This document shows, piece after piece, positions 1-64,000 of a stretch of 64,000 nt of DNA. Made by a program: the position numbers and the translations under genes. Below the pieces are notes generated by a model. The model searched no databases. It was not told the origin of the DNA and saw nothing but the letters and a program-made list of their open reading frames with translations. The stretch is from Yuukianura sp. NJ FZ-2021 (lineage: Eukaryota): positions 1,860,001-1,924,000 of the forward strand of contig CM102286.1 of NCBI GenBank assembly GCA_046563655.1, given 5' to 3'. Numbering within the stretch: position 1 is the stretch's first letter; every line of letters starts with the position of its first letter.

Positions 1-1746
1 CCTGTTTCTGTTGCCACCTAATTTCAAATTGTGGTGCGTTTTGCTTTTGATTGAATCTTCAGATGCTCGGTCATCATCAGTAGATGAAGAATCTGAGTCT
101 GCGCAGTGCTGATTAGATTTGTTTCGATTTGATTTTGATTTGATTGGCGAAACATTTGATTCAGGCGGAAGTTCAAACATGATTGATCTGTAGCGGTTCT
201 TGTTTCTCGAAGCCATACCGGGTGGAAGTGCAGACATTTTCAATAGAGCTTCTGCGCGAAGATGTTTTTTCAATTCTCTAAAATTTTTCAAAATTTTTGT
301 TTCAAAACAAAATTTGAAAGTCAGGAGGATTCTAACGTACCGGTATTCTTGCTGTTCCTTCAAGCGCAACGCAGCCATGAGGGCTTTGGATCGCGGTGGT
401 GCTGGATGTGCCTTGAAATGTTGTCCACTTTTAACTTCAAAGCTGTTGTTATGAATTTTAAAATTTCCGCCATGCTTCAACATTCCCGCTTTTTTGGGTT
501 TTACATTTTTAGAGTTGTTTAGAACCTCGAAGCTGTCGTCACTGGACTTGTTGTGCACAGGCGTCGATTTCTTTTCAGAAAAGGAAAATGGCTTTAACTT
601 GGCTAGGAGTGTTTCTTTGCTCTCTTCCCGTACTCGCTGGCTCCTGAAAAAAATTCGGTTTTTAGAAGAATAAAAAAACGGATAGATTCTTAAAACTGGA
701 AATTTTTGGAAATTTTCTTGCCTTTTGTCATTTTGTTTCAGTATTTTGTCATACAATGGTTGTGAAACTGAACTCGGAACTTCATTGACACGAAACTGCG
801 TTTTGTCGCTTTCAAGATTTTCTTTCGCCGGTTCGTTTCTCTGGTCACGAATTTTTTCTTGCTCTTTCCTGTGTAATAGCCTGTTAGCAAAATTATGACT
901 TTTAAAACCTCCAAGAAATTTTTTACAAAAATTTGTTGAATTTTTTTTGCATTCAACAGAAATGCTTAGTTTTTTTTACCGGTTTTCGACATTCTGAGGT
1001 GGGACATACTGTTTCCTTCGAATCGTAGAAATTTCAGGAGTCGATGAACTTCTGGACAAAGAGTCCGAAATTGTTGAAATACTGGAATAAATCCAATCGT
1101 TTTTCGTCAAATTCAAGTCAGAAGTGCTGCTGGAACTGATTGGTTTTAGGTTAGGACAATAGTATTTTGTTAGGCTTGTCGCTGGTTGTGTCACGATTGG
1201 ACTTGGATGAATGTCGCATCTGCGCACAGATAGGTACGAAGTCGATTCAGTTTTGCCGCTGAAGTTCCGATTTCCATCAAAATGTCCAGTTTTTACACCC
1301 AATTCAAAATTTTTACTCAATTGCAGCCTACTTCCACGAAATTCTGTGAGCCATTCGTCAGAGTCGTCAAGCAAAATGGATCGAATTCCACGAAATTCTT
1401 GTTTCAACTTTTCAATTTTGTTAATAAATTCTGAATCTCCGAGGTGTTTGACCTCTGAGTACTCTGGAACTTTTTTGTAGAGGTCAACTATGTCTTTTAC
1501 AGTTTCAGCCCGAGATGACTGCATGGTTTCAAAGTCAAAATTTGAAAAGGAAATGTTGACCACACCACAGAAAAGAATCGATTGGAAGTTTGTAATAGGT
1601 GCATTTCCGTGTCTCAGAATTTGCGACGCTGGGGAAAAGGTTTTGTGAAAGCACGAAGAAAGTTGAATTCCTCCACACGCTTCTATAAAATACCTCCAGT
1701 GTCCGGAAATAAAAGTTAGATCAATAGTTTTCTTTTCATAGGTCAT
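1..1746 (-). CDS. FAM161/UPF0564-like microtubule/cilia protein, 5' part (multi-exon, runs off the window start; start codon uncertain, ATG at 1746 or 1524)
   Basis: Spliced minus-strand reading gives SEFINKIEKLKQEF, FRVNEVPSSVSQPLYDKIL, LAKLKPFSFSE and FKAHPAP, which resemble the FAM161 motifs FxAxPVP..LY and KPFxF. Confidence 0.55.
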
Positions 1747-4700
1747 TGCTACCTTGAACTTTCTTTTTTAAATGATATGTTCAAAAGTAAATTTTCAAAG
1801 AAAATCCTTTTTGCTGGCAAAAATATGAAAGGCATCAGAATTCAGGATACCCTGTTATTCCTATAGGATAAGCGTCCCCATTTCTGATTTAACTCTGTTG
1901 ACCTCTCACCCGCGCCCTATCTTGACTTTAAACCAACTTCCATCCAATAACGGTTTCTGGAACTTGTTCAACATCCAAACTTTAATCAAGATGAAACTTT
2001 GTACTAATTGTAAGTGAATTTTGCAAACAAATGAACATGGGGCAAAGGTGATGATGATGTGTTAGAACTTTGGAAAGTTTTTTTTCAAACTTTTGAAAGC
2101 TTAGCTTTGAGTCGTGATATGAATCAGGAGGCTTAACATTTTGCGAGTTTTAAAACCACAATAATTATGCCCAATCAGCAGCAAATTATCAGTTTAATTT
2201 CTATATGAAACCATTTATTGTTAACTTGCACCAAAAACTGACTACCTAATTGGTTGATACAAAAATTCTGAAAACGGACTTTTTGTCCATATTGAACCTA
2301 CAACTTATGTGCTTATGTAAATGATAATAATAATAATGTCGATTTATTAAGTATCGTCAGATATATATAGAGACCGTCTTGTCGAGGGACATCTAACGGG
2401 GTTAAAGGTCAGTGTCATCGTTTTCTCTAGAATTTAGGAATTGGTTGCCCGATTCTTAAGCGGTTTGCGGGTATGGTTGTTTGGGGACTGTTCAGGCCCA
2501 GGGTTTTGTGTCTTTGCTCAAGCTGATACAAAAGCAAAAATTGGTGTACGGAAAACTCGACTCTTAGTGAAAAGGCACACTTTACCACCAGATTTGCTGA
2601 GTGCAACGCTTCAACACACGGACAAGAGTAATTTTGCAGCATATATGTAAAAACTGTAATGTCGGATTTTGAGCCATCTCCAAATTATTCGATTGATTTG
2701 GATATAGGCCGAAATCAGAATCCCAATTAATTAAAATTAAATTAAACGTTACATTGATGATTCGTTAAATTAGTTAACAGAAAGAAGAATAGCATAAATA
2801 TGCAAATTGATGAAAAAGGGCGAGGTGATATTGTCATAATTACCCATGATATGTGTATATTTGACATGACCGATCATAACAGCTTATCATGGAAACCAAT
2901 TAATTAGCTGATTTTGACAAAGGTTTAACACGGGATGTTCACTCATTAGAAGTTGACAATGGATAATTATTACGCTCAGAACAATCCATCCGGAAGCAAA
3001 GAGGTGCAAACAGAAAACCCATTTTGCACAACCTCACTATTGTGCCCGTGATTCTGTTGTGAAGACTTTGATTTTCATTCTATTACCATAGATGATCTTC
3101 TGAGTGCAGATTTAAGTAATTAAAATGAACTAACTCAATCCTATGAAATAACTATTCACCACTCAATTCATTCATTTCATTTCATTCATTCAATTTCATA
3201 ACTCATTGAAATTCTTATTAGTTATGTGTAATTACCAACCTTGTGATAGGACTCTTCCACAATCGGATCAGAGACCCTTAATGATTGCCCACGTCATAAA
3301 TAATTAAGGCGACTGGGGCAAGGGATTTTGCAGGCAATTTTCTTGGCGATACCCGCTAGTAGAATTACAATTTAGAGCCGAAGGCTGGAAGGCCAGAATG
3401 GGAGACATACAGACTGTAACAATTGGCCAAGGGCTTCAGGTTGTCAATTTGTTAGCTCAGCTTTAACTTGGCATCCTGTCCCAATTTCTTATTACTCGTT
3501 AGACGTAAGTCTTAAAAGTTAGGAGAATTAGCTAAGAATACGAAAGCAATTGTTCAGAAGCCCATTAATAGGCACTGGATGCGGGCGTGGGTGGAAGTGA
3601 AGAAGCTCGTTTGGAAGCACTTATGTAATAATTAGATTCATGTTCTAGTATGTTTAGAACGAAAAGTCGATTCCAATAATCAACTAATTACACACAATGG
3701 TTTAACAAATCATCGCCATAATCCAGTGGCTCACTCTGAAATTTATCGCTATCAGTAACAACTCCATTCAAATTCACCTCGTCTCGTATGAATGACATCG
3801 TGACTAACGATTCGGTTTTCAACCTCGGTGTCGTCTTTACTTTTATTTCCGTCGTAATAGTCGAAAAGGCAACTCAAGCCTGTTTTCGATATTTTGTTTT
3901 TCTTCCTTTTTTGTTTGTGGTTACACGCAAGCTAAAAAGGCGTTCAGCTTTCTTTTTGTTTCCTTGGTTTTAGTCATTGGAATTTGGCTAGGAATTTGAT
4001 GTTAGGTAAGATAGGTAAGCATGGTTCTTACGGGATTTAAGTAGTCGGTTGATCAACGTGAGAATAAGCTAGAATGAGCTTAGCAACCATTTCTATCTCA
4101 GGTATTCCTTGTACATAATATAGTTCACAGATAGGTCATACTAGGTCACAAGGCGCCACTTATAGCTTTAGGAAATGATCTCATTCTTAGCGCGGACTGG
4201 CGGGAATGTAAAATGAAGTTGTTGTGAGGATTTGCACAAGGATGATACCGTGACTACGAAGGAGAGTTATATCCACAAGATTAGGTCAAGGTCGGGGTGA
4301 CCTTAGGTAACTGTCTAGAATGACGGTGCATTTCAAAAGTGACCGTGGACAATTATCAAACTGCCAACAAAGCTGCTTCAACATCTAGAAGCACAGGAGT
4401 TCAAACCGAAAACCAGTTTTGCTCAACGTCAACATCAGGTTTCGGTTTGATTTTGATTTAAACTTTATAGATATAAACGATTTTTTCAACACATGTATAA
4501 ATAGCATAAACCAAAGCAAATAAATATTCTAAAATTCATATAAATTCTGATCTACAGATGTGTAATATAGCATCTATGGTCTGTTAGTATATTACACATA
4601 ACTGTACGTGGGTATAGAGAAACACTGTGGGGAATTCTGGAATACCACGAGGGAGGGGGGGGACCTTCCCGATCCATACCTTTCCCCGCCTTTCTCCGCC

Positions 4701-5249
4701 TAATGCTTTTAGCATCTGGCGTTTACACCATCTTATGCTATCGACTTCTGTGTACGCCAGAACCACCAAAGTATTGAAATTTTAAATTGTCCAAGAGTGT
4801 GTCCCTTTTAAGAGTTATATCAATACGCCTTTGCTTCGAAACTGGCTTCAATGGAAGAAGAATTCAAAAGCTTTAAAGAGAAAACAGAGATCGGACCTCA
4901 CTCACTTTGGAGTAAACTAACAGGAGTACAAGGTCAAGAAAGCGCACTACGTACTGAATTGGCAGACGTGATAGGAGATTTGCGGGAAGCGAATTCTCAA
5001 CTTAAGAAAGTTCTGTGCGACCGTATCAAAACTCAGCAAGTCATCCAAGTATCTCATGAGATATTGCAAAAAACCACGAGGAGAAACAAAGAAAGCAACA
5101 AGAATCTACAAAAGTTCTAAACGACGTCAGATAAAGCGCTAATGTTCGCTTCAATGATTAGAGTGATGAGTGTTACACCTGGAAAAAGTGCATGCAGGTA
5201 GTTTTTAAATGAGATCCGGTTTTAACCGGTTTGTATCAGTTCATTCATT

Positions 5250-5850
5250 TTTGCTGTTTTCAAAATGTTGCAAAAATTTAGTCAAATTGTAGAAAAACTT
5301 AAAGTGTCGTAAATTTGATAGAAAAGACTTAGGCGTTGACATTAATGGGATCAATAAGGTTAAGCTCTAAGTTGCAGATGCATTAGAGTGCATGGGAAGA
5401 CACCAGACTCAAGTCACCAGCAATTGAGATTGCTGTTGGCTTGAACATGGTTTTAGATTATAGAAATACAAAGTTGCTAATTTTCCAAAATTTACAAAAA
5501 AAAAAATACAATGTCAAGAGTTGCAGGGTAGCAACTAAAAGTAACATCTATAAATATAGGGTGCAAGCATGCAGACATTCGATCATTTCCTTCAGTCAGA
5601 ATTTAGAGTTCTGAGTTTAACTTTTCTTCTAGTAGTTTGTATTTTCAAAAGTTAAAATTTAAAATTTAAAGTCCTAAAATTTGAAGTCAAATAAAAATCC
5701 AAAATCCAAGCTTCAGTTCGTCTTCCTTTTGCTGAATCTAAGAAGCCATCAAAGGAGAATCATCTGCCGTTCGCTGTCTAGCTTTTCGGGATTCATCGAT
5801 TAAACCAGGAAAGCCGAGGTACATAACAAAACTTGACAATTAGATTACTG
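5250..5850 (+). repeat. Possible degenerate LTR-like segment
   Basis: TATA-like ctataaata (~5548), tcagt initiator-like (~5592) and aataaa (~5690) occur in LTR order, followed by a GC-rich structured tract. No second LTR, TSD or recognisable PBS found. Confidence 0.2.
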
Positions 5851-5951
5851 GTTAGGGATTTAAGGGACTGGGACGGGTGCAGGGCCTGTCGGCTCCTGGA
5901 CGGGTTATTACCCGTCAAAAGGTTAGGGCTCCCTCCACCGGAATTCCCTAC

Positions 5952-6113
5952 GTGCGCCTTGCGCCTCCGACACGGGCAGTTGCGACTGACCCAAGGAGGC
6001 GGGGCGTACAGTTAACTGGGCCCTTGATCATAGGTGCTCCCTTTCAGCGTCCACTCCGCGCCGCCGACGCGAGTAGTTGCGACTATCTCAAGGCGGCGAA
6101 GTGGGTCTGCTGA
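5952..6113 (+). other. Tandem pair of long GC-rich hairpins with compensatory substitutions (structured RNA/DNA element)
   Basis: Unit 1 (5962-6001): cgcctcc-gacac-ggg-cagt-TGCG-actg-a-ccc-aa-ggaggcg. Unit 2 (6059-6098): cgccgcc-gacgc-gag-tagt-TGCG-acta-t-ctc-aa-ggcggcg. Three paired positions covary. Confidence 0.6.
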
Positions 6114-6619
6114 CCGGATCTACGGACCCCTTAAGGGTCAAACTTTCAATACCTACAAATTCAATTGGCCTTTTAGCGCCAAGTGACCACGTCCCGTCAA
6201 AAAGCGGTCATCAGGGTAGGGCACTTATTCGAAGTGGTCCGTTGACCTTGTTGACCCTTACATGAGATAGCTGTGTTGACAGCCAACGTTTGGTACATAA
6301 GAGACGGATGAACTCAACCATGTGATAATCCGCTCGCATTAATTACAAGAAATGACAGTGTTCGTTCTTAGACAAGCTGAAAGCTACGTCACTTAACGTT
6401 CATACTTTGGCTTCTAATTATTTTAAATCTATGTATAAGCAAGGTTTTCATTTCTTTCTCTTGACTCACATGTTTAAGTTAATGCAGTTGTATCCCGGGG
6501 TGTACAAACGTAGCCGATGTACTATGGTTATACTGTGTTATAGTTGTGAGAACGATAAAAAAAAGTTGGCCTTCGATCCGGAAGGAGGTCACTTGGGGGT
6601 CACACGATGCACATAAAAG

Positions 6620-6880
6620 TGGTTTGTCTCAATGAGATGAATAACTTTTTCGAGGTAATTTTCCATGTTACCGAGAATAAAACACGTTGACCTTGACCTT
6701 TACCCCGGTTGACCCACCGGGATGATATTCAATAGCAACCTCCCCCCCCCCCCACCCGATCACCCGGTGTTCACTAGTGGGAACAGATCCCGGAAATGTT
6801 TAACTGTTTCCGAGATAATTGCCGCTGCAGCCAGACGGACGGCCGGCCAGACAGACAATTACATTCTATAAAGATTAGAA
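6620..6880 (+). mobile_element. Helitron/DINE-1-like non-autonomous element remnant
   Basis: Poly-C tract, tttccgagat followed by a cagacggacggccggccagacagac microsatellite and a tataaagat end, a layout typical of arthropod DINE-1/Helitron-type repeats. Boundaries are approximate. Confidence 0.35.
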
Positions 6881-6922
6881 CTTAATCGCTTAATCGCTAC
6901 TTAATAAATATGAATTCGGTTT

Positions 6923-8285
6923 TCAATGGCATATTTCGGCTGCGACACCACAATCTCCGTTTGGCTGTGCCAAAAAAATAAGTCCATCTTCGCAACTGCA
7001 GAGCTGGTACACTATAGCTTGTGTCTTCGGAATTTGTGTTCCAAATGTAGCCTGAAGACTCCCTCCAGCTTTTGGAACTTTTGCGGTAATCGGATTCGTT
7101 GTTTCCACTTTGGGTAGTTCAATCGCTTCTGCCTCAAGTATGATCTGTGCGAAAGAATGTCGAAATTCAAAAATAGTGTGAAATAAAATAAGATTTTCAA
7201 TGGAAGTTATTTGTGGTTTAGAAACTTGTTGGCGGGAAACTTACCGCACCACTTTTTGACTGCAACGTGAGGTCATTCAAGGTCGTGACGCAGATTTCTC
7301 CGGCCAACGAGGTTAGGTTCATACCAGTACCACCATGCACTTTTACGAAACTGGATACTGCTTCCAGTCTGTTTTCAACATTTTTTTATTCTTCGATTTT
7401 TAAAATGATTTTAAAAAAAACTTTAAGAGCAATATTTTTCACCTAAGTGGTTCTCCAGGATTTGTTTTGATGGTTGAAGTTTGGAGTGACTCTTGGAGTC
7501 CAGCAGTTCCTTGACCTTTAAAAAAACCAGCAAAATATGATCATTGAAAACAATTTTAATAATTTTCAAATTTTTCCAAATTTTAAACTTAACTGTTTAC
7601 TTGAAGCGATTCCAGACCAGACACAAGTTCTTTGTGGTCTCCCAAAAACAGAACGTGCCCATCATCTCTTTGAATTCTGAATGAAGCGACGCTCATATCC
7701 AAAACGTCGCCATCTTGAAATAAAACATTGCGTCAAAACCCAAAAATACTTTTAAAACAAAATTTCAACTTTGTTCAGCCTTGCTTCCCAAAATTTTTAA
7801 ATATTTCGAACCTATACGTAGACTATTCTCAACGTCGACCGCCTCCGAGGACTTTGAGGTCAAACTGATGTTGCCACCGCCGTTGATTTGAATTCCGTGA
7901 TTATATTCTGTTTGAACTTTTGAAATAGTAAGGTTGTCTAAAACCAAAGCGTTTCCATTTAAAATGACTCCACGTGGATGAACTTGGAGAGCTCCTAGTC
8001 CATCCTGCAAAGCGAAGATTCAAATGCAAAGACTAAAAATTAAAACACATAACTTTGTCTGTTTCTTTAAAGTTATCTTACTGATGAAATTTGGAGCACT
8101 TTGATAATCCAAAGTGTAAGGGCAAGGTTCAAGATGACAACGAACGTTAGCAACGTGACTACACAGAACAAGCATCGTCTTCTCCAACCGTAGAGTCCAA
8201 CACTATCTCCAGTTGAGTACAAAGTGATAAACTGTTTCTTCGTGTCTTCTGATGTCAACCAGTCACTTCCAGAATTGGTCGCCAT
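6923..8285 (-). CDS. Scgdelta: Sarcoglycan, delta/zeta/gamma type (6 exons)
   Basis: VGLYGWRRRCLF plus TM helix (ILNLALTLWIIKVL), DGLGALQV, SLQTSTIKTNPGEPLRLE, and C-terminal cysteine cluster VYQLCSCEDGLIFLA..C...C. GT-AG introns join the frames. Confidence 0.9.
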
Positions 8286-9003
8286 TTTGGCTCTTTTCAA
8301 ATTTCGATTTCTCTTCAAAACGAATATCGCCTCTTAAACGGCTGAACTTTCACACACAATATTTTCGATATTGTGTTCAAAATACTTATGCAAAACTTGA
8401 AATTACTTAAAAGCAGAGGAAAAAAACAAACCAGTACAAGTATTTGCGTGAGATTTTCTTTTGGCACAAATAAGCACAGTGTTGAGTGATGCGAAAAGAA
8501 CCTGCTTAGATATAATATTTTCCTATTCTAATTCTAACATCCTGCGGTTGAAATTCTATTTTAAAACTTATGTGTTCAATATCCTCACAACATGTTCATT
8601 TTTTTAAACAAAACTTTTGCATCTCTACTCTGGATGTACCAACCGGAAGCTCTCAAAAAAATTTCAATTCGAGCATTCAATTCTTTCGGAAGAGAAATGG
8701 ATGAGATGCTTTGCAACTTCAAATTTTAGTAGTGGAAATTGCAGTTTACAAAAAAAATTGAAAATACCGAATAAAATACAAAATGAAAATTTTAGTTTTT
8801 CTTCACTAAAAAATATAAAAGACGGAGCTTCATTTGTTATCAGAATTGAGAGGAATGACCTCAGTTGACCTAAATTGACGCATGTTATGGTTAATCTAAA
8901 CCCAAAAGTAAATAAAATCACTTCACTTGATGGGTTTCTGTGTTCACAATTTGTTACAATCTGAGTTTAGTTTGAAAACAACGCAACTTCTGTAAAATTG
9001 TTG

Positions 9004-10314
9004 ATGTCAGAAATTCTGGAAAAAATGCCCGGTTGTGAAAAGTGTTTTCCAGAAATAATTGATATTCGGAAAAAGACTGAAGAAAAGGACTTTTTCGTTG
9101 AGAGTGTTGAAAAATTGATTCTGGAGGGACTGAATAAGCCAAGAGGTCACCAAAAGACTGTTCCTAGCGTCATTCTGTGGGATAAGAAGGGCATTGACCT
9201 TTTCAATAATCATGTGACCTATGTGGAAGAATACTATGTAAGTCATGATGAAACTGAGACGCTACAGATACATTCAGCAGACATTGCCCAACACATTCCA
9301 AACAACGCCATCATCATCGAGCTAGGTGCAGGGTAAGTACTAACCTTCGTCTCGCTTAATTTTTAATTTTTCTCAGACTTTTCATGAAATCTGAGAAATT
9401 GAAGTTTTTGGTCGTTTAAGGTCTATGCTCAAAACACAAATTTTGTTGGACGCTGTGGACAAAAAGTGTCAAAATGTGACTTACTACGCTCTGGATTTGG
9501 TACAGAACGAACTGGAACTGGTAAGCATCAATTCAAAAAATGGTGGATCTAGTTATGCATTTAATTAATAAATTAATATAATAATTACATTAATTAATTT
9601 ATTCATTCATTATTAATTAAAGGTAATTAAAGTCTAAAGTCAAAAAGAAAAGTGAAACGATGAACATCCGCTTTACTATGTTAATTTTAGTCGCTGTCGA
9701 GACTCAAAAAGTATAAGAACGTGACTACCGCTGGACTTTGTGGGAGTTATGAAAATGGCCGGGAATTTTTGAAATCTTTGCCGCCAAATCGTCCTAAAAT
9801 TATTTTATGGATTGGAGCCTCCATTGGAAATTCAACAAAACAGGAAGCAACTAATTTCTTGAAAAGTTATAACTCATGCTTGAACGTCGGAGACAGTTGG
9901 ATTATCGGAATTGATCGTCGGAATGACCCCAACACAATTCTGTTAGCATATGATGACCCAGCAGGAATCCAAGCCAAGTTTTGTCTCAATGGTCTTGTCA
10001 ACGCCAATTCAATTTTGGGAAATCCGAAATTTTTTGATTTGTCAAAATTTGAGTACTACATTCGGTATAATGAAGAGCAAGGAAGAGTGGAATCGTTTTT
10101 CAAGTGTTTAGTAGAACATGACTTGTGTCATGTCACAAAAGAAGGAACTGAAGTGATCATTGGTCTTCAAAAAAACGAACTTGTAAATTTCACTTTTGCA
10201 CAAAAATATTCTCTAGATGAAACAGAACAACTTTTCAAAAATGTCAACTTGAAACAGGTTGGTCGCTGGACAAATTCCATGGAGCGTTATGACATTCATA
10301 TGGGCCAGAAATAA
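9004..10314 (+). CDS. egtD: EgtD/EasF-family (Methyltransf_33) SAM-dependent amino-acid N-methyltransferase, 350 aa; exons 9004-9332, 9421-9520, 9691-10314
   Basis: Motifs KTVPSVILWDKKGIDLF, EEYYVS..E, IIELGAGS..KT, YYALDL, GASIGN, IIGID, AYDDPAG..AKF.LNGL and QKYS. Two GT-AG introns give a continuous 351-codon frame. Confidence 0.88.
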
Positions 10315-10456
10315 CGTAATATTAGAAATTTCAAATTAACAAATTTCAAATTGCGAGATGTTAATTTTAAGTAGCTACGAAACTTTTGTAATTTAGATTC
10401 AGAAGAGCTTGAAATTGTGACTTACAAATAAGAACTCGAAATTTTTTTTGTGTTAT

Positions 10457-11722
10457 CTAAAAAGTGATGATTAATTTGACCAAAATTTTGCCGACGACGT
10501 TTTTGAGTATTGATGGAAAAGATTTGCGTTGGATATAGTAGGAGTTGCCCATTTTCCAGCGTAGTGGAGGACACGACCTTCGAAATTGTGGACTCAGCAA
10601 GTGACGGTGACATTTCGGAAATTTGGCTGAAAATGTTGCCATGTCTGACCATATTTCCATGAAGTAGAAGTAGACCATGAATATTGTAGTGGCCGTAATG
10701 ACTATGAGTGAGTGTAAAAAGAGCATTCCATTGTGAGGCAATTTGAGAAGGGAGTAACTAGCTAAAATCAAAATAGACATTGACATAATTTGGAGCACTG
10801 GAACGACAGTTGAGGTGATCTGGACAACTTCTCCATGGAGTAATTGCAGGCAGCGATAGAACAGTTCCGAGTCCAACACCGAAGTAGTTTTTTCGAGACG
10901 GACACTACAGAGAAAAAATTTTGAGTCGACTTTTCAAAAAACAAACATTTTTTTTTAAAGTATGGATTATGTTTTTCTCACTTTATGTTTCTGATTTTCA
11001 GCCAGTTGTTTAAGCACTTGTTTGTGACAATTGACAGTCCACAAAACAAAGTCGCGTGGTCCCAGACAATCCAAGCGGAAGTGGAAAGTACAACTACGAA
11101 CAAATCTTGATTAAAGTGACAAAAATTCAACGTCAAACGGAAATTTTCCATCAAAATCCAATTTGCGTCAAAGAAAATTCGAAGTCCAGGTAAGAATGCA
11201 AATGGTGAACAGAAGAAACTGATTGCCAGCGTCATCAGTATCGCTTCATTTCCGTCTTTCTCGAGCTGCTTTTCATTAAATTTGTTTCCTAAACAAACAA
11301 ACTGATTTAAAAAAAGCTCAAAATGTGTTAGGTAGTTTGGTGAACTTACTAAAAAGTTCATTGAACTCCAGAACATTGTTGATAAATTTAGCACTCTTTT
11401 CGATTTGAGTCAAGAGAAAGTGTGCTATTGCAGACGCGTGAATGGTGCCGCAGAGGAACATGAAGGTGATGAGTACTTGTTCAACTGGAGGGTTGGTAAC
11501 AGCACAAATTACGAGTAAATTGAGGATTGTTGCAATAGCAACTGTCCATCCAGCATATAAAACAACTTTCCAGATAGGTACTGGGAAGTACTTGCAAGTA
11601 CTGCTCGACACTTGGATTTCAACTGGACTCTTTTTGGAATCAATATACAGCGGAATTAAATCAAAGGAGTATTTTCGATTGAGCAGAAATTTCAAAATTT
11701 GAAACGTTTTGACTGAAATCAT
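10457..11722 (-). CDS. Seven-TM GR/OR-superfamily-like receptor, copy 1 (375 aa); exons 11722-11350, 11288-10982, 10904-10457
   Basis: GT-AG splicing gives an open frame with six long hydrophobic helices plus C-terminal RRSCPPLRWKMGNSYYIQRKSFPSILKNVVGKILVKLIITF. Confidence 0.8.
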
Positions 11723-12171
11723 AGTTTTGAATCCGAATTTTCAAAACAATACAAGTTGTTCTGCACAACAGCAATGACGATTGTGAATGTGATTGTAGAT
11801 TGTTCGTTGTTGAAGACAAAAGTTCCTCCCAAATTTTCAATTAAGTTTGAATTATTTCGTTTATTTTTTCTCGTTTTTAAAATCGAGCTCGATAAGAACA
11901 ACCGAGGATTTATGAAATTTTGAGTGGAAAAAGTCTTTTAGGATCATTAGAACGTAGAGGAGTTTAGTTCAGAGGAATTTTTTATTTCTAAAACCATAAA
12001 AATTTAACGAAACTCGCTTGAACATAACAACCAAAGTTTTTCAGTTTCGAAGCATTTTGTAAAGTTATGAATGCCAAGCAAAATCCATGAATTAAACATC
12101 AACCATTCAAGCGATTAGTCGTCAGTTTACGATTTGCGAAGCACATATCGTTCTCATGGAATGTATTTAAT

Positions 12172-13453
12172 TTAGAAAGTGATGATTAGTTTGACCAAAA
12201 TTTTGCCAACGACGTTTTTGAGTATTGATGGAAAAGATTTGCGTTGGATATAGTAGGAGTTGCCCATTTTAAAGCGTAGTGAAGGACACGACCTTCGAAA
12301 TTGTGGACTCAGCAAGTGACGGTGACATTTCGGAAATTTGGCTGAAAATGCTGCAGTGTCTGACCAAATTTCCATGCTAAAGAAATAGATGAAGAATATT
12401 GACATTATCGTACTGGCCAAAAATGACTGTAAGTAGAACATGTCATGATGCCATAATTTTATGAGGGAGTAACTAGCTAGGATTAGAATTGACATTTGCA
12501 ATATTTGGAGCACCGGCATAAATGTTTCAGCGATTTGCACAATCTCTGCATGGAGTAACTGAATGCAACGGTAGAACAGTTCCGAATCCAGCAACGAAGT
12601 TGTTTTTTCCAAACGCACGCTTTAACAAAAAAAAAGTTATGATTTTTTTTTGAAAAAATAATTTGAAATTTTTCTTTGTATTTCGCACTAATTTCTTACT
12701 TTTTGTTTCTTATTTTGAGCCAATTGTTTAAGCATTTCAGCGCGAAAATTGCAATTCCAGCGAACAAATTTCCGTAAGCCCACAAAATCCAAACGGAACT
12801 CGAGAATGCAACTACGAACAACTCTTGATTCAAGTGACAAAAATTTAGCGTCCAACGAAAATTTTCCATCAAAATCCAATCCGTGTTGAAGCAAAATCGA
12901 AATGCAAGGAAAATTATGAGTGGCGAAAACAAGATATTTGCTGCAAACATCATAAGTAAATGTTCGGTTCCATCCTTCTCTGGTGAGTTTTGACTAAATT
13001 TTTGTTCTAAAATTTGGAAAGGAAATGTTAAAAAAATTCGGTTACTGACTAAATTACGTTCGTTACGCCGTACAACTTACGGAAAAGTTTATTGAACGTC
13101 AACACCTTGTTAGTAAATTTGACGCAATTGTCGACTTGTCCCAAATTATAGTGTGCCGATGCAATTTCAAGTAGAGCTACACAAAGGAGTAACAAAGTAG
13201 CAAATACTTGCTCAATCGGTGGTTTAGTAACAATGCAAATTGCTAACAATGTAGCTACTGTTGCAGTAATTACTGGCAATGCAAGACACAAAATAAGTTT
13301 CCAAATTGGGACTGGAAAGTACTGCCAAGTACTTTTAGTCACTTGGAACTCAGGTGGATTCGTTTTGGAATTCAGAGAAAATGGAAGGAAGTAAAGAATA
13401 TATCCGGTGCTAAGCCCAGATTTCAAAATTTCAAAAGTTTTTGCTGAAATCAT
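12172..13453 (-). CDS. Seven-TM GR/OR-superfamily-like receptor, copy 2; exons 13453-13081, 13006-12700, 12619-12172
   Basis: Paralog with 373/307/448-nt exons, intact frame. Confidence 0.8.
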
Positions 13454-13980
13454 AATTTTGGTTTTGAGTGGAAAATATTGATTTAAAAAAAAATTGTGTT
13501 GAACGTTCGAAACAAGAAATTGAACTGCTAGTTTTCTGGAAAAATTTCCATCCAGGTTTTGGTTAGCTGTCTTAAATTATATTTGTCTTCTTATTTGATT
13601 TTGTTTCCGTTTATACAACTAGAGATAACTGGTTGGATTGATCAATTTTTCATGATAATTTTGAACTAGAAAATTTGAAACTATGCTTTAAAGTGGGTTT
13701 GTCAGCAGAATCTGTTTGTTGAAACATTTGAAGTCCACAGCCGCTGGAAAGGCTAACGCAGTTATTTTCAGTTTCGAAATTCAGTTTTTTGTAAATTCAA
13801 AACAAGGCCCATGGCTTAAACAAATATGTACTATTATAGTTAATGGTCAGTGAAATATTTTTGAAAACATGAACACAAAGTATAATTTTCAAAATTCGCT
13901 TTGTTAAAATTTTGCTTGTTGTATTCTGCAAAAGAGAATCACATGAAATTTATTGAATTTTTGCAGTATAAAAATTGTGT

Positions 13981-15237
13981 TTAAAATGTGATGATTAATT
14001 TGACCAAAATTTTGCCAAATACGTTTTTGATTATTGAAGGAAAGGATTTGCGTTGGATATAGTAGGAGTTGCCCATTTTAAAGCGTAGTGAAGGACACGA
14101 CCTTCGAAATTGTGGACTCAGCAAGTGACGGTGACATTTCGGAAATTTGGCTGAAAATGTTGCAATGTCTGAAAAAAGTTCCATACTGTAGTAGTAAATT
14201 GTGAATATGGAAATAATCAATATGACCAGAAATGACTGTAAGTAGAACATGTCGTGATGCCATAAATTTATGAAAGAGTAACTAGCTAGGATTAGAATTG
14301 ACATTCCCACGATTTGGACTACCGGCATGATAGTTTGTGTGATATACAATATCTCCCCATGCAGTAACTGAACGCAACGGTAGAACAGTTCCGAATCCAA
14401 CACCGAAGTTGACTGTTCCAAACGTACGCTGCAACAAACAAAAAAGTTATAACTTTTTGAAAGTTTTCTTTGGATTTCTTGATAATTTTTTACTTTTTGT
14501 TTCTTATTTTCAACCAATTGTTGATGCACTTTGTTGACACAATTAAAATTCCTGCAAACAAGTTTCCGTAAGCCCACACAATCCAAACGGAACTCGAGAA
14601 TGCAACCACGAACAACTCTTGATTCAAGTGACAAAAATTTAGCGTCCAACGAAAATTTTCCATCAAAATCCAATCCATGTTGAAGAAAATTCGAAATGCA
14701 AGGTAAACTATTTGTGGCGAAAACAAAATACTTGCGGCCAACATCATCAGTAAATGCTCAGTTCCATCTTTTTCTGGCGGCTTTTGACCAAATTTTTGTT
14801 CTAAAAATTGAAAAACAATTTTAGAAATCTCCAACGATCTCGTTAGTTAGTCTATGCAACTTACGGAAAAGTTCATTGAACTCCAGCACCTTGTTAGTAA
14901 ATTTGCAACAATTCTCTACTTGTGTCAACATATAGTGTGCCGATGTAATTTGAAGCAGAGTTCCACAGAAGACTAACAAAGTAGCAAATACTTGCTCAAT
15001 CGGTGGTTTAGTAACAATGCAAATTGCGAACAATGTAGCTGCTGTTGCATTAAGTACTGTCAAAGCAGGACACAAAAGCATTTTCCAAATTGGGACTGGA
15101 AAATACTTCCAAGTACTTTTAGTCGCTTGGAGCTCAAGTGGATTCGTTTTGGAATTCAGAGAAAATGGGAGCAAGTGAAGAATATATCCTGTGTTAGGCA
15201 CAGATTTCAAAATTTCAAAAGTTTTTGTTGAAATCAT
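13981..15237 (-). CDS. Seven-TM GR/OR-superfamily-like receptor, copy 3; exons 15237-14865, 14800-14494, 14428-13981
   Basis: Paralog with 373/307/448-nt exons, intact frame. Confidence 0.8.
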
Positions 15238-15823
15238 AATTTGGTTATGAATAGAAAATATTTGATTTTTTAAAACTAAGGAAAAATTGTGTTGAGCATT
15301 CGAAACTAGAAATTAAACTGGTCGTTTTCTGGAAAAATTTTCCATTCAGGTTTTGGCTAGATGTCTTAAATTATATTTGTCTTGTTTTTCGATTTTATTT
15401 TCTTTTTATCACCGAGACATCTCCTTGGATTGATGAATTTTTCATGATTACTTTGAAGTAGAATACAATGGTTTGAAGTAGAAAATTTGAAACTATGCTT
15501 TCTAATGGGTATAGTAGCTGATCATTATCCAAATATGTTTGTCAGAAGAAATTGTTTATCGCAACATTTGAGAAGTAGGCGAAAGCTGCTGAAAAAGTAA
15601 GAATAGCAACTTTCAGTTTTGAAATTCCTTTGTTTTTGAATTTGTGCGTTCAAAACAAATGCCTTAAACAAATATGTACCACAGTTAGTGGTCTGTAAAC
15701 AATTTATGAAAATATATGAAAACAAAATAATTTTCAGAGTTCGCTTTGTTGAAGCTTCTCTTTGCAAAAGAGTATCACTTTATCACTGACATTTATTGAA
15801 TTTTTTCTGTTTAAAAATTGTGT

Positions 15824-17111
15824 TCAAAAAGTGATGATTAATTTGACCAAAATTTTGCCGAAGACGTTTTTGATTATTGAAGGAAAGGATTTGCGTTGGA
15901 TATAGTAGGAGTTGCCCATTTTCCATCGCAGTGGAGGACACGACCTTCGAAATTGTGGACTCAGCAAGTGACGGTGACATTTTGGAAATTTGGCTGAAAA
16001 TGTTGCAGTGTCCGAAAAAAGTTCCATACTGTAGTAGTAGAATACGAATATTGAAATGGTCAAGATGACCAGATATGACTGAAAGTAGAACATGTCATGA
16101 TGCCATAACTTTATAAGGGAGTAACTAGCTAAGATTATAATTGACATTGACACGACTTGAGCCACCGGTATGACAGTGTCAGAAATACGAACAATTTCTC
16201 CATGCAGCAACTGAACGCAGCGGTAGAACAGTTCCGAGTCCATCACCGAAGTTGAATTTTCCAAACGGGCGCTACAGCAAAAAAAGATATTAGTCCTGAT
16301 TTTCAGAAAATGTTGAAAATGAAATGCTGGAAACAATTTTTTGACAACAAATTCATGAAATTCTTACTTTCTATTTCTTATTTCCAGCCAATTGTTTAAA
16401 CACTTTACTGCCACAATTGCAACTCCGCCAGTCAAAAAGCCGTGACCCCACGAAATCCAAATGGAACTGGAAAGTGCAACTGCAAACAAATTGTAATTCA
16501 CGTGACAAAAATTTAGCGTCCAACGAAAATTTTGCATCAAAATCCAATCCATGCCAAAGAAAATTTTAGCTCCAGGGTAAAGTATGATTGGCAAAAACAA
16601 AAGACTTGTTGCCACCATCATCAGTAGATTTTCGGCTCCATCTCGTTTAGGTGCTTCTTGACTAAATTTTTGTTCTACAAATTGAGAAACTTTTAAAATA
16701 TGTTTTAGCGATTATGACTGTTAGGCTAAGGTACTTACTGAAAGATTCATTGAACTCAAGCACTTTGTTTATAAATTTGACACAATTTTCAACTTCTGTC
16801 AAAAGAAAATGTGTCATTGCAATTTGAAATATAACGCCACCAAGTAGTAACAGGACAGTAAATACTTGTTCTACTGGAGGTTTGGTCCAAGCACAAATTG
16901 CAAATAAATTTACCAATATTGACGTAGTTACAGTGCCTGCAGCACACACGCCAATTCTCCAAATTGGGACAGGAAAATATTTGCAAGTACTTTTAGTAAC
17001 TTTGAGTTCAGGGGGATTCTTTTTGGAATTTATATATGCTGGAAATAACTGGAAACTATATTTGGTGTTAAGCACAAATTTCAAAATTTCGAAAGTTTTT
17101 GCTGAAATCAT
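15824..17111 (-). CDS. Seven-TM GR/OR-superfamily-like receptor, copy 4; exons 17111-16739, 16674-16368, 16271-15824
   Basis: Paralog with 373/307/448-nt exons, intact frame. Confidence 0.8.
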
Positions 17112-17693
17112 AATTGCGATTCTAAAAAGAAAGGAGTTGAATTTTGTAAGCACAAATACCTTGTGCTGAGGACTTGAAATGGGAAGGTTAACTGATGCTT
17201 TCTAGCCAAATTTTTGATCCAGTTTTTGCTTAGATGTGTTAGATTATTTAAATGTTTTTGTCTCTTTTTGAAACCGAATTCTTGGTGATTAATTTATAAT
17301 TCTTAAGATTCTTTTGCGGTAAATTTTTTGAAATTTGGTATCAAAGGGGCGTTAAATGAAAAATAGCCAAACATTTATGGCACTCAGAATACATTTTATG
17401 TCGAAAATATTAACAATTTAAGCAGGAAGAAAGCCACTTAAAAAGCATATTATAACAACAAATAGCATTTAGCTTCGAAAGAATTCTTGCAAAAATAATG
17501 AATTCAGCATAAGCATCAAGGTCGAGCACATATCAACCACAATAGTTCAAATTAATGACCAATTTAACAATTTTTTTTAAAAAAAGAAAACACATAAAGC
17601 AACAAATTTTTCAAAATGCGCTTTCGTTAGACGAGTAGAACCATTAAAGACTGTTAATGATTTGATTTTTTTTTTGCTGGTAGAATGTTGGGT

Positions 17694-19017
17694 TTAAAAA
17701 GTGATGATTAATTTGACCAAAATTTTGCCGACGACGTTTTTGATTATTGAAGGAAAAGATTTGCGTTGGATATAGTAGGAGTTGCCCATTTTCCATCGCA
17801 GTGGAGGACACGACCTTCGAAATTGTGGACTCAGCAAGTGACGGTGACATTTCGGAAATTTGGCTGAAAATGTTGCAATGTCTGAAAAAAGTTGCATACT
17901 GTAGTAGTAGAATATAAATATTGAAATCATGATGATGACCAGAAATAACTGCAAGTAGAATATGTCATGACGCCATAACTTTATGAGGGTGTAACTAGCT
18001 AGGATTAGAATTGAAATTCCCACGATTTGGACTACCGGCATGACAGTTCCAGTGATTTGAATAATTTCTTCATGCAGCAACTGAACGCAACGGTAGAACA
18101 GTTCCGAATCTAACACAGAAGTTGAATTTTCCAAACGGACACTGAAGCAAAAAAGAATAATAAAAATTTGTTGGAACTATTTTTGGATTTTATAAGGGAA
18201 AGAGCAATTATTTTTCTCACTTTGGAATTTCATTGTAAATTGCGAATTGTGTTATTTCTTACTTTCTGTTTCTGATTTCCAACCAATTGTTCAGACACTT
18301 TATTGCAAGAATTGCAACTCCGCCAGTCAAACTTGCTTGACCCCACATAATCCAAATGGAACTGGAAAGTGAAACTACAAACAAATTTTGATTCAAATGA
18401 CAAAAATTTAGTGTCCAACGAAAATTTTTCATCAAAATCCAATCCATGTCAAAGAAAATTTTAAGTCCAGGATAAAGTATGATTGGCAAAAACAAGAAAC
18501 TTGTTGCCAGCATCATCAGTAGAGTTTCAGTTCCATCTTTTTTAGGTGCTTCTTGACTAAATTTTTGTTCTAAAAATCGAAAAAAAAAATTAAAAACTTT
18601 CTTTAATAGCTTTTAGCTATCGTATTAGTTAGGCTTAACAGACTTACTAAAAGACTCATTGAACTGTAGCACTTTGTTTACAAATTTGAAACAACCTTCC
18701 ACTTCTGTCAAAAGAAAAAGTGTCACTGCAATTTGAAGTACAACGCCGCAAAACAGTAGCAAGACTGCAAATACTTGTTCCACTGGAGGTTTGCTCCAAG
18801 CACAAATGGCGAGTGAATTGGCTAATGTTAAAGTGGTTACTGTCCCTGCAGCACACAAAGCAATTCTCCAAAGTGGAACTGGAAAATATTTGCAAGCACT
18901 TTTAGTAACTTCGAATTCAGGAGGATTCTTGGAATTTATATATGCTGGAAATAACTGGCAAGTATATTTGGCGTTAAGCACAAATTTCAAAATTTCGAAA
19001 GTTTTTCCCGAAATCAT
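17694..19017 (-). CDS. Seven-TM GR/OR-superfamily-like receptor, copy 5; exons 19017-18648, 18569-18263, 18141-17694
   Basis: Paralog with 370/307/448-nt exons (one-codon deletion), intact frame. Confidence 0.8.
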
Positions 19018-19495
19018 TTTTTTTATTCTAATGAAAACGGATTGAAAAAGGATGAAGAACAGGAATAAACCTTGTCGTGGACTGAAAACGGAAAGTCTAG
19101 CTGATGCTTTCCAAAAAAATAATTGAGCCCACTTTTTTCTTCAAACCGAATTCATGGCGGTTTATAATTTATATTTTATTTATAATTCTTAAGTTCTCCG
19201 CATACAGTAAAGTTTTTGAAATTTTGTATGGAAAGGCTTGTATAAAAGTTAGGCAAGCGTGTATGGCTGTTAAAATCAATTTTATGTCGAAAATATTAAA
19301 AATTTGAGGAAAATAAAAGCCTTTTGAAAAGCACTTACACAACAAAAGTACTTTTACTTTGGCGGAAATCTTTCCAAAATTTATGAGTTCAGCATAAGGT
19401 GGGACCAATGCACGCCATTAGATCAGAAAATTTGGTCAGCAGAAAAGATCTAAGCAGAAAAATGGTAAGCCAGAAAGAAAGAGGCATTATATTTA

Positions 19496-20233
19496 GGTTC
19501 CATGCCATTGCTCCGAATTTATTGGTCCGAAGCGTAATGCTACGAATGAATTACTACGAAACCATTTGCTCCGAAACGTACTTTGCTCCGAATAATACTT
19601 TGCTCCGAAGCAGCGTTGCTCCGAAACCAATTGCTCCGAGCGGTACACTGCTCCGAAAGATTATTTTCTCCGAAAGCCTATTTTCTCCGAAAGATTATTT
19701 TCTCCGAAAGCCTATTTTCTCCGAAAGATTATTTTCTCCGAAAGATTATTTTCTCCGAAAGATTATTTTCTCCGAAAGATTATTGGGTAAATTACAGTTA
19801 TCCGTCCAGTGTTAGTGAAGTGAGCAAACCCCAACCAAACCTAAGCAGAAACCCTCGAGACGTAATCAGTATTGCGAACTTTTAAAAAACCTAACACCGC
19901 GCCTTCGGCGCGGAACCATTAAAGCGAATTCACTTGCAATACTTTGCTTATCTTCCTCCGCTTTTCAAATCTGGACGGGTAACTGCAAGTCAATCAATAA
20001 TCTTTCGGCGAAAATAATCTTTCGGAGAAAATAGGCTTTCGGAGAAAATAGGCTTTCGGAGAAAATAATCTTTCGGAGCAGTGTACCATTCGGAGCAATT
20101 GGTTTCGGGGCAATGCTGTTTCGGAGCAAAGTACCATTCGGAGCAAAGTGCGTTTCGGAGCAAATGGTTTCGTAGAAATTCATTCGTAGCATTGCTCTTC
20201 GGACCAATTCATTCGGAGCAATGGCGTGCTACC
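19496..20233. mobile_element. Foldback/Mutator-like non-autonomous element (MITE) with long TIRs and 10-bp TSD
   Basis: Left end ggttccatgccattgctccgaat is the inverse of right end attcggagcaatggcgtgctacc. Arms of about 270-310 bp are built of 20-bp ctccgaaagattattttct subrepeats. Direct repeat attatattta at 19486-19495 and 20234-20243. Confidence 0.9.
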
Positions 20234-20492
20234 ATTATATTTAGGTAAGAAATACGATTATGAAAGCAATATTTATAGTTAAGGTAATATTTAAGTTACG
20301 TTAGTTTAGGTATAATTTGTACTTATCTAGCTATATCAACCATAATGTTCAAATTAGTTGGCGAATTTAACACTTTCTGTTAAGAATGAAAAACACATAA
20401 AGCAACATACTTTCAAACAGGGCTTTTTAGATTTTGTTTCCAAAAATCTTTACGGGCGAGTTTTGTTGTTTTTCGCTGTTGAAAGACATTGT

Positions 20493-20542
20493 TTAAAAAG
20501 TGATGATTAATTTGACCAAAATTTTGCCGACGACATTTTTGA
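20493..20542 (-). repeat. Orphan duplicate of the last ~16 codons of a receptor gene (IKNVVGKILVKLIITF*)
   Basis: Near-identical to the 3' end of the array genes; lies about 40 bp downstream of the copy 6 stop codon. Confidence 0.8.
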
Positions 20543-20584
20543 TTTTTGCTTTTTGTAAAAGAAGGAAGAATTCTTCTCGTATAT

Positions 20585-21910
20585 TTAAAAAGTGATGATT
20601 AATTTGACCAAAATTTTGCCAAATACGTTTTTGAGTATCGACGGGAAAGATTTGCGTTGGATATAGTAGGAGTTGCCCATTTTCCATCGCAGTGGAGGGC
20701 ACGACCTTCGAAATTCTGGACTCAGTATGTGACGGTGACATTTCGGAAATTTGGCTGAAAATGTTGCGGTGTCTGAAAATAGCTCCATAGTGTAGTAGTA
20801 GAGTACGAATAATGAAATCATCATGCTGAGCATAAATGACTTGAAGTAGAAGATGTCATGATGCCATAATTTTATGAGGGTGTAACTAGCCAGGATTAGA
20901 ATTGACATTACCGTGACTTGGATCACAGGCAATACAGTTTCTGTGATCTGCACAGCCTCTCCATGCAGCAACTGAACGCAACGGTAGAAAAGTTCCGAAT
21001 CCAACACCGAAGTTGAGCTTTCCAAACCGACGCTGTAGCAAACAACAAAAAAGTATAATTTTTTGAAATTTTTCTTTGTATTTCGCTATAATTTCTTACT
21101 TTCTGTTTCTTATTTTCAACCAACTGTTTAAGCATTTCAATGCGACAATTGCAATTCCGGCGAACAAATTTGCGTAAGCCCACACAATCCAAATGGAACT
21201 CGAGAATGCAACGACGAACAACTCTTGATTCAAGTGACAAAAATTTAGTGTCAAACGAAAATTTTCCATCAAAATCCAATCCATGTTGAAGAAAATTCGA
21301 AATGCCAGGAAAACTATTGGTGGCGACAACAAAATACTTCCTGCCAACATCATCAGTAAATGCTCTGTTCCATCTTTCACTGGCGGCTTTTGATCAAATC
21401 TTTGTTCTAAAAATTTAAACAATTTAAAACATCTTTTACCTAAACCATTAGTTATGGCTTGTAACTTACAAAAAAGATATTGAAAACTTTCAATTTTGTT
21501 TCTTTTTTAACATGTTAGCACTCATACAACTTACTGAATGATTCATTGAACTCCAACATATTGTTAGTAAATTTGACACAATTTTCCACTTGGGTCAAAA
21601 TATAATGTGCTACTCCAATTTGAAGTAGAACTGTGCAAATGAGTAATAAGGTTGCAAATACTTGATCAACCGGCGGTTTAGTAACAATGCAAATTGCGAA
21701 CAAGCTAATTGGCGTAGCAAGAAGTACTGGCAATGCAGGACACAAAATCAATTTCCAAACCGGAACTGGAAAGTACTTCCAAGTACTTTTCGTTACATGT
21801 AGTTCAAGTGGATTCTTTTTTGAATTTACATAGACTACTGGAAACAAACGAAAAGTATACCTTGTGTTAAGCACAGATTTAAAGATTTCAAAAGTTTTTG
21901 CTGAAATCAT
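20585..21910 (-). CDS. Seven-TM GR/OR-superfamily-like receptor, copy 6; exons 21910-21535, 21406-21100, 21032-20585
   Basis: Paralog with 376/307/448-nt exons, intact frame. Confidence 0.8.
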
Positions 21911-22453
21911 AATTTTGGTTTTGACTAGAAAGAATTTGAAAAGAAAAAGAGTTATGCTGAGCAATTGAAACGGGAAATCAAACTGCTAGCTTTCTACAAA
22001 AATTACCCATCCAGTTTTAGATCAATTGCCTTAAATTATTTTGGTTTTTATTTTGAGTTTTTGCTTAGAACGGAGAAAACGCCTATTATTCATTTAAATT
22101 TTTCAGGAATACAAAGAGCTAAAGAAATTGAAATTTTGTTTTAAAGCGGGCATAAATGATCATTAGACAAGTATTTTTGTCAGCAGAAATTTTTTATAGA
22201 ACCGTTCGAGAAGTGGAGAGCTCTTGAAAAATTCACAATCACTATTAAGTTTCGATTTTTTTTTGTAAAATTTTTGAATTCAGAGCAAAGTTCATCCGTT
22301 AAACAAATATGTACCATTATAGTAATGGTCTGTGAACATTTTTTGAAAATATGAAAACAAAATAATTTTCTAAATCCGATTTGTTAAAACTGGTCGTTAC
22401 AAAAGAAAATCACTGATGAGATGACATTTAATAAATTTTGTTGCTATTTGTGT

Positions 22454-23727
22454 TCAAAAGGTGATGATTAACTTGATCAAAATTTTGCCAAAGACGTTTT
22501 TAAGTATTGATGGGAAAGTTTGACGTTGGATATAGTAGGAGTTGCCCATTTTCCATCGCAGTGGAGGACACGACCTTCGAAATTGTGGACTCAGCAAGTG
22601 ACGGTGACATTTTGGAAATTTGGCTGAAAATGTTGCAGTGTCTGAAAAAAGTTCCATACTGTAGAAGTAGAATACGAATATTGAAATGTTCATGTTGACC
22701 AGCATTGACTTGAAGTAGAACATATCATGATGCCATAATTTTATGAGGGAGTAACTAGCTAGGATCAAGCTTGACATTCCCACGACCTGGACCACAGGCA
22801 CAATAGTTTCAGTGATGTGCAAGATCTGAGCATGGAGTAACTGAACGCAACGGTAGAAAAGTTCAGAATCCAAGACGAAAGTTGAATTTTCCAAACGCAC
22901 GCTACAACAAAAAAATATGAAAAAAAATCAAGAAATAACTTTTTTGAAACTTTTCTGTTTGATTTCGTAATAATTTCTTACTTTCTGTTTCTTATTTTGA
23001 GCCAATTATTTAAGCATTTCAATGCGACAATTGCAATTCCGCCAAACAAATTTCCGTAAGCCCATACAATCCACACGGAACTCGAGAATGCAACTACGAA
23101 CAACTCTTGATTCAAGTGACAAAAATTTAGCGTCCAACGAAAATTTTCCATCAAAATCCAATCCATGTTGAAGAAGATTCGAAATGCCAGAAAAACTATT
23201 GGTGGCGAAAACAAAATACTTCCAGTCAACATCATCAGTAAATGCTCAGTTCCATCTTTTACTGGGGGCTTTTGGTCAAATTTTTGTTCTAAAAATTGAG
23301 AAACAATTTTAAAAAATCTCTCAACGTTGTCATTAGTTAAACTTTGCCACTTACCGAAAAGTTCATTGAACTCCAGCACCTTGTTAGTAAATTTGCAACA
23401 ATTCTCTGCTTGTGTCAAAATATAATGTGCAGCTCCAATTTGAAGTAGAGCTGTACAAAGGAGTAACAAGGTAGCAAATACTTGCTCAACTGGTGGTTTA
23501 CTATTAACGCAAATTGCGAACAAGCTAACTAATGTTGCCATAGATACTGGCAATGCAGAGCACAGAATCATTTTCCAAATTGGAATTGGAAAATACTTGT
23601 AAGTACTTTTTGTAACAAGGAGTTCAAGTTTAGCTTTTTTGGGATTAACATAGACTGGAAGCAAACGAAAAGTGTATCCTGTGTGAAGCACAGATTTCAA
23701 AATTTCAAAAGTTTTTGCTGAAATCAT
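22454..23727 (-). CDS. Seven-TM GR/OR-superfamily-like receptor, copy 7; exons 23727-23355, 23288-22982, 22901-22454
   Basis: Paralog with 373/307/448-nt exons; intron 1 is 66 nt and stop-free. Confidence 0.8.
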
Positions 23728-24454
23728 AATTTTGGTTTTAGTAGAAATGACTTGATTTTTTATGGAATGGAGAACTTGTGTTGAGCAAACGGAAAATTTA
23801 ACTTAAGTTTTCTGGAAAAATGTAGTTCTGTTTTCTTTAGCTTGGATGTCTTAAATTACAGTTGTTTTTGTTCATTCTTTTGTTTTAAATCGACTCGACA
23901 CAACTCCGGGATAATTTTACAGTTTTTCCGCTTACTACGTAGTATTACAATTTGAAATTTTGTTGTAAAGCGGACAAAAGTGATCATTGTACAACTGTTT
24001 ATGATGCCAAAATTTCTTTAAAAGCTTTTGAGTAGCGGAAGTCCGCTGAAAAAGTGACTTAACCCACTTTCAATTTCGAATGTTGAAAAATTTATGAATC
24101 CAGAACAACGACAACGTCAATGCATTAGGACTACATCAACCATTAGAGGTAATAGTCACTGGAATTTTTTTTTCAATTTTTTTTGAAGGACAAAAAAAGC
24201 AACGTATTTTAGTTAAAGTTAAAAAAAAATAATAGCACCTTCCAAAGGCGGATTGAGGAACGGAGAAGGGATGAGTAGGGTTACGTTAAATTATATTGTG
24301 TATAAGCAGTTTTGCTGCGAAAAGCTTGCTGGGGCGCCGCCCGAGGCGCCGTTACAATCTTTAAATCCGTTAAATCCCCGTTACAAAAGAAAATGGGAAC
24401 CCTTGATTTTCATTGAATTGTAATTTTAATTAATTTTTCGGTGCTAAATTGTGT

Positions 24455-25724
24455 TTAAAAAGTGATGATTAATTTGACCAAAATTTTGCCGACGACGTTT
24501 TTGAGTATTGATGGAAAAGATTTGCGTTGAATATAGTAGGAGTTGCACATTTTCCATCGCAGTGGAGGACACGATTTCCGAAATTGTGGACTCAGCAAGT
24601 GACGGTGACATTTCGGAAAGTTGGCTGAAAATGTTGCCATGTCAGACCATAGTTCCATGCAGTAGAAATAGACCATGAATATTGTAGTGGCTATAATGAC
24701 TATGAGTGAGTGGAAAAAGATCATTTCGTGGTGGGGTAATGTGAGAAGGGCGTAACTAGCTAAAATAATTATAGACATTGACACAATTTGGAGCACTGGA
24801 ACGACAGTTGAACTGATCTGGACAACCTCGGCATGGAGTAATTGCAGGCAGCGATAGAACAGTTCCGAGTCCAACTGCGAAGTATTTGTTTCTAGACGGA
24901 CACTACAAGAAAAATTTCAGAAAACTTTTCAATTTTTTTTGCCTTTTTTATATATGTAATTTGTTTTGCTTACTTTATGTTTCTGATTTTCAGCCAATTG
25001 TTTAGGCACTTGTTCGCCACAATTGACAACCCACAAAACACATGTGCATGGCCCCATGCAATCGATGTGGAAATGGAAAGTACAACAACGAACAAATCTT
25101 GATTAAAGTGACAAAAATTTAGCGTCAAACGAAAATTTTTCATCAAAATCCAATCTGCATCAAAGAAAATTCGAATTCCTGGTAAGAATACAAATGGTGA
25201 ACATAAGAAACCGATTGCCAGCGTCATCAGTATTGCTTCATTTCCATCTTTCTCGGGCTGCTTTTCATTAAATTTTTTGCCTAAAGAGATTACAAATTCT
25301 TATAAAAAAAACTTGAAATGTGTCAGTTTATGTCAAGTTTTGTTAATTTACCAAAAACTTCATTGAACTCCAGAACATTGTTGATAAATTTTGCGCCATT
25401 TTGGATTCGAGTCAAGAGAAAGTGTGCAATTGCAAATTCATTTATGGTGACGCAGAGAAGCAGTAAAGTGCTGAATACTTGTTCAATTGGTGGTTTGTTC
25501 ACAGCACAAATTGCGAGTAAACTGACCAACGTTGCAATAGGTACTGCCCCTGCAGCACACAAAACAACTTTCCAGAGCGGAACTGGCAAGTACTTGTATA
25601 TACTGTTCGACACTTGGATTTCAATTTGACTCTTTTTGGAATCAATATAGAATGGAAGTAAGTTAAAAGAGTATTTTGGGTTCAACAGAACTTTCAAGAT
25701 TTGAAACGTTTTGGCTGAAATCAT
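24455..25724 (-). CDS. Seven-TM GR/OR-superfamily-like receptor, copy 8; exons 25724-25352, 25280-24974, 24902-24455
   Basis: Paralog with 373/307/448-nt exons, intact frame. Confidence 0.8.
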
Positions 25725-26182
25725 AGTTTTGCTTTTAATCCGAATTTTAAAAACAACAGAAGTTGCTCTGAACAATGTAAATGAAGAATGTGACTGTTCG
25801 CCTTTGAAGACAAAAAAGTTCCGTGAGTATTTTCGCTTAAGTTTAAATTACTTCTGTTTCTCCCTTGTTTTTGAAATGGAGATCTACATTAGACCGAAAC
25901 TCTCGACGATTTAATGAAATTTTGAATCTAAACGGTCTTATATGGTATGTTGATGAGTTTAGTTCCGAGGGATTCCTAATTTCTAAACCAATAAAAATTT
26001 CATGAAAGTCGTTTGAGAAAGACAACAACAAAAGCCTTTCACTTTTGAAGGATTTTGTAAAGTTATGAATTCAGAACAAAGTCCATTAATTAAACAAACA
26101 ATTTTTCTTGTTCGTGAAAAACTAAAGAACTATTTCTGAAAATAAGTTTGACAAAAAATCCTAATGCAAATTTTCGTTAATT

Positions 26183-27439
26183 TTAAAAAGTGATGATTAA
26201 CTTGACCAATATTTTGCTGACGACGTTTTTGAGTATTGCTGGAAAAGATTTGCGTTGGATATAGTAGGAGTTGCTCATTTTCCAGCGTAGTGGAGGACAC
26301 GACCTTCGAAATTGTGGACTCAGCAAGTGACGGTGACACTTCGGAAATTTGGCTGAAAATGTTGCCAAGTCTGACCAAATTTCCATGCAGTAAAAGTAGA
26401 TCGTGAATATTGTAGTGGCTACGATGGCTATAAGTGAGTGGAAAAAGAACATTTCATTGTGGGGCAATTTAAGGAGGGAGTAACTAGCTAAAATAAAAAT
26501 AGAAATTGACATAATTTGGAACACTGGAACGACAATTGAAGTGATCTGGACAACCTCGGTGTGGATTAATTGCATGCAGCGATAGAACAGTTCCGAGTCC
26601 AACACCGAAGTGTTTTTTTCAAAACGGACACTAGAAAAGAAATTTCAGAAAACTTTGCAATTTTGATTCGTGTTTATGTGTGGAATTTGTTTGGCTTACT
26701 TTATGTTTCTGATTTTCAACCAATTGTTTAAGCACTTATTCGTCACAATTGACAACATCACAAACAAATTTGCGTGGCCCCAGGCAATCCATGCGGAAGT
26801 GGAAATTACAACTACGAACAAATCTTGATTAAAGTGACAAAAATTTAGCGTCGAACGAAAATTTTCCATCAAAATCCAATCTGCTTCAAAGAAAATTCGA
26901 ATGCCTGGTAAGAATGCAAGTGGTGAACATAAGAAACCGATTGCCAGCGTCATCAGTATAGTTTCATTTCCATCTTTCTCGGGCTGTTTTTCATTAAATT
27001 TTTTCACTAAAAAAATTTCAAGTTTTTATACAAAAACTCAGTTTTTGTCAACTTTTATAAACTTACCAAAAAGTCCATTGAACTCCAAAACATGGTTGAT
27101 AAATTTGGAACCATTTTGAATTCGACTCAGGAGAAAGTGTGCTATTGCAAATGCATTAATTGCGCCGCAGAAGGTAAGCAAGGTGATGAATACTTGTTCA
27201 ACTGGTGGTCTGGTCACAGCACAAATTACGACTAAACTGACCATGGTTGCAGTAGGTCCTGTCCAAGCAGCACATAAAACAACTTTCCAGAGCGGAACTG
27301 GCAAGTATTTGTATGTACTCTTCGACACTTTGATTTCAACATGATTATTTTTGGAATCAAAGTAGAGTGGAAGTAAATTAAAAGAGTAATTAGGGTTCAA
27401 CAGAACTTTCAAAATTTGAAACGTTTTGTCTGAAATCAT
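26183..27439 (-). CDS. Seven-TM GR/OR-superfamily-like receptor, copy 9; exons 27439-27067, 27006-26700, 26630-26183
   Basis: Paralog with 373/307/448-nt exons, intact frame. Confidence 0.8.
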
Positions 27440-27937
27440 AATTTTGAATTCGAATTTTAAAAACAATAGGTGGTCTGAACAACGGAAATGAGGAACGATA
27501 TCTTTCGCTTTCGAAGCCAAAAAGTTTCGTCAAAATTTTCACTTAAGCTTAAATTATTTTGTCTATTTCATCTCGTTTTTGAAATGGAGTTTCACATTAG
27601 GCCGAAACTCTGGATAATTTATGAAATTTTGAGTCGAAGTGGTCTTATATGATCATTAGAACGTAGGCGAGTTTAGTTCATATGAATTTTTTATTTTTAA
27701 AGCAATAAACATTTCATGAAATCCGCTTAAAAAACATAACCACAGAAAGCTTTTCAGTTTTGAAGCATTTTGTGTAGTTATAAATTCAGAAATATATTCA
27801 CTGAATGAACAATACAGGGAATAGTGGTTAGTTTTTAGTTTACCAATTTTTCTTGTCTTCAGAAAATTAAGCAACATATTTTTCCAGATAAATACGAAAC
27901 GCCTATTTTTACTAACACTTAAACTAACACTTTTATT

Positions 27938-29564
27938 TTAAAAAGTTATGATTAGTTTGATCAAAATTTTGCCGACGACGTTTTTGAGTATAGATGGAAA
28001 AGATTTGCGTTGGATATAGTAGGAGTTGCCCATTTTCCATCGCAGTGGAGGACACGATCTTCGAAATTGTGGACTCAGCAAGTGACGGTGACATTTCGGA
28101 AATTTGGCTGAAAATGTTGCTGTGTCTGACCAATTTTCCATGCAGTAGAAGTATAAAGTGAATACTGTAGTGGCCGTGACGGCTATGAGTGTGCGGAAAA
28201 AGAACATTTCATGGTGGGGCAATTTGAGAAGAGCATAAGTAGCTAAAATAACAATAGACATTGACACAATTTGTACCACTGGAACGACAGTGGAAGTGAG
28301 CTGGACAGCCTCGGCATGGAGTAATTGCATGCAGCGATAGAACAGTTCCGAGTCCAGCACAGAAGTTGTTTTTTCGAGACGGACACTATAACAAAATTCA
28401 AAAAACTTTTCAAAATTTCCCCCGTTTTATTCATGTGTGGAATTTGCTTTTCTTACTTCCTGTTTCTGATTTTCAGCCAATCGTTCAAGCATCTATTGGT
28501 CATTATATGCAGTCCAGAAAACAAATTTGCATGCCCCCAAGAAATCCACGCGGAAATTGAAAGTACGACTATGAACAAATCGTGATTAACGTGACAAAAG
28601 TTTAACGTTAAACGAAAATTTTCCATCAAAATCCAATTTGTGAAAAAGCAAATATGAATTCCCGGATAAATTAGAAATGGTGAGCAGAAGGAAATGATAG
28701 CCAGCGTCATCAGTATCACTTCATTCCCGTCTTTCTCTGGCTCTTTTTCATTAAATTTCTTTCCTGAAAAATATTTATTTTATATTGTTGAACATTCTTG
28801 AAATAGTTAAAATTTTTGTTATTTCCGACCCTTTGTTTACTGTAAAATAATTTCGTTGCTATTAACAATTTTGATGACTGAACACAAATCTTAGGAACCA
28901 ATCGAACTGTTTTCTACGTTATACGATATTGCAAGTTTTTTTTTGTAGAAAAGAAGTACAATTGCGGAATTACGTCAAACCTGTAACTTCTCATTAGTAT
29001 ATAATTGGTTTTTTAGTATTAAATTATTTACAGGTACGAGACACCAAATGTAAGAATAATTTGCGACAGCAAAAATGCCGAGTTAATTGACGTGTAACTG
29101 ATTTTAGAATAAGAAAATACAATACACAAAAGGTCAGAAATAAAAAATCAAGCTATAGCTAAGGTTTAAAGAAGTTTTGTAAACTTACTAAAAAGTTCAT
29201 TGAATTCCAGAACATTTTTGATAAATTTTGCATCATTCTCGATTTGAGTCAAGAGAAAATGTATTACTGCAAATTCATTTATGATGCAGCAGAGGAACAG
29301 CAAAGTGGTGAATACTTGTTCAACTGGTGGTTTGGTCACAGCACAAATTACGACTAAATTGACAATTGTTGCAGTAGGTCCTGACCAAGCAGCACACAAA
29401 ACAACTTTCCAGAGCGGAACTGGCAAGTACTTGCAAGTACTTTTCTTCGTCACTTGGATTTCAACTGGACTTCTTTTGGATTCAATACAGATTGGAAGCA
29501 AATTAAACGAGTATTTAGGGTTCAACGCAAGTTGTAAAATCTGAAACGTTTTGGCTGAAATCAT
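27938..29564 (-). CDS. Seven-TM GR/OR-superfamily-like receptor, copy 10; exons 29564-29189, 28763-28457, 28385-27938
   Basis: Paralog with 376/307/448-nt exons; intron 1 expanded to 425 nt. Confidence 0.8.
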
Positions 29565-30230
29565 AGTTTCAATTTTAATCGGAATTTTAAAAGCAATAGA
29601 AATTGTTCTGAACAATGGAAATCGTGAATGCTCGTGTTCAAAAACAAAAAATTCAGTGCAAACTTTTGCTTAAGCTTAAATTTTTTCCTATATTTGTTCA
29701 AGTTTTTGAAATTGAGTTCGCCCTTAGACCAAAATTATCGATAATTTATGAAATTTTGAGTCGAAGCGATCGTAAATAATGATTAGAACGTAACAAGGTT
29801 AGTTCAAAGGAGTTTTGTATTTCTAACAAACATTTCAGTAAAGCCGCTTGAAAAAAGTAGCAACAAAACTTTTCGGTTTCAGCGGTTTTTGTAAAGTTGT
29901 AAAGTTATGAATTCCGAACAAGGTCTGTGCATAAAACAAACATCAAGCATTATATTGATTAGTCGTCAGTTTATGTCTATCAAAATAAAATTGATGTCGA
30001 AAATATTTAAAATTTGGAAGGTTATGTCTCTTGGAAAACATAACAAAATGGATGCAATTTTGAAGGAATTTTCTAAAATTTATGAATCCAGCTGAGTTCA
30101 CGTGGAGCATATCAACCTGAAACCAATTGCCAGCTTCACAATTTGTGTCAAAAAACAACAGAAGCAACATATTTTTCAAAATGCTTTTTGAAAGCAACAT
30201 AAATTTTTTTTTAATTGAAAGGAATCGTGC

Positions 30231-31487
30231 TTAAAAAGTGATGATTAATTTGACCAAAATTCTGCCAAAGACATTTTTGAGTATTGATGGAAAAGATTTG
30301 CGTTGAATATAGTAGGAGTTGCCCATTTTCCATCGCAGTGGAGGACACGACCTTCGAAATTGTGGACTCAGCAAGTGACGGTGACATTTTGGAAATTTGG
30401 CTGAAAATGCTGCAGTGTCTGAAAAAAGTTCCATGATGTAGTAGTAGACAGTAAATATTGAGAGAGCTATGACGACCACAAGTGACTGAAAATAGAACAT
30501 GTCATGATGCCAAAGTTTAAGGAGGGAGTAACTCGCCAAGATTAGGATTGACATTCCCATGATTTGAAAAACTGGAGTCACAATTTCAGAAAGTTGAACC
30601 GCCTGTCCATGCAGTAGCTGGACGCAGCGATAGAATAGTTCCGAATCCGCCACGGAAGTTGTCGTTTCTACCCGGACGCTGCAAAAACAATTTTTTCCAA
30701 AATTACAATTTCAAAAATTTTGTGAATTTTAAATTATGATATCTTACTTTCTGTTTCTTATTTTCAGCCAATTGTTTAGGCACTTTACTGCTACAATTAT
30801 CATTCCACAATACAAATTTGAGTGACCCCATAAAATCCAAACAGAGCTGGACAATGTAACTAAAACCAACTTTTGGTTTAAGTGACAAAAATTTAGCGTC
30901 CAACGAAAATTTTCCATCAAAATCCAATTCTTGTAAAGAAAAATTCGAAATCCAAGAAAAATAGTGATTGGCGAAAATAAGAAACTTGTGGCCAGCATCA
31001 TCAGCATTGCTTCGGTTCCATCTTTCCGCGGCGGGCTTTGGCTAAATTTTTGTTCTAAAAATTAAAAAGAAAACCTTATTAAGTGGCAAAATAGTTTTTA
31101 GAATGTGAACTTACTGAAGAGTTCATTAAATTTCAAGACATTGTTGGTAACTTTGACAAATTTGTCCCCTCGAGTCAACAGGCAATGTGCTATTGTAATT
31201 TCAGTTAACACGCCACAAGTAAGTAATAAGACCGCAAATACTTGTGTAGCTGGTGGTTTAGTCACAGCGCAAATTACTAGCAAATCAATTAATAATGCAG
31301 TAGGTACTGTTGACGCAGCGTACAAAACAATTTTCCACAGTGGAACTGGAAAGTACTTCCAAGTACTTTTAGTCAATTGCAGCTCAACTCTATTCTTTTT
31401 GAAATCAATATAGACTGGAACTAAATTAAAAGAATATTTCGAATTTAACAAAATTTTCAAAATTTCGAAAGTTTTGTCTGAAATCAT
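30231..31487 (-). CDS. Seven-TM GR/OR-superfamily-like receptor, copy 11; exons 31487-31115, 31054-30748, 30678-30231
   Basis: Paralog with 373/307/448-nt exons, intact frame. Confidence 0.8.
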
Positions 31488-31997
31488 AGTTACAAATTGA
31501 AAATTGAAGTTAATGGCTTGGGTTTCCAGAAAAAGAGCTGCTGGTGCTGAGCAATGTAAAAGCTTAAACTGCTTATTTTCGGAGCAAAAATTTCATCAAA
31601 TTTGCCAAAAATTTGCCTAAACGAATTAAATTATTGGATAGTATTTCCTGTTTTTCTTTTAAATCAACCGGAAGTCTTGACGATTAATTTTAAAATTTTA
31701 TGAATTTTTACATCCGGTAGAAAGTTCGTGGTTTGTTGTGCCTTATGTTGCTTAGAATGTTGAAGATAATTTAATGGCAAAATACTTTTTACATCCAAAA
31801 ACCACCTCTTTTGTCAAAAAAGGAAAAAAATAGATGAAGGTTAGGATAATGTTTCTTTTTGGAAAAAAAAACAACACACTAAAAACTCAAATGCACTAAA
31901 AAAAATCATGAGTGACTTCAATTAATTTTTTGGCCTAAAAAGCAATAATTGTATACAACAAGAGAATCACTGATGAGATTCATTGAATTTTTGCTGT

Positions 31998-33254
31998 TTA
32001 AAAAGTAATGACTAATTTGACCAAAATTTTGCCGATGACGTTTTTGAGTATTGATGGAAAAGATTTGCGTTGGATATAGTAGGAGTTGCTCATTTTCCAT
32101 CGCAGTGGAGGACACGACCTTCGAAATTCTGGACTCAGCAAGTGACGGTGACATTTCGGAAATTTGGCTGAAAATTCTGCAGTGTCTGAGAAAAGTTCCA
32201 TGATGTAGTAGGAGAGTACAAATATTGTGATACCTACGATGACCACAAGTGCCTGAAAGTGGAACATGTCATGATGCCATAATTTAATGAGGGAGTAATT
32301 AGCTAGGATTAGAATTGACATTGCCGTGACTTGGATAACTGGCATAACTATTTCATAAAGTTGGACAGCCTGTCCATGCAAGAGCTGGAGGCAGCGATAG
32401 AATAGTTCCGAATCCACCACCGAAGTTGTTGCTTCCATCCGGATGCTGCAAAAACAAGTTTCTCGAAATGCGAATTGTAAAAATTTTCTGGATTGTTTAA
32501 ATTAATATAATCTTACTTTCTGTTTCTTATTGCCAACCATTGGTTTATGCACTTTAGTGTGACAATTGCCATTCCACCAACCAAGTTTGCGTGTCCCCAC
32601 ATTATCCAAACGGAGCTGGACAATGCAACTAAAATCAACGTGTGATTCAAGTGGCAAAAATTTAGCGTCCAACGAAAATTTTCCATCAAAATCCAATCCA
32701 TGCCAATGAAAATCCGAAATCCGAGAACAGTTGTGATTGGCGAAGAAAGGAAACTGGCGGCCAGCATCATCAGCACTACTTCGGTTCCATCTTTCCGTGG
32801 CGGGTCTTGGCTAAACTTTTGTTCTAAAAATTAAACATGAGTTTAGCTCTTGAACTGTTAAAATTTAGAATGTGAACTTACTGAAAAGTTCATCAAATTT
32901 CAGGACATTGTTGACAAATTTGACATAGTTTTCTGGTCGAGTCAACAGAAAATGGGCTGCCGTAATGTGAATTAACGCGCCACAAGTAAGTAACAAGATG
33001 GCAAATACTTGTTCAACTGGTGGTTTAGTTACAGCGCAAATTAGGAGCAAATCAATTATTGCTGCAGTAGGTGCTGTCAATGCAACGTACAAACCAATTT
33101 TCCAACGTGGAATTGGAATGTACTTCCAAGTATTTTTAGACAATTGGAGTTCAATTGGATTCTTTTTGGAATCAATGTAGGTTGGAATTAAATTAAAAGA
33201 ATATTTCGAGTTTAACAAAAATTTCAAAATTTCAATAGTTTTTCTTGAAATCAT
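31998..33254 (-). CDS. Seven-TM GR/OR-superfamily-like receptor, copy 12; exons 33254-32882, 32823-32517, 32445-31998
   Basis: Paralog with 373/307/448-nt exons, intact frame. Confidence 0.8.
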
Positions 33255-34225
33255 TGTTATGATTTGGAAATTGATGCAAAAACGTAGACTTTCGGGAAAC
33301 AATGTTGTACTGAGCAATGTAAAACGATGAATGTAAACGGTCTTTTTTTTTCTGCAAAATTTGAAAATTGAAGAAGAATTCATGCAAATCTATTTAAACG
33401 CCTTAAATTAATGGATAGTATTTCCTGTTTTTTTTAGTCGACGGGAGGCCGGAAGACGACTAAAATTTTTATGAATTGCACTTGTGTGGCGAAAGTTTGA
33501 AGTTTTGTGTTGTCTGGTGCGCTTTCGAATATCTATAATTTGATGTCAAAACACTTCCTTCAGGTTCTTGATGATCAAAATGTATATAATATAACGTATA
33601 TATTTCAATATAGTATACAAAAACTCCAACCAATATAAGCTAATGGTTATTAGTTCATCGGTTTTTTTTAAAAGGAAATGAACCATACGAAATTATCTCA
33701 AAATGACCTTCAGAGAAACACATTGCTGCGAAAAATTTTGATTGTCATCTTGTCGTGTTTTTATAAATTTTCGACAAATGTTTTAATTGTTGTAGAGTTA
33801 CAAAATAAAAATTATGGAACTTTGATTTTTAATTGAGAGGCAAAAAGTTAATAAAATAAACTAAATTGAATCAAATTAGTTTTTAGCAATGGCTGTGGTT
33901 TCGTTTACGGAAGGGAAAAAATGGTTTAAAAAATGTTAGCACAAGTGTCAAATGCTGTAAAAAAAATTTGGAGTATCTACATCAAGTCGTATTCAATTGT
34001 GTATGGAAATTTCAGTCTGCGCGGAAATTATTTTGTTGCATTCCAAGGACCAATTCCAAAAAAGAAAATACAAAACCGAAGTTGAATGTGAATTTACAAT
34101 TTCACATTCAATTTCAATCGCCGCGTTGCAATTTCAATCCACCACTACATAAACCAATTCAATTTTGTTCAAACTTTGTCTCCACTATAAACTTCTCACC
34201 TATAAAAAACAGTTTAAATTTAAAA

Positions 34226-34570
34226 ATGAAAATATTATTATTTTCGTGGCTAATCCTATTCACTCTATTAGAAAGAAACAATGAAGTAGCAACAAACACT
34301 GTACAGCCAGGAGCCAAAACTGCAAGAGTTTTGAAAAAGGCGGGTGAAACTTGTAGAAATGGTGCCAAATTTCAGCAGTGTGAACCACCCTTTAGATGTC
34401 AACGAAATAACATTTGTGGATTTGCGATGTCAACAAATGACGCAGAGAAGAATCGGCGTGCAGAAGCCAACAGTGGACTCAAATCACGTGGTGACAGTTG
34501 TAACCCAATTTTAAAGAGTATCCAATGTCAACATCCACTTCAATGCCTCGAAAGCTCAAAATGCGGCTAA
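34226..34570 (+). CDS. Small secreted cysteine-rich protein (114 aa) with two 4-Cys repeats
   Basis: Signal-like MKILLFSWLILFTLL; repeats LKKAGETC-x8-CEPPFRC-x5-CG and LKSRGDSC-x8-CQHPLQC-x5-CG; ctataaa motifs just upstream of the ATG. Confidence 0.7.
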   Translation: MKILLFSWLILFTLLERNNEVATNTVQPGAKTARVLKKAGETCRNGAKFQQCEPPFRCQRNNICGFAMSTNDAEKNRRAEANSGLKSRGDSCNPILKSIQCQHPLQCLESSKCG

Positions 34571-34769
34571 CAAAATCCTTACTCAAGTTTGTTTTTGAAA
34601 TTTTGCAAATTGTTGTAGACTTTTAGTAATAGGAATATTTTCATAATTAAAAGTTAAAACAACACTAAAAACCGAAATTGAGAAAACGAAAAGTAAAATA
34701 TAACCGTTAGATTTATTGCATGAAATTCTTTTAATAAGCTGAAAGTGTTAGCGGCTTCTCTGGTCAGAT

Positions 34770-35128
34770 TTAGCCTCGTTCACACCAGCATTGGAACAGG
34801 TTGCTGCAAGAAATTTTGTTTTCCAAATTTTGAATTCTGAAATCACTTGCGAAAGTTGTTTCACAAAATTTGACCTTACCAGTGACCTCCAGTTGCTCCT
34901 CGTGCAACTTCAGATGGTTGAAGACATGCGTTTTTACAGTTTTGAGATTGGAAGCAAGCTCCAGAGTAAGTTCCGGACAGGAAATCTAAAATAACACAAA
35001 ACACACTGCAAATTTAAAAAAAAAATCTGTTTTACTTTTTTAAGGAAATCAAAATTTTAACCTCCAGAAACAGCAGCGACCAGGAGGACAGTGAAGACAA
35101 ACAAGACAAAAATTCCAGCACGAGCCAT
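34770..35128 (-). CDS. Drosomycin-type CS-alpha-beta defensin precursor (68 aa); exons 35128-35062, 34985-34880, 34803-34770
   Basis: Spliced translation MARAGIFVLFVFTVLLVAAVSG|DFLSGTYSGACFQSQNCKNACLQPSEVARGATGGHCNLFQCWCERG*. Canonical GT-AG introns; TATA box tatataaaa at ~35209-35217. Confidence 0.85.
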
Positions 35129-35832
35129 TTTCAAAATTTTGAAAAGTTCAAATGATGTCTTTAAGTTCACAAATTCAGTTTGAATAAGAATTGTCTCAGA
35201 ATCGCCAGTTTTATATACGAGAATGGATCCTAATGAGATCGTGTTTCTTAAAACTTGGGCAAAATGTTACATTAAGCATTAATTAACAAACATTAGAAAA
35301 TCATTAACGAGTTTTCCAAATTTCCAAGTATTTCCAATTACTTTACGTTTCCAGGATTTCCAAAAAAAGAAACGCCCATTAGCGATTCCAAAATCACGCA
35401 TTTCGAAAATAACTTTTCGAAATACGAGCCGCAGTGCATTCTGTATATAATTTACTCTTGACAGTAAATATTTTCAGCAGCTAAATCGTAAAAAAAAATA
35501 CGATCTAAATTCATTCCAATTAAACACCACTACTAAATTTGCTGAAGTTCGAAATATTCTTAAAGTCTATGGAAAGAAACGGACCCGATGTTGGAGTTAT
35601 TTCAAAATTAAAGGAAGGCGGAAAACAAAGTTAAATATCTCGCCTACTAGTACAAAACCATGAAAATTAATTGGAAAGTGTAATTATTTTTTCAAAACTT
35701 AAAAAAAACAGTCAGAACTCATTCAAATTGCCCAAAAATGTAACGCAAGGTTGCGTAGATCCATAGTCAATGGTTATCGACGTAGGCGCAGTCAACGGTC
35801 AACCAATCTGAACGCAGCATACTGAAGTCATT

Positions 35833-38800
35833 TTAAAGAAGACGTCCACGACACTCCGGTGTTCCGCAGTAACAGTACATGGTTTTTCCGGAAACACTTC
35901 CAATGTCATAGTTGTAGTCCCAGGTTAGCTCAGTTCCAGCACGGATGTGTTTGAAAGCAAAGAATGCTACCCAGGGGAATCGGAGATCATGAGTATCCAC
36001 AAACACGTTTTGAACAAAAACGTTTGGTTGACAGGAGTGCTAAGCAGAATAAAAAATGTCAATAAGAAACTAAATTCCAGTTTTGAATTGAAAGGTAGCA
36101 ATAAATATTAGTTACATTCAAGTATCGTCCAATATTTCCAGAACTCTTGGCATCCATGATATAGCAATATTCGTCTCCTCCGAACAGCGGACGCATTGAT
36201 TTCTTCTTTTCCTTATCCTCGGTGTTTCTTGTCGATCCTAAAACAAAAATTCAACGGATGTTTACAAAAGTCAATTACCTTTCAAACTTTAGCAGCAGCT
36301 AAAATAATTACAAAACAAAAGTGAGGAAACTAAACATAATCATGGCCAGTGCACAACCCACGCCTAACTATACTTAGCAATCGGGTATTAGCAAAGGTAA
36401 ATCAGCAGGGCTTTAACACACATCTTAACATTAGCACACAGCAATGTCAACCAGACTGACAGGTTCCAGTGTCTCACCTTCATCCGTGCGCTTAGCACCA
36501 CGGAGTGAGTAGGACCTTACTCCGCTACTGTTTACAACACAATCCGCTGTGTAATCCTTGTCGTCTTCGTCAACAAGTTCGCCCGAATCTTAGATAAATC
36601 ATTATGCACTTGAGTTTCTACTTAGAAACTAGTTTTTTTTAACTACTACTCTACTGCCACCGTTCTACTAAAACCCATAGTCTAACTAACCTTGTCCACT
36701 TCGTCGTCGTTGACGCACTCCTGTTTCCGGATCAACCACGTCACTTTCGAATCCTTCTTTGTAAGATTCACAGACTTCAATATAGTCAAGTTCAGCCAAA
36801 TACTCGTCACCAAATGCTTTCCCGTCCTAAAAGGTCGTGTTAGTTAGTAATTCATCGTCAATATTTTTAGTAATCAGCTGATATATTAAGTACCTCATTG
36901 GCACCGTGCTCTGTGAGGAGTTGTCCAGCATAGACGCAAATGAATGCTCCTTGTGGTATGTCGTGAATCGGACGAATGGCCCAGCCCTTGTTGGAAGTTT
37001 TAAAAATCTGAAGTTGCCACTTCATGTCAAACTGAACTACTCGATTCAGGCAGGTTTTCTTACAAGGACACCTAAAAAGTCATGAAAAAAGAGTTTGCAA
37101 GTACTACATGTATAAGGACAATTGGACGTTTTACAGAATGTTAAACTATACCTTCTATTACACTCATAGATGCCAGTGACTAGGTGCTCTGAGAGTCGTC
37201 GATACTGGTATCCAACTTCCAGGTTAAGCTCTTCAGATCTTCTATCTTTCACACCTTCCATCGTCATCTTCCAACAGGCGCACTTTTCCTTATCCTAAAG
37301 TCAACAAAAAATACCATTTTGATACATATCGATTCACTAGGCGTTATAACTTCTTACCGAACAGTCGTCAGTACAGTCACAGCAGCTAAGAAACTCAGGA
37401 TCCAAATTCATGTGAACGTCGGCTGCCGGTTGTCTGTCTTTCGAATACTCAACATACTCAGGATATTCATGGTCAACCGAGTTACAGCATTGAACTGGAA
37501 CATTCTCCTTTCCATATGTGATGTCCTACACCAGCACCAATCAGAATTTTGTCACATAAGAAACAAACACAATCATAAAACCTGTCAAATTCTTACGCTG
37601 ATGATGAAATGATTCGAAGATGGAACGAATTCGTTGAAACAGTCAACAGCATAGTCGTAACAGAAATGATCAATCCCCATGTTGTACTTCGTCAAAGTCA
37701 GGAAATCGTGCATCTCTTCAAGGTCTCTGAGCCGTCGGCCGCATGGCGCTCGATAGTAAATTGAGCGACGCGGATTTTTTGCTACTTCCCTGAAAATCAA
37801 AACATAACAGTCAGTTTAAACTAAAACATAAAAGCCATCTTTGGAAATAGACGTTTTACCTGTTGAAGCCATAGAACATCGGAAGTGTAAGTGGATTGAT
37901 CATTTTGACGTCTTTGTCATTCTCCTTGTAAGGCCGGACACAACTTGGTTTACAAGCGTGTGGTACGAACGGCAGTGGTCCCTCCACCGATTTCGGAATG
38001 TTTATACGCTAAAAACAGAAAACATTGAAAAACTGTCACTTTTTTCAATTTTTTTCTTTTTTGAGTATTTTTTCAAAAGCTTCTCACAGTCATTCTCCCT
38101 TCATATTCCAACAATCCAGTTGAACTTGTGATTCCAGGCGGTTTTTTGGCGACATTGGATAACGGATTGACAGTTCCAGGCTTCCACTGTTGTGTTCCAG
38201 CAGGCAATGCAGTTGACTTCCTTGCAGTTTGAACTAAAAGGAACAAAATGAGATAAGCTGTTTGACTAATGAATAACCGGATTAGACAATCAATATTAAC
38301 TTGAACGTACCAAGCTTACTTGTACTAGTAGACGGTGAAGGTGTTGATGAACTGTAGTTGACATATTCAATCTTGGCTTCATTCTACAATAAAGTAAATC
38401 AAAAAACTATTTTGATGGCAGTTTTAGCTCAACTGTCAACAAATGTCACCGCGATAATGTCCTTACCGAGTGCGATGCAGCATGAATGTCGTGCCGCCTC
38501 GGAGCTCGTGAAGGCTTACTAACAACCTTGTTGTCCTTGTCAGTTCCTAAACGAGCTTCTGCTCGTTTCTGTTTGTTGTATAACGGTGCAAGCCGCTGTG
38601 ATCCACGATAAATCCACTCGTACCGATTATCCGCCTCGAAGAATATTTTCACCAGAGAACAATCCACGTCAACCACTCTTCCAATCCACCAATTTCCTAG
38701 ACCAAACATAGCCAAAGTTTTAACAAAGTTAAACTTTTAGCAGCGGAAATAAATTCAATTTAGATCATGTTCTAACCATTCCATTCAGTTGACACAATTG

Positions 38801-40475
38801 TGCCTTTGGCCAGTCTGACCATTGGACGTTCTGGATAAACCTTGAGGTATTCTTTGATGAAGGCCTGACTCGAAGGATGGACGTCGTTCCAAACGTCTTT
38901 AGACGATTCGCAAACCCAGAGAACGTTTTCAATTGAGACGTATTGGGCATAACCGTCATCAAAGAAGATGAGGTATCTAAATAAATGTGGAGGTCGAAGG
39001 TTAAAAATCAAATTCTGAAACGTACACAGAAGACTAAAGTACACAAACCTGTTCTGATTATGAGGAATTGGGCGCTCAGCGACAATTCCAGCATAGAACT
39101 CACTGCCTCCTGCTTTGTTCTCCTTCAACTCGTCATTGAATCGTGCAATAATCCTGGCTCCAACAGGAAGCAGAAAAGGAGTCTTCAAAGAAAACGCCAA
39201 ATGCCTTGCACTAAACACTCGAACTTCTTTGGAAGTTTTGCCCCGTCCAGAACTCTCAAGTTGAACGTGGAATTCCTGTAGAAAACATTTTTTAAAGGAA
39301 ATGCTGGATTGAACAAGAGAGTAAATGGATTTACTTGAGTATTGGTTTGGCGGTTGCGATCAATTTTGATAACTGTTCCGAGAGCCCAACTGTTCAACGC
39401 AGAACCTCTCATGGCGTAAACTTTTTTGTGAACAGCAGGAATCATTCTTGGCAAAACTCTTGGAGTTGGAGCCACAGTGAATTTAGTTTGGTCGCCGAAA
39501 ATAGTTTCTCCTGGCTTCACTACTCCGATCTAAACATAAAACATCCAGCAATTAGTTCTCAGAGAGCAGTAGATTAGTATAAACAAGAAGTTAATGGTGT
39601 GTCGACTTACTGCGGCCACTTCATCATCATCATCACCAGCCATTGTGAAATCTTCGACATCCTGCATGCCCTCGCCTTCTGTATGGCACAATTGCTTCTG
39701 CGATGTCCCTGGTTCGTCTTTAACCAGCGGCGTTCCGTTGACGTTAACCTCATCCGGAGGGTCTTCCATGTCTTTCTTATTACCAAGAATTTTTCGTACC
39801 GCACCATCAGCGTCTATTTCGACAGTCTTGAAAACAACATTCTAAAAACAAAAAGAACAAGATTTCAGATAAAGTTGAGATAAGCCAAAGCCAACGTTGT
39901 TTCATTTACACGGTACTATTTTTCTTTGGTTAGTAGAGGAACGTACCTGATGAGGTTTGAGGCACACGTTATTATATAATTTGACGTTCCGTTCGACTTC
40001 GTCAAGCATTGGCTCCATCATTTTGCTTGCCTTCTGGACTCCTTGAGCTACAAGATTAAGACGAAGATAGTTTAATAACACAAAGTTCCCTTGTATAACG
40101 CTGAGTTATAAATGGATAAACATACACGCTTCGGCAAGCCGTTCTTCCATGCGACGAATTCTCTCAAGTGCCGATACTGCTCCACCAAGTTGAGCTGCCA
40201 TTAATTCCACCGATTCACGGTCTGTTGCGGGCAAAAAATCTGGCGGAGGTATAAACGGAAACAACTTGGCCATTTCCTCTATTATTTCCAGTTCTGTGGG
40301 TACCAAGGACTCGTCAACTTCTAGAAAGCAAACATTAAATCCATTTAGCTTCCAGTACTATACCGTTTTGAGAAGAAACTGTTCAAAAAGTATGAAGCTT
40401 ACCCATGTCATTGTTGTCAGCGCAGTATACCCTAGAAAACATCGACCGATCTTCCTTTTCGCTACGAATGTCCAT
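35833..40475 (-). CDS. SETDB1: Histone-lysine N-methyltransferase SETDB1/eggless (multi-exon; start codon approximate)
   Basis: Tudor domains ([22 protein letters not shown]), MBD ([12 protein letters not shown]), pre-SET cysteines, bifurcated SET ([30 protein letters not shown]) and post-[16 protein letters not shown]. Confidence 0.95.
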
Positions 40476-41407
40476 GATTCGTTTGATTTTCAAAACTGCA
40501 AAAGAAAAGGAAATCAGTTTTATGGTCTGTTCAGCCTAACTCTCGTTACCTCCACTGCCAGGCCACAATACGTCGTAGGTATATTTACTACTTTAGTAAG
40601 TATATTTTCCGGCAAGCTTGTACAGCTAGGTAGAACTGACACATAATTACAAGCCGACCGGTGAAGATAAGGAATAATTAAATTATAGATTCTTATAACC
40701 ATTCTGATTCTTAATATCTAAATACCCACCGTACAAAACAAAAAATTCGTTCACGTCGTTGACAATACTCCAGGTAATATGCGTCAATGTTTTGCAGTTC
40801 CGGGTTGTCTTTACTCCAAAGTCTGAATGTACAAATTGCAAGTTAGTTAATTAAAGTTAGAACTTAGACTTAGATTTAGTACTGAAATCAATCATCTCAA
40901 CAAAAGGAAGCACGAAAAGGCAAATCAGCACACAACAAACACGAAATGAAAAATGAAGAAGATATTTTTGTTATTTTGAAAACGGTAGGCTGTGGGCGTC
41001 TCTTTATTATTGGAGGGGAAAATGGAGAAACAAATCCTGATATTATCGCCAATTGTTTGTAACGATATTAACTAATTAATTATGAATTAATAACATAAAA
41101 ATCTAATTAAGACGTCGAGTGTTACTTAATGTTTGACTTAAAGCTATTTTATATTAAATCATAACTCTTTAAACTCTCAATGCCCATTCCTGGGTATAAG
41201 GGTGAGGCATTTGTGCGTGGAGCGGTTTCTCAGACCAAAACGAATTAATGTAAACAAAAACATTTATCACCTGTTTCCGGTAAGTAATTTGCAAAATTGG
41301 CTTAATGATTAATCATAATCTTTAATAACTAATTATATTAAACTTAGCATTTAATTGGGATTGCTTTGTGGAGTACAGGTCCATGCGTTCATAACATTTG
41401 TTGGAAA

Positions 41408-43827
41408 ATGGCATTTGCAATTTCCCATTTTTCTTGGACTGGACCGTTACGGAGATCTCAACGTGAAATGTCAGCCTGGAAAATTTTACGTGATGTTCCG
41501 CTTGCTAAGCGGGGCTCGTCATTGTCATGCTTGTCAAGAAGTTATTCAGCATCAACGGGCCTACAACGCAGTATTTCAGTCTCCGACTCAGAGAATCAAG
41601 CCGGAAATAACCAAACAGATGTGACAAGTCATGACATCATAATTGCTGGCGGTGGATTAATCGGAACAATTTTAGCAGTTGCACTAGGTAAGTTCTTAAA
41701 TAACATATGCTATTTGTTTTTTTACCATAAAATTCAATGAGTTGGGACTTGGCAGGGATTTAGGATTTAATAGTTAAACCTTACTCTTGCTTCACTCAGG
41801 AAGCACCAAACGTTTGGAGAACAAAAGTATTCTACTGCTGGAAACGTCGAACAAGGTCTTCAAGAAGGAACCGCCGACTGGTGATACCGACAAGAGCACA
41901 GCCGTGGATTTTAGTAACCGCGTTTTCGCTATTTCTCCTGGTTCTAAAAAAGTGCTTCAAAAGTTTGGAATTTGGGATCACATTTGGAGGTTACAGGAAG
42001 TAAAATCGTTACAGGTAACTTCTGAATTAACTGCAGCAGTAGTTGTATCCTACAACTTGTGCGCCTGTGCGGTGCATGCGTTTTAGTAACTTGTGTTTTC
42101 AGGTATGGGATGCTTTGTCGGACGCAAGTATCACCTTCAACAATCCGGACTTACAATCACCAGTGGCTTATATCATTGAAAATCCCGTTCTCAATTATGC
42201 TGTTGGCAAAGCACTGGAAGAGGTTTGGCTTCTTTTATAACGGCTAAAGTCCATTTACAGAACGAAAAAATGAATTTCAATTGCATCAGGCATTGGTTTT
42301 GCAATTTTCAGTGCGACGGAAATGTACAGGTTGAGTACGGGTCATTCGTCGATAAATGTAAGATCCCAGCAGCTTCTGAAGAACATAACACGCTGGCGAA
42401 AGTAGATCTCAAAGATGGACGAAGCTACACAACGGATCTAATTGTAAGTCTGAAACAGCTTCATCGTTATATGAAGTGCGCTGATAACTTTTAACGTTAC
42501 TTCAGATTGGGGCTGACGGTTATGGTTCCAGGGTCCGATCTGCCATAAACTCCAACTATATTTCATTCAACTACGATCGTACTGCAGTTGTTGCTACGCT
42601 GAAATTGACTGAGGTAACTCGGATGTCGCTCATAAATTACAAAGTATTTTCCACTTTCTAACTTCAATGTGGTACCTTTCACACCTCGCAGGCAACTGAA
42701 AATAACGTCGCATGGCAACGATTTTTGCCCAGTGGCGGACCAATTGCAATACTTCCTGTACGTTTGCCATTTATTTTAAACATGACAGATTAGGCAATGA
42801 GCAAATCACGAGTAACTAAGTTTTTTGTTTCAGTTGTCTCCAAATTATAGTTCGCTGGTGTGGAGCACTACTCCAGAAAAGGCGAAAGATCTCATCGACA
42901 TGTCGCCCGAATCGTTTGTAGATGCAATTAATTCTTCTCTTGTAAGAAGTTTACCTTTTAATTGCAATTTACCGTAGTTCTAACAATTTGTATTGTATTT
43001 TTTCCTAAGTGGCAGAGCTATGGCCGATCGTTTCTGGTGGAGAAATCATGTGAAATTTTATCCAGTATTAAGTTGTCCACCAAAGGACCAAAACTCCTGC
43101 CGCCATCGATATCAGAAGTAGTTGATGGTTCCAGAGCAACTTTTCCACTTGGATTTGGTCACTCTTCGTACTATGTCAACAGACGCTCAGCCCTCATTGG
43201 GTGTGTTTCGCCATGAGTTCTTTTCTACAAAGAGTTTTTGGAAAACTCTTTGTAGTTTTTTTTTTTGAAAAGTTGAATAATTTTGAATTTTGGGTGATTC
43301 AGTGACGCGGCTCATCGGATTCATCCACTGGCTGGACAGGGATTGAATTTGGGCATTGGTGATATTGAATGCTTACAAAGAGTAATCGACAAAAGTGTTG
43401 GATTGGGGAATGATTACGGTGAGTACTCTAACATTACGCATTACGAAGCATGGGAATTGCCCACATTTTTGTTCTAAAATTCTACTCATATTTTAATTCA
43501 TTGTCCATATAGGGCTACTGTCCGCCCTCCATGACTACGAAACTGAACGACAAAGACACAATTTAGCCATCCAGTCCGGAGTTGACTTTCTGCATCGTCT
43601 TTACAGCTTCGATTTTGCCCCGGTTGTCGCATTCAGAACGTTAGGTCTCTCTTTTGTCAATTCATCCGACATGCTCAAGGTAACACAAACGTTTATCAAA
43701 CGTTTATATAAAGATCAATGAATTTATGAACTTTTTTTTGTCTAATCCGTGATGTACCTTTTTCATGAATTGAAAGACTGTTTTTTGTTTCTTATAGAAA
43801 TTCATCATTTCTCAAGCCGCTGCTTGA
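41408..43827 (+). CDS. COQ6: Ubiquinone biosynthesis monooxygenase COQ6, mitochondrial (multi-exon)
   Basis: Basic N-terminal presequence; motifs [53 protein letters not shown] and [23 protein letters not shown]. Confidence 0.95.
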
Positions 43828-44547
43828 ACTTGACGATTGACGAGTGATCGACCAGCTAGCTTTCGTTTTCTCAAATTCGGTGACTTATTTTTTGATTATG
43901 TGAAGACTGCGAGTGAATGTTGCTGAGCTCAAGTTCACCGGTACATCCTGACAAATTTTTTATGAATATAGGTAATCATTTTTATGTCACTAATCGTAGG
44001 GTGAGGAGCAGAAGGTCATGGGAAGTTTTCCTTGGGTTTTATTCACAGTGCCCTTCCCTAACAATGTTTAACTTGTTAGGTTGTTTCAAGTGGACGTACA
44101 CCCAATAACCTAAATCAACAGGGGGATGTTATTAGATTATCTAAGGTTATGGAACATCTTCTAGTTACGGATTACGGAAATGACAAAACCAGATTTTCTT
44201 GAATCTTTACTTTCTGGAACAAAGATAAGGTGTATTAAAAGAACTGTTGGGGAAGTGAACTCTCTGTTTTTTAGTGTCAACGATAAGTAAAAGACTTTCT
44301 TTATATTTACTTTAGCCTTTTTAGTTGAAATTGGATATGAGTTGGTATTTTTCAGTGTAGACAAAAGTCATCTTTCATCGTCTTGTTTAGATTTTAAGAA
44401 AAGTGGAGCTAACAAGCAGTTTGTAAAGTCGACTTTTTTCGTTTTATTTTGCTAGTGTGTTAAATTATATTTTAGTGCTAGAGTTAGTTTAGTTTGTTGT
44501 GTTAAGTTCAGAATTAGTTGGTGAATTTGTCATAACTTGAAGCGGAA

Positions 44548-44703
44548 ATGGCGATCGAAGGATTTGAATTTCCCACGGAGGAAGTAGGTGAGGTTGGAGT
44601 GGCGTCTGTGTCAATCCCAATGTACTTTTTCATCTTAATTTGGTTTCTGCTCAACTTCATGTTTATGCGTGGAAGACTCTTTTTGTCACCAATCTCGTGC
44701 TAA
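44548..44703 (+). CDS. Candidate 51-aa single-pass membrane micropeptide or uORF
   Basis: MAIEGFEFPTEEVGEVGVASVSIPMYFFILIWFLLNFMFMRGRLFLSPISC*; good Kozak-like context (gaaATGG); acidic-hydrophobic-basic layout. Confidence 0.3.
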   Translation: MAIEGFEFPTEEVGEVGVASVSIPMYFFILIWFLLNFMFMRGRLFLSPISC

Positions 44704-45467
44704 AAACTAAAAAATTTGTCAAAATTTGAGCAAACTTCCAGTGAACGTTTTTCAACGATGTTTTGTCAATTTTTTTTAACTTCCGACTACTTCTGGCAGA
44801 AACTAGTATTGACAGTTCAATTTTCGCTACTTCAAAGGCTTCGTTTGGAATCAAGTGATTACGCACCTTAAGGCGCATAAAATGCTGAATGGAGCACATC
44901 AACATTGAACTTTGAAAATGCTTTCAACATGAGTTCGGAATTTGGTACGAAAGTTTTTCATAACCGTGTAAGTGGTTTCGGATTGTTCATTTTTTGTTAG
45001 ATTTCAAGATTCGTTGAAAGTCACTTGAAATTTTTTTTCGATTCAGCCCTGTACAGTTTTTGTTAAGTTTTAAATTTTTCGAGGACTTTCATCTTGGCAT
45101 GAACTGCCGCAAGGGATGACGGTGACTTTGAAAAGATGATCTTAGAAAATGAACAATGGAAAAACTACCTGTTCACAAAATCTTCTTTTACTCAGGTGAA
45201 ATTTATACCATGTGAAGCAATAGTATAGAAACGAGTTTTTCTTATAATTTTCTGTAGTATCCAGCGGCAATTGAGTAATTTAGCACGAAAATGTTAGCGA
45301 GTGAGGCAACATTTATTGAAAAGAACTTAGCATGTAAGAATGTAAGTCCCAGAAAATAGTTAATTTTAACTGAGTTTACAAAAATTGTAAATTGTTTACA
45401 AAATGTGAGTTATGTACGTGCTACAACCAAAGGTTTTGGGTTTTAATTGTTTAGTGCTAATGAAACA

Positions 45468-48400
45468 ATGAGTGAGACAAAGAAGTCTTTGAGTTGCGTA
45501 AAAAGTGGTTACGCTGTAGTAGGAAAGTTGTTTACAAATTTTGGAGCTCTAATTTTAGTAGTAGTGACCACTTTGGCCATCATTTTAACTTGGATTGGTC
45601 TTGCGCAAAATGGATTTCCGGAATTTGGTGACCCATATTTGGTACGTTCCAAATTTTGAAAAAAAAAATTCAAAAGTATTTTAATTTGGGTGCTAAATGT
45701 GTGTTTTATTTTTGGTTTTTAGGGATTTCAGACTCGATTTACTCCAATTTCAAATCGGTTGGTGACACTGGACAATTTAAGACTTGAGCTTAATCGCATG
45801 AACGTTTTGGAAAATTATCCAGGAGAGAGAACTGGAGAAAAAGAGTCAAGAAGAAGAAGAAGAAGACATTTTGGATCTAGCAGTAGCATGTGTGCCAATT
45901 CGCCATGTAAGTTTGTTACATGTAGACAAATTTCAAAATTTTGAATCCTAAATTTCGAATTTTCGAACTTTTTTATTTCAAATTTTAGTGGAAGATTATG
46001 GCCGTGTGGCGCTGGAGCTGAAAGGTTTCGCTTCCAAATCAGTGCTGAGCAAAGAGACGCTTTCGTTAATTTGCTACTTTCAGGAACTAATTGCGTCCAT
46101 TCTGACCTACGATTTGGTTTGTGAGTATGACGAGAATCGAAGGTGCTGTCCAATGTGGTCGCTCCCAAACTATGTCGCTCAACATTCAAATAAGTCCGAC
46201 TGTGCCAATCTAATCGTAAGACAATTTTCAACAAAAAATTGTGATTTTCTTTTCAGTTTGTCAAGTTTTTACTGATTCTGTTTTTGTTTAGGACGAAGAT
46301 GTTGAAAGATTTAAAGATGGTCTCCGTTTTTGCAATAATTTGTACTTGAATTTAACACAACATGAAGACTGCCTCAATCGCCAAAGTAGTTGTCCAACAA
46401 TGTGCCATTATGGAAACATCCTTCAAGCAGCCATGTCCCACACAGTTGATGCTGCCTTAGTCCACAAAAATGTAATTCGTCTTTAAGATTAATCAATTAC
46501 TTTTTTGGAATTTCCATTCTTGATACTTGATACTGATGCTTGTGTTTTTTAGGCTAGCCAATTTGCAATGATTGTAGTGCCAGTTCCGAAATCTTCAAGG
46601 GAAGAATGGAGAATGAAAATTTTTCAAAAAGAAATCTGGAACTTGCGCAAATTTCTTCCACCGGAAATTGCAACATTGGCAGGCTACGATTTCGGTAAGC
46701 AGAATTTTAGTACACTTGGATATAAAATTAATAAGAAAACAAACTTTTTTTTAAATTATTATTTTCCATATTTTAGGTGGGAAAAATGTAATTTTTGAAA
46801 GCTACTTGGTGTCTGACCTCCAGTATGTCGCTCTGGCCTCTGTGATAATTTTCTGCATAGTCTTCATCTTTACCAAATCTGTCTTTGTGACTGTGATATC
46901 CTTCGGAAATCTGATTCTGTCTCTCGGAATTTCGTATTACCTCTACAAAAGCGTCTTTCTCATTCCATATTTTCCATTTATGAATATGTTAGTGACCATC
47001 ATCATTCTCGGTAAGTTTACTTCAATTTGAAAATATATATTATATTTTTACACAAACACATTTAAAAATCATGAAGTAGCGAAAGCTATTTTGTAATCTT
47101 ATTCATGTCTCTCTGTCTGTTTGTCTGTCTGTGTTTTAGCGCAATTCTCTCGGTTTAGTCTGCACATGTTCACCATTTTTTGTTTTCCAGGAATTGGAAC
47201 AGACGCGACGCTTATAGTGAGTTCTGCTTGGGAGCGAGCTGACGCATGCGCGGGTGACCGTCGTGGACGAATTAGAAGAGAATTTGTCATGACAGAAACG
47301 TTGAAGGAAACGACGGTTACTTTAGTCATTACAACGTGTACCACTGCTGGTGCTTTTTTCGCGTCTCTCATGAGTTCCATTACCACAATTCGCTGTTTTA
47401 GGTAAGCAAATACCCAAAATTGAAGTATTTTTTCAAAATTCTGAGTTAGTAAAAGTATTGTTTCTCTTTTTTTTAGCATTTACGCCGGAACTGCTATTAT
47501 CACCAGTTTCACTCTCCTGTACATCAGCGTTCCAATCAGCATCGACTGCAGTACTCGGTTCTGGAAGTACTTCACTGGACTCTTTCCACTCACTTCCCAA
47601 AGCAAGTTATTCGCCAAAGTCATCTCATTGCTAAGATTTCCCGAGATCTGTTCAACTTCGTTCAAATCTTCAAAAGTTTTCGTCAAGTTATCTTCATCTG
47701 TCCTGATCTGGACATGCTCGTTTCTAATCTGCACAACTATTCTACTTATCTCCGTTTTCGTGGTTTTCGGCTCACCGGGTCTACAGTTACCAGACAGTGA
47801 ACAGTTCCAGCTACTGTCAGCATCTCATCCAGTAGAAGTATTTGATCGTATCGTCAAACCAGCTTTTGGTGACGGTGTGGCTGATTTCGCAGAAGAAAAG
47901 GTGACAGTATACTTGATTTGGGGTTTGCAGCCAAAAGATACTGGAAATGCTTTGGATCCGTCAAACCCCGGGAAGTTGCAATTCGATCCAACATTTTCCC
48001 TTGACTCAGCACATGCGCAAAGATGGATGAGGAAACTTTGTAAAAGAATTCAGAGACTAAGATTCTATGATCAAATTGAAAATGATCGAGTTGGGCTCAA
48101 CTTGGACTCTTGTTTCATGGACACTTTAGTGACTTGGATGAAGCGTGACTGCCAGCATTATGCTGGCGGTCAACAATCTTACAAACCTTGTTGCAATACT
48201 TCCAAGTTTCCTTATATTAATTCAACTCTTCATCACTGTATTGGACTCGCTGCGAGAGATGTCTACAGAACTCCATCAATCTACTTTCATCCTGATGTCG
48301 CCGGTCCAAAGTTTTTCGTCAATCGGAGATCAAGTGACCTGCGCAAGGAATTGGCCACTTTCAGTGTAAGAATTCGCACAAACATTACTTATTCGGTGGT

Positions 48401-49277
48401 TTATGACAAGATGGACAAAAATTACCAAGAACTGGAAGCAAATTTTCAAGAAATTTTGAAAGATGCTCCACCGGGACTCCAAAATGGATTCTTCGTGTCT
48501 TCGCATTTCGATTTTTACGATCTTCAAAAAAGTTTGACCGGAGATACATGCGGGTCGATGCTTCTGTCTGTTGGACTTTGCTTCCTGTTCATCCTAATTT
48601 CAAGCCGCAGTGTTACGGTTGCCACTGGCGCAGCAATTTGCATCTTTGCTATTGGTAAGCTCTAAAAAAAGTACTGCCAAATATTCAACAATTCAAACAA
48701 TTCTTATGCTAAAGTTTTTTTTGTAGTTTTAGTTACCTCTGCCGCTATGATCAAATTTTTCAACTGGAAACTCGGCGTTTTCGAATCCATCGCTGCCACA
48801 GTTGCCGTTGGCCTCTCAGATTTCACTGCTCACCATGCAATTGAATTTGCCAAACAAAAGTCTGTTGCCAACATGACCACACCAACATTTTTCTCAGCCG
48901 TGTCCACCGTGGTCATGGGTCTCTGCATGTACTTGTTCTCTTCAGTGCTCGTCTATGAACAAATTGGATCCTTCTTCTTCGTCCTCGTCGTCACCAGTTG
49001 GACATACTCCGTGTTCTTCCTAACTCCAATCCTCATGCTTTTCAATAACTTGACACAAGTTGCTATGACAACCGTTACCAAGGTGTTTCCATACTTCACC
49101 AAATCCAAAACCCAACAAGCATGTGCTGCCGATGATGACGAAGATGCTCGTTCACACTCTGACTTGATCATGGAAAATATTGCCGAAATAGAAAAATCTC
49201 AAGAAAAACGACCAACTAAAGCCATGATGGATACTTGGAAACAACTCAAAAAATTTGGTCAAGAAACGCCAGTCTGA
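45468..49277 (+). CDS. disp: Protein dispatched-like (RND/sterol-sensing domain Hedgehog exporter; multi-exon, start approximate)
   Basis: FGDPYLGFQTRFTPISNR, polybasic furin-like site RRRRRH, CCPMWSLPNYVA, YFPFMN, TTCTTAGAFFAS..S.ITTIRCF, LQLPDSEQFQL...HPVE.FD, WGLQPKDTGNALDP and WKLGVFES. Confidence 0.9.
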
Positions 49278-50543
49278 ACCAGAAAAAAAAGTTATCCTAA
49301 AATTTAACAATAAATAAAACTAGGATTTTCAAAACCGAAAAGTTTTCAAAATTTTGAAAAAGTGGGAACACCAAAACACTTTAGATAATTCAGATTGTGA
49401 ATTTAATACGAGTAGTAAGAAAAAGTGGGAGTTATTAACTTGAGTCAAAAAACGTTTTTTTCGGAGTGAGAGGAGGGTAGTGATGAAATTCCGTTAAAAA
49501 CAAACGGCGGGAATTCTAAAACGGCTTAAGTATATTTAAAAATCTCATCATTCAGTTCAATTTAAAATTGTAACTATTAAAAGCTAGTAAGCTTTAAACC
49601 AATTTTTTCTTCAAAATTTAAATTAACTCATGACAAATAAGGGCAAAAAATCATTTTTAAAAAAACCGAATAAGGACGTAAACTTAATAATTTTTACAAT
49701 CCGAGCGACAAATACTGAACTTGAGAATTTTTGCTTGACCTTCTTTTCTGCAAATGATCACGGATAAATTAAGCCGTCAGTCGTAACCAGCAGATTTTCA
49801 TTCATTTTCTAAAAGTTTTTAGTATAATTAATCACTAAAAATGGGTACTTGTTTCCTCAACAGTTACATCATGATTTCCCTTAAGTGTTTACCTATCTAC
49901 ACAATTTGTATATAAAGCCACTGCGCAACGACGTTCTCAAAGTTCAAATTTTCCCGCTCTTTTTCCAAACTGAAGTCTGAAGTCAATATTTTTTATAAGT
50001 CTAGCGGCAGCAACGGCATTTTAACTTTTCTAAACAACCCAACTACAAACGAAAAACGTCGTTTAAAGACTCTTCCCTCACTATTGTTCGTTCCATTTCG
50101 GAATCCAAACACTTGAAATTGTTGGAAAACCGAAAATGTAACCTCAGGGGCAAAGGTCATTCGGATCCCAGTAGTTTTCTAGTCAGTTTTTTTAAGTTTT
50201 GTGCTGGTTACACGACAGAAGTATTCTTCAACTTCCAAAGTCATCCCCTCAACATTGTTTATCACCAGGACAGACGAGAGGAGAGATGTAAATAACAAAG
50301 GGGAGAGACACAGAGACGACGACGGCTTGTGATGCTGAATGCTTGATGCTGATGACGATACTTGGCAGTATCTCCGTAAGGTCATGCAGGAAAAAATGTT
50401 GGTGAATGTTGTGATGTCGAGATAACTTGTAGCCGTGTAGGAGCAAAACTGTGATGAAATGTTGTCCAGCGTCTTGTGTTTTTGATAATATTAATTAAGA
50501 GTTAAATTAACGGAGGAGGAGAGGAGTCTGTGAGGTACTTGAA

Positions 50544-62708
<12,165 letters not shown>

Positions 62709-64000
62709 GGTATGTTGTTGTACCGTTTTGCATTAAACCGGAGCTCCAACACGTTGGAGGACTGAAGCGAAGTCAACTGAACACGGTTACATCGACGCAG
62801 GATGTGAGCATATCCTTTCGGTTAGCGCAGTTCCGGAATCAGTCTCAAGTTCCTCAAGATCGTCAGGGATACCGGCAATATTCAGTTGGTAGGCGGTGGT
62901 TAGCTCCTGGCCAAGGTAATCTTCTTGTCGATCAAGTCAAAACCTATAAGTCAACAAAAAGATAGGAATTAATTGTCAATCAATCACCATTTCGTGCCAT
63001 GAATATCTTTAGTTATCAAAACCAACTGGGATACTAAAAGCTTACCGACACACATAACTGTACTCTCGTTTCTCGTTAACTTATACCCATCAAATCTTCC
63101 AAAATCAACGTATTCCATTCGTTAATGATCAAAATAGTATTGGTCACTTCCGGTAAGCTGATCAGTAGCAGCACAACTGAAAACGTTCACCTTCGTCTTC
63201 GTAAATTTAGTGGCCGCATAATCTAGTGCTGACGAGGAATTCGATATCCAATTCAAGACCAATTACCTCTGACCTTTACAGAACAGTTGAGCTTTATGGA
63301 ATCAATTGACAAACCACGAACATACATACGTAAAAACCACGTTAGATAACTTTGGGCGGTGACACGGGAGAGAGTCTCTACGTTGAGCAGATCGATTCAC
63401 TCCTTTTTATAAAAGTGAACTTACCTCTACCAAGAGAGAACCGATGACTCAATTTCCAGTGATCCTTGGCTACTGATCGCCCTGTTTTGATACAGCGATG
63501 ATGTTGGACCACAACAATGACTTCAGTTTCTAAGAAATATTTAGAACAGGAGCCCAAGATGGACGAAATAAGTTGTATAATAAGAAAAAGTTGAGTGTAG
63601 AAAGGTAGAGCTGGGTTTACTATAGGCAGAGGAAAGAGGAAGAAAAAAAGAAGCGAGAGATCTTCTGGGTTGATGACGTCAGCAGAGAGGCACCGCCGGA
63701 ACCACTCGTTTGGTCGTAGAGAGCCTATGGTAATCTGTGTACCATCATATCAAATCCCTTCAAATATCCGATAATACCCGTATCCTTGGCACACTTCCGA
63801 AAGTTCGGATTTCGTCATGTCACATGTCCATGTCAAATACAAAAGGTCCTTGGACCGCGCAAAGGTCAAATTCCGAACTCCCTAACTTTTTTCTTTTCAT
63901 GACGTCACAAGGACGCTGACCTATTACCACCCTATACCCTTAGCCCTTACTTTTCATCAGGCATGTCAAAAATATTTACCAAAAACTGTCGAAATTGGCA

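Follow-up and report, generated by a model that had tools for sequence, protein, structure and literature searches.

Between a sarcoglycan gene of the host and the first unit of a tandem array, the 64-kb window (the whole stretch of DNA that was analysed) contains a Methyltransf_33 gene on the plus strand at positions 9004-10314, which comprises three exons and two introns. The locus has the following features:

6923-8333, minus strand: sarcoglycan gene of the host, four exon-like ORFs with PF04790 matches in colinear order
8334-9003: spacer between the divergent sarcoglycan and methyltransferase genes, 670 bp, GC 0.31
9004-9332, plus strand: exon 1, codons 1-110 with a phase-2 end (PF10017, E 1.6e-15; tblastn colinearity)
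9333-9420, plus strand: intron 1, 88 nt, GTAAGT..AG, GC 0.31, predicted from the sequence and homologue colinearity
9421-9520, plus strand: exon 2, 100 nt, 34 aa (tblastn, 50-56% identity to Linnemannia residues 213-243 and equivalents)
9521-9690, plus strand: intron 2, 170 nt, GTAAGC..AG, GC 0.21, with AT-rich palindromic runs within
9691-10314, plus strand: exon 3, 207 codons and TAA (PF10017, E 2.7e-43)
10457-11740, minus strand: first unit of a tandem array whose gene family is restricted to arthropods; it converges with the methyltransferase gene

The ATG at 9004 is the earliest one downstream of an in-frame stop before 8971, and the TAA at 10312-10314 lies directly beyond the methyltransferase domain. 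Readthrough of exon 1 leads to a TAA at 9334-9336, and readthrough of exon 2 meets a stop, too; therefore, both introns are needed for an open frame. The spliced coding sequence of 1053 nt encodes 350 amino acids followed by the stop and is free of internal stops. In tblastn analyses the Linnemannia residues 137-212, 213-243, and 246-452 corresponded to exons 1, 2, and 3 in this order. The frame, the splice sites, and the colinearity with homologues thus support the gene model of the original prediction, which had consisted of three exons, two AT-rich spliceosomal introns, and an intact frame of 350 aa. No convincing flanking repeats or target-site duplications were found around the gene. The 670-bp spacer is presumed to be a shared promoter region of the sarcoglycan and the methyltransferase genes.

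The predicted membership in the Methyltransf_33 family was verified by the PF10017 matches of exons 1 and 3, which cover positions 3-71 and 108-302, respectively, of the 304 profile positions. Exon 2 alone did not yield a Pfam match, and it fills positions 72-107 by tblastn colinearity. The spliced protein could be aligned with homologues over 319-338 aa with E values of 1e-97 to 1e-105. Exon 1 encodes the N-terminal I-x-D-I-R motif of the fungal type and the start of the E-L-G-x-G loop, and exon 2 encodes the rest of this SAM-binding loop and the acidic Y-Y-A-L-D-L strand; loop and strand were both present in local alignment blocks, and the glycine column of the SAM loop is conserved in the window protein and in 97 of 99 homologue rows. 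A search with exon 3 alone in a word-indexed protein collection retrieved only four distant matches, and a metagenome scan for relatives gave 121 pattern matches, none of which was confirmed.

Two subfamily profiles were compared. Exons 1 and 3 scored 78.1 and 142.2 bits with TIGR03439 (EasF/fungal-type), and 45.9 and 109.4 bits with TIGR03438 (bacterial EgtD). The exons were scored apart and exon 2 is unscored, so that only a rough sum of 220 bits can be set against the TIGR03439 cut-off of 205.55 bits. The TIGR03438 cut-off of 290.9 bits was not reached with about 155 bits over the two large exons. All seven eukaryote-type homologues scored with these profiles passed TIGR03439 and failed TIGR03438. 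The higher TIGR03439 scores in both large exons agree with the fungal-type character that had been recognized before; by this clear ranking the window protein most probably belongs to the fungal-type (EasF/Egt1-N, TIGR03439) branch and not to bacterial EgtD.

The nearest relatives found were a stand-alone protein of Gamsiella (45.0% identity over 338 aa) and fused Egt1 proteins of Linnemannia and Mortierella (44-46% over 319 aa); Entrophospora came next (39%). The Mortierellaceae possess fused Egt1-type proteins, e.g., KAF9272712.1 of Linnemannia elongata with 931 aa, as well as stand-alone forms, e.g., in Gamsiella multidivaricata (371 aa) and Mortierella claussenii (348 aa), and both forms are equally close to the window protein. 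They share with it the TIGR03439 subfamily, the I-x-D-I-R motif, and the SAM loop, but, unlike the window protein, the fused forms have additional DinB_2 and FGE-sulfatase domains. Among the 30 top matches 20 were named proteins, 18 of them from fungi, two from green algae, and none from animals. Springtail proteins were found neither among these 20 nor among 120 listed of 443 profile matches, although the proteomes of Folsomia and Orchesella are in the database.

The only other animal members among the matches found were from sciarid fungus gnats, annotated as "ergothioneine biosynthesis protein 1-like" (401 aa in Bradysia coprophila, 400 aa in B. odoriphaga, partial in Pseudolycoriella hygida). 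The assumption that the family is bacterial and fungal was incomplete in this respect. The sciarid proteins are also stand-alone fungal-type Methyltransf_33 proteins encoded in hexapod genomes, and they are about 40-41% identical to the window protein. In a phylogenetic analysis they grouped with a fused 895-aa protein with 99% support, and a single clade of the window protein with the sciarid homologues, a group that was named after inspection of the tree, was rejected (AU p=0.0016). Because of this rejection the sciarid genes and the window gene appear to be of separate origin.

A split with an SH-aLRT support of 100% set 33 rows of the bacterial type apart from 59 of the eukaryote type; the window protein was found on the eukaryote side. 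Its position shifted between trees, a nesting within the fungi was without support, and the maximum-likelihood tree did not join it to the Mortierellaceae with support. Its terminal branch was long, with 1.12 compared to a median of 0.69 in one tree, and 0.83 compared to 0.46 in another. The phylogenetic check that had been proposed for the transfer thus had a divided outcome: The named top matches were mostly fungal (18 of 20), but nesting inside the fungi was not supported. As the named top matches are fungal or algal and never animal, as springtails are absent from the matches, and as a common clade with the sciarids was rejected, we infer that a horizontal transfer from a fungus, which had been the central claim of the original prediction, is most likely the best reading, even if the tree by itself does not prove a fungal origin. 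A fungal-type Methyltransf_33 gene of the Egt1 N-terminal domain/EasF family would have entered the arthropod genome, and it would then have acquired the base composition of the host and two spliceosomal introns and evolved fast. The highest identity is to the Mortierellaceae.

The substrate pocket was compared across the 99 homologue rows in EgtD numbering, with the roles of the histidine-contacting residues taken from sections of PMC8593015 and PMC9103826. The contact set of EgtD consists of Tyr39, Tyr56, Asn166, Tyr206, Thr213, Glu282, and Ser284, three of which are kept in the window protein, i.e., Tyr56 (98/99 rows), Asn166 (97/99), and Tyr206 (99/99). The equivalents of Gly161 and Phe47 as well as the SAM loop are also retained. 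The other four contacts are changed: Tyr39 to Trp (Tyr in 94/99 rows), Thr213 to Gln (82/99 keep Thr), Glu282 to Thr (Glu in 84/99 rows), and Ser284 to Ala (94/99 keep Ser). Among the 99 rows no other one departs from the consensus at all four positions. In the numbering of the window protein the changed residues are Trp59, Gln237, Thr311, and Ala313. Positions 39, 47, and 56 are encoded by exon 1, and positions 161, 166, 206, 213, 252, 282, and 284 by exon 3, in which Met252 is replaced by Ser. The Mortierellaceae keep Tyr39, Thr213, Glu282, and Ser284, and the sciarid proteins have the full histidine pocket, in contrast to the window protein.

Mycobacterial EgtD was the only relative with solved structures that was found (4pim, 4uy5-4uy7, 7scf; E about 3e-15 with exon 3). 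It has PF10017, the SAM loop, and the Gly161, Asn166, Tyr56, Tyr206, and Phe47 equivalents in common with the window protein, but it lies on the opposite side of the 100%-supported split and differs in the four histidine contacts. EasF, after which TIGR03439 is named, N-methylates dimethylallyltryptophan and is encoded in ergot alkaloid clusters; tryptophan or tyrosine serve as substrates for variants of EgtD and for homologues from fungi. Like EasF, the window protein is a stand-alone fungal-type Methyltransf_33 protein. EasF-labelled homologues, e.g., the Galerina protein with Ala, also lack Glu at position 282; the window protein additionally has changes at Tyr39, Thr213, and Ser284. Prenyltransferases or other families of ergot clusters were not present among the window ORFs scanned.

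The retained SAM loop predicts a class I SAM-dependent N-alpha-methyltransferase. The Gly161/Asn166 pair would permit repeated methylation of the alpha-amino group, and Tyr56 and Tyr206 would hold the alpha-carboxylate. The enzyme may act on another amino acid than histidine or on a related amine, or histidine might be accepted only poorly, and the product is predicted to be a methylated amino acid or a betaine. From the four altered histidine-contacting positions we infer an N-methyltransferase of amino acids whose specificity has changed, rather than an established gene of ergothioneine synthesis. The ergothioneine link that had been implied before is weak in view of these four changes. The absence of an EgtB-type part from the window was confirmed: In tblastn searches with five fused Egt1-type proteins the sulfoxide-synthase part was absent from the 64 kb, other matches having E values of at least 2.8, and no sulfoxide synthase or C-S lyase partners were seen among the Pfam-scanned window ORFs. 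Lacking a sulfoxide-synthase domain, the window protein would not make ergothioneine by itself. It is considered fairly probable that the gene was transferred horizontally from a fungus, resides intact in the host genome, and has since altered its substrate pocket.

The long terminal branch is compatible with relaxed constraint instead of a new function, and so are the changes at four substrate contacts that are otherwise conserved. The transferred gene might lack a useful activity, and its open frame might be heading to decay, an explanation to which the missing close orthologue would also fit, as each of the collected homologues is nearer to another match than to the window protein. However, the 350-codon frame is whole across three exons with canonical splice sites, the residues for SAM, the alpha-amino group, and the carboxylate are retained, and a copy with about 5% divergence is present in a second organism. 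Among 40 listed of 753 differences between the two, 15 are in the coding sequence and eight of these are synonymous. By chance, 79% non-synonymous differences would be expected, and the synonymous excess has a P of 0.0055 for the 15 listed sites. Judged from these sequence differences the gene is apparently constrained, and decay is regarded as unlikely.

A second alternative keeps the function, but not the change of substrate: The protein could still be a hercynine synthase, i.e., a histidine trimethylase, either with OvoA-/EgtB-type and C-S lyase partners encoded at unlinked loci, or because hercynine itself is useful. Histidine methylation is the best-known activity of the family, the equivalents of Gly161, Asn166, Tyr56, Tyr206, and Phe47 are retained, and the sciarid homologues with their complete pocket indicate that such enzymes persist in hexapods. 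Furthermore, OvoA transcripts are reported for some arthropods in a section of PMC9103826. Against this stand the simultaneous alteration of Tyr39, Thr213, Glu282, and Ser284, which is unique among the 99 rows, and the lack of any sulfoxide-synthase sequence within the 64-kb window. In addition, the Tyr, Glu, and Ser residues are kept in every fused Egt1-type protein that was inspected row by row and in 36 of the 42 rows of at least 600 aa. A retained hercynine synthase is thus quite improbable; if it were true, the animal could make ergothioneine together with unlinked partners.

The gene could also have descended vertically from an ancestor shared by animals and fungi and have been lost in nearly all other animals. 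In favor of such an ancient origin, a clade of all 55 eukaryote-type rows that excludes the window protein was not rejected (AU p=0.49), and the window protein may thus be placed outside all sampled eukaryote-type sequences. But no springtail or any other non-sciarid animal was found among the matches in spite of the Folsomia and Orchesella proteomes in the database, a single clade of the window protein with the only other animal members found was rejected, and the sciarid genes group with the fused 895-aa protein. Vertical descent, which would presuppose two old paralogues and a very large number of losses, is judged to be very unlikely.

The methyltransferase gene fits into the 2.1 kb that separate two host genes, with only about 140 bp from its stop codon to the end of the array ORF; the array proteins had no Pfam family at E values up to 10. 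Host exons in the window belong to sarcoglycan, FAM161, kinase, and Patched genes, and a SETDB1/eggless exon had its best matches in the springtails Folsomia candida (48%) and Orchesella (43%). The genes nearby thus point to an arthropod host, with springtails as the best match. A single contig of 4,484 bases covers positions 6500-10529 and runs from the sarcoglycan gene across the entire methyltransferase gene. In a second study with a differently labelled organism, contigs cover 6904-8349, 8360-9539, and 10081-10487, i.e., the same upstream flank, exons 1 and 2, and the 3′ end of the gene at about 95% identity. The physical linkage of the gene to host genes is therefore confirmed in independent data. 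The GC3 of the gene is 0.39 and lies inside the range of the host exons of 0.28-0.48. The argument that animal neighbours speak against contamination held, both with the sarcoglycan exons (PF04790) and with the contigs of two data sets. A contaminating fungal sequence or a chimeric join in the assembly, for which it can be said that short introns also occur in fungal genes and that fungal DNA is present in the gut of soil arthropods, is unlikely in the extreme because one contig spans sarcoglycan gene, spacer, and the whole methyltransferase gene, because the second-study contigs cover the same locus, and in view of the host-like GC and GC3 and the position in the gap between two host genes.

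According to the textbook view, animals cannot make ergothioneine. In a literature search of titles and abstract openings no description of the family in arthropods was found, and searches with the family name Methyltransf_33 and for tyrosine betaine or hypaphorine with EgtD yielded nothing and nothing useful, respectively; the matches listed for sciarids did not mention ergothioneine. In a part of PMC7653990 ergothioneine and related amino-acid betaines in animals are taken to be derived from the diet. It is tempting to speculate that fungus-associated hexapods captured an ergothioneine-starting methyltransferase repeatedly, once in the sciarids with an intact pocket, and separately in a springtail-like lineage with a rebuilt pocket, which might lead to an own amino-acid betaine, or to ergothioneine with an unlinked sulfoxide synthase. 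This proposal is tentative and on balance doubtful. If true, the animal would produce a betaine whose synthesis is not known from any animal, or ergothioneine in contradiction to the textbook view. A host-resident and apparently constrained gene and a separate capture in gnats raise the question whether fungus-associated hexapods make such compounds, and the rebuilt pocket would be a natural experiment on how substrate choice changes in Methyltransf_33 enzymes.

The transfer of fungal genes into springtails as such is well documented, and the activity proposed here is a prediction from the sequence. Methyltransf_33 was not found by term searches in the supplementary files of PMC5490193 and PMC5644144, and in all but one of those of PMC4987106. 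The transferred fungal and bacterial genes of Folsomia candida, Orchesella cincta, and Holacanthella duospinosa represent the same phenomenon, i.e., foreign metabolic genes among host genes. For the Holacanthella candidates, the zygomycetes Conidiobolus and Basidiobolus are named as the commonest BLAST matches in a section of PMC5644144.

The methyltransferase gene starts with an ATG at position 9004 of the plus strand, and the unspliced frame of its first exon runs into a TAA at 9334-9336. The gene parts and the neighboring genes are as follows:

1-975, minus strand: FAM161 exon, upstream of the methyltransferase gene
6923-8333, minus strand: sarcoglycan gene, upstream, four colinear ORFs matching the family
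9004-9332, plus strand: exon 1
9333-9420, plus strand: intron 1, 88 nt, GT..AG, GC 0.31
9421-9520, plus strand: exon 2, continuing the frame of exon 1, 34 aa
9521-9690, plus strand: intron 2, 170 nt, GT..AG, GC 0.21
9691-10314, plus strand: exon 3, 207 codons
about 10457 to about 33400, minus strand: tandem array, downstream
35836-39359, minus strand: SETDB1/eggless, with SET, Pre-SET, MBD, Tudor_4 and Tudor_5 exons in order
43298-43474, plus strand: FAD_binding_3 match, short and weak (E 6e-5)
47097-49277, plus strand: Patched-SSD exon, then ORFs of 406 aa and 203 aa without a Pfam family
54229-54815, minus strand: two protein-kinase exons

The predicted spliced coding sequence (CDS) comprises 1053 nt, i.e., 350 codons and a stop codon, with zero internal stops. 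Pfam searches revealed Methyltransf_33 (PF10017) on exon 1 (E 1.6e-15, profile positions 3-71 of 304) and on exon 3 (E 2.7e-43, positions 108-302); exon 2 alone had no Pfam match. When five fused fungal homologues were used in tblastn, their residues fell on the three exons, colinear and gap-free, e.g., residues 137-212, 213-243 and 246-452 of the fused Linnemannia homologue P0005 on exons 1, 2 and 3, respectively. The frame, the GT..AG introns, the PF10017 matches and the exon order in tblastn thus verified the original prediction of an intact three-exon Methyltransf_33 gene. It had also been described as stand-alone without an EgtB-type part, and indeed the five fused proteins detected no sulfoxide-synthase sequence within the 64-kb window.

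Two studies contributed five DNA runs that contain this stretch. In a run of what is probably the source sample, one contig of 4,484 bases spans 6500-10529 and links the complete methyltransferase gene, across the spacer, to the sarcoglycan gene. Over its roughly 4 kb there are 119 mismatched letters and 48 gap positions relative to the window, and many sites in this region have two or more variants; within one sample, this suggests that heterozygosity is high or that several individuals were pooled. The second study, which carries a different organism label, yielded contigs over 6904-8349, 8360-9539 and 10081-10487 with about 95% identity, repeating the flank and the gene ends; the middle one includes the spacer, exon 1, intron 1 and exon 2. 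The GC content of the methyltransferase CDS is 0.389 and its GC3 is 0.391, within the GC3 range of host exon-like ORFs (0.28-0.48). Contamination or a chimeric join, against which the gene's position had already been held, is therefore unlikely. No flanking repeats marking an insertion were found around the gene.

The neighborhood was confirmed to be animal, with the sarcoglycan gene upstream and springtails as the best matches of SETDB1. The SETDB1 Tudor exon matched Folsomia candida best (48%, E 3.6e-36), followed by Orchesella (43%) and then other arthropods, showing that the host is an arthropod; judged from this comparison, springtails or a closely related group are its most likely affiliation, with a modest margin over other arthropods. 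The downstream array comprises some twelve units, each about 1.7-1.9 kb in length and containing two or three long ORFs that resemble exons; the number was read from the ORF list and not from a repeat count. Backward steps of 1641-1684 bases at contig joints agree with a tandem unit of this kind. The array proteins have no Pfam family, and their nearest clusters in the protein atlas are arthropod-only hypothetical proteins (score 0.97); gustatory-receptor clusters reached only 0.88, so that this identity is a lead and no more. At 6500-6900, just past the sarcoglycan 3′ end, the summed contig depth was 10-50x that of neighboring sequence in all four runs, and many loose ends enter simple repeats of the GACA type, a pattern that probably reflects a high-copy mobile element.

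Fifteen of the listed differences lie in the CDS, and eight of them are synonymous, where 79% non-synonymous changes are expected at random (binomial P=0.0055); the count stems from 40 listed of 753 differences, and differences lying on one haplotype do not count independently. This lends weak support to constraint on the CDS. Five of the seven listed replacements are in codons 26-36, ahead of the conserved domain.

The proposed fungal character of the sequence was borne out by NCBIfam models scored separately on the two large exons: the EasF-family model TIGR03439 reached 78.1 and 142.2 bits, and the bacterial EgtD equivalog TIGR03438 reached 45.9 and 109.4 bits (cut-off 290.9). All seven eukaryote-type homologues, fused or stand-alone, pass TIGR03439 and fail TIGR03438, while a bacterial EgtD has the reverse pattern, indicating that TIGR03439 marks the whole fungal-type branch rather than an EasF activity. 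Searched exhaustively with HMMER, exon 3 retrieved 3035 proteins at E <=0.001 and 27 at E <=1e-30, led by a 931-aa Linnemannia protein (47% identity). Among 26 best matches scanned with Pfam, 14 also contain DinB_2 and/or FGE-sulfatase (Egt1 type) and 12 the methyltransferase alone. The best 30 matches, 20 of them named, include 18 fungi, chiefly from chytrid, zygomycete-grade and Glomeromycota lineages, and two green algae of the ulvophyte group, one of them known from transcriptome data; no animal was among the 20 named. Mortierellaceae Egt1 proteins have 44-46% identity to the spliced protein over 319 aa, followed by Entrophospora with 39%. Stand-alone Mortierellaceae proteins from a profile search are equally close (Gamsiella 45.0% over 338 aa, Mortierella claussenii 41.6%), and by identity only this family would be the best lead for a donor. 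No close orthologue was found among the homologues gathered before the profile search, each being nearer to another match.

A 92-row tree, from which eight near-duplicate rows had been dropped and to which four bacterial-type rows had been added, separated 33 bacterial-type from 59 eukaryote-type rows with 100% SH-aLRT, and the window protein was on the eukaryote side. Within that group it had no settled position, and its branch is long (1.12 versus a median of 0.69). Uniting all 55 eukaryote-type rows of a 64-row set to its exclusion cost no more than 0.87 log-likelihood units (AU p=0.49). Nesting inside fungi, proposed as a sign of transfer, was thus not demonstrated by the tree.

The profile search yielded 443 matches at E <=1e-10, and the only animals among the 120 listed were three sciarid fungus gnats, Bradysia coprophila, B. 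odoriphaga and Pseudolycoriella hygida, already named in the database annotation; springtail proteins were absent from these 120. In a 65-row tree the stand-alone, fungal-type sciarid proteins (P0304, P0305, P0327) were sister to the fused 895-aa protein P0100 with 99% support, and the window protein was placed elsewhere. Placing it in one clade with the three sciarid proteins was rejected, being 41.7 log-likelihood units worse (AU p=0.0016, for a group defined after the tree was seen). Because two unrelated hexapod lineages sit on different branches of a mostly fungal family and no member was listed for the springtails annotated in the database, independent transfers would fit far better than vertical descent. 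The sciarid genes look like a separate transfer that could provide hercynine synthesis; no paper on it was found among the literature matches listed.

For the substrate pocket, EgtD numbering was transferred by aligning the Linnemannia protein and a bacterial EgtD homologue to solved EgtD chains, and 99 homologues aligned over at least 250 residues (from 169 BLAST hits) were compared. According to excerpts of PMC8593015, Tyr206, Ser284 and Tyr56 hold the histidine carboxylate, Asn166 the alpha-amino group, and a water placed by Thr213 the imidazole, while Glu282 counts among the important residues of the site and Tyr39 contacts the alpha-carbon; Asn166 and Gly161 are critical for successive methylations (excerpt of PMC9103826). 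The window protein retains Phe47, Tyr56 (98/99 rows), Asn166 (97/99), Tyr206 (99/99) and the SAM-loop glycine (97/99). It has Trp for Tyr39 (Tyr in 94/99), Gln for Thr213 (Thr in 82/99), Thr for Glu282 (Glu in 84/99) and Ala for Ser284 (Ser in 94/99), and none of the other 99 rows departs at all four; Ser at the Met252 position is common in the fungal type (24/99). Among rows of at least 600 aa, 36 of 42 keep the Tyr/Glu/Ser trio, as do 41 of 57 shorter ones. In contrast to the window protein, the sciarid proteins retain the entire histidine pocket. From the kept and changed residues we infer an active-looking SAM-dependent alpha-N-methyltransferase with a rebuilt side-chain pocket.

Related enzymes in which position 282 is no longer Glu use tryptophan, tyrosine or dimethylallyltryptophan as substrates; no confirmation of these activities was found in the literature searched. 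Taken together, a springtail-like arthropod carries a genuine, intact Methyltransf_33 gene of the fungal type that is integrated in the host genome, and horizontal transfer is its best explanation; the substrate pocket would then have evolved fast. It would add one family to the well-known horizontal transfer into springtails; none of the listed literature matches and supplementary lists names Methyltransf_33 in arthropods. The stand-alone Mortierellaceae paralogues P0298 and P0299 have Ser at the position of Asn166, which is critical for successive methylation (PMC9103826, excerpt), and thus they might halt at fewer methyl groups.
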